Shown in pieces: positions 1-64,000 of a stretch of DNA of 64,000 bases. Numbering within the stretch: the first letter of the stretch is position 1; every line of letters starts with the position of its first letter. Location: the NCBI GenBank assembly GCA_945900965.1, contig CAMDKM010000007.1, positions 17,732 through 81,731 of the forward strand, read 5' to 3'. The stretch is from Bordetella parapertussis (GTDB lineage: Bacteria > Pseudomonadota > Gammaproteobacteria > Burkholderiales > JACQAP01). Both the position numbers and the translations under genes were made by a program. The notes beneath the pieces are model-generated. The model saw nothing but the letters and a program-made list of their open reading frames with translations, was not told where the DNA came from and ran no database searches.

Positions 1-34
1 TGTGCCATGATCGCCACATGATGACCGATAACCC

Positions 35-556
35 ATGATTTATTCCCTGGGCGAGAAGAAGCTCGTGACCCGAGGCGATTACTGGATCGCCGACAATGCC
101 TCGATCATCGGCTCGGTGGTGCTGGAACACAACACAAGCATCTGGTTCGATGCGGTGGTGCGCGGGGATAATGACCTGATTACCATCGGCGAGGGCTCCA
201 ATATCCAGGACGGCAGCGTGCTGCATACCGACGTGGGCGTGAAACTCACCCTGGGAAAAAGCGTGACCGTCGGCCACCAGGTGATGCTGCACGGTTGCAA
301 CATCGGCGACGAGACGCTGATCGGCATCAAGAGCACGGTGCTCAACCATGTTCGCATCGGCCGGCACTGCCTGATCGGCGCGCATTCGCTGGTTACCGAA
401 GGCAAGGAGATCCCGGATCGCTCGCTGGTCATGGGCTCCCCGGCGAAAATCATCCGTGAGCTCACCGACGAGGAAGTGGTCCGGGTAATACGCAACGCCA
501 CGCACTACGTCGAGAAATTGGCTTATTACAAGCAACACCTCAAGCCGCAACGCTGA
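35..556 (+). CDS. gamma carbonic anhydrase family protein (YrdA/PaaY-like)
   Basis: Left-handed beta-helix hexapeptides with IWFDAVVRGD, NIQDGSVLH and VGHQVMLHGC metal-binding His motifs. Confidence 0.9.
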   Translation: MIYSLGEKKLVTRGDYWIADNASIIGSVVLEHNTSIWFDAVVRGDNDLITIGEGSNIQDGSVLHTDVGVKLTLGKSVTVGHQVMLHGCNIGDETLIGIKSTVLNHVRIGRHCLIGAHSLVTEGKEIPDRSLVMGSPAKIIRELTDEEVVRVIRNATHYVEKLAYYKQHLKPQR

Positions 557-585
557 AGGAGTTCAATGAATAGAATGGCGCACAA

Positions 586-840
586 ATGAGTTTTTCCGAC
601 ACGGTCATGCATAAATTCGGCTTTCGGATTCGCACCCGCAGCGGCTTGCCGGTGGACAATCTGGTGATTCAGGCGCGCGACCAGGCCGAGGCGGAACGCA
701 AGATCGGAAAAATGTATCTGCACTGCGAAATTGTCGAATGCAAGCAGCTACCTTCGGCAGGGCGCGAAGAGGGCAACGATCTGGACAACATCATTTCGCT
801 GATTGCCCGGCAAAGAGACGAGGAATCGGGCAAGGAATAA
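586..840 (+). CDS. small hypothetical protein
   Basis: 84-aa ORF co-oriented downstream of the gamma-CA gene, ending convergent with parA. Confidence 0.65.
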   Translation: MSFSDTVMHKFGFRIRTRSGLPVDNLVIQARDQAEAERKIGKMYLHCEIVECKQLPSAGREEGNDLDNIISLIARQRDEESGKE

Positions 841-882
841 GGGGCTGACCGTTATGGGCCGTTGCGGGCCATGAGCCACGGA

Positions 883-1677
883 CTACTGGAGGGTGGTTCC
901 GGCTCCTGCCCGGCGCTCGATGAATCCGACCTCGATCAGTTCATCCAGCAGGGCATCGTGATCCTGAGCGCCGCGGCTGCCAGGGGAATGCCTGAAGACG
1001 TCTTTCTTCACAGAAGGGCTTTCGGCAACGCTCACATTCTCGGAAATCCGCGTTTCGCAGACTTCATTACCAAGCCTTCCTCTTAATTCATCGTAAATCT
1101 GCAGGGACATCTTGCGACGGGCATCGTAGCGAGTCACCAGATAACGGCGTAATACGCGCTTTTTGAACACGTGCTCCAGGGCTTTGAGGGTCTTTTCGAC
1201 CTGCTGCACACTTTGCACCGCCAGATAATCCGCCGACACCGGAATCAGTACCCGGTCGGAGGCAAAGATCGCCGACAGGCTCAGCACCCCCAGCACCGGG
1301 CAACAATCCAGCACGATCGGCCGGCCGGTATTGAGGTTTTCCCGCACGATGGCGGTATTGAGCCGATTCAGAATATTGGGCCCCTTGCCGAACTGGGAAT
1401 CGACTTTCGACAATTCGACGTGTGCGGGAATCACCAACCAGCCGCCGGTAGACGGACGGATCAGTTGGGTGAGCGGTTTGGTGGTCTGATAAAAACCAAA
1501 TATCGAATCGTCGGCATTGCCAACCGTGCTCCCGCAGATATAGGAAAGATGGGCCTGCGGGTAGAGATCAATGGACAACGGGTTGTAGTCGCGCCGCGCC
1601 AATGCTGCCGCAAGATTCAGCGATGTGGTGGTCTTGCCGACGCCACCTTTCTGATTGAAGACTGCAATTTTGGCCAT
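883..1677 (-). CDS. ParA/Soj family ATPase (orphan)
   Basis: MAKIAVFNQKGGVGKTTT deviant Walker A; start set at ATG 1677; no parB adjacent. Confidence 0.9.
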   Translation of the reverse strand: MAKIAVFNQKGGVGKTTTSLNLAAALARRDYNPLSIDLYPQAHLSYICGSTVGNADDSIFGFYQTTKPLTQLIRPSTGGWLVIPAHVELSKVDSQFGKGPNILNRLNTAIVRENLNTGRPIVLDCCPVLGVLSLSAIFASDRVLIPVSADYLAVQSVQQVEKTLKALEHVFKKRVLRRYLVTRYDARRKMSLQIYDELRGRLGNEVCETRISENVSVAESPSVKKDVFRHSPGSRGAQDHDALLDELIEVGFIERRAGAGTTLQ

Positions 1678-1755
1678 AACCAGAGCCGAAAGCTTCCTTA
1701 CCAAAATCCGGGGGGAAGACAATACTAACTAAATCATGTTGTTGTCAATGATAAT

Positions 1756-3267
1756 TCAAGGGCTTTCAGGATTTGGCCCCGGCTCGATCCAGGCCCCCGC
1801 CCGTGTCACCGCTTTTTTCCAACGGGCGCGTCTCGTCGCACGCTCGTCCGCGGGGATTTCCGGCTCGAACCGACGTTCGAGTCGCCACTGGGCGGCCAAG
1901 GCATCGGCATTTTCCCAGACCCCTGTCGCCAGTCCCGCCAGATAGGCCGCACCCAGCGCGGTGGTTTCGGTGATCTTGGGTCGCAGCACGCTAACGCCCA
2001 ACAGGTCGGCTTGAATCTGCATCAGCAGATCGTTGCGCGCGGCACCGCCATCGACCCGGAGTTCGGACACCTGCGTGCCGGAATCCGCGCACATGGCTTC
2101 GAGCAGGTCGGCACTTTGGTGCGCAATGGCTTCCAGGGCCGCACGCGCGATATGCGCCGCGCGGGTGCCACGCGACAGGCCTACCAGCACTCCACGGGCA
2201 TGGGGGTCCCAGTAAGGTGCGCCCAGCCCGGCAAACGCGGGGACCATATACACGTCCCCGGTATCCGGCACCAAACGGGCAAGAGGCTCGACTTCTGCCG
2301 ATGCGCGGATGATGCCCAGACCATCCCGCAACCACTGCACCGCCGCCCCGCCGATAAAGACCCCGCCTTCCAGCGCGTAATCGACCCGATTGCCGATCCG
2401 GGAGGCCACGGTGGTCAGCAGGCGATGCCGGGAGACCGAGGGACGCTCGGCCGTATGCATGAGCATGAAACAACCTGTGCCATAGGTATTTTTCACCATG
2501 CCGGCGTGGGTGCACTGCTGCCCGAATAACGCGGCCTGTTGATCGCCCGCCACACCGGCGATCGGCACGGGCCGGCCGAAGTGTGCGGCATCGGTTTCGG
2601 CAATCCAGCCGCTGGACGGCACAACGCCGGGCAACATCGCACGCGGCACACGCAACAAATGCAGCAGATCGTCATCCCACTCGCCGCGATGAATGTTGTA
2701 CATCAGGGTGCGCGAGGCGTTCGTGGCATCGGTAACATGGATGCGCCCGTTGGTCAGTTTCCAGATCAGCCACGAGTCAACCGTGCCGAAGGCAATTTCT
2801 CCGCGCTGTGCCCGCGCGCGCAATGTCTCGTCCTGGTCGAGCAACCAGCACAATTTGGTGCCGGAGAAATACGCGTCGAGCAATAAGCCAGTGCGTTCGG
2901 TAAACAAGGCTTCAACGCCCCGGCTCTTGAGTTGCTCGCAAATTCCCGCACTGCGCCGATCCTGCCAGACGATGGCATTGGTCAATGGTCTTCCGGTCGC
3001 GCGCTCCCAGATCACGGTGGTTTCGCGCTGATTGGTTATGCCCAGCGCGGCCACGTCGTCGGCATGTAATCCCGCCTTGGACAACGCGCTGCGCGCGGTT
3101 GCGATCTGGCTGGACCAGATCTCCTCCGGATCGTGCTCGACCCAGCCGGACCGGGGAAATATCTGGCGAAATTCCTGTTGCGCCATCGCGAGCACGCTGC
3201 CCGCCTCGTCGAACACGATGGCGCGCGAACTGGTGGTTCCCTGATCCAATGCAAGAATGGCCGGCAT
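1756..3267 (-). CDS. glpK: glycerol kinase
   Basis: [55 protein letters not shown] motifs. Confidence 0.95.
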
Positions 3268-3340
3268 GTTGATTCCTGTTTAAAGGGCTTGCCTTGCCAC
3301 ATGATATCCTCGCGGCACTCGCGCGCAAATCTTCCCGAAT

Positions 3341-4348
3341 ATGAGCACCAATGTTTTTATCGCCGCCCTGGTCCGCATGGGATTGCTGCAAGACGGCGAA
3401 TCCCCGTGCATGACGCCGCTGGCGGGCGGCGTGTCCTCGGATATCGTGCGTGTCGATCTCCACGACAGAACGCTCTGCCTCAAACGGGCGTTGCCCAAAC
3501 TCAAAGTCAAAGCCGACTGGCACGCGCCGGTGGATCGCAATCGTTTCGAAAAAGAATGGTTGCGGGTGGCCGAGCGTATTGTTCCCGAGGCAGTTCCAAG
3601 GGTGCTGGGCGAAGATGCCGAGTCTGGGCTGTTCGCCATGGAATATCTGCCACCCGCCGAGTACCCGGTCTGGAAGGAACAACTGCGAGATGGACACATA
3701 TTGCCAGCCACCGCGGCGGCAGTCGGCCTTCGCGTGAGCGCGATTCATGAGGCCACGGCAGGCCGCCCGGAAATCGCCATCAGCTTTGCCACCGACCCTA
3801 TCTTTTTTCCGATTCGACTCGAGCCCTACCTCCTGGCCACTGCGCAGAAGAACCCGGACTGTGCAGCACGCCTGGAAAGTCTGGTCCGAATCACCAGCGC
3901 CTGTAAAAAAGCGCTGGTGCATGGCGATATCAGTCCCAAGAATATTCTGGTCGGGCCTCGTGGCCCGGTATTCCTCGACGCCGAATGCGCCTGGTACGGC
4001 GACCCGGCCTTCGATCTGGCGTTTTGCCTGAATCACCTGCTGCTTAAATGCGCCTGGCGCCCACGGTGGCAAGGCGCGTATCTGGAAAGTTTTGACGCCC
4101 TGGCCGGCAGTTATCTGGCAGCGGTGAGTTGGGAATCGAAGAACGATATCGAAGCGCGCGCCGCCCATTTGTTGCCTGGTTTGCTGCTGGGGCGAATCGA
4201 TGGACGATCGCCCGTGGAATATCTTACCGACGAGCACGACCGCGAGCGCGTGCGTCAAGTGGCACGCGTGCTCCTGCTCGATCCGGTTGCCACGCTGAAG
4301 CAAGTTCGCGATGCCTGGATCACGCTTTATCCTAGAAACGATGATTGA
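3341..4348 (+). CDS. APH/choline-kinase-fold phosphotransferase, 5-methylthioribose kinase-like
   Basis: PLAGGVSSDI loop, LVHGDISPKNILV catalytic motif, FLDAECAWYGDPAFD. Confidence 0.85.
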   Translation: MSTNVFIAALVRMGLLQDGESPCMTPLAGGVSSDIVRVDLHDRTLCLKRALPKLKVKADWHAPVDRNRFEKEWLRVAERIVPEAVPRVLGEDAESGLFAMEYLPPAEYPVWKEQLRDGHILPATAAAVGLRVSAIHEATAGRPEIAISFATDPIFFPIRLEPYLLATAQKNPDCAARLESLVRITSACKKALVHGDISPKNILVGPRGPVFLDAECAWYGDPAFDLAFCLNHLLLKCAWRPRWQGAYLESFDALAGSYLAAVSWESKNDIEARAAHLLPGLLLGRIDGRSPVEYLTDEHDRERVRQVARVLLLDPVATLKQVRDAWITLYPRNDD

Positions 4349-4500
4349 ATCACGGAGGCCACGGTGTACACGGAGAAAATCCTAGAACTTATACTGTTCT
4401 GGCCAATCACCCAGGCGGCGAACGTACAAAGCAAACTATCGCATTTGTTCTGCCCCGTGGTCTCCGTGTTCTCCGTGATTCAACTGCTTTTTTAAGGTTC
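4329..4500. repeat. miniature inverted-repeat element with CACGGAG-type 9-mer arms
   Basis: Perfect 13-bp IR TTGAATCACGGAG (4345-4357) / CTCCGTGATTCAA (4471-4483) with repeated CACGG/CCGTG units; ends directly at the enolase ATG. Confidence 0.8.
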
Positions 4501-5784
4501 ATGACAGATACCACGATCCAAAAAGTGCATGCCCGCCGGGTATGGGATTCGCGAGGCAGGCCCACTATCGAAGTCGATGTTCGGTTAACCGGCGGAGCGA
4601 TGGGACGGGCGATCGCACCGGCCGGGGCCTCGCGCGGCTCTCACGAAGCAGTCGATTTGCGCGACGGCGGCGAGGCGATGGGCGGCATGGATGTGTTGCG
4701 GGCTGTCGCCAACGTTAATGGCGAGATCGCCAATCTGCTGAGCGGACACGACTCCCTGGATCAAAGCGGCATCGACCGCGATTTGATCGCGCTCGATGGC
4801 ACGACCAACAAATCCCGGCTGGGGGGCAATGCCATGATCGCCACATCAATGGCGGTATTGCATGCCGCGGCCGCTGCGCATCACCAGCCCCTTTATGCCT
4901 GGCTTGCCCAGGGAAAATCCGTTCGCCTTCCACTCCCGGAGATCCAGATTTTTGGCGGCGGTGCGCACGCCGGACGACGCGTCGATATCCAGGATTTCAT
5001 GGTCATGGCTCTCAGTGCGCGCAGCTTCCAGGAAGCGCTGCTCATGACAGCCAATGTCTATCGTGCGGCCGGCGCCCTGATGCAGGAAGCCGGCAAACTG
5101 CAAGGGGTTGCCGACGAGGGCGGCTACTGGCCGGTATTCGCGTCCAACGAGGAGGCTTTGACGATGCTGATACGGGCCATCGAACGGGCAGGCTACCAGC
5201 CTGGTGCGGACGTCGCAATTTCCCTCGATATTGCGGCCTCCGAATTCGGCCGCAATGGCCGCTACTGGCTGGGGCTGGATAAGCGCGAGATGGACAGCGA
5301 TGGCCTGTGCGAGCTGCTGCTGGGCTGGCTTGCGCGTTTTCCGATCGTGTCGATCGAAGATCCGCTGGCGGAAGACGATACTCAGGGCATGCAACGATTC
5401 ACCGCGGCGGCGGGTCGGCGGGTGCAGATCATCGGGGATGATTACCTGGTCACCAACGCCGCGCGGGTAAGCGCCGCCGTCGAGCAGGGTGCCTGCAACG
5501 CAGTGCTGATCAAACCGAACCAGGCCGGCACGGTGACGGAAACCAAGGCCGCGTTGGATGCCGGTCAGCGCGCGGGCTGGGGCACCATTGTCTCGGCTCG
5601 CAGCGGCGAGACGGAAGATGTCACTATTGCACACCTCGCGATGGGCTGGAATGCCGGCCAACTCAAGGTAGGATCGTTCTCGCGCTCCGAGCGCATGGCA
5701 AAATGGAACGAGGTACTTCGCATCGAAGAAGCATCGGGGGCCGACGCCCGTTACGCGGGACGCAGCGTGCTTCCAGCACCATAA
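4501..5784 (+). CDS. eno: enolase-family protein (divergent paralogue)
   Basis: WDSRGRPTIEV, GASRG, DEGG, SIEDP, GDD, LIKPNQ, SARSGETED, RSERMAKWN; start at ATG 4501. Confidence 0.9.
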   Translation: MTDTTIQKVHARRVWDSRGRPTIEVDVRLTGGAMGRAIAPAGASRGSHEAVDLRDGGEAMGGMDVLRAVANVNGEIANLLSGHDSLDQSGIDRDLIALDGTTNKSRLGGNAMIATSMAVLHAAAAAHHQPLYAWLAQGKSVRLPLPEIQIFGGGAHAGRRVDIQDFMVMALSARSFQEALLMTANVYRAAGALMQEAGKLQGVADEGGYWPVFASNEEALTMLIRAIERAGYQPGADVAISLDIAASEFGRNGRYWLGLDKREMDSDGLCELLLGWLARFPIVSIEDPLAEDDTQGMQRFTAAAGRRVQIIGDDYLVTNAARVSAAVEQGACNAVLIKPNQAGTVTETKAALDAGQRAGWGTIVSARSGETEDVTIAHLAMGWNAGQLKVGSFSRSERMAKWNEVLRIEEASGADARYAGRSVLPAP

Positions 5785-5804
5785 CCACACTCGCGGCACA
5801 AATA

Positions 5805-6242
5805 ATGAGCAGCAGACCCGTACCCGAATCGCGTGAGCATTTTCGCCACTTCCAGATCATCCCGACCCGCTGGATGGACAACGATGTCTACGGGCATGTG
5901 AACAACGTAATTTATTACAGCTACTTCGACACCGTGGTGAACCAATACCTGATCGAACGCGGAGTGTTGGAAATCGACACCAGTCCGGTGATCGGTTTGG
6001 TGGTGGAAACCCAATGCCATTATTTTGCCCCGATCACCTTCCCCGATGTAGTCCATGCCGGGTTGCGGGTGACACGTTTGGGCAATAGCAGCGTGCGCTA
6101 CGAAATTGGACTGTTCACGAACCAGGAGCCGACCCCCTCGGCACAAGGGCATTTCGTTCACGTCTACGTCGATCGCGCCTCGCGCCGCTCAACCGCCCTG
6201 CCTGCTACTCTGCGCGCGGCTTTAGAAAAGCTGGTCGTCTAA
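5805..6242 (+). CDS. acyl-CoA thioesterase (4HBT/YbgC family)
   Basis: TRWMDNDVYGHVNNVIYYSYFD hot-dog fold motif. Confidence 0.9.
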   Translation: MSSRPVPESREHFRHFQIIPTRWMDNDVYGHVNNVIYYSYFDTVVNQYLIERGVLEIDTSPVIGLVVETQCHYFAPITFPDVVHAGLRVTRLGNSSVRYEIGLFTNQEPTPSAQGHFVHVYVDRASRRSTALPATLRAALEKLVV

Positions 6243-6244
6243 AG

Positions 6245-6440
6245 AAAATCTTGACGCAAAGGTCGCAAAGAACGCCAAGAAACCCAAGGAAAAGAAACAA
6301 ATTCGAGACAGGGGGCTTGGTGCCTCTTGCAAACGCGTAGCCCCGATGGACGCTTCGAGGAACATCTCTCTCGTTTTTCTTTGCGTTCTTTGCGTTCTTT
6401 GCGTTCTTTGCGAACTTTGCGCCTTTGCGTCGAGCTTTTG
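6245..6440. repeat. CGCAAAG/CTTTGCG inverted-arm element, copy 1
   Basis: Left arm of CGCAAAG units (6253-6290); right arm CTTTGCGTT x3, CTTTGCGAA, CTTTGCGC, CTTTGCGTCGAG (6379-6434). Confidence 0.85.
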
Positions 6441-6450
6441 TTTTCTGACC

Positions 6451-6527
6451 CCAGATCCTCGAATATGTGTCCGTAGCGCGCAACACCAACCGCGCCGCCT
6501 AAGGAATTACGTACCAGTTCAAGTACG
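6451..6527 (-). pseudogene. displaced second copy of the 3' end of the adjacent GNAT gene
   Basis: Translates VLELVRNSLGGAVGVARYGHIFEDL versus the gene end ALELVPGAFAGAAGVVRYGHEFEDL; gapless, 52/70 nt identical by manual alignment. Confidence 0.8.
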
Positions 6528-6533
6528 AAAAGG

Positions 6534-6710
6534 AAAATCTCGACGCAAAGGCGCAAAGACGCAAAGAAATCCAATGCAAAACAGGAAAGGAATCCATGTG
6601 TAAAACGATAGTCGCCATAGTGTTTAGGTGGCTTCTGACAAGGCGTGGCGAGACGTTATTCTTATCTCTTGTTTTTCTTCGCGTCTTTGCGCCTTTGCGT
6701 CGAGCTTTTG
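6534..6710. repeat. CGCAAAG/CTTTGCG inverted-arm element, copy 2
   Basis: CTCGACGCAAAGGCGCAAAGACGC / GCGTCTTTGCGCCTTTGCGTCGAG inverted arms; the right end GCGCCTTTGCGTCGAGCTTTTG is identical to that of copy 1. Confidence 0.85.
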
Positions 6711-6715
6711 TAGTA

Positions 6716-7234
6716 TTAAGTCAGATCTTCGAATTCGTGACCGTAGCGCACAACCCCAGCAGCGCCGGCAAAGGCGCCGGGAACCAGTTCCAGCGCCATG
6801 AATGACTCGGGTGGCGCATCGAATGTCGACTCTATGCCGAATTCGGAGGCCGGGACAAACCCGAAACGCGAGTAATAGTCCGGGTCGCCCAGCACCAGAA
6901 CGCGAGTGTGGCCCATGGCGCGACAACGCTCCAATCCGGCGCTGACCAGGGCACTGCCCACTCCAAGACGCTGAAATGCCGGCACGACGGCGATGGGTGC
7001 GAGGGCGAGTCCTTCCATCTCCAATTCCGCGTCGCCAAGGGCGACGCGCGAAAACACCACGTGACCGAGGATGCGCTGTTTGGTTTCCGCGATCAGTGCA
7101 GTGACAACTCTGTCCGCGGCGCGTAAGCGATCGACCAGCCGGGCCTCCGCATCTCGGCCGAAAGCACTACCCAGCAGTTCGGCAACTGCTTTGGAATCCT
7201 CGACTCTTTCGTCACGCAGACTGGGCATGAGCAA
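6716..7234 (-). CDS. GNAT N-acetyltransferase (YhbS-like)
   Basis: LAPIAVVPAFQRLGVGSALV acetyl-CoA motif, LGDPDYYSRFGF. Confidence 0.9.
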   Translation of the reverse strand: MLMPSLRDERVEDSKAVAELLGSAFGRDAEARLVDRLRAADRVVTALIAETKQRILGHVVFSRVALGDAELEMEGLALAPIAVVPAFQRLGVGSALVSAGLERCRAMGHTRVLVLGDPDYYSRFGFVPASEFGIESTFDAPPESFMALELVPGAFAGAAGVVRYGHEFEDLT

Positions 7235-7263
7235 AATTATAGGCTGACAAAGTATTCATGTCG

Positions 7264-8022
7264 TCAGCCACCCGGCCCGCCCCCGTTGACGAACATGATC
7301 TGGCCGCTCATGTAACTTGCCGCATCGGACACCAGAAACGCCACGGCCTCGGCAATCTCCTCGGGCGTGCCCTTGCGTCCCAGGGGCACGGATCGAATAA
7401 AGGCGTCGGCCTTTTCTTCCCCGATTTTCGCCAGCGATTCGTGGAGCATGTCGGTGGCAATCGGTCCCGGTCCCACGGCATTCACCCGGATGCCGTATCT
7501 GCCCTCTTCCTTGGACAGGATTTTTGTCATGGCTTCCAGACCGATTTTTGAAACCGTGTAAACACCGGCTCCAGCCGGAAAGCGGTTGGTCACGTTCGAT
7601 GACAAATTGACGATGTTGCCGGTGCGGCGCTGGCGCATGTGCGGCAGCACGGCCTGGATCAGATGAAATGGCCCGCTCAGATTGACCCGCAGCACATGAT
7701 CCCAGTCCTGCGCCGAGGTATCGGCCAGCATGACACCCGGAAGATGAACACCGGCATTGTTGACCAGCACGTCAATGCGTCCGAATTGCGCCAACGCTGC
7801 CTGCACCAGCGATCGCGCCGAGTCGCCATCGGCCGCATCCGCGCAGATAGCCTGGGCCTCGCCACCGGCTTTTCGCACCGCGTCTTCGACTTGCACCGCC
7901 GCCTGACGGCCGCGCAGATAAGTGAACAACACCTGGTGTCCGCGCTGCGCGAGCATCATCACAACGGCCCTGCCAATTCCGCGTGACCCGCCCGTGACGA
8001 TGGCAACCGGCTTATTTGTCAT
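7264..8022 (-). CDS. SDR family oxidoreductase (FabG-like)
   Basis: TGGSRGIG, NNAG, YTVSK. Confidence 0.9.
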   Translation of the reverse strand: MTNKPVAIVTGGSRGIGRAVVMMLAQRGHQVLFTYLRGRQAAVQVEDAVRKAGGEAQAICADAADGDSARSLVQAALAQFGRIDVLVNNAGVHLPGVMLADTSAQDWDHVLRVNLSGPFHLIQAVLPHMRQRRTGNIVNLSSNVTNRFPAGAGVYTVSKIGLEAMTKILSKEEGRYGIRVNAVGPGPIATDMLHESLAKIGEEKADAFIRSVPLGRKGTPEEIAEAVAFLVSDAASYMSGQIMFVNGGGPGG

Positions 8023-8025
8023 GCC

Positions 8026-9036
8026 TCAACTCCTGCGTGGCAGACGTCCATTCAAGGGATATTGCGGATCGTTGAATCCCGGCGTGGAGGGATGGCCAGC
8101 CGCCACCAGGGAATCGACCAGCGCCTCGCCGCGCGGGTCGAATTCGTGTTCGAGCGCCTTGAGGTAATCCTGCCACTGCTCCAGCGTGCGCGGACCGCCG
8201 ATGACACTGGTCACGATCGCGTTGTTGAGCACCCAGTTGATGGCGAAGTGTCCGGGGTCCATGCCTTTCTTCTGCGCAAACGTTTTTATCTTTTGCACAA
8301 TCGCCAGCGATTCCTTGCGAAACTCGGTCTCCATCATTCGCTTGTCCGCGCGCCCGGCGCGGGTTCCCTCCGGTGGCGCAACGCCCGGCTGATATTTGGC
8401 CGTCAGGACACCTCTGGCCAGAGGACTGTAAGGCACAACCCCAATGCCATAGTGCCGGCAGGCGGGCAGGATTTCGACTTCCGGCTGGCGGTTCATGGCG
8501 TTGTAGTACGGCTGACAGACAACAGGCAAGGCGACGTTGTGCTCGCGGCAAAGCCGAACCACTTCGGCGATGCGCCATGCGCGAAAATTGGACAACCCGA
8601 AGTAGCGGATTTTCCCCGAGCGCGTCAGATCATCCATGGTTCGCACCATCTCTTCGAGCGGGGCATCCTCGAAATCCCGGTGCAAATAATAAATATCGAT
8701 GTAATCGGTCGCCATGCGCCGCAAGCTGTCGTCGCACGCCTGCATCAGCCAACGACGGCCCAGGCCCGAGCGGTTGGGTCCTTCGCCCATGCGGTTGCCA
8801 CCCTTGGTCGCCAACACCCAGTGCTGGCGGGCTCTGGCAATGAGCTTGCCGGTAAGGCGCTCCGACTCGCCCTTGGCATACTGGTCGGCAGTATCGATGA
8901 AGTTCACGCCGGCGTCCTGGGCCGCGCCGACGATACGCGAGGATTCCGTTTCGTCCGTGCGATCACCGAACATCATGGTGCCCAGGCACAACACCGAAAC
9001 TTCCACGCCGCTGTTGCCCAACTTTCTGTATTCCAT
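8026..9036 (-). CDS. aldo/keto reductase
   Basis: MEYRKLGNSG, LGTMMFG, DTADQY, ATK, DIYYLH, YSPLARG; start at ATG 9036. Confidence 0.92.
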   Translation of the reverse strand: MEYRKLGNSGVEVSVLCLGTMMFGDRTDETESSRIVGAAQDAGVNFIDTADQYAKGESERLTGKLIARARQHWVLATKGGNRMGEGPNRSGLGRRWLMQACDDSLRRMATDYIDIYYLHRDFEDAPLEEMVRTMDDLTRSGKIRYFGLSNFRAWRIAEVVRLCREHNVALPVVCQPYYNAMNRQPEVEILPACRHYGIGVVPYSPLARGVLTAKYQPGVAPPEGTRAGRADKRMMETEFRKESLAIVQKIKTFAQKKGMDPGHFAINWVLNNAIVTSVIGGPRTLEQWQDYLKALEHEFDPRGEALVDSLVAAGHPSTPGFNDPQYPLNGRLPRRS

Positions 9037-9166
9037 CACTCCTCCGGTATTTCGAGCGGATTTTGGGCTCGCATGATGCCGTATCGAGGGCATTACATGC
9101 AAACGCGCTTGAAGGGACGCCAACCAGGGTGCTATAAACGGTGTTTTCCGATCTGGTGCACAGCCC

Positions 9167-10174
9167 ATGGCCCGAACTATACCCACCACAATGCGTGCGA
9201 TCGACATCAGCGCACCGGGTGCGCCCGAGGTATTGCGTCCCACTCAAAGACCGGTACCGCAGCCGGCCGCGGGCGAAGTGCTGATTCAGGTCGCGTATGC
9301 CGGTGTCAACCGTCCGGATGTCCTGCAGCGCAAAGGGGGCTATCCCCCGCCTCCCGGGGCGTCGGATATTCCTGGATTGGAAATCGCCGGTACGGTCGTA
9401 TCGACCGGCGTCAACACAGGAGAATGGACGGTCGGTTCGCAGGTATGTGCGCTGGTGACCGGAGGAGGTTATGCGCAATACGTCACCGCGCCGGAGGTTC
9501 AGTGTCTGCCGGTGCCCAAAGGCTTGTCGTTGGAAGAAGCGGCAGGATTGCCCGAAACTTTTTTCACGGTCTGGGTGAACGTGTTCTTGCGTGGTGGATT
9601 AAAAGCCGGCGAAAGCTTGTTGGTGCAGGGTGGATCGAGCGGCATCGGCGTTACCGCCATCCAGATGGCGCGCGCGTTTGGCAATACCGTGTATGCCACC
9701 GCGGGCTCACCTGAAAAATGCGCGGAGTGCGAGAGACTTGGCGCAGCGCGAGCCATCAACTACCGCACCGAAGATTTTGCGGCGGTGATCAAGGACATCA
9801 CCAAGGGCCGCGGTGTGGATGTCATACTTGATATGGTTGGGGGCGACTACGTTCCGCGCGAATTGTCCTGTCTGGCCGACGATGGCCGGCTATCGCTCAT
9901 CGCCTTTCTCGGCGGCACTCGCGCAACGCTGGAAATGACCGATATTCTGCGTCGCAGACTGACCATCACCGGCTCGACCTTGCGTCCGCGTCCGGTTGAA
10001 GTCAAGGCCGCCATCGCCCGCGACTTGCGAAACAAGGTTTGGCCGCTGATTGAAGCCGGAAAAATCAGACCGGTGGTTTACAAAACTTTCGAACTGGATG
10101 CTGCTTCGCAGGCGCATGCGCTGATGGAATCCAGTACACACGTAGGAAAAATCATACTGTCGGTCGCGGGCTAG
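9167..10174 (+). CDS. NAD(P)H-quinone oxidoreductase (PIG3/zeta-crystallin family)
   Basis: GVNRPDVLQRKG, PGLEIAG, GGSSGIG, GSTLRPR, HVGKIIL. Confidence 0.92.
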   Translation: MARTIPTTMRAIDISAPGAPEVLRPTQRPVPQPAAGEVLIQVAYAGVNRPDVLQRKGGYPPPPGASDIPGLEIAGTVVSTGVNTGEWTVGSQVCALVTGGGYAQYVTAPEVQCLPVPKGLSLEEAAGLPETFFTVWVNVFLRGGLKAGESLLVQGGSSGIGVTAIQMARAFGNTVYATAGSPEKCAECERLGAARAINYRTEDFAAVIKDITKGRGVDVILDMVGGDYVPRELSCLADDGRLSLIAFLGGTRATLEMTDILRRRLTITGSTLRPRPVEVKAAIARDLRNKVWPLIEAGKIRPVVYKTFELDAASQAHALMESSTHVGKIILSVAG

Positions 10175-10234
10175 CCGGCAAACTCGACTCAGCCACGGCG
10201 CTGGCGGGAACGGGCTTCGCCTGCCGGCGGACTT

Positions 10235-11161
10235 CTAGTCGATGGCGGGAGGTTCGCGTCTGAGCATGGACATATCGTGCTGTGCGGCGACCGTCGCGGC
10301 GTATTGCACGTTTTTGTCGATTTCCTCGATGTACAGATTCTGCCCGCCGAAGTGCTTGTCGGCATATCCGTAGGCACTGCCCAAATCATCGTTCAGACGC
10401 ACCGTTGCCGTTCGGTAAAAAGTCGGGGTCCTGACCACCAGGTCTTCCGCGGACTTGAACATGACGCCGGCCCGTTTGTCGGATTCATCGCGTGCGGCGA
10501 GGCCGCCTTCGACAAATTCGGGATAGAGTCGATCGCGGCATTTTTCGAGATAACAGCGATCCGCCATCTGGGCAATGATATCTGCCGTGCCCAGCATGTT
10601 GCCGATCAGCCGGAAAGTTATGTTCGGCACGTCGATCTTGGCGATCGATTTTTCGTAGCCGGTGAAGTGGATGATTTTTGCCGCCACCGGCGCAAGCTCT
10701 GCCATGCCTATGCGATTCATGTAGTCTTCAAGAAATTTTGCCCCGCGCGACACATGGGTAAGCGTGTACTCCGCCCCGTTCTTGTGACGCGTATCGTTGA
10801 CCTTGCGCAGATACCCGATATCGTGAAACAGAGCCGTTACCACCCCGAAGCGAAAAATTCGGGCACCCAGCGACTGACGGGAACGGTTGGTGCGCTCATA
10901 ACCGTCCATCAGTCTGGCCATGGCCAAAGTGACATCAAGGCAGTGTTGCAAATTGTGATAACTGGTATCGCAGGCACGGTAGCCTGGAAAGTCGCCGCTC
11001 TGCAGTCGACTGAGGTCGCGAAAGCCGCGATTCAGTACATGGGTCGATGCGTCCGGATAAAGCTCCAGATATATGCGGTTGACTTCTTCATTGACCGACA
11101 CCGGATCGGTTGTGTTGATCAGGTTGGTCACATCGAAATCGTTGCGGCGAAAGGTGTTCAT
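10235..11161 (-). CDS. HD-domain metal-dependent phosphohydrolase
   Basis: YHNLQH, LFHDIGY, HVSRG, TADII motifs. Confidence 0.8.
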   Translation of the reverse strand: MNTFRRNDFDVTNLINTTDPVSVNEEVNRIYLELYPDASTHVLNRGFRDLSRLQSGDFPGYRACDTSYHNLQHCLDVTLAMARLMDGYERTNRSRQSLGARIFRFGVVTALFHDIGYLRKVNDTRHKNGAEYTLTHVSRGAKFLEDYMNRIGMAELAPVAAKIIHFTGYEKSIAKIDVPNITFRLIGNMLGTADIIAQMADRCYLEKCRDRLYPEFVEGGLAARDESDKRAGVMFKSAEDLVVRTPTFYRTATVRLNDDLGSAYGYADKHFGGQNLYIEEIDKNVQYAATVAAQHDMSMLRREPPAID

Positions 11162-11386
11162 GGACCGGTTTCTCTGGGAGCCTTATTCGAATCGCCAAGA
11201 ATAATGTCGCTCATTGGAGACATAAAACTTGGATAGTACTCCCACTTTCGCTCACAATTCAAGCCCTTTTCCTGACTTGGAACAACAACATACGGTTATC
11301 TATTGCCGTGGCTGGCGGTCAATGCACAGGAAAATTCTCAAGAAACCGCGACAATGCATTGAACAATTGGCCAAAACTTTACCTGT

Positions 11387-11794
11387 TTGATACTGATGAT
11401 TCTAGACCTCTTCAAGACCAGAGATCAATTCCGATTCACACTTTTGCATATTTTTTTTGGGCTTTGTGTGCTCACGGCGACCTTGGCGATCGCCGGACAG
11501 GCATTGACCCACGGCCGGGCCGACACAATTCATGCGGCGGAGCTGCCCGCGGAAGCACACGAAACCCTCGCGCTCATTGGCAGCGGCGGACCGTTTCCTT
11601 ACGCGCAAGACGGAGCGATATTCGCCAACAGGGAACGTCTACTTCCGCTGGGGCCACGTGGCAGTTACCGGGAATACACGGTGCGCACGCCGGGCCGCAG
11701 AGATCGCGGCGCCCGCAGAATCGTCGCGCGCACGAATGGAGAGTTCTACTACACTGACGACCATTACCGCAGCTTTCGGCGCATTCTCGAATGA
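11387..11794 (+). CDS. exported guanyl-specific ribonuclease (barnase/RNase Sa family)
   Basis: Hydrophobic N-terminus; GGPFPY, FANRERLLP, YREYTV, RGARRIV, YYTDDHYRSF; start uncertain. Confidence 0.9.
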   Translation: MILMILDLFKTRDQFRFTLLHIFFGLCVLTATLAIAGQALTHGRADTIHAAELPAEAHETLALIGSGGPFPYAQDGAIFANRERLLPLGPRGSYREYTVRTPGRRDRGARRIVARTNGEFYYTDDHYRSFRRILE

Positions 11795-11951
11795 ACCTAA
11801 AAACCGCACCACAGAGACACCGAGAAGAGCGATATATCAATCAGTTGTGGTGTCAGCAGTTTTCACCTTTCGGGCGTGGACGCGAATAGATGCAAGAATT
11901 TGTCTTTCTCCGTGTTCTCAGTGCCTCTGTGGTTCAACGGCTTTTTCTAGT
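11791..11951. repeat. miniature inverted-repeat element with CACAGAG-type arms (same family as 4329-4500)
   Basis: AACCTAAAAACCGCACCACAGAGACACCGAG ... CTCAGTGCCTCTGTGGTTCAACGGCTTTTTCTAG, lying between the RNase stop and the barstar ATG. Confidence 0.75.
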
Positions 11952-12395
11952 ATGAAACATGAATTAGCCGAATTGCTCGAACGTGGCGTGGGCGGGGTGT
12001 ACCGCTATCACGGCAACTTCCCCGCTGACAAAATGCAGGCAGCGGTCGAACACGGAATTCATCCGGCCGCGATCGAATTGGCCCGGGTGCGCGATAAAAA
12101 TGCGTTTCTGAAGACGGCCGCGAATGCCCTGTTGTTTCCCGACTATTTCGGACACAACTGGGACGCGTTCTATGATTGCCTGTTGGAACTGGAAAACCGG
12201 CAGGAAAAAGGTGCCCTGCTATGTTTGCGCGACACTTCCGGCTTTGCGCGCGCCGAACCGGAAGAATTCGCCACGGCAATCGACGCGCTGCGTGAAGCGG
12301 TCGAATACTGGAACGAGAGGCAAAAAATACTGCTGGTTGTCACCGAACTCGAAGCGCCGATATTGGCGCCGGAACTGCCCGAACTCAGCTCGTAG
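11952..12395 (+). CDS. barstar family ribonuclease inhibitor
   Basis: [17 protein letters not shown] barstar motif; follows the RNase gene. Confidence 0.9.
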
Positions 12396-12909
12396 CGATG
12401 CGGCGCCCGCGTCGCAGCCCTGTTTGCGGCGGCCGATTGGCATCCAGAAAGCGCGCGAGTTCCTGCAATGCGCGCTGATATACGTCGCGCTTGAACTCAA
12501 TCACGCTTTCCAGTGGCACCCAGTACTCGTGCCAGCGCCAGGCATCGAATTCCGGATGCTCGCAATTACGCAGGCATACGTCGCTGTCTCTTCCCACCAA
12601 CCGAAGCAGGAACCAGATCTGTTTCTGGCCACGGTAAACCGTGCGGCTTTCGCGGCGAACCCAGGTGTGCGGCACGTCATAGCGCATCCACTCCCGCGTC
12701 CGGCCGAGGATCTTCACGTGAGGCGGATCCAGACCGACCTCTTCCTTGAGTTCGCGGAACATCGCCTGCTCGGGCGTTTCGCCTGGCTTGATACCCCCTT
12801 GCGGAAACTGCCAGGCGTGCTCTTTGATGCGTTTACCCCAGAAGACCTCGTTTTTGCCGTTGCACAGAACAATTCCCACGTTCGGGCGATAGCCGTCACG
12901 ATCAATCAT
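12385..12909 (-). CDS. rppH: RNA pyrophosphohydrolase
   Basis: [20 protein letters not shown]...RELKEEVGL Nudix box, GQKQIWFLL. Confidence 0.95.
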
Positions 12910-12989
12910 GTGAGCCACCCCAAACAAATTTGAACTTGCCCCGATTCTTCCACAAAAGTGGCGGGATAAAAAGTTATTACGGCAGATTT

Positions 12990-13769
12990 TCAGGCCAGTA
13001 GACGGCTCGCGGAGCGCTGGTTTGACTCCCGCATGCCCTCAACAAATTGCAAAAATTCAAGGCCGTACAGCGTTTGCAGGGAACGGGCACAGGTTCTCAG
13101 ATCGTCCCATTTGGGTTCCTCGAGGGCCCGGCTGAAGGCCAGTACCGCCACATTGCCGCGACGTACGGCCGGCACGCACACAACCGCTGTAAACGTCGCC
13201 CGCAAAGCGGCGAGACAATCCTCGAAACGGGCATCGGAACTCCAGAGATTGACCACCAGGACACCATCGGGACCCAGCGCCGATTGCGCGTCGAAATAAA
13301 ACTTCTCCGACGCCAGCCCCTGCGCCTGATCGCGGCCGTCATAACCATCCACCATCAACACGTCGCAACTATGCGGATGTTCGGCAACCCAGGCCGCCCC
13401 GTCGGCGTGTTCGACCAGAAATCGCTCGTCATTTTCAGGAACGTGAAAATACTGGCGTGCCGCCACAATCACCTGGGCATTGGATTCGATCACGATGGTC
13501 CTGGACCAGGGCAGCCGGCGGTAGACAAATTTCGGCAGGGAGCCCCCGCCCAGCCCAATCATGAGGAAGCGCTCCGAGCGCGGCCGGAACAACAAAAACG
13601 CCATCATCGCGCGTGTATAGGACAACACCAACCCGTCGGGATCGGCGAGCTTCATCGAACTTTGCACCGTATCGCTTCCCAGGTGCAGCGAACGAATGCC
13701 GTCTTTCTCGCTCACTTCGACACTGACTTCGCGGCTTGCCTGTTGCTTGTTTCTCCACTTGCCGAACAT
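12990..13769 (-). CDS. spermidine synthase-like SAM-dependent transferase
   Basis: [24 protein letters not shown]. Confidence 0.85.
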
Positions 13770-13860
13770 CCCAAATCCCTGCGTAATCCCTGATTGTGAA
13801 AGGCCGATCGCGCCCTGCCATCACGTAGAATAGCCGCTTTTCGAAATCAGGTTGGGTCCC

Positions 13861-15570
13861 ATGCGCACCTCGCAGTTTTTTATTTCCACCCTCAAGGAAG
13901 CCCCGAGCGAAGCCGAATTGATCAGTCACAAGCTGATGTTGCGCGCCGGTCTGATCAAAAAACTCGGCAGCGGCCTGTACTCCTGGATGCCTCTGGGTCT
14001 GCGGGTTCTGCGCAAGGTGGAAAACATCGTGCGCGAGGAAATGAATCGCGCCGGGGCGATCGAAGTATTGCTGCCGGCGGTGCAGCCGGCCGAGCTGTGG
14101 CGGGAAACCGGCCGCTGGGACGTGTTCGGTCCGCAGATGCTCAAAATACGCGACCGCCACGAGCGCGATTTCTGCTTCGGGCCCACGCACGAAGAAGTCA
14201 TCACCGACATCGCCCGCAAGGAAATTCGCTCCTACCGGCAGTTGCCGCTCAATCTTTATCAGATCCAGACCAAATTCCGCGACGAAATTCGGCCGCGTTT
14301 TGGCGTCATGCGGGCCCGCGAGTTTGTCATGAAGGATGCCTATTCCTTCCATGTCGACTTCGAGGATCTGACGCGCGAGTACCGCAATATGTTCGATACC
14401 TACTCGCGGATTTTTACCCGGCTTGGATTGAAATACCGGGCGGTGGCCGCCGACCCGGGCGCCATCGGTGGCACGGGTTCGCATGAATTTCATGTGCTGG
14501 CGGACTCCGGGGAGGACGCCATCGCCTACTCGTCCCAGTCGGACTACGCCGCCAATGTGGAATTGGCCGAGGCCTTGCCGCCCCCCACCGCGCGCGCAGC
14601 CGGCAAACAACGGATGGAGAAAGTTACGACGCCCGGAAAAACCACCTGCGAAGACGTTGCCGAATTCCTGAAACTGCCGCTGACACAATCGGTGAAGGCG
14701 CTGGCGCTGATGCATGAAGAACAATTCTTCATGCTGTTGCTGCGCGGAGACCACCAGTTGAATGAAGTCAAGGCGGGGAAATTACCCGGCCTGCAACCCT
14801 TCCGCTTCGCAACCGAGAAAGAAATCGAAACCCGAATCGGCTGCCGCCCCGGGTATATCGGTCCCGTTGGGCTGCCCAAGGACATCACCGTGATTGCCGA
14901 TCGCTCGGTGGCCATCATGAGCGACTTTGTTTGCGGGGCAAACGAAGCGGGCTTTCATTTCACCGGCGTGAATTTCGGCCGCGATCTGCCGCAGCCTGCC
15001 GCCATCGCGGATTTGCGCAATGCCGTCACCGGGGACTCCAGCCCCGACGGCAAGGGTCATCTGGAAATCTGCCGTGGCATCGAAGTCGGCCACATATTTC
15101 AGTTGCGCACCAAGTATTCACAGGCAATGAGCGCTAACTATCTCGACGAAGCCGGCAAATCCCAGGTAATGGAAATGGGTTGTTACGGCATCGGGGTGTC
15201 GCGCATCGTCGCTGCGGCAATCGAACAGGGCAACGATGCCAAGGGCATCATCTGGCCTCAACCCATGGCGCCATTTCAGGTCGCCATCGCACCGATCGGT
15301 TATCGAAAAAATCCCGAGGTCAAAATTGCCGCGGACCGGCTCCATGAGAACCTCCAGGCGGCAGGGATCGAAGTGCTGCTGGACGACCGGGACGAGCGGC
15401 CAGGCGTGATGTTCGCCGATCTGGAATTGATCGGCATTCCCCACCGGGTAACGATTGGCGATCGCGGACTAAAAGAGGGCAAACTCGAATACCAGACCCG
15501 CGGCGGCGCCGAAGTGCTCAGCCTCGCGGTGACCGAGGCCGCGGAAAAATTGCAAGCCTGGTGCGGATGA
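13861..15570 (+). CDS. proS: proline--tRNA ligase
   Basis: [26 protein letters not shown], editing insertion, [15 protein letters not shown]. Confidence 0.97.
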
Positions 15571-16217
15571 TCGCAAATCTTCGTTCGCAGCTCGGATTTT
15601 TTGCCGCCATTCTACTGTCGATATCCGCCCCGATCGCGCTGGGCGGGGAACAGAAATATGAACCCCTGTCCGTCAGCGTCCGGGCTTCGCTGCATGAATC
15701 GGTCGCCGACCAGGCCAGCCCAAGACTGACATTTGCCTCCGAAACGGAAGGCGCTGCATGGCTGGCGGAGATGTCGAAGCGGCTGGAAAAATATGTCGGA
15801 GATCGTTTGGTTCGGGAAGAACTGCTGATCACCACGCAATACGAGGCGACCCGCGCGGGCCTGGATCCGCAGCTTGTGTTAGGCGTGATTCAAGTCGAAA
15901 GCCGTTTTCGCAAACATGCCGTGTCGAAAGCGGGCGCCCGCGGTTACATGCAAGTCATGCCATTCTGGGTCGAATTGATCGGGACAGCCGACCAGAATCT
16001 TTTCAACCTGCGCACCAACCTGCGTTACGGCTGCACGATCCTGCGCCATTATCTGGACATGGAGCGCGGCAATATTTTTCGCGCGCTGGGACGCTACAAC
16101 GGCTCGCTGGGCAAATCCGTCTATCCCCAGAAAGTCCGGCGCGCCTGGAAGGAGACTTGGGACTACGGCAGCCCGGGCACAATCATCAGCCCCGCGCGTT
16201 ACCTCGGCACGAACTGA
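15561..16217 (+). CDS. lytic transglycosylase (SLT domain)
   Basis: [21 protein letters not shown]. Confidence 0.9.
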
Positions 16218-16699
16218 GCGCTCTGCTCCGCCCTGCTGTCCTTGTCAGCCATTAACTCGTCGATCTGCTTGCGGGTGATCTTGCCGACCTGACGTTTCAC
16301 CAGCCTGCCCTTGGGATTGAAAAAAAACGTCGTGGGCAATCCGGGGACGGAGCCGACCTGGTCGGCGTCCTGGTTGCTTCCCAAAATGATGGGGTAGTTG
16401 ACGAACATGCCCTCGGCGAACTGCAATACCTGCTTGGAATCCTGAAACTCCATGGCCACGCCGAGGATTTGCACGTCCTTGCGCGCCTCCTTGAGTGCCA
16501 CCAGATCCGGTATTTCCTCCAGGCAGGGCGGGCACCAGGTGGCCCAGAAATTCACGATCAGCCACTTCCCGCGGTAATGTGACAAGCGATGGGCTCGCCC
16601 ATTGGTGTCGGTCAACACGAAGTCCCTGCTGCTCGCGTTGGCGGGCAAGCCGATCATCATTACGGCCAGGGTTAACAGCACGAGCCATATATTGCGCAT
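16199..16699 (-). CDS. TlpA family disulfide reductase
   Basis: NFWATWCPPC, GLPTT. Confidence 0.92.
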   Translation of the reverse strand: MRNIWLVLLTLAVMMIGLPANASSRDFVLTDTNGRAHRLSHYRGKWLIVNFWATWCPPCLEEIPDLVALKEARKDVQILGVAMEFQDSKQVLQFAEGMFVNYPIILGSNQDADQVGSVPGLPTTFFFNPKGRLVKRQVGKITRKQIDELMADKDSRAEQSAQFVPR

Positions 16700-16700
16700 G

Positions 16701-17960
16701 TCAGGCGGCGCGCGCCGGGCGCGCGATGCTGGTTCCGAACAATTCCTTCAAGGTCATGTCCAATTCCCCGTCCACGCCTTGCATCACGCTTGCCACCAGG
16801 CGTTTTACCGTATTCTCCTGGCTGTTTTCCGCGGCATCCTTGCTCAACACAAATACCCGGAAAATTTCCTTCATTCGAATTCTCTCCACATCGCGGACCA
16901 GCGTCCAGCCGTTACCCTGCAATTTAGCCACCCAGCCCGCCGCCTCCAGCTTATCCAGAATCAACTCGGTTTCTTCCCAGGAAAGGCGTAACGCAACCCG
17001 CATTTGCTGAAGATTAAGCACGTTGCCATCAAGGTAGGCACGATAAAGCAACCGGAGAATTTCGACCGCATCGACAAACTGGTTGCCCACCGCGCGATTG
17101 AGCTGCACCCCCCCCGTGCGCCAGTAGGGAAGAACCGCGGTGATGACCGCGGCAAACACCAGCACCACCCAGGAAAGGTAGATCCAAATCAGCAAAATGG
17201 GCAGACTGGCAAACGTGCCGTAGATCAATTTGTAGTTGGCGAAATTGGCAATAAAGTTCCCGAAGACGTTTTTCATCCCTTCAAATGCCATGGCGGCGAT
17301 GACACCCCCGACCGCGGCGTCCAGCAAGGTTACCTGTCGATTCGGTACAGTCCGGTAGAGAAACGCAAACGCGATCGAGGTCATCAACAAGGGGCTGATT
17401 TTCAATGCCACAATCATCATCGGCGAGGAGGCTCTCTCGAATCCGAGCGAGTAGGACACCAGCCACGAGGTCACCGACAGACTACCCCCGATCAGGATCG
17501 GCCCGATGGTCAATACCGACCAGTAAATGAGTATGCGCTGGATCAGCGGACGCGGCCGTCTTGCCCGCCAGATGGTGTTGAAGGCACGGTCGATGGTTAA
17601 CATCATCATGATCGCCGTTCCGACCAGCAACACGATGCCCAATGCAGTCAGGCGCGCGGCGTTGTCGGCGAACTGCTGCATGTAGAGCGTGATGACCTTG
17701 GAGGATGCGGCGGGCACCAGGTTAGCCGTCACATATTTTTTCAGCACTTCGATGATGCCATCGAACACCGGAAACGCCGCCATCATGGTCGCCGTGATGG
17801 TTACCAGTGGGACCAGCGCAAGCAAAGAGGTAAAGGTCAGACTGCCGCAGAGCTGGAAACAGCGCTCTTCCTTGAAGCGCCGGTAGACAAGCACCACAAA
17901 ATTCCAAAGCAGATGGAACTGCCTCAATATTTCCCGAACCAATGGCACGCGTATTTTCAT
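16701..17960 (-). CDS. YihY/BrkB family inner membrane protein
   Basis: SLTFTSLLALVP, AFNTIW, YGTFASLPILLIWIYLSW; multiple TM segments. Confidence 0.9.
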   Translation of the reverse strand: MKIRVPLVREILRQFHLLWNFVVLVYRRFKEERCFQLCGSLTFTSLLALVPLVTITATMMAAFPVFDGIIEVLKKYVTANLVPAASSKVITLYMQQFADNAARLTALGIVLLVGTAIMMMLTIDRAFNTIWRARRPRPLIQRILIYWSVLTIGPILIGGSLSVTSWLVSYSLGFERASSPMMIVALKISPLLMTSIAFAFLYRTVPNRQVTLLDAAVGGVIAAMAFEGMKNVFGNFIANFANYKLIYGTFASLPILLIWIYLSWVVLVFAAVITAVLPYWRTGGVQLNRAVGNQFVDAVEILRLLYRAYLDGNVLNLQQMRVALRLSWEETELILDKLEAAGWVAKLQGNGWTLVRDVERIRMKEIFRVFVLSKDAAENSQENTVKRLVASVMQGVDGELDMTLKELFGTSIARPARAA

Positions 17961-18431
17961 GAAGGGATGCAGGAAACTCGATCGTTATAATAATGCCAAT
18001 TCGGACTGGGCATACAGTGCAACAATTGGGCCATGCGAAAATACACTTCGTGGGAATTCTTGCCTGCCTGCTTCCATAACGTCGAAGCGGTCCGGGAAAT
18101 GGCTGCGCCCATGCAGTATTCCCTCGCAAGCACCAGTACTTCAAGACCCAAAGTCATCATGACGGACGATCGGCAGATAGGAAAGACCTCATCCGGCGCG
18201 TTTCGCGGGGGACTCGGGTCGATCCGCCAAGCCATCATGTCCCCTCCGCGGCACACCGGCCTGCCTATCCACGGGTTGCCCGGCACCCAGGTCGGCCCAC
18301 GCGCCCGCAGTGCGGGTACGATCCCTCCTGCCGGAGCAGGTGCCGAACTTCCGCTGAACGATGACAAAAAGCGTCTTGGCGTCGCCGGGGGCACGTGTCT
18401 GGCGGGCACGGCTGCAAAGCTCTGGCAATGA
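17959..18431 (+). pseudogene. wrbA: decayed NAD(P)H:quinone oxidoreductase wrbA
   Basis: Residual similarity in 18033-18431 (MAAPMQYSLASTS; GG...IMSPPRHTGLPIHGLP; LPLNDDKKRL...LAGTAAKL) in the position divergent from yihY and upstream of DUF2069; FMN loop not recognisable, frame broken. Confidence 0.6.
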
Positions 18432-18462
18432 TCGTCGCGACCTGCACCTCGTCGGCTCGGTC

Positions 18463-19155
18463 ATGAATCGGGGCAGCCAGGCTCGGCAACTCGCCCGCCG
18501 CCACTCCAGCGGCGCCTTGGCGACCCAGTCCAGGAAATTGCCTGGTTACCCCTATGCTTCCGCCCTGCCCTGCTGCACCGACGCCCAAGGTCGGATCGTT
18601 ATACTCATCAGCAGCCTTGCCGAGCATACCCAGAATGCCGACGCTGACCCGCGGGCCAGTTTTCTTCTCGCTTCGTTCGGGCCGGACCTCCCGGAGCAGG
18701 CGCGGCTAAGCTTGATGGGCGAGCTGGCGCCCAGCGAAGATGCGACGGTCGCGGCACGTTATCTGCGTTTCTTCCCGGAAGCTCGACAATTTCTGGAGAT
18801 CGGTGGATTTCGGTTTTTTGTACTGACGCCGCGCAGCCTGCGCTACATTGCAGGTTTCGGAGCGATACACAATTTGTCATCAGAAGAATATCTGGCGGCC
18901 GCACACCCGATAACCGACGCGGAAAGTGACATCCTGTCCCACATGAATACTGATCACGCCAACAACCTGCGCGAGTACTGCCGTCATTTCCACGGAGTAT
19001 TGCCCGAGGTGACGGAAATGATAGGCATCGACTGTGACGGGTTCGACCTGCGCGCCGACGGCGTGCGGCGTCGTTGCGACTTCGATGGCGAAGTCAAGGA
19101 TGCACAGGCCGCGCGCGCCGAACTGGTGAAACTCGCACGGCTTGCCCGCCAGTGA
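18463..19155 (+). CDS. HugZ-like PNPOx-fold protein with C-terminal DUF2470
   Basis: GALAT, PYAS, LISSLAEHTQN, RYIAGFG, HMNTDH, IGIDCDGFDL. Confidence 0.85.
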   Translation: MNRGSQARQLARRHSSGALATQSRKLPGYPYASALPCCTDAQGRIVILISSLAEHTQNADADPRASFLLASFGPDLPEQARLSLMGELAPSEDATVAARYLRFFPEARQFLEIGGFRFFVLTPRSLRYIAGFGAIHNLSSEEYLAAAHPITDAESDILSHMNTDHANNLREYCRHFHGVLPEVTEMIGIDCDGFDLRADGVRRRCDFDGEVKDAQAARAELVKLARLARQ

Positions 19156-19496
19156 AAAAAAGCTCGCATTTGATTTCCTGCGCCACATTGATTGCCTTGA
19201 TCTTCCTGTGCCTGGCATGGGAACTGGGCCTGGCGCCCCTGCGCCCTGGCGGATCGGCACTGGCGCTCAAAGTCCTGCCGCTGCTCGCCCCGCTATTCGG
19301 TGTGCTCAGGGGAATACGCTATACCTTCCAATGGGCACCCATGTTGATGCTGCTTTACTTCTGCGAAGGGATCGTGCGGGTGTGGAGCGAACGCGGTGCA
19401 GGCCAGTGGCTCGCCGGGGTCGAAATTGCGCTGTCCCTGATCTTTGTGGTGGCCGCCGTCACGTACGTGCGCGCCAGCCGCCAGGCAGTGCGCTGA
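19152..19496 (+). CDS. DUF2069 membrane protein
   Basis: LCLAWELGLAPLRPGGS, LKVLPL, RYTFQW; GTGA overlap with the upstream gene. Confidence 0.85.
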   Translation: MKKSSHLISCATLIALIFLCLAWELGLAPLRPGGSALALKVLPLLAPLFGVLRGIRYTFQWAPMLMLLYFCEGIVRVWSERGAGQWLAGVEIALSLIFVVAAVTYVRASRQAVR

Positions 19497-19523
19497 CAGG
19501 GTTGGCGCCCACCCGCTGAACAC

Positions 19524-20417
19524 GTGGGCTTATCCTCCCTCTACCGCGGGCGATTCGCCCCTACGCCTTCTGGTCCCCTGCACTTTGGATCGATGGTGGC
19601 GGCCGTCGGAAGTTATCTCGATGCCCGGTCTTACGCAGGCATGTGGGAAATTCGCATCGACGATTTTGACTGGCCTAGGGTGGTACCGGGCGCGGCCGAT
19701 GCCATCCTGCGGTGTTTACAGGCATTCGGCATGCACTGGGACGGCGAGCCGGTGTTTCAGAGTCGCCGCGCCGGCGCCTATCATGCGGCGCTTCACCGCC
19801 TGCGGCAACGCGAACTGCTCTATCCGTGTGCATGCAGCCGACGCGACATCGGAGAAGCCGGGAATTCCGGTATCGAGGGGCCGGTGTATCCAGGCACATG
19901 CCGGGAGGCGCTTGCCGGGGATCGACCGGCGCGCGCCTTGCGGGTACGAACGGGTGAAGCGCGGGTCGCCTTTTTGGATCGGCTGCAGGGACCGGTCGAA
20001 CAAGAGCTCACGCAAGGGGTCGGCGACTTCGTGTTGTATCGTTCCGACCGGATTTATTCCTATCATCTCGCCTGCGCCGTGGACGACGCGGCACAAGGCA
20101 TCACCCATGTGGTGCGCGGCGCCGATCTGATTGCTTCCACACCAAGGCAGATATACCTTCAGCAATTGCTCGATCTGCCCACACCGGCCTACTTGCACCT
20201 GCCGTTGGCCACCCACCCCGGCGGCGAAAAACTTTCAAAACAAACCCGGGCGCCTGCGGTCAATACCGCTGACCCCGCACCAACCCTGCGCAAAATACTT
20301 GAGTTTCTCGGACACTCTGCGCCGGACCATTTCAACACACTTGACAAGCTTTGGCCCTGGGCGATCGCAAATTGGCGCATTGAAAATATCCCCGGCACAT
20401 CGCGAAGTATTTCCTGA
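19524..20417 (+). CDS. gluQ: glutamyl-Q tRNA(Asp) synthetase
   Basis: YRGRFAPTPSGPLHFGS, YPCACSR, THVVRGADL, KLSKQ; lacks an anticodon domain. Confidence 0.93.
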   Translation: MGLSSLYRGRFAPTPSGPLHFGSMVAAVGSYLDARSYAGMWEIRIDDFDWPRVVPGAADAILRCLQAFGMHWDGEPVFQSRRAGAYHAALHRLRQRELLYPCACSRRDIGEAGNSGIEGPVYPGTCREALAGDRPARALRVRTGEARVAFLDRLQGPVEQELTQGVGDFVLYRSDRIYSYHLACAVDDAAQGITHVVRGADLIASTPRQIYLQQLLDLPTPAYLHLPLATHPGGEKLSKQTRAPAVNTADPAPTLRKILEFLGHSAPDHFNTLDKLWPWAIANWRIENIPGTSRSIS

Positions 20418-20497
20418 ATTTGCGAAAAACCCGTTTTCCGCCCCCTGTGCGCTTACGCCCTGGCAAACTGTTCGGACAGACCTGCGCGTCCTCCACG

Positions 20498-22432
20498 TCA
20501 GTGCAGAGCTGGGTTGATCCCGGCCGTTACCGCGACCAGCACCCGATTCCGGCCCATTTCCTTGGCACGACGCACCGCGCCCTCGCCCGCGTGCAGGGTA
20601 TTCTCGAAACGTGCATCGCTCTGGTGGTGTTCCGCGATGCCGACACTGATCGTCACGCGGATGGAAGTCCCCCCCACCTTTATCACCTGGTTTGCCACAG
20701 CCTGGCGCATCCGGTCCGCAAGTAACATCGCGGTCGACAGATCCGCGCCAGGGCAAACCACCAAGAACATGTCTCCGCCCAGACAGCCCACCACGTCCCC
20801 CGCACGCGCCCACTGTCGAAGGCCCTCGGCAACCTGGCGAAGCACTTCCTCGCCGGAGGCAGAACCATAACTGTGATTGACCTGCCGGAGCGCATCGATA
20901 TCAACAACCATCAAACTCAACGGTGTCCGGTTTTGGATGCTCGCCTCGCATTCCTTGGCCGCTCGCTCCAACACCTGCCGCCGGCTCGGCAGACCGGTCG
21001 GCGTATCGATAAGCGCCATCTGTTGCAGGCGCCGGTTGCTGAGTGCCAACTCGGCTGCCATCCTGTCAAATGTCGCTTTTCCTTTCTGGACTTCGTCCCG
21101 TAGGCGCACCGCTCGAGTGGAAGCGCGCAAGCGGGCAGTTAAAACTTTGGGATTAAAGGGCTTGGTCAGATAGTCGTCCACTCCAGCTTCGAATGCTTCG
21201 GTTACCTCGTCTTCATGGCCCAGGCTGGTAATCAGCACGAAATAAGTTCCGGCACCCTGTTCTGTCTGGCGAAGGGATCGGCAAATTTCCAGACCTGACA
21301 TATCGGGCATGATCCAGTCGGAAATCACCAGTTGCGGATTTCGATCGACCGCCAAAGTCAATGCCGATTTCCCGTTCTCCGCGACGAACACCCGATGGCC
21401 CTCCCGGGTCAATATTTGCTCCAGTATTTCCCGGATTTTTTTGTCATCCTCCGCCACCAGGATATCGAGAGATTCCATCCGTTCAGGGGATCGAACGACT
21501 TGCGGCGCTGCTTCCGCCGCGGCCGCGGCGAGCTTGGAAAAACTTCCCAAAACGTTGGTGCGTACTTCGAGGATTTTTCCCCATTCAACCCAGTCTGCCG
21601 CCACCTGATCAACCATCGGCGCCAGGGCCTGGTCATCCAAACCGAGCTGCGCCGCGTCCGAGGCCAGCATCTGGATTTGCTCCTTGCGACCCTCGTCCGT
21701 CGCCACGCAGTAGCTCCCAACTCTTGCCGCGACGCAAATCAATCTGGTCATGCTTCGTTCGCGCGATCCCAGTGGCGCCGGAGACGATTCGGCGGCCTCA
21801 TGATGGAGCACCGCATCGACGAACAGTTTCGGCAACCGCCAGTCTTCCAGCAATGCGGCGCAAAGCTCATTGTGATCGGTGCCCAGTTGCTGTTTTTCCA
21901 ATTCGATGCGTTGACTGCGCGGCACATCGCGTGTGGCATCAATGACCGCCGCATATTCTTTCGGGTAGAGCGATGCCAGCGCCAGACTTCCCACATCGGA
22001 CAAAAGGCCACAAGTGAACGCCTCCTCTGCAGCCGTGATACCCGTGCGAAGGCAAAAGGCATTGGCGGCAATGGCGGTGGCCAATGCGCGCGACCAGAAT
22101 CGTGGATAGTCAAAACTCGGGCAGGCACCTTTACGATGTGCCCCCATGACCGAAAAACCAAGGACCAGGTGCCGCACTGTACTCAGGCCAATGCGTTGAA
22201 TCGCCTCCGTTACCGCCGCGACAGGCCGGTTACGGGAACCGATCAGCGCACTGTTGGCAAACTTGATCAGCCTGCCGGTGAGCGCGGGGTCGGCCCGGAC
22301 AGTTTTGGCAATCTCTTCGATCGCCACGTCTTCCTTTCGCGTCAATTCCATCAGACGCAGAGCCACGCCCGTGGGCGAAGGCAATTTTCCTGCTGCCTTC
22401 AACTCATCGAAGTCGTTTTTTGATATTCCCAT
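20498..22432 (-). CDS. HDOD-REC-GGDEF signalling protein (GGDEF degenerate)
   Basis: LPSP...DPALTGRLIKFANS HDOD; AEDD/SDWIMP/KP receiver; C-terminal GGDMF. Confidence 0.88.
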   Translation of the reverse strand: MGISKNDFDELKAAGKLPSPTGVALRLMELTRKEDVAIEEIAKTVRADPALTGRLIKFANSALIGSRNRPVAAVTEAIQRIGLSTVRHLVLGFSVMGAHRKGACPSFDYPRFWSRALATAIAANAFCLRTGITAAEEAFTCGLLSDVGSLALASLYPKEYAAVIDATRDVPRSQRIELEKQQLGTDHNELCAALLEDWRLPKLFVDAVLHHEAAESSPAPLGSRERSMTRLICVAARVGSYCVATDEGRKEQIQMLASDAAQLGLDDQALAPMVDQVAADWVEWGKILEVRTNVLGSFSKLAAAAAEAAPQVVRSPERMESLDILVAEDDKKIREILEQILTREGHRVFVAENGKSALTLAVDRNPQLVISDWIMPDMSGLEICRSLRQTEQGAGTYFVLITSLGHEDEVTEAFEAGVDDYLTKPFNPKVLTARLRASTRAVRLRDEVQKGKATFDRMAAELALSNRRLQQMALIDTPTGLPSRRQVLERAAKECEASIQNRTPLSLMVVDIDALRQVNHSYGSASGEEVLRQVAEGLRQWARAGDVVGCLGGDMFLVVCPGADLSTAMLLADRMRQAVANQVIKVGGTSIRVTISVGIAEHHQSDARFENTLHAGEGAVRRAKEMGRNRVLVAVTAGINPALH

Positions 22433-22521
22433 GGAATGCCGGCCTATCTGGGTTGCGTTGCCTGGAGGTACCAGGACTCAATAAAACCGTCAGGGCTCCC
22501 GAGGAAGCCCGGGTAGTATGG

Positions 22522-22548
22522 ATATCGGACCTCGGCAACCGATCTTTA
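22522..22548 (-). promoter_or_regulatory. putative sigma-28 (FliA) promoter
   Basis: TAAA-N15-TCCGATAT on the minus strand about 90 nt upstream of the HDOD gene; consensus is TAAA-N15-GCCGATAA. Confidence 0.5.
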
Positions 22549-22570
22549 GCGCGGATGCGCCAGGTGCCAG

Positions 22571-23656
22571 CTACTGATCAGGCGTCTGCGCGGGCAATAA
22601 TGCCTTGAGCCGGGGGGGCAACACGTAGTCGGGATGACGACGCACGAATTCGGAAACGCGAGTCCGCGCCAGTGATGTTTTGCCTTCCCGTAGCAGTTGT
22701 TCGATGGCAGCAATCTCGCGCCCGGGCGAATCCGATGCAACCAATGCCTGCAGGGAAGGTGCCGCGACAGACTTCTCGGCGCTCATCTGGGATGTACCCG
22801 ACACCGGAGCGAGCGACGCACGCTTGCGCTTTTCGGCTTCTGCCGGGGACGAATCCGCCCCCTTCGACAGATCCGCATCCGCCAGAGTATTAACCCTCTG
22901 ATCCGCTCGATCACCGGCCCTTTTTTCGATCTCAATAACTTCACTTGTCGCTGGGGCGGCGGCGACACTCTTAGCATGTGGCATTGCAGGAGGTTCGCTC
23001 GCCGGCATTTCTTTTCGCGGCACAGTCGCGGAATCCGCGACAACGGAAGACTTCGACCACTTTGCCTCTTCCAATACATCAACCGGGGCTTTACTGGCAT
23101 GCGCCGCCGATGGTTCAGATTGACGAACCCCGCTCGAGGCCACACCCTGCTCAAACTCCCGGCGTACGCCTTTCTTGAGGACCGGGGCGGCGTTGCCACG
23201 CGCGCCTTGAAACTCGCCGGGTGTACCGCTTTCCTGATTCTTTGCCAGAGGACGCTGCGGGACCGGTGCATTCATCTCGCCCATCGATTGACCGCTCTCC
23301 GCCTTCAATGCAGGCGCCGCTGGTCTAGCCAGCTCGGCCACCGTCACGGACGCCTCCGGTGGTAGCAGTGCCTTGGCGTCTCTTCTGTCCTCTGTCCTCT
23401 GTCCTCTGTCTTCTGGTTCCGGTGGCTCGTTTTCCCGCATCAGAAATACCAGCGAGACACCAATTATCAGCATTGCGGCCGCGGAAAGCGGCACCTGCCA
23501 TGAGCGCGACGGTTTATGAGTCGTCTGGCGAGCGGCAGAGAGTATTGCATCGTCAAGCCGCTGCGGTGGCAGCGCCTGCGCGCTTGCGCGATATAGACGC
23601 GCTACTTCCGCGCCCTCGCGCTCCATCTCCAGATCCTCAGGCGACATCGGCTTCAT
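22571..23656 (-). CDS. putative anti-sigma factor (single TM, low-complexity C-terminal region)
   Basis: PPQRLDDAILSAAR, W..PLSAAA TM segment; overlaps the ECF sigma stop. Confidence 0.7.
   Translation of the reverse strand: MKPMSPEDLEMEREGAEVARLYRASAQALPPQRLDDAILSAARQTTHKPSRSWQVPLSAAAMLIIGVSLVFLMRENEPPEPEDRGQRTEDRRDAKALLPPEASVTVAELARPAAPALKAESGQSMGEMNAPVPQRPLAKNQESGTPGEFQGARGNAAPVLKKGVRREFEQGVASSGVRQSEPSAAHASKAPVDVLEEAKWSKSSVVADSATVPRKEMPASEPPAMPHAKSVAAAPATSEVIEIEKRAGDRADQRVNTLADADLSKGADSSPAEAEKRKRASLAPVSGTSQMSAEKSVAAPSLQALVASDSPGREIAAIEQLLREGKTSLARTRVSEFVRRHPDYVLPPRLKALLPAQTPDQ
23384..23418. repeat. TCTGTCC heptamer tandem repeat inside the anti-sigma CDS
   Basis: TCTGTCC x3 + TCTGTCT + TCTGGTT, translated as EDRGQRTEDRR. 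Confidence 0.85.
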
Positions 23657-24248
23657 AGCTCATCGATTCCCGTAATCTTGCCAACGCATAACGCAGACGG
23701 CTCTTGACCGTTTCCCGTCCCGTACCGGTCACCTCGGCAATTTCTTCCAGGGACAATCCCCCCTCCTGTTGCAAAAGAAACGCTTCGCGCTGCTCGGCGG
23801 GAAGGGTGGCCAGGGCCTGCAACAATGCCCGCGCCGACTGCCGCGCCATCGCCGCGCGTTCAGGCTGATCGTGGACCGGACCGGCAACCTCCAAGGGTTC
23901 TTCCGGATCCTCATCAAGGGAAATAAGTTGCAGGGGCGGACGGCTGCGAAAATGGTCGATCACACAATTGTGAGCCACGTGATACAAAAAGGTAGCGAAT
24001 CGGGCCTCGACCCGATAACGCGAGCGGGCCCCGACGATACGAATCCAGATTTCCTGGAATACCTCCTCGGCCGCCGAGCGCAACCCAATCTGGCGCATGA
24101 CGTAACGAAACACGCCTCCACGATGACGGCCATATAACTCTTCGAATGCCCGCACGTCCCCCCCGCCATAGCGCAACATGAGTTGTTCGTCGGGAACGGG
24201 TTCAGTCGTCACGGCAGGCAGTCTAGCGCGGCTCGGAAAAACCAACAC
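23637..24248 (-). CDS. ECF RNA polymerase sigma factor
   Basis: AFEELYGRH, AEEVFQEIW, FATFLYHVAHN, LSLEEIA...ETVKSRLRYA; start uncertain. Confidence 0.92.
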   Translation of the reverse strand: MLVFPSRARLPAVTTEPVPDEQLMLRYGGGDVRAFEELYGRHRGGVFRYVMRQIGLRSAAEEVFQEIWIRIVGARSRYRVEARFATFLYHVAHNCVIDHFRSRPPLQLISLDEDPEEPLEVAGPVHDQPERAAMARQSARALLQALATLPAEQREAFLLQQEGGLSLEEIAEVTGTGRETVKSRLRYALARLRESMSYEADVA

Positions 24249-24482
24249 CCTGACAAACGCTCACCACCAATAACACCGATGACGCGGAAACGTCCATCGC
24301 TTGCACAAGGTCACACTTACTCATGCGATGTTACGCGACTGCCCGCGATCGACTGCAAGGGCACATCCAGACCATTCATGAACATCTCCCTCGAATTTCC
24401 TCCGCGTCCTTAAGGCGCAGCACTTACGGCCGAAGCTGCCGCGTCCTCTGCGGTGAGTGCGGCTTTTTTGGGCGACATATCC

Positions 24483-25223
24483 TCACCCCCTTCCAGGCGG
24501 ATCGGGCACAAACTCCCCGGGAAAGGGCGCCGGCCATTTTTCGCGCTCACGGATCACGCCGCGTGCCACCAGATTTACATAGGTGTCGTAATGAATTGCA
24601 ATAATTTCCGAAGGCGAATCGGACTCGCGTTCGAATTCGACGTATCGCGCGTGCGCCGTTTGCTGACGCCCATGACCGGTGCCGATCGATTTTTCGGCTG
24701 TCCGCGGTGCCGACGCATCGGCCGAACCCCGCGAGGCACCACTTTCGGCCTTGAAAGCCGGCTCGTCGAGGTCCGCCAGGGGCTCGGCTTTGCGGCGAAA
24801 TAACGCCACACCAATTACCCCGACATTGTCAGGGCGGCCTGTGCGCACTGCATAGGAAGTGCCCAGATCGGTGAAGAAAAATGCGGCAACCTTCTCCAGA
24901 CTCTTGCGCCAACCCGCGATCGACAATGATCCGTGCTGTCCGATCACGTAACCGCTCTGGGTAGGCGCCGCCGTCTCTCCACTCACGACATTGACCCCAT
25001 CGACCGAAGCCAAGGCGAGCAAGTCACCGCCGCTACGATTGCGAATCACGATCCGATATTCGCTGCCAGGATTGCCGGCGACAAACCACCTCCCGCCACT
25101 TTGATACACAGGCAAGGGACGTCCGGTGGCCTGATCGATGAGCTCGACTTTGGCGAGGTTGCCGACCGCCAACGCACTGGCTCCGGGCAGAAAAAAACAC
25201 AGGAAAAGAATCAGATGCCGCAT
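24483..25223 (-). CDS. conserved exported protein upstream of the ECF sigma gene
   Basis: Signal peptide; SVDGVNVVSG, IAGWRKS, NVGVIGVALF, IGTGHG. Confidence 0.75.
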   Translation of the reverse strand: MRHLILFLCFFLPGASALAVGNLAKVELIDQATGRPLPVYQSGGRWFVAGNPGSEYRIVIRNRSGGDLLALASVDGVNVVSGETAAPTQSGYVIGQHGSLSIAGWRKSLEKVAAFFFTDLGTSYAVRTGRPDNVGVIGVALFRRKAEPLADLDEPAFKAESGASRGSADASAPRTAEKSIGTGHGRQQTAHARYVEFERESDSPSEIIAIHYDTYVNLVARGVIREREKWPAPFPGEFVPDPPGRG

Positions 25224-25295
25224 AGTGTTCTCCGTTATTGAACTGGAACACCGGCTATAAACGGCAGGAGTGGGGAAAAGGGGTTGATGGAATTC

Positions 25296-25368
25296 GGTGA
25301 GGGGTCAGGAGTGAAGAGTCAGGGGTGAGGGGCGGCCAGTGACGGGTGACAGGTGACGGGAGACAGGT
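25296..25368. repeat. degenerate heptamer arrays (GGTGAGG-type and GTGACGG-type)
   Basis: ggtgagg ggtcagg agtgaag agtcagg ggtgagg; gtgacgg gtgacag gtgacgg gagacag. Confidence 0.7.
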
Positions 25369-25458
25369 TAAGCCCCTTTGAAGCGCACCAACGCAATTTT
25401 CACTGGCGGAAGTGGCAATTGGCCTTTATTGATTAAGGATGAAGACCGGCGTCCCGCA

Positions 25459-25839
25459 TCACCCGTGACGGCCGGTTTTGACGAACTCCAACGAGGTCTG
25501 GAACAGGGCAAGGTCCTTTTCGTAATCGGCGGCATTGGCGCAATTGATCTGTATCCATTCCCGGGTGCTGGATAATCCCCTCGGCTGAAACGAGACAACA
25601 TCGTTTCGCGAGAACTGCAATTCCGTTGCAACGGCGGCCGGCAGGCGCAGCCCCACTCCTTCGCCGCTTATGCAGGCGAACATCTTGTCGCTGACGAAAT
25701 AGGCATCCAGGCCATTGAGTTTTCTGGTGCTGGCCCCGGGGAGTTTAAGAAGCAAGGCGTCGATTTGAGCCTTGCGGTTGGAACCGGTGGTATCGGCAGT
25801 CAAGGGCAGATCCGTATCTGTTGTCGTAAAAAGAACCAT
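25459..25839 (-). CDS. TfoX-N/MmcQ-YjbR-like protein
   Basis: AYFVSDKMFACI, GVGLRLP, REWIQI; start uncertain. Confidence 0.6.
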   Translation of the reverse strand: MVLFTTTDTDLPLTADTTGSNRKAQIDALLLKLPGASTRKLNGLDAYFVSDKMFACISGEGVGLRLPAAVATELQFSRNDVVSFQPRGLSSTREWIQINCANAADYEKDLALFQTSLEFVKTGRHG

Positions 25840-25886
25840 TTAATCATATACGCCATACCCCAGGATTTTTCTCCGATTTGCAAAGT

Positions 25887-26774
25887 CTATCGTTTGGCCA
25901 ACGCCAGCACGGCGTCCACCACTGCCCCCGGCATCTCGCGAGAGAGGAAATGCCCGGCAACGGGAATCAGCTTTCTCTCATACGGCCCGCTGAAGAAGCG
26001 CGAATGTTTTTCCGATTGTTCCGGGGGGCCCACACCATCACAGGCGCCGTGCAACACCACGGTCGGCACGGAAATCGCAGGCTGGGCCGCGAGCCTTTGT
26101 TCGATATCCTGGTACTGGGCAATCCCGGACGCATTGCCGTAGCGATGTCGGTAGGAATGAATCGTCACCTCGACAAAATCCGGATTGTCGAAACTCGGCG
26201 CGGTGGCCTCAAACGTGGCGTCATCAAAATGCCAGTTCGGCGACCACTGGCGCCATAGCAACCTGGAGATCTCCCGGCGATTTTTTGCCAGCCCCGCTCG
26301 CCCGCGTTCGGTATGAAAGTACCACTGATACCAGAAACGATGCTCCTGCGCCGCATCCGTCGGCTCCCCGGCCCGGGGGATGTTCTGAATCGCGTAACCA
26401 TTGATCGTCACCAGCCCACGCACGCGCTCGGGCCACAACGCCGCCACCACACAGGCCGCACGTCCGCCCCAGTCATACCCAGCCAGCAAAGCTTGTTTGA
26501 TACCCAGGGCATCCATAAAGTCGCGCAGGTCCGCCCCGATGGCGCCTTGTTGACCCGACCGTAGCGTGCTCGAATCGCGAAACCGGGTCGCACCGAAACC
26601 ACGCAGCCAGGGCACCAGCACCCGGTATCCAGCGGCGGCAAGAGGCGGCGCGACGCCATCCCAATCGTGCACATCGGAGGGCCAGCCGTGTAGCAAAATG
26701 ACCGGCGAACCGTGGCGCGGGCCGCTTTCCAGGTAGGCAATATCGAGCGTAGGGGTGCGGATAGTTAGGTTCAT
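25887..26774 (-). CDS. alpha/beta hydrolase (epoxide hydrolase-like)
   Basis: LHGWP, GYDWGG nucleophile elbow, LHGACD, GHF. Confidence 0.9.
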   Translation of the reverse strand: MNLTIRTPTLDIAYLESGPRHGSPVILLHGWPSDVHDWDGVAPPLAAAGYRVLVPWLRGFGATRFRDSSTLRSGQQGAIGADLRDFMDALGIKQALLAGYDWGGRAACVVAALWPERVRGLVTINGYAIQNIPRAGEPTDAAQEHRFWYQWYFHTERGRAGLAKNRREISRLLWRQWSPNWHFDDATFEATAPSFDNPDFVEVTIHSYRHRYGNASGIAQYQDIEQRLAAQPAISVPTVVLHGACDGVGPPEQSEKHSRFFSGPYERKLIPVAGHFLSREMPGAVVDAVLALAKR

Positions 26775-26980
26775 CGTGTTCTTTTACGAAATAGATCGCT
26801 CAATTTCCGCGTTGGAAAGGCCCAGCCTACACAAACTACGCCCGGACGTCAGCTTCCCGAATCGAAATAACCTAGAAGGCTATTGCCGCCGATTCTCAAT
26901 GGCACACCATGCGTCCTTCTGTTGCAGGGGCGGTCTCCGGCTTTGTGGACTTGTCTGCGTGCAGGCGGTAAAGTTTGTCC

Positions 26981-27232
26981 ATGTACAGTTTGCGTTTTAA
27001 TCGCCCCGTGGTTATATCCACTCATGCCAGAATTCGCATGGTGGAGCGCGGTGTCGGCGAAGACCTGTTGCTGGAAATAATTGACTCCGGTGAAGCCCGA
27101 TACAAAGATGCCACGCACTTGTAGATGTTTAAGGCGTTTCCGTCGCGGCAGGATAATCTGCTATGCGCGGTGCTGATATTGGAGAACCAGGTTGTCGTTA
27201 AAACCGTGATGCACCATTTCACCGTCTTGTAG
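26981..27232 (+). pseudogene. DUF4258-like (RelE-fold) toxin interrupted by an in-frame TAG
   Basis: Manual translation MYSLRFNRPVVISTHARIRMVERGV...KDATHL*MFKAFPSRQDNLLCAVLILENQVVVKTVMHHFTVL*; HA..RM.ER and V.VKTV motifs; TAG at 27122-27124. Confidence 0.75.
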
Positions 27233-27241
27233 GAGAACACC

Positions 27242-27439
27242 TTGCACACCACATATTACGACGAAGACGATATTCTCGTCATCCACCTGTCCGACAAGCC
27301 CATTGCGCGCGAGGTTTCGCAAGATTGGAACACGCATATCAGCTACGCAGCGGATGGAAGCGCCGTCGAAGTCGTGCTCTTGGAGGCAAGCGTCAACGGC
27401 GCGTATCCTTTCGCGGTTCAACACTCGCGGGCGGCGTGA
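27242..27439 (+). CDS. DUF2283 domain protein (putative antitoxin)
   Basis: YYDEDDILVIHLS...VEVVLLEAS; AGGAG RBS overlaps the upstream stop. Confidence 0.8.
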   Translation: MHTTYYDEDDILVIHLSDKPIAREVSQDWNTHISYAADGSAVEVVLLEASVNGAYPFAVQHSRAA

Positions 27440-27469
27440 ATTCAGTCCCGGCCCTGTCAGGAGTGGCCA

Positions 27470-29143
27470 TTGAAGAACCCACCAACAGAAATCCAGAATA
27501 GCAGCGCCGGTACGGCCTCCGGGGGAAAATTTGACGTCATCGTCGTCGGCGGAGGCGTCGGTGGCCTCTACGCGCTGTATCGCCTTCGCAATATGGGCTT
27601 GCGGGTGCGTGTTTATGAAGCCGGCAGCGGAGTGGGCGGCACCTGGTTCTGGAATCGCTATCCCGGCGCGCGCTGCGACGTGGAAAGCATGGAGTACTCC
27701 TATTCCTTTTCCGAAGAACTTCAACAGGAATGGCAGTGGCCCGAGCGCTATGGCACGCAGCCCGAGATTCTGCGCTACATCAACCATGTCGCGGAGCGCT
27801 TCGACCTGCTGCGCGACGTGCAATTGAATACCCGGGTGGTGTCGGCCCTGTTCGATGAAACATGCAATCACTGGATCATCACCACGAATCGCGGCGAGGT
27901 CGTGAGCGCGCCCTTTTGCGTCATGGCGACCGGCAACCTTTCGGCACCGCGCGTGCCGAATTTCAAGGGTCTGGATCGCTTTCAGGGCAAGTGGTATCAC
28001 ACCGGCCTGTGGCCGCACGGGGGTGTGGACTTCACCGGTTTGCGCGTGGCGGTGATTGGCACCGGCTCCTCAGGCGTGCAGATGATTCCGCATATCGCCC
28101 AACAGGCCAAACATCTGCATGTCTTCCAGCGCACCGCGAATTACAGCCTTCCGGCGAAAAATGCCCCGCTCGATCCGGAAAAAGTCCGCCACCACAAGGC
28201 CGAATATCCTGCCCGCAGAAAGGCCGCCTTCGACACGCCTTTTGGCATCGCCGGTCACCCCCCGCCCACCAAGTCTGCTCTGGAGGCCACGCCCGAAGAG
28301 CGCCAGCGCGTCTACGAGGCGAAATGGAACGCCGGCGGCAGCATCAGCTTCCTGTATTCCTACACCGACCTGCTGGTCAACAAGGCGGCCAACGACACCG
28401 CCTCCGAATTCGTATGGCAGAAAATCCGCAGCATCGTGCGCGACCCGGAAACCTCGGAACTCCTTGCCCCCAAGGATCATCCGATCGGCACCAAGCGCCT
28501 GTGCCTGGATACCAATTACTACGAAACCTACAACCGCGACAACGTCACATTGGTGAACGCGCGCCGCGCGCCGATTGAAGAAATCACGCCGACGGGCTTA
28601 CGCACGCGCGAAGCAGACTACGAATTCGACGCCATCGTGTTTGCGACCGGCTTCGACGCCATGACCGGGGCGCTGGCGGAAATCGACCTGCGTACCAGCG
28701 CTGGCGCGACATTGCGCGAAAAGTGGTCCGCCGGTCCGCGCACTTATCTCGGCTTGATGGTGGCAGGCTTTCCCAACATGTTCCTGATCACCGGCCCCGG
28801 CAGTCCGGGGGTCAAGAGCCAGATGATTCTCGCCTGCGAGCAACATGTTGACTGGATCGGCGATTGCATCGCCCACCTGCGCGCGCGCGGCCTGAACCGC
28901 ATCGAGGCCGACGAGAAAGCGGAGCTGGCCTGGGTCGAACACGTCAACGAAGTTGCCAGTGCCACGCTCTACCCGCTGGCGAACTCCTGGTACATGGGCG
29001 CCAATATTCCCGGCAAGCCGCGCGTGTTCATGCCTTACGTGGGCGGTGTTCCCGCCTATACGAAGCGTGTGCAGGAATCGGTGAAAAACGGCTACCAAGG
29101 CTTTATCCTCGGGGCCATCCACAAGAATGCTCAGGTAGTGTGA
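27470..29143 (+). CDS. Baeyer-Villiger monooxygenase (cyclohexanone monooxygenase family)
   Basis: Two GxGxxG motifs, GGTWFWNRYPGARCD, FQGKWYHTGLWP fingerprint, ATGF. Confidence 0.93.
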   Translation: MKNPPTEIQNSSAGTASGGKFDVIVVGGGVGGLYALYRLRNMGLRVRVYEAGSGVGGTWFWNRYPGARCDVESMEYSYSFSEELQQEWQWPERYGTQPEILRYINHVAERFDLLRDVQLNTRVVSALFDETCNHWIITTNRGEVVSAPFCVMATGNLSAPRVPNFKGLDRFQGKWYHTGLWPHGGVDFTGLRVAVIGTGSSGVQMIPHIAQQAKHLHVFQRTANYSLPAKNAPLDPEKVRHHKAEYPARRKAAFDTPFGIAGHPPPTKSALEATPEERQRVYEAKWNAGGSISFLYSYTDLLVNKAANDTASEFVWQKIRSIVRDPETSELLAPKDHPIGTKRLCLDTNYYETYNRDNVTLVNARRAPIEEITPTGLRTREADYEFDAIVFATGFDAMTGALAEIDLRTSAGATLREKWSAGPRTYLGLMVAGFPNMFLITGPGSPGVKSQMILACEQHVDWIGDCIAHLRARGLNRIEADEKAELAWVEHVNEVASATLYPLANSWYMGANIPGKPRVFMPYVGGVPAYTKRVQESVKNGYQGFILGAIHKNAQVV

Positions 29144-29181
29144 GCAGTACAGGCTTTCGGATTCCGACCTGAACACGCTTC

Positions 29182-30351
29182 ATGCCGGCAGGCGATAGCT
29201 TCCTGTCTTCTTTCCGCGGCTTTCTGATTGCCGCCGCCTGCGCCACGCTGACCGGGTGCGCGGGAAGTCCGATTGCAAACGTTTCCCGGGGGCCGTCACC
29301 TGACGGCGCCGAAAGTAGCGGGCAAACATCCGATCCTCTCCCGCAGGAGAAGGCCGAAATGACCGTGGGATTCGAACGGACCATTGCTCCCGCCGCCGGG
29401 AGCGAGGAATTCAAGGCTAACCGCCTCTCGGCAAAACACGGCATGGTCAAAATTGTCTATGACGACCATTCCGCCGAAGAATATGGTGGGGTCGCACTTA
29501 ACGCCCATCATGTGCTAAGCGCCTGCCCGGCAGGGCAATTCACCAAGGCAAGCGTCGTGAATTTTTCCGGACGTTCGTTGTCCGCCGTTCCGTTCGCGAA
29601 CAACGCCACCCAAGGTCTGTGTGTTCTTCAAGTCAAGGAGACGGTGGAGCACTCCCTGGAACATCGTATGCGCCGTGTCCTGAAAAAAGGCGAGCCAGTT
29701 TATGCCCCCAGGCAAATCGGCGGCAGCACGGCAATGCACGAATCGAAGTTCGAGCGATTTTCCTTCGCGACAGGCAGGGCCATGGTTGTTGTGGGCCCGG
29801 CCACCGGGCCAATTTTCCCGGGTCAGCCCCTGTACGATGAAATGGGCTATCTGGTGGGCATGTTTACCACCGCCACATCCGGTGGAAAATCCGGCGACAT
29901 GGCCGAAAATCTGGAATGGATCATCTCACTGCTTATTTTGCCCAAACCTTGTGTCCCCAATGCCGCGCAGGCAGTCGAGACCGCGCGCGCCAAATTGGGC
30001 CAGCTTTCCTGGCCGCGCGACTTCGATGCCAGGAACAAGGATCCGGATAAATTCGAATCGAATGTCCAGCAATTCGCCCAGGAGTTCGCCTTCAGGCTGC
30101 GGTTTTCACGCAATCCCTATTGGTACCCGCCCGCGGCTTGGTCGCGCCGCCAGTCGGGAGATGCCAGCATCGCGATACGAATCAGGCCCAACGGAAAACG
30201 CACATTTGCCGTCGTCGTATTTCCGGTCGATGACAATCTGGCCGAAGGGGCACTCGCCATCCTGTACTGCGTTCCGTTTCCCGAGACGCCACTGGTGCTA
30301 AAAGGGCGAGACATTCAATTTGTTCAGACCTTGCGCTTTCGGTACAGGTAA
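29182..30351 (+). CDS. putative lipoprotein: degenerate trypsin-like domain plus TonB-C-like domain
   Basis: LTGC lipobox; PGQPLYDEMGYLVG resembles the S1C Ser motif region; C-terminal YPPAA...GDASIAIRIRPNG...PFP. Confidence 0.55.
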   Translation: MPAGDSFLSSFRGFLIAAACATLTGCAGSPIANVSRGPSPDGAESSGQTSDPLPQEKAEMTVGFERTIAPAAGSEEFKANRLSAKHGMVKIVYDDHSAEEYGGVALNAHHVLSACPAGQFTKASVVNFSGRSLSAVPFANNATQGLCVLQVKETVEHSLEHRMRRVLKKGEPVYAPRQIGGSTAMHESKFERFSFATGRAMVVVGPATGPIFPGQPLYDEMGYLVGMFTTATSGGKSGDMAENLEWIISLLILPKPCVPNAAQAVETARAKLGQLSWPRDFDARNKDPDKFESNVQQFAQEFAFRLRFSRNPYWYPPAAWSRRQSGDASIAIRIRPNGKRTFAVVVFPVDDNLAEGALAILYCVPFPETPLVLKGRDIQFVQTLRFRYR

Positions 30352-30459
30352 TCCTTGTCCGAAGTCGCACCGCGTACCGGGGCCAAACCGCGACGCACCT
30401 TCAAGAAATGGACTGGGCCGTTCGCGCTGTTGTCCGCTGGCAGCCCGGTACAAGATCGC

Positions 30460-31962
30460 CTACAAGTCGAAGCGAATGCCTTGGGCCAGCGGCAGCTCAG
30501 ATGAGTAATTGATCGTATTGGTCGCACGGCGCATGTAGGCCTTCCACGAATCCGACCCGGACTCCCTTCCGCCGCCGGTATCTTTTTCTCCTCCGAAAGC
30601 TCCGCCTATCTCCGCCCCGGAAGTACCGATGTTGACGTTGGCAATCCCGCAGTCGGAGCCGGCGCTGCTCAAAAATAATTCTGTCTCGCGCAGGTCGTTG
30701 CTGAAGATACAAGACGACAATCCATGCCTTGCCGCGTTGTGCTGCGCCAGGGCCTCGTCAAGGCTGTCATAGGGCATGGCGTAGAGGATGGGTGCGAAGG
30801 TTTCATCCAGAACGATCTCGGCTTGACGCTGCATGGCCGCCAGGGCAGGGCGGACATACAAACCCGGCTGTATGTCCCGTACACGCTCGCCGCCGACAAT
30901 CCAACGCGCATCGGTACGCGCTCGTGCCAGCGCCGATTGCATGGCGAGAAAGGCGCCCTCGTCGATGACCGGTCCGACCAGAACCCCCTCCTCCAGGGGA
31001 TTGCCCACCGTTACGCGAAGATAAAAGGCCTTCAGGCGTTCGAGGAAAGTATCGTACAAGGAGCGATGGACGAACAGGCGTCGCAGGGAAGTGCAGCGCT
31101 GTCCCGCGGTGCCTACGGCCGCGAACAGAATCGCGCGTTCGGCCAGCGCAAGATCCGCCGAGGGCGCCACGATGGCGGCGTTGTTTCCGCCAAGCTCCAG
31201 AATGGTACGCACAAAGCGTGGCGCCATCTGTGCCGCCACCGCTTTGCCCATGGCAGTTGATCCGGTGGCGGAGACCAGGCGAATCTTCGGATGATCGAGC
31301 AGCAGACGCGCGTGATCGCCTGTGCCGAATACCAATTGAATCAGATGCATCGGTGTATTTTGACTGGCGCGGCAGGCTTGCTCGAACAAGGCGTGCATCG
31401 CCAAAGCGGTCAGTGGTGTCTTTTCGGATGGCTTCCACAACGCACTGTTGCCGCAGACAATGGCCAGCGCGGCGTTCCAGGCCCACACCGCGACCGGAAA
31501 ATTGAACGCCGTAATTACCGCAGTAGGGCCCAGGGGATGCCAAGTCTCCATCATGCGATGTCCGGCCCGTTCGCTGGCAATGGTGAGGCCGTGCAGTTGC
31601 CGGGACAATCCCACGGCGAATTCGCAGATGTCGATCACCTCCTGCACTTCGCCCAGCCCTTCCTGGAGGATCTTGCCGGTCTCGATGGTGACCAGCCTGC
31701 CCAGTTGCGCTTTATGGGCACGCACCGCTTCGCCAAATACCCGGATCAACTCGCCGCGCCGCGGTGCCGGAGTCGCGCGCCAGGCCAGAAACGCGCTGTG
31801 CGCCTGCGCTACTTTGTTCTGGATGTTCGCCTGCGTATCGACCACGACCCCACCTATGCGCGAGCCGTCGATGGGAGTGCGCGCGATCAAACCCTGCGGT
31901 GAATCCGCCGCGCTTACCGCTAACGCTCGCAGAATATCCTGGGTGTCGTTGTAAAGGCTCAT
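30460..31962 (-). CDS. aldehyde dehydrogenase family 7 (alpha-aminoadipic semialdehyde/P6C dehydrogenase)
   Basis: ITAFNFPVAVWAWN, LELGGNNA, GTAGQRCTS, GRESGSDSWKAYMRR. Confidence 0.9.
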   Translation of the reverse strand: MSLYNDTQDILRALAVSAADSPQGLIARTPIDGSRIGGVVVDTQANIQNKVAQAHSAFLAWRATPAPRRGELIRVFGEAVRAHKAQLGRLVTIETGKILQEGLGEVQEVIDICEFAVGLSRQLHGLTIASERAGHRMMETWHPLGPTAVITAFNFPVAVWAWNAALAIVCGNSALWKPSEKTPLTALAMHALFEQACRASQNTPMHLIQLVFGTGDHARLLLDHPKIRLVSATGSTAMGKAVAAQMAPRFVRTILELGGNNAAIVAPSADLALAERAILFAAVGTAGQRCTSLRRLFVHRSLYDTFLERLKAFYLRVTVGNPLEEGVLVGPVIDEGAFLAMQSALARARTDARWIVGGERVRDIQPGLYVRPALAAMQRQAEIVLDETFAPILYAMPYDSLDEALAQHNAARHGLSSCIFSNDLRETELFLSSAGSDCGIANVNIGTSGAEIGGAFGGEKDTGGGRESGSDSWKAYMRRATNTINYSSELPLAQGIRFDL

Positions 31963-31971
31963 GGCAGCTCC

Positions 31972-33063
31972 TTATGCCGCAGCGGTCTCGTAAGCCCGGC
32001 CGAATCGATTAGCAAGAAAATCCGCGAGCGTTATCTGTTCCTGCCGGATAAAACCGGCCTGCGGCAATTTCCCGGAAGCGAAAAGATCCACCACCGCGCA
32101 GACACCGCTGGCCGTCGTAATCTGGATCGCCGTCATGGGCAATCCGCACCATGTCTGAGAATAAATTTTCCGCGCGAAGGATGTCTGCACGCGTTTGCCG
32201 CCCCGCACCCCGGAGGCCGAGACAAATACCACGACAACGTCCTGCTCCGTGGTGGGAATCGCGGTTTCAAGGATTTCCTTCATGGTCTCGCGCTTGCCCG
32301 CCAGGCCAAAGTCTTGCAACAGTAATTTCGCGATGTCGCGGTGCCCCGGATAACGAATGGTCTTGTAATCCAGATACTGCACCTTGCCTTCCAGCGTCTC
32401 GGCCAGGGTGCCCAGACCGCCGGAGGTATTAAATGCCTCATAGTGCGCGCCATCCAGAGCGAAAGTCTCGTAGCCCTCTAGCGGCGGCACCTCTATGCGT
32501 CGGCCATCAACGATGGCTTCACAGGGGTGGACGTATTCATTGATGAGCCCGTCCACCGACCAGGTCAGGTTGTATTTAAGCGCGTTGGTGGGATATTGCG
32601 GCAGCGCACCGACACGCATGTGTAATCGCTCCAACTTATCGAATCCCTGGGATAAGGCATGGCCGGCAATGGCGATGAACCCTGGGGCAAGCCCGCACTG
32701 GGGCATGAAGGCGGTCTTGGCATCTCGAGCCAGGTCGCGAATGGTGCGGGTGGCCGAGACGTCTTCCGTCAAATCGAAATAGTGAACGCGTTCGGCCGCC
32801 GCGGCCGCCGCGACCGTACTCGCCAGTTGAAACGGCAGGGCATTTACCAGAATATCGTAGCCTTGAATGCGGCGCGCGAAGCTGGCCACATTGGAACCTT
32901 CGATCTCAAAGCAACGCTCCGGAAATTCCTCCCGCACTTCCTTGCCGACGACGCGGTCTCCCACCCAGACATCGTACTGTGGCCCGCCCTGCGCCGTGCG
33001 CAGCATATGCGCCACCGATCGCCCGATGTGGCCTGTACCCAGGACCAGAACACGTTTCGACAT
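31972..33063 (-). CDS. saccharopine dehydrogenase family protein (lysine 6-dehydrogenase-like)
   Basis: GTGHIG, YFDLTEDV, QCGLAPG, TWSVDGLINEY, YKTIRYPGH. Confidence 0.88.
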   Translation of the reverse strand: MSKRVLVLGTGHIGRSVAHMLRTAQGGPQYDVWVGDRVVGKEVREEFPERCFEIEGSNVASFARRIQGYDILVNALPFQLASTVAAAAAAERVHYFDLTEDVSATRTIRDLARDAKTAFMPQCGLAPGFIAIAGHALSQGFDKLERLHMRVGALPQYPTNALKYNLTWSVDGLINEYVHPCEAIVDGRRIEVPPLEGYETFALDGAHYEAFNTSGGLGTLAETLEGKVQYLDYKTIRYPGHRDIAKLLLQDFGLAGKRETMKEILETAIPTTEQDVVVVFVSASGVRGGKRVQTSFARKIYSQTWCGLPMTAIQITTASGVCAVVDLFASGKLPQAGFIRQEQITLADFLANRFGRAYETAAA

Positions 33064-33146
33064 GAATTTTCCCTCAGCCAGGCCATTATCCGAAAAACCG
33101 AAGCAAGCTTAATCCGGGCCAGGGCCGGGTCTGCCGAGCCCGGAGC

Positions 33147-33216
33147 AGGATTGAGGATCGAGGGGTTCACCCTTCACCCTTCACCCTTACCCCTTACCCC
33201 TTACCCCTTACCCCTT
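33147..33216. repeat. heptamer tandem array TTCACCC/TTACCCC
   Basis: TTCACCC x3 then TTACCCC x4, preceded by opposite-sense AGGATTG AGGATCG. Confidence 0.85.
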
Positions 33217-33267
33217 CCGCATTCACTCTTGCGAGTTCCGCCTCGTCCGGCTTAGAATTTTTCTTCG

Positions 33268-34158
33268 TCAGAACCCTTGTTTCCTGGCTATCGAGTCATA
33301 TTCGAACCAGAACGCATCCTGGCGCCGAATGATGCGTCCCAGTGACGGTTCCGGGAAATGCGTGGCACACACCGTCACACCCGTGTCGCAGTAGCGTTCC
33401 AGAAATTTCCGCCGCGTTGCGCTGGCCAGGGCAGGATCCACGTCGGCACGCATGATCCAGCCTGGTTCACGGCACTGCACCGGACTGTGGATACAGTCGC
33501 CGGTGATGACAGCCTGGGCGCCCTGCGAGGCAAGATAAACGCACACATGGCCCGGCGTGTGTCCCGGCGAGGGTTCCAGCCAGACTTCGTCATCCAGGGC
33601 AAAGTCGGCACCCACCAGTTGCACCTGACCCGCCTCCATCACCGGCAGGATGCTGTCCACATAGTGCGGCTGGGGTTGCTTGCGGTGCAGAGCTTCGAAG
33701 TTCTCCCATTCCTGGCGGGCGAAGATGTACTTCGCATTCGGGAAGGTCGGCACCCAGCGACCATCGCGCAACCGGGTGTTCCAGCCGACATGGTCCCAGT
33801 GCAAATGGGTACACATCACGTAGTCCACCTCCTCGGGCGCCACCCCGGCAGCGGCAAGATGCGGCAGAAAAGTGTTCCACTGCTTCATGTCCCAGAACGG
33901 ACGCTGCGGGCGGGGCTTGTGATCTCCGACACAAGTGTCAACCAGAATGGTGTGATGTCGTGTGCGCACCAGAAACGCCTGAATCGGCAGGATAAGATTG
34001 CCGGTAACCGGCTGCAGAGCCCAGGGCTCCATCCAATTCTTGTGCAATGCCCAGTCTTCCGCCGTGGATTGCGGAAAAAAACTCCGCGCCTCGAACCCCG
34101 TGCAGATGGACTCGACGATGCGCTGGATGACGATCTCGCCTACGGCATATTGCCTCAC
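33268..34158 (-). CDS. MBL-fold metallo-hydrolase (lactonase-like)
   Basis: THLHWDHVGWN, PGHTPGH, GDCIH; GTG start at 34158 behind a GGAGG RBS. Confidence 0.88.
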   Translation of the reverse strand: MRQYAVGEIVIQRIVESICTGFEARSFFPQSTAEDWALHKNWMEPWALQPVTGNLILPIQAFLVRTRHHTILVDTCVGDHKPRPQRPFWDMKQWNTFLPHLAAAGVAPEEVDYVMCTHLHWDHVGWNTRLRDGRWVPTFPNAKYIFARQEWENFEALHRKQPQPHYVDSILPVMEAGQVQLVGADFALDDEVWLEPSPGHTPGHVCVYLASQGAQAVITGDCIHSPVQCREPGWIMRADVDPALASATRRKFLERYCDTGVTVCATHFPEPSLGRIIRRQDAFWFEYDSIARKQGF

Positions 34159-34360
34159 AGCCCCTCCGCCCACGCTTTTTTGCACGTATTGCCTACAGGG
34201 TAGTGTATTCGAAGAAATATGATTGCGTCTCCAACTGTCATTCTCGTGCAAACGGCAATCCAGATTATTCAAAAAAAGCAGGCTTCTGCTCCCGACAAAA
34301 CCGATCGGAGAAGAGTTATTGGAGGACGACACTTGCTCAGTATTGCCTTTACACGGTACC

Positions 34361-34390
34361 GGCGGGTTACGCTTCGCTAACCCACCCTAC
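34361..34390 (-). repeat. GTAG-type REP
   Basis: Reverse complement GTAGGGTGGGTTAGCGAAGCGTAACCCGCC: GTAG head plus hairpin. Confidence 0.8.
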
Positions 34391-34402
34391 GCATCTTTTT
34401 TC

Positions 34403-34445
34403 CTTTGCGTCCTTTCTTGATCTTCCTTTGCGCCTTTGCGTCGAC
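34403..34445. repeat. single CTTTGCG-type arm
   Basis: CTTTGCGCCTTTGCGTCGA matches the right arms ending at 6440 and 6710. Confidence 0.75.
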
Positions 34446-34471
34446 GATTCACTTTTGATTTTTGAACCCGG

Positions 34472-35287
34472 CTACTGGGTATCCGTGGCGCGAGGACGGC
34501 CAACCAGAGTCGTACCACCGTCCACCACCAATGTCTGCCCTGTGATGAAGCGCGCCTGATCGGATAGCAGGAAGCGAATGGCATTACCGATATCCCACCC
34601 GGTTCCTTCCACGCCCAGCACCGAGGCTTCACGACGCCGCTCGCGTGCGGCTGGACTCATGCCCACTGCATACACCATCGGCGTATAAACTGGTCCGGGT
34701 GCAACACAGTTAACACGAATGCCTTGCGGGCCGTGGTCCACCGCCATTGCGCGGGTCAACGCGATCACGGCGCCTTTGGACGTGGAATAAGCAGTCATGC
34801 CCCGCGGGCGCAAAGCGGCAATCGAGGCCACATTGACAATCGCCCCGGCACCGGCAGTCTTGATCATGGCGGGAATGGCATGCCGGGAGGCGAGGAACAT
34901 GCTGTCCACATTGACCTGCATGATCCGGTGCCACCGATCCACATCTTCCTCGACTACACTGCCCTTGCCGTCGATGCCGACGTTGTTGTCCAGCAAATCG
35001 AGACGGCCGAATTGAGAGAGCGCGGTTTCGACCATCGCGCGGCATTGCGCTTCGTCGGTAACATCCGCCGCGAACGCGGCGGCCTTGCCGCCTTCGTCCG
35101 TAATCATCTTGACCGTGCGCTGGGCAAGATCGAATTTCTGGTCCACCACCAGCACCCGCGCCCCGACCCGGGCGAGCAGAATAGCTGCCGCCCGGCCATT
35201 GCCAATGCCGTCTCCCGCCGCCCCGCCGCCGGTGACGATGGCAACTTTGCCGGCGAGGCCGAAGTCCTGACTGGATTGTGAATTCAT
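34472..35287 (-). CDS. SDR family oxidoreductase
   Basis: TGGGAAGDGIGNG, NNVG, YSTSK. Confidence 0.9.
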   Translation of the reverse strand: MNSQSSQDFGLAGKVAIVTGGGAAGDGIGNGRAAAILLARVGARVLVVDQKFDLAQRTVKMITDEGGKAAAFAADVTDEAQCRAMVETALSQFGRLDLLDNNVGIDGKGSVVEEDVDRWHRIMQVNVDSMFLASRHAIPAMIKTAGAGAIVNVASIAALRPRGMTAYSTSKGAVIALTRAMAVDHGPQGIRVNCVAPGPVYTPMVYAVGMSPAARERRREASVLGVEGTGWDIGNAIRFLLSDQARFITGQTLVVDGGTTLVGRPRATDTQ

Positions 35288-35460
35288 GTCATCTCCTCCT
35301 GCTCAGGACCCAATGAACATGGGGTCCTTAGAGAAAAATAGTTGGCAATGTTGTCGAAACATTGTATCAACCGGCCTGCGCGCATGTTTGGGCAATCCGC
35401 AGCCGCCATCCAGCACGCATACAATGTGCGGATCGTCCGTTCGAGAATTAAGGATTACCA

Positions 35461-36894
35461 ATGCCAACAACCCCCAACGCCAGTTTCGACGCGAAGTCAC
35501 TCGAAGCATTCATTTCTCAGAAATGGGATGGCGACATCGTCCCGCGTCTGGTCGAGTACATCCGCATACCCTGCAAGTCGCCGCACTTCGATCGCGACTG
35601 GGCCGCCAACGGCCATATCGACTCCGCAGTCAAGCTGGCCGAGGGCTGGTCGCAGGCGCAAAACATTCCCGGATTGAAGCTCCAAGTCGTTCGCCTGGCC
35701 AACCGCACACCGGTAATTTTCTTCGAACTGCCCGGCGATGCGCCCGGCACCATTCTCATGTACGGCCACCTCGACAAGCAGCCGGAGATGACTGGCTGGC
35801 GGGAAGGCTTTGGGCCGTGGATACCGGTGCTGCAGGACGGCAAGCTCTATGGCCGCGGCGGCGCGGACGACGGCTACGCGATCTTCGCGTCGCTGGCAGC
35901 ACTGTCCGCGCTCAAAGAGCAACGCATTCCGCACGCGCGCATTGTAGGCTTGATCGAATGCTGCGAGGAAAGCGGCAGCTTCGACCTGCCCGCCTATCTG
36001 GACGCGCTGAAATCACGCATCGGCACTGTCGATCTCGTCATCGGCCTCGATTCCGGCTGCGGCAACTATGATCAATTGTGGATGACCACCAGCCTGCGCG
36101 GCATCGCGGCCGGCACACTCACCGTGGAAGTGCTCAACGAAGGCGTGCACTCGGGGGACGCCAGCGGCGTCGTGCCTTCGAGCTTCCGAATCGCACGGCT
36201 ATTGCTGGATCGTCTGGAAGACGCAAAGACCGGGCGCATCCTGCCGAAGGAGTTTTATTGCGACATCCCCTCCGAGCGCACCGACCAGGCAGCCCTCGCC
36301 GGCCAAACGCTCGGCGAAGCCATGCTCACGCGCTTTCCTTTCGCCGGCAAGACACGGCCAATGATCAGCGATCATGGCGAAGCCGTGCTGAACCGCACCT
36401 GGCGGCCCTTCCTGTCGATCATCGGCGCCGATGGCATGCCCGCCATCAAGGACGCCGGCAACGTGCTGCGCCCAAGAACCGCCCTCAAACTCAGCCTGCG
36501 CATCCCGCCGCTTATCGACGGCAAGCGCGCCACCGAAGACCTGAAACGCATTCTCGAAGCCGATCCACCCCATGGGGCGAAAGTGAGCTTCGAAGCCGAC
36601 CAGGGCGCCAGCGGCTGGCACGCCTCGGCCACCGCACCGTGGCTGAAGGAGACGGTGGATGCCGCGTCAAAGCAGTTCTACGGAAAGCCCGCGATGATGA
36701 TGGGCGAAGGCGGCACCATCCCCTTCATGGCCATGCTCGGCAAATCATTTCCGCAAGCGCAGTTCCTGATCACCGGCGTGCTTGGTCCGAAATCCAACGC
36801 CCACGGCCCGAACGAGTTTTTGCATATTCCCTATGCGAAGAAACTCACCGCCTGCGTGGCACAGATAATTGCGGGGCATGGAGGTTTGGCTTAA
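35461..36894 (+). CDS. M20 family metallopeptidase/dipeptidase
   Basis: GHLDKQP, GRGGADDG, EESGS, HGPNE. Confidence 0.92.
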   Translation: MPTTPNASFDAKSLEAFISQKWDGDIVPRLVEYIRIPCKSPHFDRDWAANGHIDSAVKLAEGWSQAQNIPGLKLQVVRLANRTPVIFFELPGDAPGTILMYGHLDKQPEMTGWREGFGPWIPVLQDGKLYGRGGADDGYAIFASLAALSALKEQRIPHARIVGLIECCEESGSFDLPAYLDALKSRIGTVDLVIGLDSGCGNYDQLWMTTSLRGIAAGTLTVEVLNEGVHSGDASGVVPSSFRIARLLLDRLEDAKTGRILPKEFYCDIPSERTDQAALAGQTLGEAMLTRFPFAGKTRPMISDHGEAVLNRTWRPFLSIIGADGMPAIKDAGNVLRPRTALKLSLRIPPLIDGKRATEDLKRILEADPPHGAKVSFEADQGASGWHASATAPWLKETVDAASKQFYGKPAMMMGEGGTIPFMAMLGKSFPQAQFLITGVLGPKSNAHGPNEFLHIPYAKKLTACVAQIIAGHGGLA

Positions 36895-36954
36895 TGTATC
36901 GATCCACCTCCGCCAAGGGGACGTCGGATGAATAACGCGGTAACGGAAACAATC

Positions 36955-38133
36955 ATGACAGACACATCAGCCCCAACTGCCAATGTACGCACTGCCGAGT
37001 ACACGGGCATTCTTCCCAGCCAGAAGATCAGAGCAATGGTGGATAACGACGAGATAAAGACTGTCGTCAGACCACTCGACCCTGACCAGATACAACCTGC
37101 CAGCATCGATCTGAGGCTTGGCGACTGGGCTTATCCCGTGGATACGAGCTTTCTTCCCGGTAAAGGGGTAAGAGTGCTCGACAAAATGAAGGAGCTGGAT
37201 GACCAGTACGACAAATTCAAGATTGATCTTCGCAACGGCGCTGTATTGGAGAAGGGTCGCATATACGTTATTCAGCTTATCGAAGCCATCGATTTAAGAA
37301 GCGAGGTGGCGGCGTTCGCCAACCCAAAGAGCTCAACGGGCCGCCTGGACATTCTCACCAGGTTGATTGCGGATGAAGCCGAAGTTTTTGATCAAGTGAA
37401 TGAAGGCTATAAGGGCGAACTCTACATAGAAGTGGCGCCGCGAAGTTTTAGTGTCGTGGCCAGAACCGGCACCCGTTTGAATCAGTTGAGATTCCGCCGC
37501 ACCAGAGGCGAAGCACCGAAAGCCATCTCGGCTGCCGAGTGGAGGCGGCTTCTTGGCGAAGGTCACCTGCTCAACTTCTCGGCGGAGGACGAAAACCCGC
37601 GCTCCATCAAGACAGGGGTACTACCCTTCACCATTGACTTGCAGGGACAGGAGGGCGAAGGCGGAGTGATTGGTTATCGCGCAAAAAAACACACAGGACG
37701 AATTGATCTGGACAGGCGGGACTACGACCGTTTCGATTTCTGGGATCCGATTCGTTTCCACAAGAAATCGTCGCTCACGCTGGATCCGGATGAGTTCTAT
37801 ATTCTGGTGACAAAGGAGGCGATAGCCGTCCCTCCGGACTATGCGGCGGAGATGCTGCCCTACGACACACGCGCCGGAGAGTTTCGGGTTCACTATGCCG
37901 GCTTTTTTGATCCGGGATTTGGCTGGAATTCACAAACAGGCCGGGCCGGAAGCAGCAGGGGAGTGCTCGAAGTACGCTCGCACGAAATCCCTTTCCTGCT
38001 CGAACACGGACAGACTGTCGGTTGGCTGCGCTTCGAGCGCATGGCGGCCCGACCCGAAATGCTCTATGGCGAAGACGGCCGCTCGAACTACCAGGGTCAG
38101 GGTTTGAAGTTGGCCAAGCAGTTCTCGCAGTAA
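36955..38133 (+). CDS. dcd: 2'-deoxycytidine 5'-triphosphate deaminase (long, two-domain form)
   Basis: QIQPASIDLRLG, ANPKSSTGRLD, HYAGFFDPGFG, VLEVR, NYQGQGLKLAK; alternative start at 36928. Confidence 0.88.
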   Translation: MTDTSAPTANVRTAEYTGILPSQKIRAMVDNDEIKTVVRPLDPDQIQPASIDLRLGDWAYPVDTSFLPGKGVRVLDKMKELDDQYDKFKIDLRNGAVLEKGRIYVIQLIEAIDLRSEVAAFANPKSSTGRLDILTRLIADEAEVFDQVNEGYKGELYIEVAPRSFSVVARTGTRLNQLRFRRTRGEAPKAISAAEWRRLLGEGHLLNFSAEDENPRSIKTGVLPFTIDLQGQEGEGGVIGYRAKKHTGRIDLDRRDYDRFDFWDPIRFHKKSSLTLDPDEFYILVTKEAIAVPPDYAAEMLPYDTRAGEFRVHYAGFFDPGFGWNSQTGRAGSSRGVLEVRSHEIPFLLEHGQTVGWLRFERMAARPEMLYGEDGRSNYQGQGLKLAKQFSQ

Positions 38134-38204
38134 ATCTGATTCTTGAAGTACTCAACATAAAGATTGTAGTTTCAGCATTGATGCTTTTTTTCTCTAGTGC
38201 CCCC

Positions 38205-39872
38205 ATGACCAACCCTCCCGTCACCCCGCGCCCTGCGGCGACATTAATCCTGGTGCGAGACGCATCGCATGGCCTGGAGGTGTTGCTCGCCAAGCGCACC
38301 CATCTGGCCGATTTTGCAGGCGGGGCATACGTGTTTCCTGGCGGGGCCGTAGATAATGCCGACGCCGCGCCGGAACTGGCCACGCTAGCTTCGGGACTGG
38401 ACGATGCGGAAGCCAGCCGGCGTCTGGGCATCGAACGCGGCGGCATTGGTTATTGGATCGCGGCGATTCGGGAATGTTTCGAAGAAGCCGGGTTGTTGTT
38501 TGCGCATGCGCACGATAACGAGTTGATCGATATCGACGGGCATGCAGCGCCCAGCTTTGCCTCGGCGCGCAAGGCGCTGGTAGGGGGTGAAGCATCGCTG
38601 TTGCAGCTTCTGCAATCCCATAACCTGCGTCTTGCCACGGACCGGCTGCATTATTTTAGCCACTGGATCACGCAAGCAGGCCGGCCGCGCCGCTACGACA
38701 CCCGCTTCTTTCTTGCCGAAGCCCCGGCCCGGCAAACACCCTCGCATGATGGCGAGGAACTGGTGAACCACCTTTGGATTCGACCGGCGGAAGCGCTGGA
38801 GCGCGGCCATGAAGGGGAATTGAATCTGATGTTTCCGACCATGAAAACGCTGGAAAGCATTGCGACAATGCGCGATGTGGCGGCGGCAATTGCGTTCGCC
38901 CGCTTGCCTCGCCCGATGCCGCCGATGGCGCCCCGGGTGGGCATCGGTCAGGGCGGAAAAAAGTTTCTGGTGCCTGGCGATTTCGCCTATGCGGAGCTTG
39001 GCAAGCTCGATCCGGAGCAAAAGGGCACCGCTTCATACGAAATTGTTCCCCGCACGGTCGTGCAGCTTTCCGATCGGGTAAGGCGAGTCACCGCGCCGAA
39101 CCCGGGAATGATGACCGGCCCCGGCACCAACACCTATCTGGTGGGTGATGCGTCAACGGGCGTCGCGGTGATTGATCCCGGGCCGGCCGATGCTGGCCAC
39201 GTTGCGCGCATCGTCGAGGCGGCGGCGGGCCCAATACGCTGGATCCTCTGCACGCACACCCATATGGATCATTCCCCGGGCGCGGCGCAGCTCAAGGAGC
39301 GAACGCAGGCGGCCACGTATGGAATGCTCGCCTTGCACAAGGCAGCGCAGGATCCTTCCTTCGTGCCCGATCACGCCATTGTCGAAGGCGAACGCCTTGC
39401 CATTGCAGGTGCGACGCTGCGGGTGTTGCACACACCGGGACACGCATCGAACCAGGTCTGCTATCTGCTCGAAGAAGAACGCATGCTCTTCACCGGCGAC
39501 CACATCATGCAGGGCTCGACCGTTGTCATCAATCCTCCCGATGGCGACATGTCCGCCTATTTCGCCTCTCTTGAACGGCTATACAGAGAAGACCTCGAAT
39601 GGCTCGCACCAGGCCACGGCTTCCTGATGGCCCGGCCACACGAGATGGTCGAGCGGCTGATCGTGCATCGGCGCACGCGCGAGAACAAAGTCGTGAACGC
39701 GCTGCGTAGTGCGGGCCGGGGCAATGTCGAGACACTCGTCACGACAGTCTATGACGACACTCCCGAAAGGCTGCACGCGATGGCGATGCGCTCTCTGCTG
39801 GCGCATTTGCAAAAGCTCGAATTGGATGGGCGGGCCAAGCGGGATCTGGGGATGTGGCAATTCGTGGAATAA
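38205..39872 (+). CDS. NUDIX hydrolase - MBL-fold hydrolase fusion
   Basis: FPGG...AAIRECFEEAG Nudix box; THTHMDHSPG, HTPGHASN, FTGDH. Confidence 0.9.
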   Translation: MTNPPVTPRPAATLILVRDASHGLEVLLAKRTHLADFAGGAYVFPGGAVDNADAAPELATLASGLDDAEASRRLGIERGGIGYWIAAIRECFEEAGLLFAHAHDNELIDIDGHAAPSFASARKALVGGEASLLQLLQSHNLRLATDRLHYFSHWITQAGRPRRYDTRFFLAEAPARQTPSHDGEELVNHLWIRPAEALERGHEGELNLMFPTMKTLESIATMRDVAAAIAFARLPRPMPPMAPRVGIGQGGKKFLVPGDFAYAELGKLDPEQKGTASYEIVPRTVVQLSDRVRRVTAPNPGMMTGPGTNTYLVGDASTGVAVIDPGPADAGHVARIVEAAAGPIRWILCTHTHMDHSPGAAQLKERTQAATYGMLALHKAAQDPSFVPDHAIVEGERLAIAGATLRVLHTPGHASNQVCYLLEEERMLFTGDHIMQGSTVVINPPDGDMSAYFASLERLYREDLEWLAPGHGFLMARPHEMVERLIVHRRTRENKVVNALRSAGRGNVETLVTTVYDDTPERLHAMAMRSLLAHLQKLELDGRAKRDLGMWQFVE

Positions 39873-39934
39873 ATCGGACCGGTATCGGCATCGATTCTCG
39901 CGGTCTTTTGGGCCGGCAAGTACGACGCCCTGCA

Positions 39935-40945
39935 CTAGACCGCAACCACCTTGGCCGCCCGGGCGCGCAACTGCCCGCAGCCGCCCTCGATATCCTGCCC
40001 CGCGGAATCGCGCAGCGTGGCCAGGATGCCGCGCTGACGAAGGCTGCGCACCAATGTCATGGCGCGATCCGGCGCCGGGCGCCGAAATTCCAGACCGCCA
40101 ACAGTGTTCCAGGGAATAAAGTTCATCACCGCGTATTTTCCGGCGAGTAATCCGGCGATGCGCTCCAGCTCTTCGTCGCCGTCGTTGATGCCTGCGAGCA
40201 GCGTCCATTGATACTGGATCGGGTAGTTCGTCGCGCGGGCATACTGCTCGCCCAGCTCCACCAGATCGGCAGGGTCGATGCCCGGTGCGCGAGGCAGCAG
40301 TTTCGCGCGCAATTGCGCATGAGTCGAATGCAGCGAAAGCGCCAGTGCCGGCTTCACGGCCGCACGCGGCAGCCGTTCGAATACCCGCGGATCACCGACC
40401 GTGGAGAAAACCAGATTCTTGTGACCGATCGCCCCATCGGTACCCAGCAGTTCGATGGCATCCAGCACATTGTCCAGATTATGGGCCGGCTCCCCCATAC
40501 CCATAAACTGGACTTTCCTGACCAGGCGCAGCCGTCGGGCGAGCACCACCTGCGCAACGATCTCCGCACTACCGAGGTGGCGCTTCAGCCCTTCGCGGCC
40601 AGTCATGCAAAAAACACAGCCCACGGCGCAGCCGACCTGAGTCGAAACACAGACGGCCTCGCGCGGCAGCAGTACGCTTTCCACGGTCTGACCGTCGGCC
40701 AGCCCGACCAACAGCCGCCCGGAACCATCTTCCCCGGTATGCGATGAACGAACACGGGCGATGCGCTCCAGCGCCAGTTCAATGTCCGGCAGCGCGGTGC
40801 GCAGAGGCAGCGGCAGAAAATTCTCAGGTCGTTGCCGGCCGCTGTCGAGCGGCAATGCCTGGGCCCAGGCGCGCAGTACGGACTGCTCGTGGCCGGGTTT
40901 GGCGCCGCGAGATTGCAAGAGCTGGCGGATGTCTTCAATTTGCAT
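39935..40945 (-). CDS. RlmN/Cfr-like radical SAM RNA methyltransferase
   Basis: CVSTQVGCAVGCVFC, MGMGEP, SLH, GGCGQL; start at ATG 40945. Confidence 0.9.
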   Translation of the reverse strand: MQIEDIRQLLQSRGAKPGHEQSVLRAWAQALPLDSGRQRPENFLPLPLRTALPDIELALERIARVRSSHTGEDGSGRLLVGLADGQTVESVLLPREAVCVSTQVGCAVGCVFCMTGREGLKRHLGSAEIVAQVVLARRLRLVRKVQFMGMGEPAHNLDNVLDAIELLGTDGAIGHKNLVFSTVGDPRVFERLPRAAVKPALALSLHSTHAQLRAKLLPRAPGIDPADLVELGEQYARATNYPIQYQWTLLAGINDGDEELERIAGLLAGKYAVMNFIPWNTVGGLEFRRPAPDRAMTLVRSLRQRGILATLRDSAGQDIEGGCGQLRARAAKVVAV

Positions 40946-42248
40946 GGGTGCGAACCGGCACAGGATTGACCCCGCACCAGCGAGCCATGAACAACGCCAG
41001 CACCGTGCACACCCGTTGCGCGCTTTCCAGGGATACCGACTCATCGATGCCGTGAATGTGCTGCGCCTCGGGGCCGTAACAGGTCGCTGGCGTGGACCCG
41101 TAAAGATTGAATACGCGAATGTCGGTGGTGCCTGACATATCCATCCACTGCGGTGGCGATCCGCAGACACGCTCGTGGCTCGCGCGCAGCACATCGATGG
41201 AGGGATGGGTGGTGTCCACAATACAGCCTTCCGATTGCAGGCCCGCGTAAGTGATGCGCACGATCACATCGGCAAGCTTGGGGTGTTCGCCTGCCGTTTG
41301 CCGCAACGCGGCCTCCACCGCTTCCTGCGCTTGCTTGACGCTCATGCCCGGGTAAAAGCCAATGCGGATATCCATCACGCAACGCGTCGCCACCGAGGAA
41401 TGCCATTCGCCGCCGCGGATCTTGCCCAGATTGAAATTGATCGGCCGTTCGTGATTGGCAAAAGCCGGATGGCGCTGCGCCGGCTCGTTCCACCGCGCTT
41501 CCAGGCGCTTCAAGCCCTGGTAAAGCGTGAAGGCTGCCTCGATGGCATTGATTCCGCGCTGGGCCTGAAATACATGCGCGGGCCGCCCCAACACCTCGAC
41601 GCTCAGCCAGAGCACGCCCACCTGGGCGCGCAGCACCGTTTCGTTGAAGGGTTCGGGAATGATGGCGGCATCGGCGCGGTAGCCTTGCGCCAGACACGCC
41701 AGCGCGCCGTTGCCCGTGCATTCCTCCTCGACCACGGACTGCAAATAAACCGGCGCGGCCGGTTCCAGCCCGAGCTGGCGCAGACTGCGAAAAGCCATGA
41801 CATAGGCGGCAATACCCGCCTTCATGTCCCCGGCCCCACGCCCATACAATCGCCCCTTGTCCACCCGCGGCTCGAATGGCGGTGTACTCCAGAGCTCTTC
41901 CGCGCCCACCGGCACCACGTCGATATGCCCATTCAGAATCAGGGAGCGCCCCGATCTTTTGGCCGGTTCGTGCACGCCCACCACGTTATCGTGACGGTCC
42001 CAGCGCCCCGTCACCGGCGCGTATCCCGGCATGTTCTCCAGCTTTCTTACGTCCACCGGGAAACGGTCGGTCTTCAGCCCCTGGCCTTGAAAAAGGCCCT
42101 CCATGAAATCCTGTGCGCTCGCCTCTTCCCCCATCAGGCTGGGAAACCGAACCAGGGTGGCCGTGAGCTCCGCCAGGGCTTTTGCGTTCGCGCTCACAGC
42201 CGCGATAATTTCGGCTTCCAGATTGGGATCTACTTTGGTGCCAGACAT
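40935..42248 (-). CDS. ArgE/DapE family deacylase (M20)
   Basis: NGHIDVVP, GRGAGDMKAG, EEECTGNG, HGIDE. Confidence 0.9.
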   Translation of the reverse strand: MSGTKVDPNLEAEIIAAVSANAKALAELTATLVRFPSLMGEEASAQDFMEGLFQGQGLKTDRFPVDVRKLENMPGYAPVTGRWDRHDNVVGVHEPAKRSGRSLILNGHIDVVPVGAEELWSTPPFEPRVDKGRLYGRGAGDMKAGIAAYVMAFRSLRQLGLEPAAPVYLQSVVEEECTGNGALACLAQGYRADAAIIPEPFNETVLRAQVGVLWLSVEVLGRPAHVFQAQRGINAIEAAFTLYQGLKRLEARWNEPAQRHPAFANHERPINFNLGKIRGGEWHSSVATRCVMDIRIGFYPGMSVKQAQEAVEAALRQTAGEHPKLADVIVRITYAGLQSEGCIVDTTHPSIDVLRASHERVCGSPPQWMDMSGTTDIRVFNLYGSTPATCYGPEAQHIHGIDESVSLESAQRVCTVLALFMARWCGVNPVPVRTHAN

Positions 42249-42319
42249 TGGCGCCCCCAGGAAATAAGTGAGCGGTAGATTAACTTGAATTGCGGTGATC
42301 GGCGTGACGAAAATAAAAG

Positions 42320-42410
42320 GGGAGGACGTGAAGGGGAAGACGGTAACGTGTAACGGGTGACAAGTGACGAGCCCTCCCCGCCGTCTTATGGTCTCGTCCG
42401 CTTCCCCATT
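42320..42410. repeat. degenerate heptamer repeat remnant
   Basis: gtaacgt gtaacgg gtgacaa gtgacga period-7 units. Confidence 0.5.
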
Positions 42411-42427
42411 TCGCCCGAGATCAGTGC

Positions 42428-43171
42428 TTACAGCGGCTCGACCTTCCCGAGCTCGAAACCCTGCGCAAAGTCGATCTTGCAGCGGCGCAAATGATCCAAT
42501 ACCTGGCTATCTTCGACATATTCGGCGATGGTCTGCGCGCCCAGTTCGTGGCAGCGGCGGTTGATGTCGGTCACCTTTTCCGGGTCGATGGTATTGGCGT
42601 TGATTTTGACGAATTCCGGTTCCAACGTTTGAATTTCGGCCAGAGAGGTATCGTTGCCGTCGAAACCGGCTACGGCGAGGCTGCAACCGTGCGGTCGCAG
42701 GTCTTCCATGAGATGATGCAAGGATTCGCGATGAGAAATGGCACTTCCGTGCGAAACGTCGAACCCCAGCACTCCACCGGACAGGTAGGAATCGTCGGTA
42801 TACTTAAGAACGTAGTTGCCGAATTCCCGGTCGGCCAGCGTCTCATCAGACAAGTTCACAACATAGCGCGGCACATTCCAATGCGGATCGCTCAGCAAAC
42901 TGGCCCGCACATGCCGGGCCAGGCGGTTGACGACCCAGCGGTCGAGGTAAGGAAGCAAGCCGACCTCTCGTAGCACCGGCAGAAATGAACCAGGCGGCAA
43001 TAGCTGATCATCCTCTTCCTTGAAACGAACGAAAATTTCGTACAACGGCCGGTCATCGGCCTGAGACTCGACCGAGACGATCGGCTGCCCGTACAGCACG
43101 AATTCGTCCTCCTGCATCGCGGAAAACAAGCGTCCTGCAATATCCTCCTGGGATTCAGCTTCATTTGCCAT
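42428..43171 (-). CDS. stand-alone EAL-domain protein (degenerate)
   Basis: QPIV, YEIFVRF, LDRWVV, VNLS, IAEYVE, FAQGF; DDFG motif replaced by AGFDG. Confidence 0.85.
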   Translation of the reverse strand: MANEAESQEDIAGRLFSAMQEDEFVLYGQPIVSVESQADDRPLYEIFVRFKEEDDQLLPPGSFLPVLREVGLLPYLDRWVVNRLARHVRASLLSDPHWNVPRYVVNLSDETLADREFGNYVLKYTDDSYLSGGVLGFDVSHGSAISHRESLHHLMEDLRPHGCSLAVAGFDGNDTSLAEIQTLEPEFVKINANTIDPEKVTDINRRCHELGAQTIAEYVEDSQVLDHLRRCKIDFAQGFELGKVEPL

Positions 43172-43232
43172 AGGGTTGCTCCAGCAATTGGTGGTATTGC
43201 AATCCATTTAGTGTGTTTGGCCTTCCTGCGCC

Positions 43233-43346
43233 AGGGAAAACCTGAGTAAGTGTCTTCCCCGCGAAGGCGGGGAACCAGATGCCATTAAAATCCTGGATTC
43301 CCGTTTTCACGGGAATGACATTTGGAAAATTATTCAGTGTTTCCCG
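43233..43346 (+). mobile_element. ~113-bp MITE-like palindromic element, copy A
   Basis: Terminal IRs AGGGAAAACCTGAGTAA / TTATTCAGTGTTTCCC enclosing hairpins TTCCCCGCGAAGGCGGGGAA and ATTCCCGTTTTCACGGGAAT. Confidence 0.75.
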
Positions 43347-43411
43347 AGATTGACCGGACCTGGGCATTTAACGGCACAACAATGGGGAAAGTAAATGGCA
43401 GGGCGCAAAAA

Positions 43412-43500
43412 CCGGTGAACGGTGATCGGTGAACAGTGAACGGCAGAACTAAAGGGCCAGATTCTGTGACGAGAGACAGGTGACGAGTGACGGGTAAGGG
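43412..43500. repeat. heptamer arrays CGGTGAA-type and GTGACGA-type
   Basis: cggtgaa cggtgat cggtgaa cagtgaa; gtgacga gagacag gtgacga gtgacgg. Confidence 0.8.
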
Positions 43501-43524
43501 CAAAAACCTCCGGACAACGATCTA

Positions 43525-43639
43525 CGGAAACACCGAATTAATACCCAAACGTCATTCCCGTAACGACGGGAATTCAGGTTTTTCAAAGGCAACTGGTTCC
43601 CCGCTTTCGCGGGGAAGACACTTACTTCAGAGTTTCCCT
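43525..43639 (-). mobile_element. ~113-bp MITE-like palindromic element, copy B (inverted relative to A)
   Basis: Reverse complement aligns end-to-end with 43233-43346; terminus lies in CTAG overlapping the GIY-YIG stop. Confidence 0.75.
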
Positions 43640-43958
43640 AGCCCTGCCAAACGCCATAGCCCTCCTCCCGCAGGCCGACGGCGAGTTCTACCTCCATATC
43701 GCGTGCGGCGTCATAGGGCATCGGGTTGGCATAGGCGTAAAGCAGGGGCAGCAGGCGCAGGCCGAATTGCTCGACATAGCGGTTTGCCTTGATACCTTGC
43801 TTGTGTTTTTCAAAACGCAGCTCAGGCGCGAGGCCCGTCATGCCTACATAGACGCAGGGCTTGGTCGCGTCGTACTCGGGGTTGGCCTTGCGGAAGCGGG
43901 CTTCCTGCAACACTTCAGGGGAGAGTTCGACAACGTAAACGTTGTGGTGATAATTCAA
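43638..43958 (-). CDS. small GIY-YIG-like nuclease
   Basis: NVYVVEL...CVYVGMTG...RFEKH...ME pattern; TTG start at 43958 is inferred. Confidence 0.65.
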   Translation of the reverse strand: MNYHHNVYVVELSPEVLQEARFRKANPEYDATKPCVYVGMTGLAPELRFEKHKQGIKANRYVEQFGLRLLPLLYAYANPMPYDAARDMEVELAVGLREEGYGVWQG

Positions 43959-43962
43959 GGTC

Positions 43963-44012
43963 GTGAAGGGTGAAGGGTGAAGGGTGAAGGGTGAATGAGT
44001 GAAGGGTGAAAA
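43963..44012. repeat. GTGAAGG heptamer array
   Basis: GTGAAGG x4, GTGAATGA, GTGAAGG, GTGAAAA immediately upstream of the GIY-YIG-like ORF. Confidence 0.85.
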
Positions 44013-44085
44013 TCGCGGCGGGCGTAGCAAACTCCCCGGGGATTTCAACAAAACGGGATTTTCGTAGCCGCTACCCTCGCCCACA

Positions 44086-44913
44086 CTACAACGCCTTGAC
44101 TGGCGCGACCTGAAAACCCTGCACGAAATCGACTTTGGCGGCCCGCATTTTTTCGATAACTTCCTTGCTTTCCACATATTCTGCGATGGTCTTGATGCCC
44201 AGAACGCGGCAGCGACGCTGAATCTCCACCAGTTTCGCCGTATCCAAAGAAACGGAATTGAGCTTGATAAAATTCGGCGACAGTGCATGCAACGCGGTCA
44301 GGGATGGGATACTGCCATCGATCCCCGACAGGGTAAAAGTGCACCCATGGGGGCGCAGGTCCACCATCAGGCGGCGATAGGCGCTGGCACGCCGAAGTGC
44401 GACTTCCCAGCTCAGTTCGAACCCCAACGCGCCTTTCGACAAATATGAATTGCCCACGTACTGGCGCACATATTCCCCAAACCCGGCATCGTCCAATGTC
44501 TCTTCGGATAGATTGACGTTACAGCGCGGGACCTCCCATTTCGGCCAGACACGCAGCGAGCCTCTTACCCACCGCGCCAGACGGTTCACCACCCAACGGT
44601 CGAGCAGGGGCAGCATGTGGCACTCTTCGAGTATCGGAAAAAATGTTCCAGGCGGCAGGGACATCTCGTCTTCCTCGGAATACCGGACAAAAATCTCGAG
44701 GAACGGGCGTTCCTTGCGAGCGGTTCCGATCGGCATGATGGCCTGCCCGAAGAGGAGGAATTTATCCTGCTGCAGTGTCGATATTATCTGTGGCGAAATG
44801 TCGTTCCTTGGGTCGTCCGTAATCGCGAGAGGGCGATTTGCAGCAGGGCTGGGAAGTACACGGCGCAACCTGGGCACGCTTTTTGGTCTGGATATGATTT
44901 TCCCCAACATCAT
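44086..44913 (-). CDS. stand-alone EAL-domain protein (degenerate), paralogue of 42428-43171
   Basis: LEIFVRY, LDRWVVNRLAR, SYLSKGALGFE, DLRPHGC, IAEYVE, VQGF. Confidence 0.85.
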   Translation of the reverse strand: MMLGKIISRPKSVPRLRRVLPSPAANRPLAITDDPRNDISPQIISTLQQDKFLLFGQAIMPIGTARKERPFLEIFVRYSEEDEMSLPPGTFFPILEECHMLPLLDRWVVNRLARWVRGSLRVWPKWEVPRCNVNLSEETLDDAGFGEYVRQYVGNSYLSKGALGFELSWEVALRRASAYRRLMVDLRPHGCTFTLSGIDGSIPSLTALHALSPNFIKLNSVSLDTAKLVEIQRRCRVLGIKTIAEYVESKEVIEKMRAAKVDFVQGFQVAPVKAL

Positions 44914-45494
44914 TCATCCCCCCTAAGGATCGAGTACCGGCAGGTACGGACGAAACAATATTCCGGGACGGAACTTTTATCAATGAGCGACACAAAAAAA
45001 ACAGGACTTTTGCAATGTGTCGCCGATAGAAATGTCCGCATGCGACGACAAATGGAATGGATCAAATTGCGCGAGGCGTCAGGGGTGAGGAGAGAGGGAA
45101 GAACTTCAAGTGCGACGCGACTCACCATCGAAAGCGACGAGAGACAAAATAAAATAACGTGCCAGATCCGCGTCTATTCGGCTCGGGCTGAACGCCGGAT
45201 TGCAATTGGGTCAATCTGGCATAGCGCGGATTCGATGCCAAAAGCTGCGGGGGGTTCCCAAACCGAACAAAACCGCGGCAACAATTGAAATACCGTTGAC
45301 CAGGGAGCAGCCGGTCGCAATAACCAGCGCGGCGCCGAAAAAAATCATCCACCGCCAATAGCGGGTGGCGAACCGGGGTAACACACGCAAAGCACGCAGA
45401 CGCTGAATGCCCGAGACGGGCTGAGACAATGTGCCGTCAGGCGTGCGCGGGCGCCCTTTATTCGAATTGGCGCCTCACCCGGCGCCACTCGACT

Positions 45495-45878
45495 TCAGGG
45501 CTTGCGGGAAAAGCGGACGAGCCAATCGTCGGCCTGCCTCTGCCCTTCGGCAATTTCTTCTTCCTTCATCAAATGCGCCAAGCCGTCCCGATAACGCGAC
45601 GCGACCGACACGGCCGATTCCGAGGCGATGACAAACCATTTGTAAGCCGTGACATAGTCCACCGTCAGGCTGTTGCCATCGTAGTACATGCGACCAAGCA
45701 GGAATTGCGCTTCGCCATCGCCCTCTTCTGCTGCTTTCTCAAACCATGTGACGGCCCCATCGTAGTCGCGCGCGCGAAAGGCCTGAACGCCCTTGTAGAA
45801 CAGTTCGACATCCTCGGCGACGGCCAGGTCAGCCCCCAGCGACATCAACAGCAGCAGTGCGCTCAATAGAATTTTCAC
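45495..45878 (-). CDS. Sel1/TPR repeat exported protein
   Basis: Signal peptide; WFEKAAEEGDGEAQFLLGRMY. Confidence 0.85.
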   Translation of the reverse strand: MKILLSALLLLMSLGADLAVAEDVELFYKGVQAFRARDYDGAVTWFEKAAEEGDGEAQFLLGRMYYDGNSLTVDYVTAYKWFVIASESAVSVASRYRDGLAHLMKEEEIAEGQRQADDWLVRFSRKP

Positions 45879-46127
45879 GTCATCAATCCCTTTTCAGTCG
45901 TTTCCAGGTCGCGCCTCTCCAATGCGCGGCGAGAATTCAAAGGTATCACGCTCCGGTTCCGTGCGCAGCATCGCAAAAGACCCTTGCGAGCAGGCACACT
46001 TGCGAGCAGGCACAGTGTCCCGCAAGACCTACCTGTCGTACCATATGCCGTGGCTTGCGCTGGACCCTACCGACTAGTTGGTAATATCGGGACGCTAGAA
46101 CCGTTTTTTAACCATGGATGAGACCTC

Positions 46128-46679
46128 ATGAACAATGTATCGATCCGAAACAAATGTTCCTTCTCGGCGCCGAATGCACGAATTGCAATCCTCGTCGCGA
46201 GCCTGATGGCCGGCGCGACCGTCCTTCCGGGAAATTCCTTGGCGGCAGACGTTTTCAGGCCTGGCAACACCACCGGCTCGGTGGTTTTGGGAGCCGGCCG
46301 GGCGCTCGACCGCGATTACACGATTCTGGGCGCCACGCTGGGTTATATGGCCTCGGAGGGACTGATGTTGGGGATTAGCGCGAATATGTGGCTGGGCAAC
46401 GATCCGAGCATCTACAAAATTACCCCGGAAATTCGTTACCACTTTCCGCAGTTCGGCTCGGTGCGCCCCTACGCCGGCGCCTTCTTGTCACGCACGATTT
46501 ATGACGGCCCGCCGGATCGGAATACCTATGGCGCGCGCGGCGGTGTGTCTGTCCCGTTCAGCACCAACGCGGCATTCAACGCCGGACTGGTGTACGAAAA
46601 AGTTTCCGGTTGCGATACCGCAGTATTCCGCGACTGCGGCCAGTTGTACTCAGAGGCGAGCGTCATGTTTTCGTTCTGA
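46128..46679 (+). CDS. putative outer-membrane beta-barrel protein
   Basis: Signal peptide, alternating beta-strand pattern, RPYAGA, C-terminal Phe. Confidence 0.7.
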   Translation: MNNVSIRNKCSFSAPNARIAILVASLMAGATVLPGNSLAADVFRPGNTTGSVVLGAGRALDRDYTILGATLGYMASEGLMLGISANMWLGNDPSIYKITPEIRYHFPQFGSVRPYAGAFLSRTIYDGPPDRNTYGARGGVSVPFSTNAAFNAGLVYEKVSGCDTAVFRDCGQLYSEASVMFSF

Positions 46680-46710
46680 GACTCGCTGCGGTACCTGGCC
46701 GGAAGAGACG

Positions 46711-47349
46711 TCAGCCCATCAGCTCCCATCTTCCTGCCGCACCCCGGCAGGCTTTCTGGTGGCTGACGTCGGTCCGACCGCCCGTTCGCACCTCCAGCGA
46801 AAAATTCCGGCAGGGCTGCTCGTTCCTGTGAAACACCTGCAGCGGGGTAAGAATGTAAGTCGCCTGCGAGGTCTCATTGCGCCACGTGACCGGGCGCCCT
46901 CCCTCGGCCAATTCCAGTGCATGGCCCATACAAGCACGATCCTGTTCGTCCATCCGCCGGCCGATTTCGGCTCCGATCACTGCGCCAATCACGCTGCCGA
47001 GAAGAATTGCCACCCTGCGATCGCCATCGCTCCCAACTCGTGAGCCAACTACTCCGCCCACAACTCCGCCCAGCACCGCACCGATGGCTCGCCGGTCGCA
47101 GTCGCCATAAACGACACCATAGTCGCTGGGCCAGGGATTGCGGTCATAGTCCGAGTAACGCGTACTGCGGACTTCCCGTTCGCGCTCCCGGCGATGCTTC
47201 CTGCCATTATGGTCATCATCACGATCACGCTCATGTTTTTTTCGCCAGCCGTGAGCCGGCGCCCACTCGGGCGGATCGGCCATGGCGATGTCCTGCATAC
47301 CCATCGCCGCCAATATCAGGGCAACGATGTAATATTTTGTTGTGTTCAT
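46711..47349 (-). CDS. glycine-zipper / 17-kDa surface antigen (RT0821/Lpp0805) family protein
   Basis: PPEWAPAHGWR, GAVLGGVVGGVVGS, CRNF...ACR...W. Confidence 0.8.
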   Translation of the reverse strand: MNTTKYYIVALILAAMGMQDIAMADPPEWAPAHGWRKKHERDRDDDHNGRKHRREREREVRSTRYSDYDRNPWPSDYGVVYGDCDRRAIGAVLGGVVGGVVGSRVGSDGDRRVAILLGSVIGAVIGAEIGRRMDEQDRACMGHALELAEGGRPVTWRNETSQATYILTPLQVFHRNEQPCRNFSLEVRTGGRTDVSHQKACRGAAGRWELMG

Positions 47350-47374
47350 AATTCTCCAGTATTCAGAATAACCG

Positions 47375-48817
47375 CTAAGCCAGCACATAACTCGTCTTTA
47401 CCGTGGTGAAGAACTCTACCGCGTAACGGCCCTGCTCGCGCGGCCCGTAACTCGATCCTTTGCGCCCGCCAAACGGAACGTGGTAATCCACCCCGGCGGT
47501 GGGTAGATTCACCATCACCATGCCGGCCTGGGCGTTCTTGCGGAAGTGCGACGCGTGTTTGAGCGATGTGGTTACCACGCCGGAAGAAAGTCCAAATGGC
47601 GTGTCATTCGCCACCGCCAGCGCTTCGTCGTAATCCTTGACTCTCACCACCGAGGCAACCGGTCCGAACACTTCTTCGCGATTGATGCGCATCGAGTTGA
47701 CGGTATCGATGAACAGCGCCGGTTCGATATAAAAGCCATCGGTCTCGCGCTTGAGCAGATTACCGCCGAACGCGAGTTTGCCGCCTTCTTTTTGCGCCGC
47801 CTCGATGTACATCAGGTCTTGATTGAGCTGGTTCTTATCCACCACCGGGCCGATATCGGTACCTTGCTTCAGCGCATTATCCACCTTGACATTTTTCAGG
47901 CGCTCGATCAATGCGGCGACAAATTTGTCGTGAATACCCTGGGTCACCACCAGCCGCGAGGAAGCCGTGCAACGCTGCCCGGTCGAAAAATAAGCGCCGT
48001 TAACCGCACATTCGACGGCGATTTTGATGTCGGCATCGTCAAGCACGACGAGCGGATTCTTGCCGCCCATTTCGAGCTGGAACTTGGCCATGCGCGCCAC
48101 CGCTTTGGCGGCTACCTGACGTCCGGTTTCCACCGAGCCGGTAAAACTGATTGCATCGACGCGTTTGTCGTTGACCAGCATCTCGCCCACGACGCTGCCG
48201 CGACCCATCACCAGGTTGAATACGCCTTTCGGGATACCGGCATCGACGATAATTTTCCCGAGTGCATGGGCCATGCCCGGCACCAGATCGGCGGGCTTGA
48301 ACACCACACAGTTGCCATAGGCCAGGGCAGGAGCAATTTTCCAGGCGGGAATCGCCGCTGGAAAATTCCAGGGCGATATGATGCCGACCACACCGAGCGG
48401 CTCGCGCGTCAGTTCGACATCGATGCCGGGGCGCACCGATGGCAGTAATTCTCCCGCGCGGCGCAGCACTTCGCCGGCGAAGAATTTGAATATGTTGGCC
48501 GCGCGCACCACTTCGCCGACGCCCTCGGGAAGCGTCTTGCCTTCTTCGCGCGAGAGCAGTTTGCCCAGTTCGTCCTTGCGCGCCAGGATGTCGTTGCCGA
48601 TCCGCTCCAGCAGGTCGGCGCGGGCCTGGGTGCCGAAAGCGGCCCAGGCCGGGGCGGCGGCGCGCGCCGCCTCGACAGCGAGTTCGGTCTGCGCCCTGTC
48701 TGCCTGCGCGTATTCGAAGATCACATCCGCCGTATCCGATGGGTTGATGTCTTTGGAAAGTGTGGCGCCCGCGATCCATTCGCCGGCAATGTAGTTCTGA
48801 AGTATCTGAGTAGTCAT
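47375..48817 (-). CDS. aldehyde dehydrogenase (2,5-dioxovalerate dehydrogenase-like)
   Basis: PWNFP, FTGS, LEMGGKNP, GQRCTAS, EEVFGP; start at ATG 48817. Confidence 0.9.
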   Translation of the reverse strand: MTTQILQNYIAGEWIAGATLSKDINPSDTADVIFEYAQADRAQTELAVEAARAAAPAWAAFGTQARADLLERIGNDILARKDELGKLLSREEGKTLPEGVGEVVRAANIFKFFAGEVLRRAGELLPSVRPGIDVELTREPLGVVGIISPWNFPAAIPAWKIAPALAYGNCVVFKPADLVPGMAHALGKIIVDAGIPKGVFNLVMGRGSVVGEMLVNDKRVDAISFTGSVETGRQVAAKAVARMAKFQLEMGGKNPLVVLDDADIKIAVECAVNGAYFSTGQRCTASSRLVVTQGIHDKFVAALIERLKNVKVDNALKQGTDIGPVVDKNQLNQDLMYIEAAQKEGGKLAFGGNLLKRETDGFYIEPALFIDTVNSMRINREEVFGPVASVVRVKDYDEALAVANDTPFGLSSGVVTTSLKHASHFRKNAQAGMVMVNLPTAGVDYHVPFGGRKGSSYGPREQGRYAVEFFTTVKTSYVLA

Positions 48818-48878
48818 GTTAAGGGTATCCTCCGTGGGGAATGCTAGCACGCCGACAAGATCGCGGACCGTTATCGAT

Positions 48879-49631
48879 TCAAGCAGGCTTGGTCTTGCGC
48901 TTGCGGCGCATCTTGTTGAAGGCATCCAGCTCCCAGGGCCGCAGCGCCAGCACCAGGGTTGCCGGCCGCCGCACCCCGAGGGGCAGATGCATGTCGTCGG
49001 TGTGCAGCTCGGAAAATTCCACTGCCAGCCTGCGCAGGCGGGCAATGATTTGCGCGCTTGACGCGGCGGACAACATCGCGTTGATCGCGGCCATAAACTC
49101 GCCCGGTCCATCGAATCGGGAACGGAAGAATTCGGCCTGGCCCGCGCTTCTAAAGTAAGCGAGGATCGGACCGTTCGGCAGCCAGGAAAAGGTGCGGGTG
49201 ACTTTCAGCCGGATGCGATTGTTGGGTAACAACTCCAGGAACTTGATGCGGTCGAGCTTCAGCAACAGCTGAATGCATTCGGTTTTGGTCACATCATAAA
49301 ACTCGACAATCTGCTCCAGCGTCATGTGGTTCAGCGCGCAGACCGCCACCAGGAACAACTTGGGGTTCCCTACGATTTCGCGCTCCTGCTCGAGCGTCAA
49401 CTGGGACACGAAATTGCGTTCGCTGTCCACTTCCCGCGCCAGATCGGTAATCCCTATCCCGGCCAGTTGGCAAATTTGCTCGAAGCGATCCAGAGTGAAA
49501 TGGTTGTGGGAAAACATGCGCTTGACGCTCGCCTCGGACAGCTTGAGGGTCTTGGCAACACTCGCGTAGGTTAGCTTGCGGCCCTTCAACGCGCGTTTGA
49601 GCGCATCGACCACCATCACGGTCTGGGACAT
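48879..49631 (-). CDS. XRE/Cro-type HTH transcriptional regulator
   Basis: LTYASVAKTLKLSEASVKRMFS helix-turn-helix. Confidence 0.85.
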   Translation of the reverse strand: MSQTVMVVDALKRALKGRKLTYASVAKTLKLSEASVKRMFSHNHFTLDRFEQICQLAGIGITDLAREVDSERNFVSQLTLEQEREIVGNPKLFLVAVCALNHMTLEQIVEFYDVTKTECIQLLLKLDRIKFLELLPNNRIRLKVTRTFSWLPNGPILAYFRSAGQAEFFRSRFDGPGEFMAAINAMLSAASSAQIIARLRRLAVEFSELHTDDMHLPLGVRRPATLVLALRPWELDAFNKMRRKRKTKPA

Positions 49632-49656
49632 GAATTTCTCTGGAATTGGTCTAAAG

Positions 49657-49669
49657 TCGCATTATGCGA
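49657..49669. promoter_or_regulatory. palindromic candidate operator
   Basis: TCGCAT-T-ATGCGA between the divergent regulator and the small ORF. Confidence 0.45.
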
Positions 49670-49779
49670 TACCGGAGGATGCCTTGGTAGCAACCTCCGT
49701 CCCTGTCCTTTTCTCGCGCCCTCCACATCGACATCATGCCGCCCAACAACAAGCCGTAACAACAACCAGGAGGAGAGAA

Positions 49780-49968
49780 ATGGAAAACCGATCGCTCGCC
49801 ACCGCAGTATTCGCCGCTCTGGAAAACAAATCCGCGCCTGTCGCCATAAGTGAAACTCCTGAGGACTCACTACTGCTGGCGGCCTTGAGCCACAGCGCCA
49901 CCCGCTGCGATCAGCTCATGCAGCGGCGCGTAGGTTTCGCCATGCCCGGTCAAAACATCGTCCCGTAA
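49780..49968 (+). CDS. 62-aa small protein
   Basis: Strong AGGAGGAG RBS before ATG 49780; followed by hairpins. Confidence 0.6.
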   Translation: MENRSLATAVFAALENKSAPVAISETPEDSLLLAALSHSATRCDQLMQRRVGFAMPGQNIVP

Positions 49969-49985
49969 AACTCTTCGCTGTGCGG

Positions 49986-50056
49986 GCGGGGTTGCGCCTT
50001 CCGGGCGCGACCCCGTCATTTCGGCCGGCCGGGTACAGGGTCGGCCACTTTTTTGT
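49986..50056 (+). terminator. double hairpin with T-tract
   Basis: GCGGGGTTGCGCC/GGCGCGACCCCGT, then GGCCGGCC/GGTCGGCC followed by TTTTTT. Confidence 0.55.
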
Positions 50057-50096
50057 CGGCCGTGGGAGAATGCGGGACTTTCCCAATTCCGGCACC

Positions 50097-51380
50097 ATGG
50101 CCCACCTGATTACCGCGCGTCCCGCCGTTCAGGCACTGCGATCCTCGAAAATCCGCGAAGTCGCCAATGCCGGGATGGGAGGCAAAGACCTGCTCGCCTT
50201 CTGGTTCGGCGAGCCCGACGAGGTCACCCCCGATTTCATCCTTCAGGCCGGCATCGAGGCGCTGCAGCGGGGCGAAACCTTTTACACGCAGAATTTCGGC
50301 GTTCCCGAACTGCGCGAGGCGATCGCCTCCTACCTCACGTGCCTGCACGGCACGCAATTCGCCCTGCCGGACGCTTCCACTCGATCAGGGAGCCAGACAC
50401 CCCCTTCTCCCTCCGGGACAAGGGCTGGGGACGAGGGAAGGCACCTCATCACCGACTCATCGTTGCATTTCGCGATCTCGCCCGACAACATCGCAGTGAC
50501 CAACTCGGGGATGTCCGCCCTGATGCTGACGACCCAGGCGCTGATCAGCCCCGGTGATCGTGTTGTGGTCATCACTCCGGTGTGGCCGAACCTGGTGGAG
50601 ATCCCGAAAATTCTTGGCGCGCAGGTGGAGACGTTTCCGCTGACGTTCTCCCCGCAAGGCTGGGCGCTCGACCTGGAACGCCTGCTCGCCACACTGACGC
50701 CAGATACCCGCGCCGTCTACCTCAACTCGCCCAACAATCCGACTGGATGGACCATCACACGCGACCAGCAGATCGCGATACTCGCGCACTGCCGCCGGCA
50801 TGGCATCTGGATTCCCGCGGACGACGCCTACGAGCGACTCTACTACGCCGATGCCGTCGCGCCGTCCTTTCTGGACATCTGCAACGAGCAGGATCGGCTC
50901 GTCAGCACGAATACGTTTTCTAAGTCCTGGCTGATGACCGGCTGGCGCCTGGGCTGGATCGTAGCGCCACGCGAACTGATGCCCGCGCTCGGCACCCTGA
51001 TCGAATACAACACCTCCTGTGCCCCAGGATTCGTGCAGCGCGCCGGCATCGCCGCCATCGAACAGGGCGACCCGGTCATCGCGCGCACCCAGCAACGCTT
51101 TCGCAAGGCCCGCGATTTTCTCTGTACACAGTTGCGTACCATCCCCGGCGTCGAAGTCTCCGTCCCCTCAGGTGCGATGTACGCCTTCTTCAAAATGCCC
51201 CGCGTAACCGACAGCCTCGCATTCTGCAAAGGCCTGGTCGCTGAAACCGGACTCGGCCTGGCGCCGGGTATTGCGTTCGGCCCGGAGGGCGAAGGGTTTG
51301 TGAGATGGTGCTTTGCGTCGAACGAAGACAGGTTGGCGCAGGGGATTGAACGGCTGCGGCGGTATATTGGGCATCGGTGA
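50097..51380 (+). CDS. class I/II PLP-dependent aminotransferase with a ~40-aa insertion
   Basis: FGEPD, NSPNNPTG, DDAY, NTFSKSWLMTGWRLGW. Confidence 0.92.
   Translation: MAHLITARPAVQALRSSKIREVANAGMGGKDLLAFWFGEPDEVTPDFILQAGIEALQRGETFYTQNFGVPELREAIASYLTCLHGTQFALPDASTRSGSQTPPSPSGTRAGDEGRHLITDSSLHFAISPDNIAVTNSGMSALMLTTQALISPGDRVVVITPVWPNLVEIPKILGAQVETFPLTFSPQGWALDLERLLATLTPDTRAVYLNSPNNPTGWTITRDQQIAILAHCRRHGIWIPADDAYERLYYADAVAPSFLDICNEQDRLVSTNTFSKSWLMTGWRLGWIVAPRELMPALGTLIEYNTSCAPGFVQRAGIAAIEQGDPVIARTQQRFRKARDFLCTQLRTIPGVEVSVPSGAMYAFFKMPRVTDSLAFCKGLVAETGLGLAPGIAFGPEGEGFVRWCFASNEDRLAQGIERLRRYIGHR
50352..50471 (+). repeat. in-frame palindromic insertion
   Basis: Core CCCTTCTCCC-TCC-GGGACAAGGG-CTGGGGACGAGGG; encodes TQFALP...DSSLHF; boundaries approximate. 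Confidence 0.7.
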
Positions 51381-51589
51381 GGAGTTGCCGAGGGGCGAAA
51401 GTTGCCGTCACAAACGACCGGGCAGAGTCGATTTCTTACGCCGTGCTTTACTTGGTGAGGGTGCTATATTGCAAGACCTGACACCGCGCCTTTGACACCG
51501 TGCCTTCGATTGTCAGTGCCGGTGTCTTCGGCAGACGCCTGGCCCGACTCCTGCCGTCTTCATCCTTCACTCATTCACCCTTCGCGCCT

Positions 51590-52078
51590 TTACTGCCCTT
51601 GGTGCTTCTCGTGAACCAGCAAGCTCTGCTTGCGCTCCAATCCCCCGGCATAACCGGTCAGGGAATTATCGGCGCCGATAACCCGATGGCAGGGAACAAT
51701 AATAGATATCGGATTACGGGCGTTGGCGTGGCCAACCGCGCGCGAGGCAGTGGGCCGGCCGATACGTCGGGCAAGTTCCGCGTAGGAGATGGTTTTGCCG
51801 AAGGGAATGTTGCGCAACTCCTTCCAGACTTGCATCTGAAATGCGGTCCCCTGCGGCGCAAGGGGCAGGTCGAAGTCCGCAAGCTCGCCGTTGAAGTAGG
51901 CACGAAGTTGTCGCGCCACGTCCGGCAAGGGCGAGACCGAAGCGTCTTCTACCCAATCGTCCTTCATGATCGGACGATGTTTGTCGGATTGTGTATGCAG
52001 GCCCGTGAGTGCCTTGCCGTCGGATATCAGCAACAACGGCCCGACCGGGCTGGAGAAATGGGTGAAGTATGTCGTCAT
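51590..52078 (-). CDS. ogt: methylated-DNA--protein-cysteine methyltransferase
   Basis: GTAFQ, RAVG, IVPCHRVIG. Confidence 0.93.
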   Translation of the reverse strand: MTTYFTHFSSPVGPLLLISDGKALTGLHTQSDKHRPIMKDDWVEDASVSPLPDVARQLRAYFNGELADFDLPLAPQGTAFQMQVWKELRNIPFGKTISYAELARRIGRPTASRAVGHANARNPISIIVPCHRVIGADNSLTGYAGGLERKQSLLVHEKHQGQ

Positions 52079-53493
52079 TTGAAGGACCTCCATAAATGCA
52101 TCGCGGCGTAGCCGCGCCAGGGTCGCCAGGCCTCGGCCTTTGCCAACACCTCGCGTTCATTGTCAGTGCCCAATGCCTTGCGTATTCCCAGGTCGGTGGC
52201 GGGAAATGCGTCGGGCCAGGAAAACGCGCGCATCGCCAGATATTGCGCGGTCCACTCGCCGACCCCCGGCAATTCCTTGAGACGCGCCAGGGCCGCTTCG
52301 ATATCCGCACCCGGTTCGAGAAGATTCGGGTTATCCGCCATCGCCTTCGACAGGTTAACCAGAGTACGCGCACGGGCCGACGTTATGCCGATGGCGGTCA
52401 ACTCGGCAGGTGCGGCCTTGGCAACAGCGGCGGCCGTGGGCACGAGCCGCGTCAATTCAGGGAAAGGTGTCTGCACTTGCACTCCAAACGCCGCCGCGAA
52501 TCGTCCGGCCAGCGTGGTGGCCGCCTTGACGCTGATCTGCTGACCAAGCACCGCACGCACCGCCACTTCGTAGCCATCGAAAGCGCCCGGCAGACGCAAG
52601 CCCGGATTCTTGTCCGCCAGCTTGCCCAGGCGTTGCGCGATACGTTGCGGCTCGGCACCCACATCGAACAAGCGCCGCAGCTTTCGCAACACGACCGGCA
52701 CCACTCGGCCCAGTTCCGGCGCCAACTCAACACTCAGGACATTCCCATCGGCGGCCGGCTCGACCCGAACCCAACCGATGCGACCGCCGACTTCGACAGT
52801 GCGAAGATAACACTCACCGGCCACCGCCTCGGCCCCGGCGTACAAGCGCGCGCTCAGAAATTCCAGCATCGCTTCCCAGTCGAAGGGCGGGCGATACGCA
52901 ATTTCAAATCTCAAACGCTCATCAATCCGCTTGCCGATTCTCTTGCGGAACTGACTGGGATTGAGTCGATAGTTGGTCTGAAAGGCATCGTTGAATCGGC
53001 GCAAGCTGCCAAATCCGCTCGCAAAAGCCACGTCGGTCACTGACATCGCGGTGTCCGTAAGCAGCATCTTCGCCGTGAGCAGACGTTGGGTTTCCAGCAT
53101 CTTGTTCGGCGAGACGCCGAATTCGCCTTCGATCACCCGGCGCAGATGCCGGTCACTGACACCCATTTCCGCCGCCAGCTCGGACACACTGATTTCGTTC
53201 AGCGCACCGTCTTCGATGCGCCGCGCCAGCGCCACGGCCAGCCGGTTGCGGGAATCTACGAGGGAATTTCCCGGCGCCAATTCAGGACGGCAGCGCAAAC
53301 AAGGCCGAAAGCCCGCCTGCTCTGCCGACGCAGCGTTGGGATAGAAAGTACAGTTTTTTCTGAGCGGCCGGCGCGACGTACACACAAGCCGACAGTAGAT
53401 GCCAGTCGAAGCCACGCCGACAAACATCAACCCATCGAACCGCGGATCGCGGCTCGTCAGTGCCTGGTAACAGCTTTCGGTATCGAGTTGCAT
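52075..53493 (-). CDS. alkA: Ada-zinc/AraC/AlkA fusion DNA-3-methyladenine glycosylase
   Basis: TGIYCR..C, FRPCLRCRP, AraC HTH, GQQIS, LPGVGEWTA, WRPWRGYA. Confidence 0.92.
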   Translation of the reverse strand: MQLDTESCYQALTSRDPRFDGLMFVGVASTGIYCRLVCTSRRPLRKNCTFYPNAASAEQAGFRPCLRCRPELAPGNSLVDSRNRLAVALARRIEDGALNEISVSELAAEMGVSDRHLRRVIEGEFGVSPNKMLETQRLLTAKMLLTDTAMSVTDVAFASGFGSLRRFNDAFQTNYRLNPSQFRKRIGKRIDERLRFEIAYRPPFDWEAMLEFLSARLYAGAEAVAGECYLRTVEVGGRIGWVRVEPAADGNVLSVELAPELGRVVPVVLRKLRRLFDVGAEPQRIAQRLGKLADKNPGLRLPGAFDGYEVAVRAVLGQQISVKAATTLAGRFAAAFGVQVQTPFPELTRLVPTAAAVAKAAPAELTAIGITSARARTLVNLSKAMADNPNLLEPGADIEAALARLKELPGVGEWTAQYLAMRAFSWPDAFPATDLGIRKALGTDNEREVLAKAEAWRPWRGYAAMHLWRSFK

Positions 53494-53610
53494 GGCGGCA
53501 TAGTGCACGTGATCAATCGGCCTTGCCAGCCATTTTCGGACATGTAGTTCAGTCTCTCTCCCCTCGCGGAACAAGGGCAGGTAGGTACGAACCGGCGATG
53601 ACGAGCTGGG

Positions 53611-54777
53611 TCAGGATTGCCTGGCCGCCGCCTCGTCGGCACGAATCTGTTCGATGGAACGCTCGCGGTGTTTCAACCACCAGCCGTATTGCACCGGCCA
53701 GTCGTCCATCGCATCCAAGGCTTTTCGTCCCAGCGCGATCTCCGCCATCTGCGGCCAACATGGATTTACCAGCGCTTCCCGCGCGATGGCAACCAGATCC
53801 GCCCGGCCCATCTGCACGATCTCTTCAGCGAAAAAAGGATCGACGATGAGGCCCACCGCCATGGATTTGATATCCGCCTCCCGCCGCACGCGTTCGGCGT
53901 AGGACACTTGAAAACCCCAGGATCTCTTGACGCGTGCCGCAGTAGCCGAGCCGAACAACCCACCCGAGGAACAATCGATTACATCGATGCCGCGCAGCTT
54001 GAGTTCCTTTGCATAAGCCACCGTGTCATCCAGGGTCCAGCCGCCATCGAGGCCGTCGACTGCGGAGACGCGCAGAAACACCGGCTTGTCCTTCGGCCAC
54101 GCGGTGCGCAGGGCTTCGGCCAGCTCAAGAGGAAATCGCGTGCGGCCAGCGAAGTCGCCGCCATAGGCATCGGTGCGCTTGTTCGACAGAGGCGAGAGAA
54201 ACTGGTGAATCAGGTAGCCGTGTGCGTTGTGGATGTTCAGCACTTCGAATCCCGCATCCACCGCGCGTTTGGCCGCGTCCACCCAGTCGCGCTTGAGCGT
54301 GGTCAGATCGGAGACCGTTAACTGCCGTGGCACGATATGGCCCTCGGCCATCGGCTCGGCAGTGGGAGCGACCGTGTCCCATTTCTTTTCGCCACGGGCG
54401 AAGTCTTCGGCGGTGAGCGCACCGTTGCCGAACCAGGGCCGCTGCATGGAACCTTTGCGACCGGCATGCGCGAGCTGTATGCCGGGTACCACGTTTTGCG
54501 CCTTCATGAATTCGGCGATGCGCTTGAGCGGCGGCACATGCGCGGAGGACCAGATGCCCAAGTCCCCGTTGGTGATGCGGCCCTGGTCCGTCACCGCCGT
54601 CGCCTCGACAAACACACAGCCCGCTCCACCCAACACCAGCCGGCCCCAGTGCGCAAAGTGGAAGTCCTGCGCGATACCTTCGATAGCCGAGTAAGTCGCC
54701 ATCGGAGCGATGACGACGCGGTTCTTGAACGTGACTTCTCGAATCTTGAGGGGTGTGAATAGTAATGGCTTGTTCAT
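53611..54777 (-). CDS. NADH:flavin oxidoreductase (Old Yellow Enzyme, YqjM-like)
   Basis: IQLAHAGRK, HNAHGYLIHQFLSP, RTDAYGG. Confidence 0.92.
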   Translation of the reverse strand: MNKPLLFTPLKIREVTFKNRVVIAPMATYSAIEGIAQDFHFAHWGRLVLGGAGCVFVEATAVTDQGRITNGDLGIWSSAHVPPLKRIAEFMKAQNVVPGIQLAHAGRKGSMQRPWFGNGALTAEDFARGEKKWDTVAPTAEPMAEGHIVPRQLTVSDLTTLKRDWVDAAKRAVDAGFEVLNIHNAHGYLIHQFLSPLSNKRTDAYGGDFAGRTRFPLELAEALRTAWPKDKPVFLRVSAVDGLDGGWTLDDTVAYAKELKLRGIDVIDCSSGGLFGSATAARVKRSWGFQVSYAERVRREADIKSMAVGLIVDPFFAEEIVQMGRADLVAIAREALVNPCWPQMAEIALGRKALDAMDDWPVQYGWWLKHRERSIEQIRADEAAARQS

Positions 54778-54819
54778 GGCTGCATGTTCTTCAGATGGTA
54801 ATTGTGCGTAGTGCTGATT

Positions 54820-54938
54820 TGTTTTTCTCGAGTGGGTGGGAATCCAGACTTTTTTAGTCGCTGGATTCCTGTCTGCACGGGAATGACAGCGGTTGAGATT
54901 TTCCCTAGCCCCCAGCCCCTAGTCCCTAGCCCCTCACA
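54820..54938. repeat. third, degenerate palindromic element plus CCCTAGC heptamers
   Basis: GGGAATCCAG...CTGGATTCC...CGGGAATGAC...TTTTCCCTAG, then ccccagc ccctagt ccctagc ccctcac; the heptamers contain the stop codon of the 54926-55663 gene. Confidence 0.7.
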
Positions 54939-55663
54939 CTCCACTCAAACCCCAGCGCACTGACGCCTTTTTGCAAATTCTCGAGCGCCTCGTTGGCGAG
55001 TATTGCCTCGCCCTTGACGCCCAACTCGATACGCCGATCCGGACTGACGCTGGGCAGGCTGAACAATTTCAGCGCGGGGTATCGCGCGATGCATGCATTC
55101 ATCAAATCGATCAACTGGCTCTCTCCCGCACCTCTAACCACGATTGCCACATCAACTGGCGGGTCCGCACGATGCAGATGCGCGTATTCATAATCGAGCA
55201 CCCATTCCATCATCGGCCAGGCCATTTCCGGGAAGCCGGGCAGAAAATGGTGTCGGTGGAAACTAAAACCGGGAATACGATTGAAGGGGTTGGCAATAAT
55301 GCGGCTGCCCGCCGGGAATACGCCCATCTCCAGGCGCCTGGCGTTGATCTCCGCGCCGAAACGCGCTTCGATCTCGCGCCTGGCCTCGGGATGCATTCGC
55401 AACTCGACACCCGCCGCCCTGGCCGCGCATTGGCGGGTATGGTCATCGGGTGTGGCGCCGATGCCGCCAAAGCTGAACACGGTATCGGCACGCGCCAATG
55501 TGCTGGTCAATACCTGCGTAATGATGTCGGGATCGTCGGGCAGATTCATGCTCCACGACAGGCCCAAACCGCGTGCCTTCAGCAATTCCACGATCTTGGG
55601 AAAATGTTTGTCCTGCCGTTTCCCGGACAAGATTTCATCGCCGATGATAAGTGCTCCGAACAC
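54926..55663 (-). CDS. CinA N-terminal-like molybdopterin-binding protein
   Basis: IIGDEILSGKRQD, GGIGATPDDHT, PGFPEM. Confidence 0.9.
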   Translation of the reverse strand: MFGALIIGDEILSGKRQDKHFPKIVELLKARGLGLSWSMNLPDDPDIITQVLTSTLARADTVFSFGGIGATPDDHTRQCAARAAGVELRMHPEARREIEARFGAEINARRLEMGVFPAGSRIIANPFNRIPGFSFHRHHFLPGFPEMAWPMMEWVLDYEYAHLHRADPPVDVAIVVRGAGESQLIDLMNACIARYPALKLFSLPSVSPDRRIELGVKGEAILANEALENLQKGVSALGFEWSVRG

Positions 55664-55746
55664 GCTTGGCTCCTGCGATGCCTTGAGGCCGCCGAGTTTG
55701 CAGGCGGCGGGGAACTCCCGTCAAGCCCGGCGTCCGGAACGGCTTG

Positions 55747-55790
55747 TTGACAGCGATACGCAGCATCGGCAAGAATGGTTCTAATTAGAA
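55747..55790 (+). promoter_or_regulatory. sigma70 promoter with palindromic MarR-type operator
   Basis: TTGACA at 55747, AAGAAT at 55771, perfect palindrome TTCTAATTAGAA at 55779-55790. Confidence 0.55.
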
Positions 55791-55813
55791 TCAAATACTC
55801 GCAATGTGGCTAC

Positions 55814-56266
55814 ATGCCTAAAGACCAGTACCTCAAAACCTTGCGTTCCCTGGCCGAGTGTTATCAGGCTTTCGAGGCCTATTCCGGGGCGCATGTACGG
55901 CAAATGGGGCTAACGGCGGCGCAGTTCGATATTGTCGCCACCCTGGGCAATACGCCGGGCATGACCTGCCGCGAGTTGGGCGAGAAAACCCTCATCACCA
56001 AGGGCACGCTGACCGGCGTGCTGGATCGCATGGAAGCAAGCGGCCTCGTGCGCCGTGGCGCGACGGATGCCGACCGTCGGCAGGTTTTTGTCGCGCTCAC
56101 GCCCCAGGGCACGCGCGTGTTCGAGCGCGCGTTCCCGGCGCATATCAATCATATCAAGCCCGCGTTCAACACCTTATCGCCACGCGAACTGGAGCAGATG
56201 ACCCTATTGCTGCACAAGTTACGCGACGCCTTGCGCGAGGCGCGCGCGCAGAGCAAGGCAGCCTGA
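55814..56266 (+). CDS. MarR family regulator
   Basis: LTAAQFDI, TLTGVLDRME, DRR...LTPQG. Confidence 0.92.
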   Translation: MPKDQYLKTLRSLAECYQAFEAYSGAHVRQMGLTAAQFDIVATLGNTPGMTCRELGEKTLITKGTLTGVLDRMEASGLVRRGATDADRRQVFVALTPQGTRVFERAFPAHINHIKPAFNTLSPRELEQMTLLLHKLRDALREARAQSKAA

Positions 56267-56267
56267 T

Positions 56268-56846
56268 TTGACCGCGGCTGCCTCATCCATGCCCGTGGCG
56301 CAGCGCTACTCCGGTGTGGCCATTGCGTTGCACTGGCTGATTGCAGCGGTGATTCTATGCACCGCCGTGCTCGGGCTGTACATGCGCGAACTGCCCTTGT
56401 CGCCGGACAAGCTCAGGCTGTACTCGTATCACAAGTGGATCGGCGTGACGATATTTCTGCTGGTACTGATGCGTCTGGCCTGGCGCCTGACCCATGCACC
56501 GCCCGCGCCGCCGCCTTCCATGCCAGACTGGCAGCAGCGCGCCGCGCAAGCCGCCCTTGTGCTGCTCTATCTGCTGACACTCTTCATCCCGATCTCTGGA
56601 TGGCTGATGAGTTCGGCGTCGGGATTCCAGGTCGTCTATCTTGGCTTGCTGCCGATACCGGACCTGCTCGCCAAAAACAAAGAGCTCGCCGAACAACTTC
56701 AGGACGCGCACGAGGCATTAAACGGACTGATGTTTCTGGTCCTCGCCCTGCATGTAGCCGCGGCCCTGAAGCATCATTTTATGGATCGGGATGATGTTCT
56801 TGTACGCATGCTGCCTGTTCTTAAACCGCGGAGTGCCCCAAAATGA
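56268..56846 (+). CDS. cytochrome b561 (YceJ-like)
   Basis: ALHW, HKWIG, H..AALKHH; the usual third-helix His position reads AQAAL. Confidence 0.9.
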   Translation: MTAAASSMPVAQRYSGVAIALHWLIAAVILCTAVLGLYMRELPLSPDKLRLYSYHKWIGVTIFLLVLMRLAWRLTHAPPAPPPSMPDWQQRAAQAALVLLYLLTLFIPISGWLMSSASGFQVVYLGLLPIPDLLAKNKELAEQLQDAHEALNGLMFLVLALHVAAALKHHFMDRDDVLVRMLPVLKPRSAPK

Positions 56847-57397
56847 AATTCCAGAACCTCGTCGCCTTTGCCGCACTGATCGTGGCTGGCATCCCCGCGT
56901 TCGCAAACCATGTCGATTACGCAAGAAGTCAGATCAGCTTTGTCTCCACGCAGATGAATGTCGCGGTAACCGGCCGCTTCAAGCAATTTACCGCTCGGAT
57001 TGCTTTCGACCCCGCGAAACCGGCCGCCTCAAAAGTCGAGATCGCCGTCGATCTGGCGAGCGTCGATACCGGCAGCGATGAAGCCGATGCGGAAGTCGTC
57101 AAGAAGGGCTGGTTCAATGTCCTCGCTTTTCCTGACGCAAAATTCGTTTCCGACACGGTCAGGAAAACTGGCCCGGATCGCTACGAGGCGACGGGAAAAC
57201 TTTCCATCAAGGGCATGAGTCAGGAAGTGACCGCGCCTTTCGGCGTAAAACGAAGCGGCGATGTCGCGACTTACGAAGGCGGCTTTACCCTAAAGCGCTT
57301 GCAGTTCAAGATCGGCGAAGGCATCTGGTCGGATACGGACACCGTTGCCGATGACGTGCAGGTGAAGTTCCTCATCGTCACCACCGGCAACAAATAA
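56843..57397 (+). CDS. YceI family protein
   Basis: Signal peptide, GRF, SVDTG, GKLSIKG, DDVQV. Confidence 0.9.
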   Translation: MKFQNLVAFAALIVAGIPAFANHVDYARSQISFVSTQMNVAVTGRFKQFTARIAFDPAKPAASKVEIAVDLASVDTGSDEADAEVVKKGWFNVLAFPDAKFVSDTVRKTGPDRYEATGKLSIKGMSQEVTAPFGVKRSGDVATYEGGFTLKRLQFKIGEGIWSDTDTVADDVQVKFLIVTTGNK

Positions 57398-57472
57398 TTT
57401 TCAACGCCATCTGCGTGCTGGTGCACAGAGCACGCAAACACATTCATCAACCAACCCAAAGGAAGCTAAAAG

Positions 57473-58039
57473 ATGAAACAGCAATTCGCGACACTACTGA
57501 TCGGCGCAACATTGGCGATGCCCGCCCTCGCCGCCGATACCTATACGGTGGACTCCAGCCACACCTACCCGAATTTCGAGATCAACCATCTCGGATTTTC
57601 GACCATGCATGGACAGTTCGGCACCACGACTGGCAAGATCACGCTCGACACCACGGCCAAGAGCGGCAGCATCGACATCGCTATCGACGCCGCCTCCATC
57701 TACACCGGCCACGCCAAGCGCGACGCTCACTTGAAGACCGATGAGTTCTTCAATGTCGGCAAGTTCACCACGCTGACCTATAAATCCACCAAGCTCAAAT
57801 TCAGCGACGGCAAACTCACCGGCGCGGATGGGGAACTGACCATGCTGGGCGTTACCAAACCGGTGAGCCTGACGGTGACCGCATTTATTTGCAAGGATCA
57901 CCCCATGACCAAAAAGCCGGTATGCGGCGCCAATGCCATCACGACACTCAAGCGCAGCGAATGGGGTCTCGCTGCTTATGTGCCGGCGGTGGGCGATGAA
58001 GTCAAGATTGCCATCCAGATCGAAGCGATGAAAGATTGA
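57473..58039 (+). CDS. YceI family protein
   Basis: YTVDSSHT, HLGFS, RDAHL, KRSEWG. Confidence 0.92.
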   Translation: MKQQFATLLIGATLAMPALAADTYTVDSSHTYPNFEINHLGFSTMHGQFGTTTGKITLDTTAKSGSIDIAIDAASIYTGHAKRDAHLKTDEFFNVGKFTTLTYKSTKLKFSDGKLTGADGELTMLGVTKPVSLTVTAFICKDHPMTKKPVCGANAITTLKRSEWGLAAYVPAVGDEVKIAIQIEAMKD

Positions 58040-58056
58040 TTACCTCGTAGTCACGC

Positions 58057-58093
58057 AAAAAAGACGGGCCGCCATGCGCGGCCCGTTTGCTTT
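58057..58093. terminator. intrinsic terminator (possibly bidirectional)
   Basis: AAAAAA-GACGGGCCGC/GCGGCCCGTT-TGCTTT. Confidence 0.65.
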
Positions 58094-58103
58094 GCTGGAT
58101 ACG

Positions 58104-58254
58104 GGGTCAGGTCTCCCATATTACGTCCGCTCTCGATCGGCCAAGTTGCCCCGCCCGACGCAAGAGTTCCGAGTGCAGGCCTGCGCTTAACGTCGATCCG
58201 GCGCTCTCGGAATGAGGGCGAGAAGGGAGTAGTGGGAAATGGGAGACCTGACCC
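58104..58254. repeat. GGGTCAG-type inverted-repeat element
   Basis: Perfect 16-bp IR GGGTCAGGTCTCCCAT (58104-58119) / ATGGGAGACCTGACCC (58239-58254). Confidence 0.8.
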
Positions 58255-58261
58255 TTTTATA

Positions 58262-58498
58262 TTAACTGCATTCGTCACGCACTTCGACCGGACGGCACTC
58301 CACCCGACTGCGGTCGGGATTGGATACGCAACGATAGAGTTTTTGCTTGCATCGCGCACACCACGTGGTGGTGATGCCTTCGCGGGAGTAACGGCTTTTC
58401 AGGATGTCGACATCGCCTACAGCGCAGCCCATCGCTTCCGCGCTCGCGCCGCTGGTGGTCCGGCAGGCGGATACGGCGGCAAGCCATAAGACCAGCAT
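58262..58498 (-). CDS. small cysteine-rich putative lipoprotein
   Basis: LAAVSAC lipobox-like signal then six Cys; could start upstream at 58573. Confidence 0.6.
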   Translation of the reverse strand: MLVLWLAAVSACRTTSGASAEAMGCAVGDVDILKSRYSREGITTTWCARCKQKLYRCVSNPDRSRVECRPVEVRDECS

Positions 58499-58569
58499 CG
58501 CCGTGAATAAACAACGTAAGAAGCCGCCCTCACAACCCTTGAATGGCCGGAAGAAAGGCTGGATATCCT

Positions 58570-58998
58570 TCAACTATGGATATAGCTTTCAAGTTGCTTG
58601 ATGACAAATTCTTTCTCGGAAAGCATTTCCTTGACCACGTCGCCAATGGAGATGATGCCGACCACTTTTTTATGATCGAGAACCGGAAGATGCCGAATGC
58701 GCTTGTCGGTCATTAACCCCATACATTTTTCGACGGAATGCTCAGGGTCGATGCAGATCAGTTTCGAGGTCATGATCTCCGAAACCGGGGTATCCCGGGA
58801 CGACTTGCCGTGCAGCACGACCTTGCGCGCGTAATCGCGCTCGGAGAGGATGCCGGCGAGACGTTCGCCATCCAACACCAGCACGGCGCCAATCTCCTTC
58901 TCGGCCATCAGCTTGAGGGCGTCATATACGGACGTGTCGGGTCTCACGGACACCACACCGAAACGTTTGGATTCCAGGAGCTGCCGAACAGTTTTCAT
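58570..58998 (-). CDS. CBS domain protein
   Basis: GILSERDYARK, IRHLPV, ISIGDVVK. Confidence 0.92.
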   Translation of the reverse strand: MKTVRQLLESKRFGVVSVRPDTSVYDALKLMAEKEIGAVLVLDGERLAGILSERDYARKVVLHGKSSRDTPVSEIMTSKLICIDPEHSVEKCMGLMTDKRIRHLPVLDHKKVVGIISIGDVVKEMLSEKEFVIKQLESYIHS

Positions 58999-59077
58999 GC
59001 CAACCTCCCTGCCCCACTCAATGAGGATGAGGCCAGTGTAATCCAGTGCTAGCCTTTGTCAACGAGATCGAAGGGCG

Positions 59078-59316
59078 GGGATTGGGGATTGGGGATTGAG
59101 GGGCTGGGGACTTGGGTCTAGGGGCCAGGGACTAGAAAAGTCCTCCTAACTCCTCGCTCCTCACGGTTCATCGTTCACCGTTCACCGTTCACCGTTCACC
59201 GTTCACTGTTCACTGTTCACCGTTCACTGTTCACCGTTCACTGTTCACCGTTCACCGTTCACTGTTCACTGCCTTTTGACCGTTCACTCATTCACCCATT
59301 CACTTATTCACGCATT
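59078..59316. repeat. composite heptamer/octamer tandem array
   Basis: GGGATTG-type units, then 15 TTCA(C/T)(C/T)G heptamers (59167-59271), then four TTCACNNA octamers. Confidence 0.92.
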
Positions 59317-59364
59317 CCAGAGTTCCGGCTTGGGATCCAGGAACAGCGGGCATCGAATGCCGGG

Positions 59365-61377
59365 TCATTCGGCAAGATGCGCGGGGTCTATTTCGTCGAG
59401 CAGCGGCGGCAAGGGACAATCGAGTACCGCACCGGTCAGCCGCAGCAGGCCCACCTCAACCACGCGAATCGAGCCGTCGTGGGTTGCGGCGGCGAACAGC
59501 CCCTTGATGAGCAGCGCCTTGGCAAGCGGCGCAAGGCCGCGTAGAGCCTCCAAAGCCTCGCTGATCGAATCAAACTTCAATGAGCCGTGGACAGACATCA
59601 CCGCACCTTTGATTTGCGCTTCGTCCGTCCCGGCCAGGAAGGCGGCGCTGGCTGCTTTTTCCAAATCCGCGGCTGTTTCGCCCCAAGTACCTGCCTGTGC
59701 AATAAGTGATATCAACAAAACCGCATGCTCGCGCGCAGCCGATATAGAGGCATATTTCGCGGTGCGTAAAGGCCCGAGATCCTCGATTTGCGTGCGCAGC
59801 AGCGTAACAATAATGAATTCCTGCATCGACACGCGCCGATCGGCCCCGATCACGACTTTGGCTGCAGCGATCAATTCTTGTTTGGCATCCGCCGCAGTTA
59901 ATTTAAGCGCCGGCAGCGCGAGATCAATCACGGCCAACCGGAACGATGGCCCAAGGCCGCGCGTAGCCGATTCCAGGGCAAGCGCATCGTCTGCGAGTGC
60001 GTTCAGGCCTTTGGCCCTCAGCGCTTCAACCTGTATTCGCATAAGATCCGCCTGGCTGGCAAGAAGCAATGCAATCACCGCAGCCCGTGCGCCCGAGGGA
60101 TCGCGAACCCGGTTACGCAACACCTCGGGCAAGGCCGCCAGAAGGCGCGCGGCGTAGTCCACCTTGCCGACGTCGAGTTGACCAACGAGATTCGCACTCT
60201 GCCCCGGCGACGCCAGCCACGGCGCACGCCGATCATCGGCGCGACGCTCGCCGGACGAAAGCATGCCTGCCGCGGCGGGAAGCGCCTCGCCAGACCCCTC
60301 CCGAATTGCCGCGGTGCCCTCCGGCTCGATCTGCCGGCGAGCGCGGTAGCGGCTGCGCTGAAAACCCGGCCGCACGCGTGCGATACGCTCCGCCAGAGGC
60401 GGGTGGGTATCGAAAATTCCGCCCAGCCAGACGCTGATAGCCTGACCAAAATACATGTGCGCCATCTCTTCCGCATACCGGTTGAAGATTCTTGCCCCGG
60501 CCGGCATCAGACTTATTTGATCGAGCGCGCCCGCCAGCCCTTCGGGATTGCGGGTGAACTGCACGCTGGAGGCATCCGCCAGGAACTCTCGCTGGCGCGA
60601 CACGGCGGCCTTGATCAGCCGCGCGAAAAACAGGCCGATGTATCCGATGATGAACAATGCCAAGCCCACAAGAAAAACGGCGGCCACACCATCCCTGCGC
60701 CCCCGACTGCGCCCTACGCCGCGCATGATGAAGGAGCCGATCGCACTCAGGAATACGATACCTTCGAGAACTCCCAGCATGCGCACGTTTAGCCGCATAT
60801 CGCCATTCAAGATGTGGCTGAACTCGTGGCCGATCACCCCTTGCAACTCATCGCGGCTCAGCGTATCGAGCGCGCCCCGAGTCACCGTCACCACCGCGTT
60901 CGACACATCGTAGCCGGCGGCAAAGGCATTGATACCGGCCTCCTCGTCCATGACATACACCTTGGGCACGCGAACACCTGCGGCAATTGCCATTTCCTCG
61001 ACCACATTGAGCAGCCGTCGTTCCATGGACTCGGACGTGTTCGGCGCGATCGGCCGTGCACCGACCATTCGCGCAACTTCCTCGCCCTTGCCTGCCAGCC
61101 GGAGAATATTCCAGAAGCTGACCGAAAAAATCACCGCGGTGGTGACAACCGCGCCCGCAATAAGCACTTCGGGCGCAACGAACTGCTTCCAGCCGCCGGT
61201 CGACTGAGCCGCCTGAATTATCCCGAACGTATTATCGTGGTGAACGTAGAGGTAAATGACGGATAGCAGGATATCGACGGCAAAAACGACCCCCGCCACC
61301 GCGAGGATGTAAAGTAGCACCAGAACCCGCGTCCTGCGATGCGCCGCCGCCTGCTGCTCGAAAAACCCCGCCGCCAT
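59365..61377 (-). CDS. M48 family metalloprotease (HtpX-like, C-terminally extended)
   Basis: INAFAAG, GHEFSH, REFLADA, THPPL. Confidence 0.92.
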   Translation of the reverse strand: MAAGFFEQQAAAHRRTRVLVLLYILAVAGVVFAVDILLSVIYLYVHHDNTFGIIQAAQSTGGWKQFVAPEVLIAGAVVTTAVIFSVSFWNILRLAGKGEEVARMVGARPIAPNTSESMERRLLNVVEEMAIAAGVRVPKVYVMDEEAGINAFAAGYDVSNAVVTVTRGALDTLSRDELQGVIGHEFSHILNGDMRLNVRMLGVLEGIVFLSAIGSFIMRGVGRSRGRRDGVAAVFLVGLALFIIGYIGLFFARLIKAAVSRQREFLADASSVQFTRNPEGLAGALDQISLMPAGARIFNRYAEEMAHMYFGQAISVWLGGIFDTHPPLAERIARVRPGFQRSRYRARRQIEPEGTAAIREGSGEALPAAAGMLSSGERRADDRRAPWLASPGQSANLVGQLDVGKVDYAARLLAALPEVLRNRVRDPSGARAAVIALLLASQADLMRIQVEALRAKGLNALADDALALESATRGLGPSFRLAVIDLALPALKLTAADAKQELIAAAKVVIGADRRVSMQEFIIVTLLRTQIEDLGPLRTAKYASISAAREHAVLLISLIAQAGTWGETAADLEKAASAAFLAGTDEAQIKGAVMSVHGSLKFDSISEALEALRGLAPLAKALLIKGLFAAATHDGSIRVVEVGLLRLTGAVLDCPLPPLLDEIDPAHLAE

Positions 61378-61389
61378 GGCGGCCCTCTT

Positions 61390-61986
61390 CTACTTGAAGG
61401 ATACCTTGGGAACTTTGCGCTCTTCGGGCGATTCAGTCGCCTGCAACAGCCCCGCCTCCTTGAACGCAAACATGTTGGCAAAGAAATTGTCCGGAAACGA
61501 CTCGCGTTGGGTGTTGTATTCCATGACCGCGTCGTTGTACGCCTGGCGCGCAAATGACACCTTGTTCTCGGTGCTGGTCAGCTCTTCCTGAACCTGCAGA
61601 ATGTTCTGATTCGCCTTCAGGTCGGGAAAGGATTCGACCACCGCCAGCAATCGGCCAAGGGCACCCCCCAGCACCCCTTCTGCCTGGGCCAATCCCTGCA
61701 TGGCTGCCGCGTCGCCCGGCGCCGCCGCAGCCCGCTGCGAAGCGCCCAGCGCCGCGCCGCGCGCCGCCACCACGGCCTCCAGTGTCTGGCGCTCGTGGGC
61801 CAGATACCCCTTGGCCGCCTCAACCAGATTGGGTATGAGATCGTAACGGCGCTTCAATTGAACATCGATCTGCGAAAAACTGTTCTTGTATCGATTGCGT
61901 AACGCGACAAGACGGTTGTAAATCGAGATAGCAAACACCACAACCGCGATGATAAGTCCAAGAAATATCCATCCGCCTGTGCTCAT
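61390..61986 (-). CDS. lemA: LemA family protein
   Basis: YNRLV, QIDVQLKRRYDLIPNLV, ENKVSFARQAYN. Confidence 0.93.
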   Translation of the reverse strand: MSTGGWIFLGLIIAVVVFAISIYNRLVALRNRYKNSFSQIDVQLKRRYDLIPNLVEAAKGYLAHERQTLEAVVAARGAALGASQRAAAAPGDAAAMQGLAQAEGVLGGALGRLLAVVESFPDLKANQNILQVQEELTSTENKVSFARQAYNDAVMEYNTQRESFPDNFFANMFAFKEAGLLQATESPEERKVPKVSFK

Positions 61987-62187
61987 GAGCATCCCTCCAG
62001 AGTTGACAAATCCGCCAGACAATATGCCAGTGCGCCCCGCCCCCGTGCGTTCGATGCACGGAGGATACCGCCGGCCAACGACAGTTAACCCCCATTCGCC
62101 CTCCCCAGACATAACGGCTTCGCCGCGCTCACCGTAAGTTGCTTCGCCAACTACCGCATAGACCCAATTCCCCTCGTCTCACAAACA

Positions 62188-62216
62188 TTGACTTGTTGAG
62201 ATATTAATCGTATAAA
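62188..62216 (+). promoter_or_regulatory. sigma70 promoter
   Basis: TTGACT-N17-TATAAA upstream of the DUF3015 gene. Confidence 0.55.
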
Positions 62217-62281
62217 CACGTTGGCATCAATAGGTTATCCTCCAAATCCGATAAGTTCCCTTAACTTTGTACGAGGTTCAT

Positions 62282-62764
62282 ATGAAAAAAGTAATTACTG
62301 CGTTAGCTATGCTTGCCCTTCCCATTGCAGCCCACGCCGACAACGTAGGCGGATGCGGTTGGGGTTCCAAATTGATGGAAGGCAAGAAAGGCGTGGCACC
62401 TCAGGTTCTGGCGGTAACGACCAATGGCACCTTGGGCAACCAGACTTTCGGCATTTCGTCGGGCACCTCCGGTTGCAGCCAGGATGGCGCCGTCATGTCG
62501 AACTGGAAGACCGCCATGTTCATCGATGGCAACAAGGAACAACTGGCGCGCGACATGGCCAACGGTGGCGGCGAAACCCTGGACTCTCTTGCGCACTTGC
62601 TGGGAATCAGCGATGAGCACCGCGCCCAGTTCAATCGCGCTGCGCAGCAGAACCTCACCAAAATTTTCCCGTCCAGCGACGTTTCGACCGAACAAGTTGC
62701 GGTAGCGCTGAAGGACGTTCTGGCATCCGACGGCAATCTGGCTCACTACGCCGCCGCGATTTAA
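62282..62764 (+). CDS. DUF3015 domain protein
   Basis: GCGWG, TTNGT.GNQTFGISSGTSGC, DMANGGGE. Confidence 0.88.
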   Translation: MKKVITALAMLALPIAAHADNVGGCGWGSKLMEGKKGVAPQVLAVTTNGTLGNQTFGISSGTSGCSQDGAVMSNWKTAMFIDGNKEQLARDMANGGGETLDSLAHLLGISDEHRAQFNRAAQQNLTKIFPSSDVSTEQVAVALKDVLASDGNLAHYAAAI

Positions 62765-62786
62765 GTCTGGCTCGTCCGTACTGAAT

Positions 62787-62820
62787 ACGCCCAGTGGGAA
62801 TCCACTGGGTGTTTTTTTGT
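62787..62820 (+). terminator. intrinsic terminator
   Basis: CCCAGTGG/CCACTGGG hairpin followed by TGTTTTTTT. Confidence 0.7.
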
Positions 62821-62837
62821 CCGTCGTTGTGCCAAAA

Positions 62838-64000
62838 ATGAACCTGCTGCGCGCCTGCTTTCTAATTGTCTTTCTGAGCGGATTCACCCCGCCAACTGCG
62901 CATGCAGGCGATTATCTGGGTGAACTTACCGCCCGCTCGCGACAGATGCGCCTGCATGAACGCCGGGAGTGGCATCGGCTGCTGCACTACATCTCGAATC
63001 TGGTCTCTTCGGGCGTGCACAGCCTTGCGGATTCGCCCGGTTTCTTTCTTGCGCCTGAGGGCAAGACCGACCCGCAAGCGGAGCTGGAAGCCACGCTGGC
63101 CAGCTTCTTTTCCGACGTCGAAGAAACCAATGATCGCCAGAACGCCCAGTGCCAGTTCATCGCGCGCCATGCGTGGCTCGCCCGTGAGCTGGCCTTCGAT
63201 CCGGCGCGCTTGCCGGTGCAACCGTGCAAACGCTTTCAGGCCTGGCGCGAAGCACTGAACCCGCAGGGCGTGACACTGGTATTCCCGGCGGCGCACCTTA
63301 ACAATCCCTCGTCGATGTATGGCCACACGCTCTTGCGCATCGATGCCCGCGACCAGGACGAACGCACCCGTCTGCTTGCCTATGCGGTAAATTACACCGC
63401 GAATACCACGGAAACCAACGGCATCGTATTTGCCATCAACGGCCTGTTCGGAACCTACCCCGGCAATTTTTCGATGATGCCGTACTACCTCAAGGTGCGC
63501 GAGTACAACGATCTGGAAAATCGCGACATCTGGGAATACGAACTCAACCTGACGCCGGAAGAAATCGACCGTCTGTTGATGCACATATGGGAGCTCGGCC
63601 CGGTATGGTTCGAATACTATTTCTTCGACGAAAACTGCGCTTATTATTTGTTGGAGGCGCTCGAAGTGGCGCGCACCGATCTGGACCTCAGCTCGCATTT
63701 CCGTTGGTGGGCGATCCCGTCGGACACCGTGCGCGTACTGGTCGAACAGGAGGGATTACTCATACGCGCCGTGTACAGGCCTTCGAACGCCACTCAGATA
63801 ATCCACCGTTTGGAGCGCATGTCCGAGTCGGAACGTACGTTGGTCAACGAATTGAGCCGCGGCCACATCTCCGTCGAAGCGCCATCGATTGCGGCATTGA
63901 CGCCGGTCGCCCGGGCGCGCGTACTGGAAGTCAGCTACGATTACCTCAGCTATTTGCGAGCCACGGAACACAGTCCGCTGGCCGATCCCGCGAAGGTGGC
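62838..64000 (+). CDS. DUF4105 (Lnb-like) domain protein, truncated by the window end
   Basis: Absent from the ORF track (no stop in window); manual translation from ATG 62838 gives W..LLHY, NNPSSMYGHTLLRID, RDIWEY, YYFFDENC. Confidence 0.85.
   Translation, partial: MNLLRACFLIVFLSGFTPPTAHAGDYLGELTARSRQMRLHERREWHRLLHYISNLVSSGVHSLADSPGFFLAPEGKTDPQAELEATLASFFSDVEETNDRQNAQCQFIARHAWLARELAFDPARLPVQPCKRFQAWREALNPQGVTLVFPAAHLNNPSSMYGHTLLRIDARDQDERTRLLAYAVNYTANTTETNGIVFAINGLFGTYPGNFSMMPYYLKVREYNDLENRDIWEYELNLTPEEIDRLLMHIWELGPVWFEYYFFDENCAYYLLEALEVARTDLDLSSHFRWWAIPSDTVRVLVEQEGLLIRAVYRPSNATQIIHRLERMSESERTLVNELSRGHISVEAPSIAALTPVARARVLEVSYDYLSYLRATEHSPLADPAKV

Follow-up and report, generated by a model that had tools for sequence, protein, structure and literature searches.

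The 64,000-nucleotide stretch of DNA analysed here (the window) comes from a lake-water bacterium and carries a small-molecule kinase of the APH/MtnK fold followed by a variant enolase, with glpK running divergently on one side and a thioesterase gene on the other (Table 1). The divergent gap has the length given in the preliminary description, which also took glpK as a sign of a possible link to glycerol or polyol catabolism. This link was rejected as lineage-specific: glpK adjoins the kinase in only 19 of 80 related loci, all from close Burkholderiales relatives, and in 5 other close relatives parA lies directly upstream instead. The position of glpK beside the pair is an accident of local synteny. 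The thioesterase, 21 nt from the enolase stop, is likewise a lineage-specific neighbour, found downstream in 19/80 loci, every one of Burkholderiales type. An EamA transporter follows the enolase in 19 loci, a set that differs from the 19 thioesterase loci, and is missing after the enolase within the window; it was found by ORF clustering with a GC3-filtered, imperfect caller, and the neighbour counts are lower bounds. A consensus scan of the divergent region found no sigma-70-like site, promoter and terminator scans stayed at chance level, and an Rfam search of 3200-6700 gave no match. Contigs from RNA libraries offer weak hints of transcription, with DNA carry-over as a possible source.

Table 1. 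Features of the kinase-enolase locus, in window coordinates
Feature	Position	Strand	Details
glpK glycerol kinase	1756-3267	-	TIGR01311 707 bits (cut-off 590); divergent neighbour, outside the conserved module
glpK-kinase divergent intergenic region	3268-3340		73 bp
APH/MtnK-fold small-molecule kinase	3341-4348	+	335 aa; PF01636 65.6 bits; first gene of the conserved pair
Dispersed repeat copy, ~155 nt	4345-4500		between kinase and enolase
Variant enolase, Asp/Ala type	4501-5784 (most likely)	+	427 aa; TIGR01060 488 bits; second gene of the conserved pair
YbgC/4HBT-type hotdog thioesterase	5805-6242	+	PF13279 60 bits; PF03061 52 bits

The open reading frame of the enolase can be read from a TTG at 4345, which adds a 52-residue N-terminal extension that was judged spurious. 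Pfam Enolase_N begins at residue 58 of this frame, the closest homologues, 427 aa long, align over the whole (100%) of the 4501-5781 translation, and the interval 4345-4500 is a repeat; the true start is therefore most likely the ATG at 4501, which has AAGG 6-9 nt upstream, and not 4345. The repeat, whose insertion creates the false extension, matches 61 places in its own genome; some 30 of these copies are close to full length, with 75-90% identity. It is MITE- or REP-like with long terminal inverted repeats, has a predicted fold of -59.3 kcal/mol (z = -4.85), shows no Rfam match and in one DNA run reaches a depth of 156-190 against ~7-9 in most flanking bins. Among 76 related loci, the median gap between kinase and enolase is 12.5 nt and 29 of the 76 gaps are projected to overlap.

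The kinase belongs to the APH family (PF01636, cut-off 23.2) and falls below the threshold of the MtnK family TIGR01767 (65.3 bits, cut-off 275). MtnK nevertheless offers the closest fold and the closest PDB sequence (2olc, 2pyw; E = 6.6e-10). An AF2 model built from a 48-row alignment (pLDDT 93.3) is predicted to adopt an MtnK-type fold, the top Foldseek matches all being MtnK (9a5i, 2pyw, 2pun; TMq 0.78-0.84, 15-19% identity). Both proteins have the HGD...N catalytic loop and the DxE motif, and HGDxxxxN (H194-N201), D196 and D213/E215 are invariant in 48/48 kinase sequences. Unlike MtnK, the kinase is ~60 residues shorter and has an enolase as its partner; no methionine-salvage genes were seen among the neighbours in annotated loci. 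Relatives of the kinase occur in at least 584 species genomes. As outlined in PMC2063504, glycerate kinases fall into three mutually unrelated classes, I (GarK/GlxK), II (MOFRL/TtuD) and III (PRK-like). The kinase fits none of the three, insofar as classes I and II were searched (PF02595/PF05161, no match at E <= 0.001) and only an APH domain was found, accompanied at the same threshold by the related fructosamine-kinase family below its cut-off. A separate MOFRL protein is encoded in the same genome (contig C2), where PF02595 found no match, and 5 of the 6 genomes tested encode a MOFRL class II glycerate kinase.

Compared with glycolytic enolase (EC 4.2.1.11, TIGR01060, PF03952 + PF00113), the variant has the same two-domain fold family and 47-50% identity; its best PDB match is 4yws (406 bits). 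It scores 487.9 bits against TIGR01060 (cut-off 300), compared with 685.5 bits for the canonical eno of this genome. Membership of the MR/MLE-type acid-sugar dehydratases of the enolase superfamily was rejected, as Enolase_C (304 bits) far outscores PF13378 (35.9 bits). The enolase motifs quoted in the preliminary description were all recovered from the plus-strand translation, which reads SLDIAASEF, SIEDPLAEDD, IIGDDYLV and VLIKPNQAGT and, in the altered region, DIQDFMVMA, IVSARSGETED, PLPEIQIFGGGAHA and GVADEGGYWPVF; the canonical enolase has PMMNVINGGAHA, LQEF, GDEGGFAP, SHRSGETED and IKTGS in the same places. Across 74 clade members, the Mg ligands (D243, E286, D313), both lysines (K338, K389), the general-acid Glu (E206) and the 2-phosphate site with its Arg-Ser pair (R367/S368, with S44 and loop His H156), all in common with glycolytic enolase, are kept in every sequence, so that proton abstraction, enolate stabilisation and the 2-phosphate site are probably retained.

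Equally invariant (74/74) are the changes of QEF to QDF, SHRS to SARS, GDEGG to ADEGG and FAP to YWP, which rules out chance, and all 80 canonical representatives have the Glu and the His. We take the QEF Glu to be yeast E168 and the SHRS His yeast H373. Each of the changes E to D, H to A and the G to A that precedes DEGG maps to the side of the leaving group. The first two are common to both Asp/Ala subfamilies, while the subfamily of the window adds bulky hydrophobic changes near C3, A to W (the Trp after DEGGx) and T to V, each in 74/74. The counterpart of the QEF Glu in M. tuberculosis enolase is E163, and an E163A mutant is non-functional in the account of PMC10619443; the Asp of the variant is not Ala. 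Read from sequence, the invariant loss of this Glu and of the SHRS His argues for a changed chemistry or substrate. No new invariant charged residue common to both subfamilies was found, and Arg R160 in the His loop, considered as an extra anion site, failed the residue filter (>=85% in the window's type, <=10% in canonical representatives). A single-sequence AF2 model of the enolase reached a pLDDT of 34, and a complex prediction from the kinase and enolase alignments was uninformative (score 0.00).

A second, canonical eno, the presence of which had been proposed as a check, does occur in the genome, in the order pyrG-kdsA-eno-ftsB; the variant was never found in that context. Canonical eno (550-694 bits) and paralogue (452-497 bits) coexist in 11/11 genomes tested, so the pair is not housekeeping. 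The preliminary description also asked whether QDF/SARS sequences form a clade of their own. Indeed, 21 of them fall within a clade of 32 that has no canonical member (support 0.99). The Asp/Ala branch makes up 48 of 146 sequences of nearly full length, a set drawn from the 150 best representatives at 50% identity and 9 locus sequences, and carries the database label 'phosphopyruvate hydratase' or plain 'enolase' everywhere. When the other Asp/Ala subfamily (P0250) was searched against 301 Pseudomonadota genomes, only canonical-level matches were obtained (49-55% identity). The contexts of the distant subfamily (L104-L112), namely a SET-domain gene, a malate/lactate dehydrogenase and a CoA-transferase, are lineage synteny only.

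The clade was further expected to stay next to the kinase, and it does. Of 80 genome loci, 76 place an Asp/Ala enolase beside the kinase; among informative loci the figure is 76 of 77, as a contig end truncates three of the four exceptions. The linked loci are labelled Beta-, Alpha- and Gammaproteobacteria and Acidobacteriota. As a control, 80 metagenome loci were found with a distant Asp/Ala enolase. Nine of these have SARS enolases, eight with upstream DNA, and a kinase (32-38% identical to the window's) lies directly upstream in 8/8, against 0/71 for SHRS enolases. Further, 95 of 120 long proteins matching the kinase are fused to the enolase (94 kinase-enolase, one PanE-kinase-enolase), including one from cultured Vibrio halioticoli. 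The fused enolases read S-A-RSGE in 82 cases and S-R-RSGE in one, the motif was not found in 12, and His never occurs. A non-catalytic or moonlighting paralogue, or a decaying duplicate beside a functionally unrelated kinase, would suit the two catalytic-site positions that differ from all 80 canonical representatives. This is highly improbable given identities of 58-80% across phyla with invariant catalytic residues; intact frames, fusions in the 95 long relatives and a linkage that survives rearrangements speak for a selected enzyme pair. The pair is thus widespread and real, and so far uncharacterised: the literature searched, which left aside subscription journals and bioRxiv supplements, held no paper on it.

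Third partners of the pair recur. Among them are 2-oxoacid reductases of three kinds. An orthologous D-2-hydroxyacid dehydrogenase, whose best PDB match is the glycerate dehydrogenase/glyoxylate reductase 2cuk, adjoins the pair in 20/80 loci in three arrangements; a CtBP-like member (D2HADH) is adjacent in 5 plasmid loci; and PanE/ApbA-kinase and D2HADH-kinase fusions are present. The linked reductase has no orthologue in the window's own genome, where the best match is 39% identical. Two Rhizobium plasmids have the order ppc-D2HADH-kinase, the only loci with adjacent ppc. Galactarate/altronate-type dehydratases lie near the pair in 3 loci, and 9 fusions join the kinase (44-49% identical to the window's) to UxuA (TIGR00695, 418 bits), the mannonate dehydratase. 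FAH hydrolases adjoin the pair in Rhodococcus, Paracoccus and Roseibium, with one FAH-kinase fusion. An SGL-lactonase fusion also exists, and there are links to LacI-regulated sugar ABC operons that carry FAH and SDR genes.

Taken together, the reductases, FAH hydrolases, UxuA and ppc point to a route from a glycerate-type acid through a 2-phospho acid to phosphoenolpyruvate (PEP) or a homologue. We consider the chances evenly balanced that the pair is a two-step unit separate from glycolysis, in which the kinase 2-phosphorylates a D-glycerate-type acid and the variant enolase converts the product to PEP or a homologue. The acceptor would be a D-2,3-dihydroxy acid, with D-glycerate the likeliest, which the kinase phosphorylates at the 2-hydroxyl; a conserved lysine of the enolase would take the C2 proton and the C3 hydroxyl would be eliminated, giving PEP or, from a larger acid, a close homologue. 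In loci with a third gene, its product may supply the acid, either as a 2-oxoacid reductase of the hydroxypyruvate-reductase-like kind or as a dehydratase or FAH hydrolase. The earlier proposal of a phosphorylated acid that is made by the kinase and dehydrated by the paralogue thus stands as the best reading; the order of the reactions, the site of phosphorylation and the acid itself are what we infer, the last from neighbours that differ between lineages. The accompanying suggestion that the substrate is possibly not 2-phosphoglycerate fared less well, as the hydroxypyruvate-reductase-like reductases, ppc, the galactarate-type and mannonate dehydratases and the FAH hydrolases lean to glycerate -> PEP, although the C3-side changes and the coexisting canonical enzymes leave room for it.

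One concern is that the known route is present alongside the pair, with a MOFRL glycerate kinase in five of the six genomes and canonical eno in all eleven. A plain glycerate -> 2-PG -> PEP pair would therefore be redundant and its dedicated enolase seemingly unnecessary. For the same reason, the idea that the pair stands in, as a non-orthologous replacement, for an absent glycerate kinase or enolase was rejected. A non-redundant job would be expected if the kinase 2-phosphorylated a larger or 3-substituted acid (a C4-C6 aldonate, 2,3-dihydroxybutyrate, or a 3-sulfo or 3-phospho analogue), from which the enolase made a PEP homologue, or PEP and another leaving group. Such an acid, possible though on balance unlikely, would suit the two side chains by C3 that are shorter (E to D) or gone (H to A) in both subfamilies, as well as the bulky A to W and T to V nearby in the window's subfamily; the UxuA and SGL-lactonase fusions and the LacI-regulated operons are sugar-acid links of the same tenor. 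However, the sites for phosphate, carboxylate and metal are as in canonical enolase, no new charged invariant was found in both subfamilies, ppc and the hydroxypyruvate-reductase-like partners suit C3 chemistry, and the neighbourhoods have no recurring downstream enzyme for a PEP homologue. The UxuA-fused kinases raise a further point, in that a 2-keto-3-deoxy acid may be phosphorylated at another position, which questions 2-O-phosphorylation.

A different chemistry is seen in class V lanthipeptides, where LxmK/LxmY (PDB 9dk1-3) likewise combine an APH-fold kinase with an elimination enzyme, the substrate being a peptide and phosphate the leaving group. LxmK is among the structural neighbours of the kinase after MtnK and PsiK (NF038156, 28.6 bits), and the residues altered in the enolase are those that assist hydroxide departure. 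Even so, it is improbable that the kinase phosphorylates a beta-hydroxyl and the enolase-like enzyme eliminates phosphate in place of water. Unlike LxmY, the eliminase here is an enolase that keeps the site for a non-leaving 2-phosphate, together with E206, in 74/74; the substrate is therefore predicted to be already phosphorylated at C2, and a doubly phosphorylated substrate would make an ATP-wasting bypass.

With the glycerate-type route as the preferred reading, the proposed net reaction, glycerate -> 2-PG -> PEP, is that of the lower glycerate pathway, and the suppliers correspond too (hydroxypyruvate/tartronate-semialdehyde reduction and sugar-acid dehydratases). Known glycerate routes use the housekeeping enolase, whereas here a dedicated variant is fused or co-translated. 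If the substrate is glycerate, the kinase would be a fourth, unrelated glycerate kinase class and the arrangement would suggest that material is channelled to PEP without passing through the glycolytic pool, which would matter wherever fluxes through glyoxylate, serine-cycle, oxalate and sugar-acid assimilation are modelled. With any other acid as substrate, the enol-phosphate metabolite and the dehydration strategy would both be new. A bolder and more doubtful proposal is that Asp/Ala enolases are not 2-phosphoglycerate enolases and, with the kinase as a fourth, APH-fold class of hydroxy-acid kinase, subject a 2,3-dihydroxy acid that is larger or 3-substituted (a C4-C6 aldonate or 2,3-dihydroxybutyrate, for instance) to 'phosphorylative dehydration'. 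The product would then be an undescribed phosphoenol-2-oxoacid, a homologue of PEP, whose phosphate could be cashed for ATP, making an iron-sulfur-free, ATP-neutral alternative to classical sugar-acid dehydratases, hidden in hundreds of soil and water species under the label 'enolase'.

A precedent comes from phosphinothricin biosynthesis, where the enolase homologue PhpH acts as a dehydratase on a modified 2-phosphoglycerate. Its gene sits in a secondary-metabolite cluster, and we know of no APH kinase coupled to it. Few enzymes are annotated with as much confidence as enolase, yet one large sister branch, lying outside the canonical clade, tied to its own kinase and accompanied in the same genomes by a canonical eno, is altered at two catalytic-site residues. 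As carriers of the pair include the tractable strains Cupriavidus necator, Azospirillum brasilense Sp7, Rhodococcus opacus PD630 and Paracoccus seriniphilus, the question of its substrate is directly testable.

Comparative sequence evidence indicates that the APH/MtnK-fold kinase and the variant enolase encoded in the window are a real and widespread pair that is mis-annotated: databases name the enolase 'phosphopyruvate hydratase' and the kinase 'aminoglycoside phosphotransferase family protein'. A kinase scan of one genome per species returned at least 584 relatives. In 76 of the best 80 of these loci, an enolase of the Asp/Ala type (QEF changed to QDF and SHRS to SARS, the Glu and His being kept in canonical enolases) lies just downstream on the same strand. 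Three loci without it (L020, L028 and L081) end about 200 nt or less from the kinase, leaving L021 (kinase 8001–8903), with no enolase within 8 kb downstream, as the sole true exception. Across the 76 loci, the projected distance between the two genes is 12.5 nt at the median; in 29 the genes abut or overlap, and in three they are more than 1.4 kb apart. At another locus (L082, 8996–10241) the enolase match is split into 8996–9322 and 9372–10241, for which a frameshift, an insertion or faulty assembly could account. Among the relatives listed, the carriers are labelled Burkholderiales, other Betaproteobacteria, Rhodospirillales, Hyphomicrobiales, Gammaproteobacteria and Acidobacteriota, the last comprising ten Vicinamibacterales/Vicinamibacteraceae and one labelled Acidobacteria. 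As an internal control, metagenomes were scanned with a second type of Asp/Ala enolase as the query. SARS was present in nine of 80 loci, and a kinase homologue (32–38% identical to the window kinase) was found directly upstream in all eight of those having upstream DNA, against none of the 71 SHRS loci. The preliminary description had raised the linkage of QDF/SARS enolases to this kinase, and both samples bear it out.

Gene fusions carry the same message. Among 120 kinase-matching proteins of at least 588 aa, 94 are kinase–enolase fusions and one is a PanE–kinase–enolase fusion; the others are UxuA (mannonate dehydratase)–kinase (nine), an unassigned N-terminal domain with the kinase (four), PanE/ApbA–kinase (two), D-2-hydroxyacid dehydrogenase–kinase (one), kinase–FAH-family hydrolase (one) and other architectures (eight). 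The 95 fused enolases show S-A-RSGE in 82 cases and S-R-RSGE in one, the motif being undetected in 12; none has the His. In the nine UxuA clusters (P0484, P0486, P0488, P0489, P0491–P0494 and P0496) the dehydratase is N-terminal; the UxuA part scores 418 bits with TIGR00695 and the kinase is 44–49% identical to that of the window. The unassigned domain, of 335 aa and preceding the kinase in P0474, P0475, P0478 and P0480, matches no Pfam family at E ≤ 1e-5 and bears a weak likeness to reductase subunits of the selenoprotein B type (83 bits with PrdB TIGR04483, whose cut-off is 300).

The substitutions in the enolase are strictly conserved. In an alignment of 73 related loci with the window (74 sequences), the changes QEF to QDF, SHRS to SARS, GDEGG to ADEGG and KTG to KVG, the Ala to Trp change after DEGGx, and the Asn to Gln and Asn to Gly changes in the PMMNxxNGG stretch are all invariant. 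None of the 74 sequences departs from the canonical residue at the three metal ligands, the two lysines, the general-acid Glu, the loop His or the Arg-Ser phosphate site. Searching 1.84 billion representatives for homologues yielded 23,771 matches; the best 150 went into a tree together with nine enolases from the loci, the window's own copy and the canonical eno of the same genome. The 146 near-full-length enolases comprised 80 canonical (Glu and His), 21 window-type (Asp, Ala and Trp), 27 second-type (Asp and Ala but no Trp) and 18 irregular sequences. All 21 window-type enolases group in a 32-member clade, supported at 0.99, from which canonical sequences are absent; this is the separate QDF/SARS grouping that the preliminary description had envisaged. 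All 80 canonical enolases lie in a clade of 84, whose other members are the Asp/Ala sequence P0335 and three irregular sequences; its node has a low support of 0.098. The placement of P0335 by FastTree within the canonical clade despite its Asp/Ala signature could reflect convergence or misplacement. The two Asp/Ala types share three changes: in the window type and the second type, respectively, Glu to Asp reaches 100% and 100%, His to Ala 90% and 89%, and Gly to Ala ahead of DEGG 95% and 67%. The Asp/Ala substitutions define an enolase family.

The window enolase coexists with a canonical one. Its own genome (3.88 Mb, 103 contigs, 96.8% complete) has two TIGR01060 matches, one of 685.5 bits on another contig (C35) and the window copy at 487.9 bits. 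The C35 gene is flanked by kdsA (NF003543, 439 bits) and ftsB (NF002058, 121.5 bits), downstream of the pyrG 3' end, which makes the window enolase a paralogue located apart from the housekeeping context. The preliminary description had placed it outside pyrG/kdsA-eno-ftsB and proposed looking for a second, canonical eno; the first point stands, and the C35 copy is such an eno in that context. Each of ten other carrier genomes tested likewise has one match of 550–694 bits and one of 452–497 bits, bringing the carriers with a canonical eno to 11 of 11.

The variant enolase keeps all that is needed for binding a carboxylate and a 2-phosphate through two Mg ions and for removing the proton at C2, and it is altered only on the side handling the C3 leaving group. 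The SHRS His presumably acts on this altered side, a role that we take from the yeast literature. For the M. tuberculosis enolase, PMC10619443 gives Lys335 as the base and Glu204 as the residue that removes the hydroxyl, with Glu163 (the QEF Glu) acting with Glu204 through water; the E163A, E204A and K335A mutants are described there as non-functional.

The kinase resembles MtnK distantly (TIGR01767, 65 bits against a cut-off of 275), and MtnK 2olc is its top PDB sequence match (E = 6.6e-10). An AF2 model built from a 48-row alignment (pLDDT 93.3) retrieved only MtnK as its top solved structures in Foldseek (TMq 0.78–0.84, 15–19% identity), followed by PsiK and LxmK. The HGDxxxxN catalytic loop, the Mg-binding Asp and five arginines (R66, R159, R273, R285 and R305) are invariant in the kinase alignment. 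According to PMC2063504, known glycerate kinases form three unrelated classes, none of the APH fold, in contrast to the window kinase. A full-text literature search, with most subscription journals and preprint supplements outside its scope, found no paper on the kinase–enolase pair.

Partner genes offer further indications of function. An orthologous D-2-hydroxyacid dehydrogenase (mutual identity at least 53%) adjoins the pair in 20 of 80 loci, either upstream, in divergent or parallel orientation, or after the enolase. It falls under every NCBIfam cut-off, and its closest matches are glycerate dehydrogenase/glyoxylate reductase 2cuk and phosphoglycerate dehydrogenases; no orthologue was found in the window's own genome, where the top match is 39% identical. 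In three of the 80 genome loci, the pair has a galactarate/altronate-type dehydratase nearby. Annotated plasmids of cultured bacteria gave kinase matches in 33 records, ten of which were analysed. Those of Rhizobium indicum and Rhizobium sp. Pop5 carry LysR–ppc–(CtBP-like D-2-hydroxyacid dehydrogenase)–kinase, with a Zn-ADH, a VOC protein, an Asp/Ala enolase and a cupin at a distance of 1–7 kb, and C. necator C39 and Paraburkholderia PGU19 have the same set minus ppc, which adjoins in two loci only. R. opacus PD630 has FAH–dehydrogenase (of the D-2-hydroxyacid family)–enolase–kinase–FAH, P. seriniphilus and Roseibium aggregatum have LacI / kinase–enolase–FAH–SDR–sugar ABC transporter, A. brasilense Sp7 has kinase–enolase, and M. 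nodulans has enolase–kinase without further partners. All nine of these plasmid enolases show QD and SARS. In the tenth record, from Enterobacter chuandaensis (L190), the kinase is only distantly related (38% identical), and the enolase-like gene is divergent and lacks the SARSGE motif. In this record (6211–8936) the enolase-like 'hypothetical protein' is 37% identical, has QD and is transcribed divergently from a kinase-led operon encoding a U32 peptidase, an NAD(P) oxidoreductase, an aminotransferase, an iron-containing redox enzyme family protein, an M14 peptidase and an MFS transporter. A 130-aa VOC (glyoxalase-fold) protein is encoded between kinase and enolase in four Burkholderiales loci (L005, L010, L014 and L015); a 333-aa two-domain form occurs in the Rhizobium, Cupriavidus and Paraburkholderia clusters and adjoins the enolase in L185 and L188.

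The possible link to glycerol that the preliminary description had suggested from the divergent glpK is not conserved: glpK adjoins in 19 of 80 loci, near relatives only, and five equally near relatives have parA instead directly upstream. A thioesterase is found downstream in 19 of 80 loci, and an EamA transporter follows the enolase in 19.

The kinase is linked or fused to 2-oxoacid reductases of three unrelated kinds, namely two D-2-hydroxyacid dehydrogenase families and PanE/ApbA. The products of PanE and of D-2-hydroxyacid dehydrogenases are D-2-hydroxy acids, which makes reductase–kinase–enolase the simplest chain. The reductase would convert a 2-oxo acid into a D-2-hydroxy acid, the kinase would convert this into a 2-phospho acid, and the variant enolase would yield an enol phosphate. 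With hydroxypyruvate as the input, the route would run from D-glycerate through 2-PG to PEP, a reading that we hold with as much doubt as confidence. The ppc neighbour is in line with it, and so are the dehydratases (galactarate-type and mannonate) and FAH hydrolases, enzymes that precede C3 fragments in known sugar-acid routes. However, classical enzymes already exist in the carriers, with a MOFRL glycerate kinase in five of six genomes tested (PF02595 in none of the six) and the canonical eno in all 11. The dedicated enolase is strictly co-inherited and fused, with its altered C3 side invariant, which suggests that the kinase product is not handled by the housekeeping enolase. A larger or 3-substituted acid derivative as that product is a serious, if doubtful, rival to plain glycerate. 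Elimination of a beta-phosphate by the enolase-like enzyme, fitting as it does a theme of kinase plus lyase, is very improbable given its misfit with the intact 2-phosphate site and general acid.

Features of the window around the kinase–enolase pair
Feature	Position	Strand	Details
Hexapeptide-repeat protein (candidate)	35–556	+	gamma-carbonic-anhydrase-like by eye
Conserved protein	586–840	+	84 aa
Orphan ParA-type ATPase	883–1722	-	PF13614, 110 bits
glpK	1756–3267	-	503 aa; TIGR01311, 707 bits (cut-off 590)
APH-family kinase	3341–4348	+	335 aa; PF01636, 65.6 bits
RNA-library contig	3352–3597		inside kinase
RNA-library contig	3568–3790		inside kinase
RNA-library contig	4191–4442		kinase 3' end into spacer
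Enolase ORF as called	4345–5784	+	TIGR01060, 488 bits (487.9; cut-off 300)
Repeat copy	4345–4500		dispersed repeat of ~155 nt
Kinase–enolase spacer	4349–4500		152 nt
RNA-library contig	4461–4816		spacer into enolase
Enolase start (most likely)	4501		ATG
Short tandem arrays	6254–6281, 6377–6430, 6542–6596, 6677–6699		unit of 8–9 bp, TTCTTTGCG or its complement ACGCAAAGA; at most 6 copies; non-coding

At the window locus, the glpK–kinase gap measures 73 bp and the enolase motifs are all present in the translated ORF, both as first described. The hexapeptide-repeat, 84-aa and ParA-type genes keep their order upstream of the pair in close Burkholderiales relatives. The tandem arrays, past the thioesterase gene, give rise to long spurious low-complexity ORFs on both strands. 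The enolase gene most likely starts within the called ORF, because the Pfam match begins only at residue 58, the nearest homologues (427 aa) cover 100% of the translation from the internal ATG, AAGG stands before that ATG, and the preceding stretch is a copy of a repeat. The spacer belongs to this repeat, which has 61 matches in the window's own genome; about 30 are nearly full-length, with 75–90% identity. The repeat has long terminal inverted ends, folds at -59.3 kcal/mol (z = -4.85) and is MITE- or REP-like; no Rfam family matches it. Since the kinase and enolase genes abut or overlap in relatives, the repeat was inserted where the two genes of the operon meet. Three RNA libraries contain contigs that match the locus exactly and give a weak hint of read-through transcription across the spacer, weak because DNA carry-over is possible in such libraries. 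The top DNA sources matching the locus are lake-water, drinking-water and sediment metagenomes.

Follow-up and report, generated by a model that had tools for sequence, protein, structure and literature searches.

A second copy of an acetyltransferase gene end between heptamer-array repeat elements is most likely a dead duplicate

Introduction

How does the end of a gene come to stand twice at one locus, the second time without a gene? In a window of 64,000 nucleotides (the whole stretch of DNA that was analysed), the 3' end of a GNAT acetyltransferase gene is accompanied by a second, orphan tail that is flanked by arms of inverted-repeat elements. The initial annotation explained this pair by a mechanism of gene-terminus swapping, in which a repeat element moved together with flanking coding DNA and replaced the gene end, displacing an old or foreign allele, with the displaced tail having diverged while it was still coding. 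Here, we ask which of the two tails is the original, how the second one arose, and whether it was ever maintained by selection. We conclude that the orphan is most likely a dead duplicate, and that gene-end swapping and divergence while coding are unsupported.

Results

Layout of the locus

The two units described initially are present, 270 bp apart, each consisting of a CGCAAAG-array arm, a spacer, a CTTTGCG-array arm, and a tail (Table 1). The reported match of 6451-6520 to 6721-6790 was reproduced at 52 identical bases out of 70 without gaps, and across 127,860 ungapped 70-nt frames on both strands of the window, at least 40 identical bases were found only for the self match (70) and the orphan (52), with the next best frame reaching 35/70. 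The repeat exceeds the extent first given for it: it is a direct repeat (D1) of 109 nt with 84/109 identical positions (77%), ungapped and at the same spacing of 270, and takes in the outermost 29 nt of both right arms. Over the full tails, T_O and T_F are identical at 57 of 81 positions.

Table 1. Coordinates of the features at the GNAT locus, in positions of the window.
Feature	Position	Strand	Basis or description
Acyl-CoA thioesterase gene (4HBT_2, YbgC/FadM-like)	5805..6242	+	Pfam PF13279 2.1e-16, PF03061
Foldback-like repeat element E1	6241..6445	.	Inverted repeats I2, I3, I5; module search; RNA fold
Copy 1 of duplicated unit (outer right arm + tail)	6415..6523	.	Direct repeat D1
Orphan tail T_O	6446..6526	-	Probable relic of the last ~26 codons of GNAT; no stop codon, no gene body
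Foldback-like repeat element E2	6529..6715	.	Inverted repeat I1: 41-nt arms, 90% complementary
Copy 2 of duplicated unit (E2 outer right arm + live tail)	6685..6793	.	Direct repeat D1
GNAT acetyltransferase gene	6716..7234	-	ORF, 172 codons from TTG at 7234; ATG 2 codons in
Live tail T_F	6716-6796	-	End of GNAT gene

The gene itself is well assigned, scoring above the Pfam gathering cut-offs for PF00583 (35.8 bits, cut-off 20.7, E 1.1e-08), PF13508 (30.9 bits, cut-off 27), and PF13527 (30.5 bits, cut-off 25), with no NCBIfam model over its cut-off. Its protein has relatives in the PDB (4zbg_A, 6.6e-21; 4rs2_A, 2.7e-19), and as the 4rs2_A match reaches residue 168 of 172, the tail is part of the conserved GNAT fold. 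The genome, which is 96.8% complete, contains no GNAT paralogue and, apart from the gene and the tails, no fragment of a GNAT body. On the minus strand, T_F translates as ALELVPGAFAGAAGVVRYGHEFEDLT followed by the stop codon, and T_O as VLELVRNSLGGAVGVARYGHIFEDLGS. The motifs LELV, RYGH, and FEDL that had been described as kept are retained in T_O, but T_O has no stop codon. A tblastn extension of the orphan upstream to GNAT residue 119 was rejected, as the match was carried by the tail alone and the rest consisted of scattered residues. On the other side of the locus, the thioesterase gene (41 bits against NCBIfam TIGR00051, under the cut-off) is convergent with the GNAT gene in a pairing that is kept in relatives, and its own stop codon abuts the left end of E1.

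E1 comprises a left arm (~6241-6293; AAAGAAAATCTTGA plus CGCAAAG units), an interior (~6294-6373), and a right arm (~6374-6445; six CTTTGCG units plus TCGAGCTTTTGT), and its RNA fold is a long hairpin; E2 comprises a left arm (6529-6574), an interior (6575-6668), and a right arm (6669-6715) that ends directly at the GNAT stop codon. T_O is flanked directly by the right arm of E1 and the left arm of E2. The duplicated unit is hence the outer right arm plus the tail and not the whole element, because the interiors of E1 and E2 are unrelated (z 1.4 and -0.5; local z 1.9), in a comparison in which simulated duplicates up to 42% diverged were detected in at least 80% of trials. This weighs on the simplest account of the locus, a plain tandem duplication in which slippage or illegitimate exchange doubled element plus tail and one interior afterwards decayed or was replaced. 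Such a duplication would fit the 270-bp period, the same part order in both units, and the likeness of the left ends of the elements (6241-6262 vs 6530-6551, 91%). The interiors, however, are dissimilar although the tails are 71-77% alike, the arms differ in length (six units in E1, three in E2), the likeness of the left ends is that of the family consensus, and the genome holds no donor for a replaced interior, which together make a tandem duplication very improbable.

Independent contigs join the orphan to its neighbours

As the assembly is of the metagenome type, with 103 contigs, and the arms are repeats of the kind at which short-read assemblies break and at which depth peaks, two strain variants of the gene end might have been collapsed into one contig at the repetitive arms. 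Pieces of the locus are, however, carried by Logan contigs of independent studies, outside the possible source samples, and these join T_O to both arms and the E2 interior, and the E2 interior to the gene. One contig (X6 record 21) covers 6410-6670, that is, arm, T_O, arm, and E2 interior, with two other letters, and a second one (X3 record 14) matches 6410-6569 exactly, while the stretch from E2 into the gene is covered at 6540-7100 (X3 record 16) and 6528-7100 (X7 record 30). From the E1 interior into the repetitive right arm, the contigs overlap by 22-26 nt only (X3 records 9, 10, and 14), with no single contig across; contig joints that skip T_O or the interiors have sides of 20-32 nt inside repeats and were set aside. 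Word depth over T_O was 13.1 (X3) and 9.2 (X6), near that of the flanks (18.9-19.8 and 10.3-12.3, respectively). Contigs from lake-water and drinking-water samples contain 86-97% of the sequence words. Furthermore, the tails differ by 26-29%, far above strain variants, and the same architecture recurs on another contig, C8. An assembly artefact is thus hardly credible.

The elements belong to a dispersed family of heptamer-array repeats

E1 and E2 are members of a dispersed, foldback-like repeat family in which each arm is a CGCAAAG heptamer array with a conserved outer end and the interiors are unrelated. A profile search found 74 arm modules in the genome, and arms could be paired in 22 cases by exact heptamers (86-356 bp) and in 19 by profile. 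The elements are small (86-356 bp), non-coding, intergenic, and hairpin-forming, and often lie right behind stop codons; their terminal inverted repeats measure 41 nt in E2 (90% complementary) and 34-39 nt in E1 (82-85%). The module consensus, beginning caAAAgAAAAtCTcGACGCAAAGgCGCAAAG, is a tandem array and not a palindrome. Adjacent elements, with a right arm followed by a left arm at most 400 nt away, occur in four cases among the 74 modules. The interiors of E1, E2, E3, and E4 (the latter two on contig C8) have no other copy in the genome, except that E1 resembles E3. The outer-arm variant TCGAGCTTTTGT is present in only 5 of 83 arms, and the arms R1, R2, and R3 (the last on C8) all carry it, mismatching their own partner arms. 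The same 19-mer of the family is present in many phyla.

Several routes to the identity of these elements were pursued. Among the profile modules, no transposase-sized frame lies inside an arm pair. The genome contains seven Y1_Tnp frames of 261-311 aa, and a RAYT as the mobilising enzyme was rejected, as heptamer arrays flank none of the seven genes; the seven flanks that were readable carry inverted repeats of the GGGGTCAGG or GGGGTCAG type or none. Long flanking direct repeats were found at 1 of 19 element pairs, namely E2, which speaks against a long target-site duplication as a trait of the family, and empty sites in relatives are intergenic stretches of 5-11 nt, too diverged to define the element ends. 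No Rfam family applies, the only match up to E = 1 being SSRC8_2 at 16.5 bits against a gathering score of 72, and a simple terminator scan, whose rules limit stem and loop size, did not call the elements. Three right arm-linker-left arm arrangements (C6, C20:22145, and C20:43771) were considered as units copied alone, but their alignment identified them as copies of a larger composite repeat of ~230 nt. By eye, their linker resembles the start of the tail, a resemblance too weak for use. A literature search returned no description of the family and no paper containing the arm sequence or its complement, with word searches swamped by unrelated uses.

Two further orphan tails lie on contig C8

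Contig C8 carries two more orphan tails, T_A and T_B, which are likewise flanked by arms and 82-85% alike, in the order pbpC stop codon, T_A, E3, T_B, E4 (C8:23870-24345). All three orphans share an identical end point at which each abuts a left arm, and this common truncation point, together with shared derived bases (see below), indicates descent from a single event. Through the interior and the inner units of the arms, E3 and the reverse complement of E1 share 82% of alignment columns, with the outer ends in direct orientation, which shows an inversion by a crossover inside the heptamer arrays. Since E3 is E1 with everything but the outer arm ends turned around, the arms of these repeats do recombine with one another. 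A third degenerate tail after E4 was unsupported (p 0.20-0.99).

At the pbpC locus of relatives, we found no GNAT gene, no tail, and no combination of element, tail, and next arm in any of the nine loci examined. As this combination is present at C8 and absent from all nine, coding DNA has travelled with elements. The initial claim that the element moved with flanking coding DNA thus stands insofar as the tail was copied together with the arm beside it, with the register between them kept, while the duplicated unit is not the whole element.

The live tail looks like the original

To place the tails among their relatives, we used a genus set of 36 other species with one genome per species (37 genomes including G000). 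GNAT orthologues with 57-68% identity are present in 19 of these genomes, and a direct check of 24 orthologue rows from the 19 genomes found no second tail near the gene. A tail model, which scores the four copies in this genome at 68-78 bits, returned from the 36 other species only orthologue tails (at most 31 bits) and six weak matches, none of them near heptamer arms. A BLAST search of the two interiors against the 37 genomes gave no match, a blank that is uninformative, as the known E3 copy was likewise unlisted. Metagenome contigs scanned with the GNAT protein gave 60 loci, none of which exceeded 49% identity over the full length, and among them neither a close relative nor an intermediate allele. 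Two short partial matches, of 60% (L220) and 78% (L223) over residues 117-168, were also seen in that scan.

Across the 66 comparable sites of the four tails, the orphan stem is polarised by three sites only. At these sites (3, 22, and 38), the live tail carries the majority base of the orthologues (11/17, 15/17, and 16/17) and the three orphans share another base; at four further sites, the live tail alone differs and the polarity is not assignable. All four tails encode L at codon 2 and V at codon 5 (L-x-L-V-P), residues that are mostly absent from the orthologues: of the 22 orthologue rows that are in register, 20 have I or M at codon 2 and two have L (L029 and L025), and all 22 have E, Q, or D at codon 5, with ALALVPG occurring one codon out of register in L034 and L038. 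The shared L-x-L-V-P and the absence of a GNAT paralogue point to an origin of the orphans within the own lineage, contrary to the idea of a foreign allele. As for E2, its interior aligned with DNA downstream of the GNAT orthologues of two other species at scores of 46 (G010) and 44 (G018), and the maximum over 5,993 random 350-nt windows from this genome was 41, which is suggestive of an E2 relative at that place and of E2 as perhaps an old resident; the two matches come from 76 comparisons, are non-independent, and show a gappy alignment with no recognisable right arm. Because the live tail keeps the orthologue states at sites 3, 22, and 38, and given this suggestive E2 relative, the live tail appears to be the original, with the orphan as its copy, and the comparison with relatives proposed in the initial annotation thus speaks against a replaced gene end.

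The orphan tails most likely decay neutrally

The initial annotation read the silent differences between the tails as divergence while coding, a reading that the counts do not bear out. Between T_F and T_O, five codons are silently changed and nine carry a residue change, and upon random placement of the 19 changes (2000 trials), at least that many silent codons were obtained in 14%. Changes private to the orphan branches fall on codon positions 1/2/3 as 10/9/7, without bias, and those private to T_O as 1/5/3, with 9 of 22 residues changed. The branch between the live tail and the orphans, by contrast, shows a third-position excess (1/1/5), as would be seen if selection had continued on the live gene alone. 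The dN/dS ratio is 1.1-2.6 between orphans and 0.43 between T_F and T_O, the latter below 1, as the initial reading would have it, but not significantly so. Taken at the level of the sequences, the orphan tails most likely decay neutrally. The same features (no stop codon, no codon-position bias in T_O, 9/22 residues changed) and the direct orientation led us to reject a programmed gene-end switch of the shufflon or alternative 3' exon type; no recombinase gene was seen among the frames of 4500-8500, of which the Pfam scan covered the two flanking genes and one neighbour.

These data bear on the terminus swap itself, in which an element with a GNAT 3' end from another strain or an older allele supplied T_F and T_O is the native tail, or, in a milder form, E2 was inserted at codon ~147 with a subsequent R2/R1 rescue. 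The 1/1/5 pattern would also be expected from two alleles diverging while both were coding; arm and tail were copied together, with their register kept; E1, beside T_O, has a relative beside a C8 orphan, so that the pairing of E1 and T_O is old; and the unique E2 interior fits an independent insertion. A distant donor is nevertheless countered by the lineage-specific residues common to both tails, the orphans and not the live tail are derived, E2 may be an old downstream resident, and a swap requires a broken-gene intermediate or an illegitimate join. Nor does the pattern recur, either in another gene of this genome or as an orphan tail in the 36 other species (by model) or at the 19 GNAT loci (by direct check). 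Overall, we regard a swap as unlikely.

A general swapping mechanism fares no better, with long flanking repeats at a single element pair and no second duplicated gene 3' end found in the genome. The scan for local direct repeats 100-700 nt apart yielded 33 candidates, 17 of them of low copy number, and was insensitive, missing the T_O/T_F pair itself. One candidate for a duplicated gene tail (C7:90964/91128) proved to be a hairpin repeat, and another (C1:166945/167144) is a duplicated gene 5' end. The latter involves an orphan 5' end of another gene beside a CGCAGAG-type element (C1:167144-167470), which did diverge while coding.

That case lends some weight to the idea that the tails are remnants of a whole-gene duplicate, that is, that the GNAT gene and its downstream element were duplicated in tandem and/or to C8, and that the bodies were lost by element-adjacent deletion. 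Paralogous genes each with an arm right behind the stop codon do exist in this genome (C1:90503 and C87:5227), and intramolecular transposition is known to produce deletions that begin precisely where a mobile element ends. The identical truncation of three orphans, however, would allow for only one deletion, with the truncated unit copied afterwards; no paralogue or body fragment is left anywhere; the pbpC locus of nine relatives holds no GNAT gene or tail, for which reasons the C8 tails were also rejected as paralogue remnants; and the orphan branches bear no sign of a coding phase. A duplicate remnant is therefore quite unlikely.

Discussion

Proposed origin of the orphan tail

From the comparisons above, T_O is probably a functionless relic of the ~26 codons that close the GNAT gene; it would have been made in this lineage by recombination or repair copying primed at the arms and would now be decaying neutrally. 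We infer that homologous pairing between arms of non-allelic elements led to the copying of neighbouring unique DNA. The most economical start would be a break or stalled fork at the E1|E2 junction, for whose repair the right arm of E2 served as template: synthesis would have left the arm and run ~80 nt into the gene tail, after which the end would have been rejoined at the left end of E2, where the T_O/E2 junction possibly shows microhomology by eye. The outcome, E1-T_O-E2-T_F, would have been reached without the gene ever being broken. Later, a segment consisting of an E1-type element, the tail, and the next arm would have been copied into contig C8 via arm homology, and the second orphan there would have come from unequal exchange between arms at C8. 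In an alternative first step, a second element would have interrupted the gene at codon ~147, and unequal exchange between its arms and those of an uninterrupted copy would then have rescued the gene; under templated copying and under insertion and rescue alike, the orphan would have no function of its own. These steps are reconstructed from one end state, with no intermediate allele among the genomes, one per species, and nothing above 50% identity in the metagenome contig scan. The arm homology available for pairing is short (~30-45 nt), and the history of C8 needs several events, namely a copy, an inversion, an unequal exchange, and the deletion of one element.

For the cell, the orphan tail matters little, but it is a useful natural marker. 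It shows that the arms of these repeats pair and recombine with one another, an inversion being documented, and that unique DNA beside an arm is open to copying, both inside one locus and into another. If this holds generally, such repeats would give rise to small segmental duplications in bacteria, disperse gene fragments, and vary the 3' ends of genes. More intriguing than the orphan tail is the repeat family itself, which occurs in many phyla. It would be a further and doubtful step to regard the CGCAAAG repeats and their one-step relatives (CGCAGAG, CACAGAG, CACGGAG, and CACGAAG) as one cross-phylum, recombination-active class whose arms, as portable sites of homology or recombination, capture adjacent DNA, in this case a gene end, and carry it from locus to locus, as a bacterial counterpart of Pack-MITEs, and occasionally restore or exchange a gene 3' end.

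Comparison with known systems

The closest architecture in the literature is that of the GGGAATC heptamer arrays of Xanthomonas, which are intergenic and often form two convergent arrays able to fold into a stem-loop, with 70-75 array pairs per genome and a single or paired type that is usually preserved between species (Rehm et al. 2015, PMC4692102). As in Xanthomonas, the tandem heptamer arrays here are intergenic and frequently paired in a convergent manner, a resemblance of architecture and not homology. Unlike the units here, the Xanthomonas heptamer is G-rich and quadruplex-forming, and its sequence differs (PMC4692102). The passages on these arrays report neither a conserved outer end (AAAGAAAATCTCGA here) nor gene fragments between arrays (PMC4692102), and the units here are spaced by 1-2 extra bases. 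Like bacterial MITEs, the elements are small, non-coding, dispersed, and intergenic, with terminal inverted repeats and hairpins, but their copies are alike in the arms only, with unique interiors, so that the whole-length likeness of MITEs is missing, and the search of the Y1_Tnp genes found no matching transposase. Arms built from tandem subrepeats, as in the elements here, are known from eukaryotic foldback elements. With the REP, BIME, and REPIN sequences of RAYT (TnpA-REP) systems, the family shares abundant extragenic hairpin repeats, inverted pairs, alternating arrays with linkers, and a role as sites of recombination and rearrangement, while a single arm here is not a palindrome and no Y1_Tnp gene has heptamer-array flanks.

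In plants, Pack-MITEs are known for the transduplication of gene fragments. Similarly, a fragment of a host gene is found here at a second locus with repeat arms on both sides, across two loci in all, but, unlike in Pack-MITEs, the fragment lies between two elements (right arm, fragment, left arm) and not inside one, and the evidence favours arm-anchored homologous copying over transposition; a literature search on gene-fragment capture of the Pack-MITE type in prokaryotes found no paper. Short dispersed homologies can prime the copying of adjacent unique DNA, as well as local duplications and inversions, through non-allelic gene conversion, templated insertion, and unequal crossing-over, and the inversion of an interior between inverted arms is a classic outcome of recombination at dispersed repeats. 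The inversion between E1 and E3 and the copying of the tail would hence not differ in kind from such ectopic recombination, which is the mechanism that we propose for this locus.

A second copy of the GNAT gene end

The repeated tail that the initial annotation had picked out proved real: the orphan tail T_O matches the live tail T_F of the GNAT gene at exactly the reported 52 of 70 positions (runner-up 35/70 among 127,860 frames within the window), and its true ungapped extent is 109 nt (84/109 identical), starting within the right arm of each of two foldback-like elements, E1 and E2, whose inverted arms enclose an interior spacer. The closest solved relatives of the GNAT protein are 4zbg_A and 4rs2_A, and because the 4rs2_A alignment extends to GNAT residue 168/172, the tail is part of the fold. 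While the convergent thioesterase and GNAT genes are separated by 5-11 bp in several relatives, they lie 473 bp apart here. Contigs from independent studies connect T_O with both arms and the E2 interior, and E2 with the GNAT gene, so the structure is not a strain-chimera of the assembly, the one weaker join being the crossing of the six-unit right arm of E1, where the support consists of contig overlaps of 22-26 nt.

Features of the GNAT locus in the window
Feature	Position	Strand	Description
Thioesterase gene	5805-6242	+	Pfam 4HBT_2; ends at 6242
Element E1	6241-6445		Inverted-repeat element between the convergent genes
Orphan tail T_O	6446-6526		81 nt between E1 and E2; matches last 26 GNAT codons
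Element E2	6529-6715		Arms 41 nt, 90% complementary
Live tail T_F	6716-6796		Last 26 codons of GNAT gene
GNAT acetyltransferase gene	7234 to stop at 6716-6718	-	ORF and Pfam

A family of heptamer-array foldback-like elements

Each arm consists of an array of CGCAAAG (or CTTTGCG) units, set 1-2 bases apart, and has a conserved outer end (consensus caAAAgAAAAtCTcGACGCAAAGgCGCAAAG). Using a profile search, we found 74 arm modules in this genome (3.88 Mb, 103 contigs, 58.5% G+C), and module pairs at most 400 nt apart were arranged left-then-right in 19 cases, right-then-left in 4 and in the same orientation in 2; an exact-heptamer search gave 22 left-right pairs of 86-356 bp. Every element is predicted to fold as a long RNA hairpin (z = -5.6 against shuffles for the 561-nt region), and an Rfam search of the elements returned no fitting family. 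The repeat flanking the seven Y1_Tnp (RAYT-like) genes of the genome differs from the heptamer arrays; these IS200-like or RAYT-like frames (261-311 aa; contigs C14, C15, C24, C31, C49, C70 and C81; loci L225-L228 and others) are mostly bracketed by inverted repeats starting GGGGTCAGG and finishing CCTGACCCC.

The same architecture is built from other heptamers, namely CACGGAG in the window and, downstream of GNAT orthologues in other species, CGCAGAG, CACAGAG and CACGAAG. The CACGGAG/CTCCGTG element (4345-4495) immediately precedes the enolase gene, and since the 479-aa frame listed from 4345 reads through it, translation probably begins instead at the ATG near 4501. Directly behind the GNAT gene, the arrays differ by species (CGCAAAG, CGCAGAG, CACAGAG, CACGAAG or GGAAAGG-like; loci L004, L009/L036, L034, L038, L027 and L040/L041), with single-base differences among the heptamers (pattern CRCRRAG) that could have arisen on the spot by concerted change instead of through separate insertions. 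The 19-mer TCGACGCAAAGGCGCAAAG occurs at no fewer than 114 loci (L051-L164) in genomes of many phyla, including, among the matches listed, Burkholderiales MAGs, Sorangium, Terriglobia, Chlamydiae, Planctomycetales, Chloroflexi, Dehalococcoidia, Gemmatimonadales and Chroococcidiopsis; for 53 of the 122 matches listed, an exact two-unit partner array follows within 400 nt. Neither the arm sequence nor this 19-mer was found in the literature searched.

Several further repeats were observed in the genome. Three copies of a composite repeat of ~230 nt (C6:109966-110055, C20:22145-22242 and C20:43771-43879) are built around a conserved linker of ~24 nt, preceded by a right arm and followed by a left arm, and the sequence beyond both arms is conserved as well. 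The paralogous gene pair C1:90503-90700 and C87:5227-5447 has 3' ends that are 85-86% identical, each stop codon being directly followed by a CTTTGCG-array arm. Repeat families of ~115 nt and ~140 nt (C2:162345-162461, C1:98442-98585 and many other places) are present in dozens of copies (80-95% identical), some of them nested in heptamer-element interiors, and unspaced GTCACCC/GTCACTC arrays (L013, about 150-300; C16:7900-7940) form a long frame with repeated SPVTRH.

Orphan tails at a second locus

A tail profile search of the genome returned four copies, with the rest at noise: two in the window and two, T_A and T_B, on contig C8, right where a pbpC-like gene ends. Its stop codon is followed, in order, by T_A (shortened at the gene-end side), element E3, T_B and the degenerate element E4; in the GNAT frame T_A reads ALDLVPRSHTRSVDVVRDGYEN and T_B PLDLLPGSHGRSVDVVRYEHEFEK, gap-free against ALELVPGAFAGAAGVVRYGHEF, and the two are 82-85% alike. 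T_O, T_A and T_B share a common end point in the gene, each abutting a left arm there, and we therefore attribute all three orphans to one truncation event. Aligned to reverse-complemented E1, E3 shows 82% column identity, both in the interior (z 13-15) and in the degenerate inner units of the arms, while its outer arm ends retain the direct orientation; this is the footprint of an inversion with crossover within the inverted heptamer arrays. The interiors of all four elements are single-copy in the genome save for this mutual match, those of E2 and E4 aligning neither to each other nor to E1 or E3.

The duplication appears confined to this genome among those searched. With a model of the four tails, which themselves score 68-78 bits, a search of the 36 other species of the genus (37 genomes with our own) gave the orthologue gene tails at 18-31 bits, and all six weak extra matches fell in ordinary sequence without heptamer arrays. 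Upon querying with each species' own tail, no second tail was found within about 1.5 kb of the GNAT gene in any of 24 orthologue rows from 19 genomes, the only hits being chance matches of at most 21 nt. The pbpC loci of nine relatives hold neither tail nor GNAT gene, and the genome itself has no GNAT paralogue of this family. An unpublished genome (G049; loci L021 and L041) is among those counted, and its exclusion alters no count in substance.

Neutral decay of the orphan tails

Codons 2 and 5 encode L and V in all four tails, where the 22 in-register orthologue rows have, respectively, I or M (20 rows) or L (two rows, L029 and L025), and E, Q or D (22/22); L034 and L038, with ALALVPG one codon off register, were left out of the site counts. 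The 66 comparable sites comprise 30 invariant ones, lone differences in T_O (9), the T_A/T_B pair (7), T_F (7), T_A (5) and T_B (5), two at which T_O matches T_A or T_B, and one all-different. At sites 3, 22 and 38, T_F keeps the orthologue majority base (11/17, 15/17 and 16/17), so the orphans share derived states at these three of the seven T_F-only sites, the other four being impossible to polarise.

The initial annotation held that the orphan diverged while coding, a reading the substitutions do not support. Changes at codon positions 1/2/3 number 1/5/3 for T_O, 3/2/2 for the T_A/T_B stem, 4/1/0 for T_A and 2/1/2 for T_B, giving 10/9/7 private changes on orphan branches against 1/1/5 between T_F and the orphans. 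The dN/dS of T_F with T_O is indeed below 1 (0.43; 0.56 with T_B, 0.92 with T_A), but orphan-orphan values are 1.1-2.6, and 14% of random placements equal or exceed the tally of the T_F-T_O pair, in which 5 changed codons are silent and 9 are replacements. Hence, purifying selection on the live gene alone explains the pair's synonymous look, and from these patterns we see no sign of coding constraint in the orphan lineage at any time after the split. As an alternative coding end, T_O was rejected: it lacks a stop codon, is directly oriented and shows no constraint.

A different case lies outside the window at C1:166945-167470, where the opening ~32 codons of a CoA-binding or acetyl-CoA-synthetase-like gene recur as an orphan copy, 199 nt upstream of the real start and adjoining a CGCAGAG-type foldback element. 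With 28/32 residues identical (translations compared by eye) at 78% DNA identity, this fragment, unlike T_O, diverged while coding.

The duplicated unit and its origin

E1 and E2 have unrelated interiors, and simulation recognised duplicates diverged by up to 42% in at least 80% of trials, compared to the 23-29% divergence of the tails; the duplicated unit is therefore the outer right arm plus tail, not [element + tail]. Arm and tail were copied in register. An outer variant, TCGAGCTTTTGT, is found in the right arms of E1, E2 and E3 (5 of 83 arms overall), where it is mismatched to each element's own left arm. Long flanking repeats occur in one of 19 element pairs, namely E2, and are not a property of the repeat family. 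The E2 interior scored 46 and 44 against DNA downstream of the GNAT orthologues in G010 and G018, the match being inverted with respect to the gene (0 of 5,993 random genome windows reached 44). Coming from 76 comparisons and two non-independent matches, this relationship is suggestive only; if true, E2 with the live tail is the old arrangement, and E1 with T_O the addition.

The arms recombine, as the E1/E3 inversion attests, and the orphans, of single origin and decaying neutrally, reached the second locus as an arm-plus-tail unit that was then duplicated there. We infer that arms of non-allelic elements paired and that adjacent unique DNA was copied or exchanged. If E1 and E2 lay side by side, the E2 right arm could have served as the template for repairing a break or stalled fork where the two met, with synthesis running ~80 nt into the gene tail before the end rejoined at the E2 left end; this single event would never break the gene and would account for both unrelated interiors. 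Possibly, E2 instead inserted in the gene ~75 nt before the stop, and the gene was restored when the E2 right arm exchanged unequally with that of E1 on an uninterrupted copy. We favour templated repair, since it makes a broken intermediate unnecessary and there is a hint of E2 being old. On C8, an E1-type element with tail and left arm may have been copied into a resident element, after which unequal exchange between two left arms would have duplicated [element + tail], explaining why the tails are 82-85% alike while neighbouring interiors differ, and the leftmost element would have been lost.

Comparison with known systems

Overall, the orphan is a gene-fragment relic of the kind expected from repeat-mediated non-allelic recombination. 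The gene-terminus swapping mechanism first suggested is at most partly supported, in that a coding fragment was copied alongside the arms, but T_O is no alternative coding end; no recombinase gene stands beside it among the listed frames of the region. In architecture the elements resemble foldback elements, as well as MITEs, from which they differ in showing no whole-length similarity, and REP/BIME arrays, from which they differ in having no flanking RAYT. Among published descriptions, the nearest one found concerns the paired GGGAATC heptamer arrays of Xanthomonas (PMC4692102). Somewhat new is the gene piece flanked by one element's right arm and the following element's left arm and copied to a second locus, which recalls capture by Pack-MITEs, the copying here having more probably proceeded via homology than by transposition.
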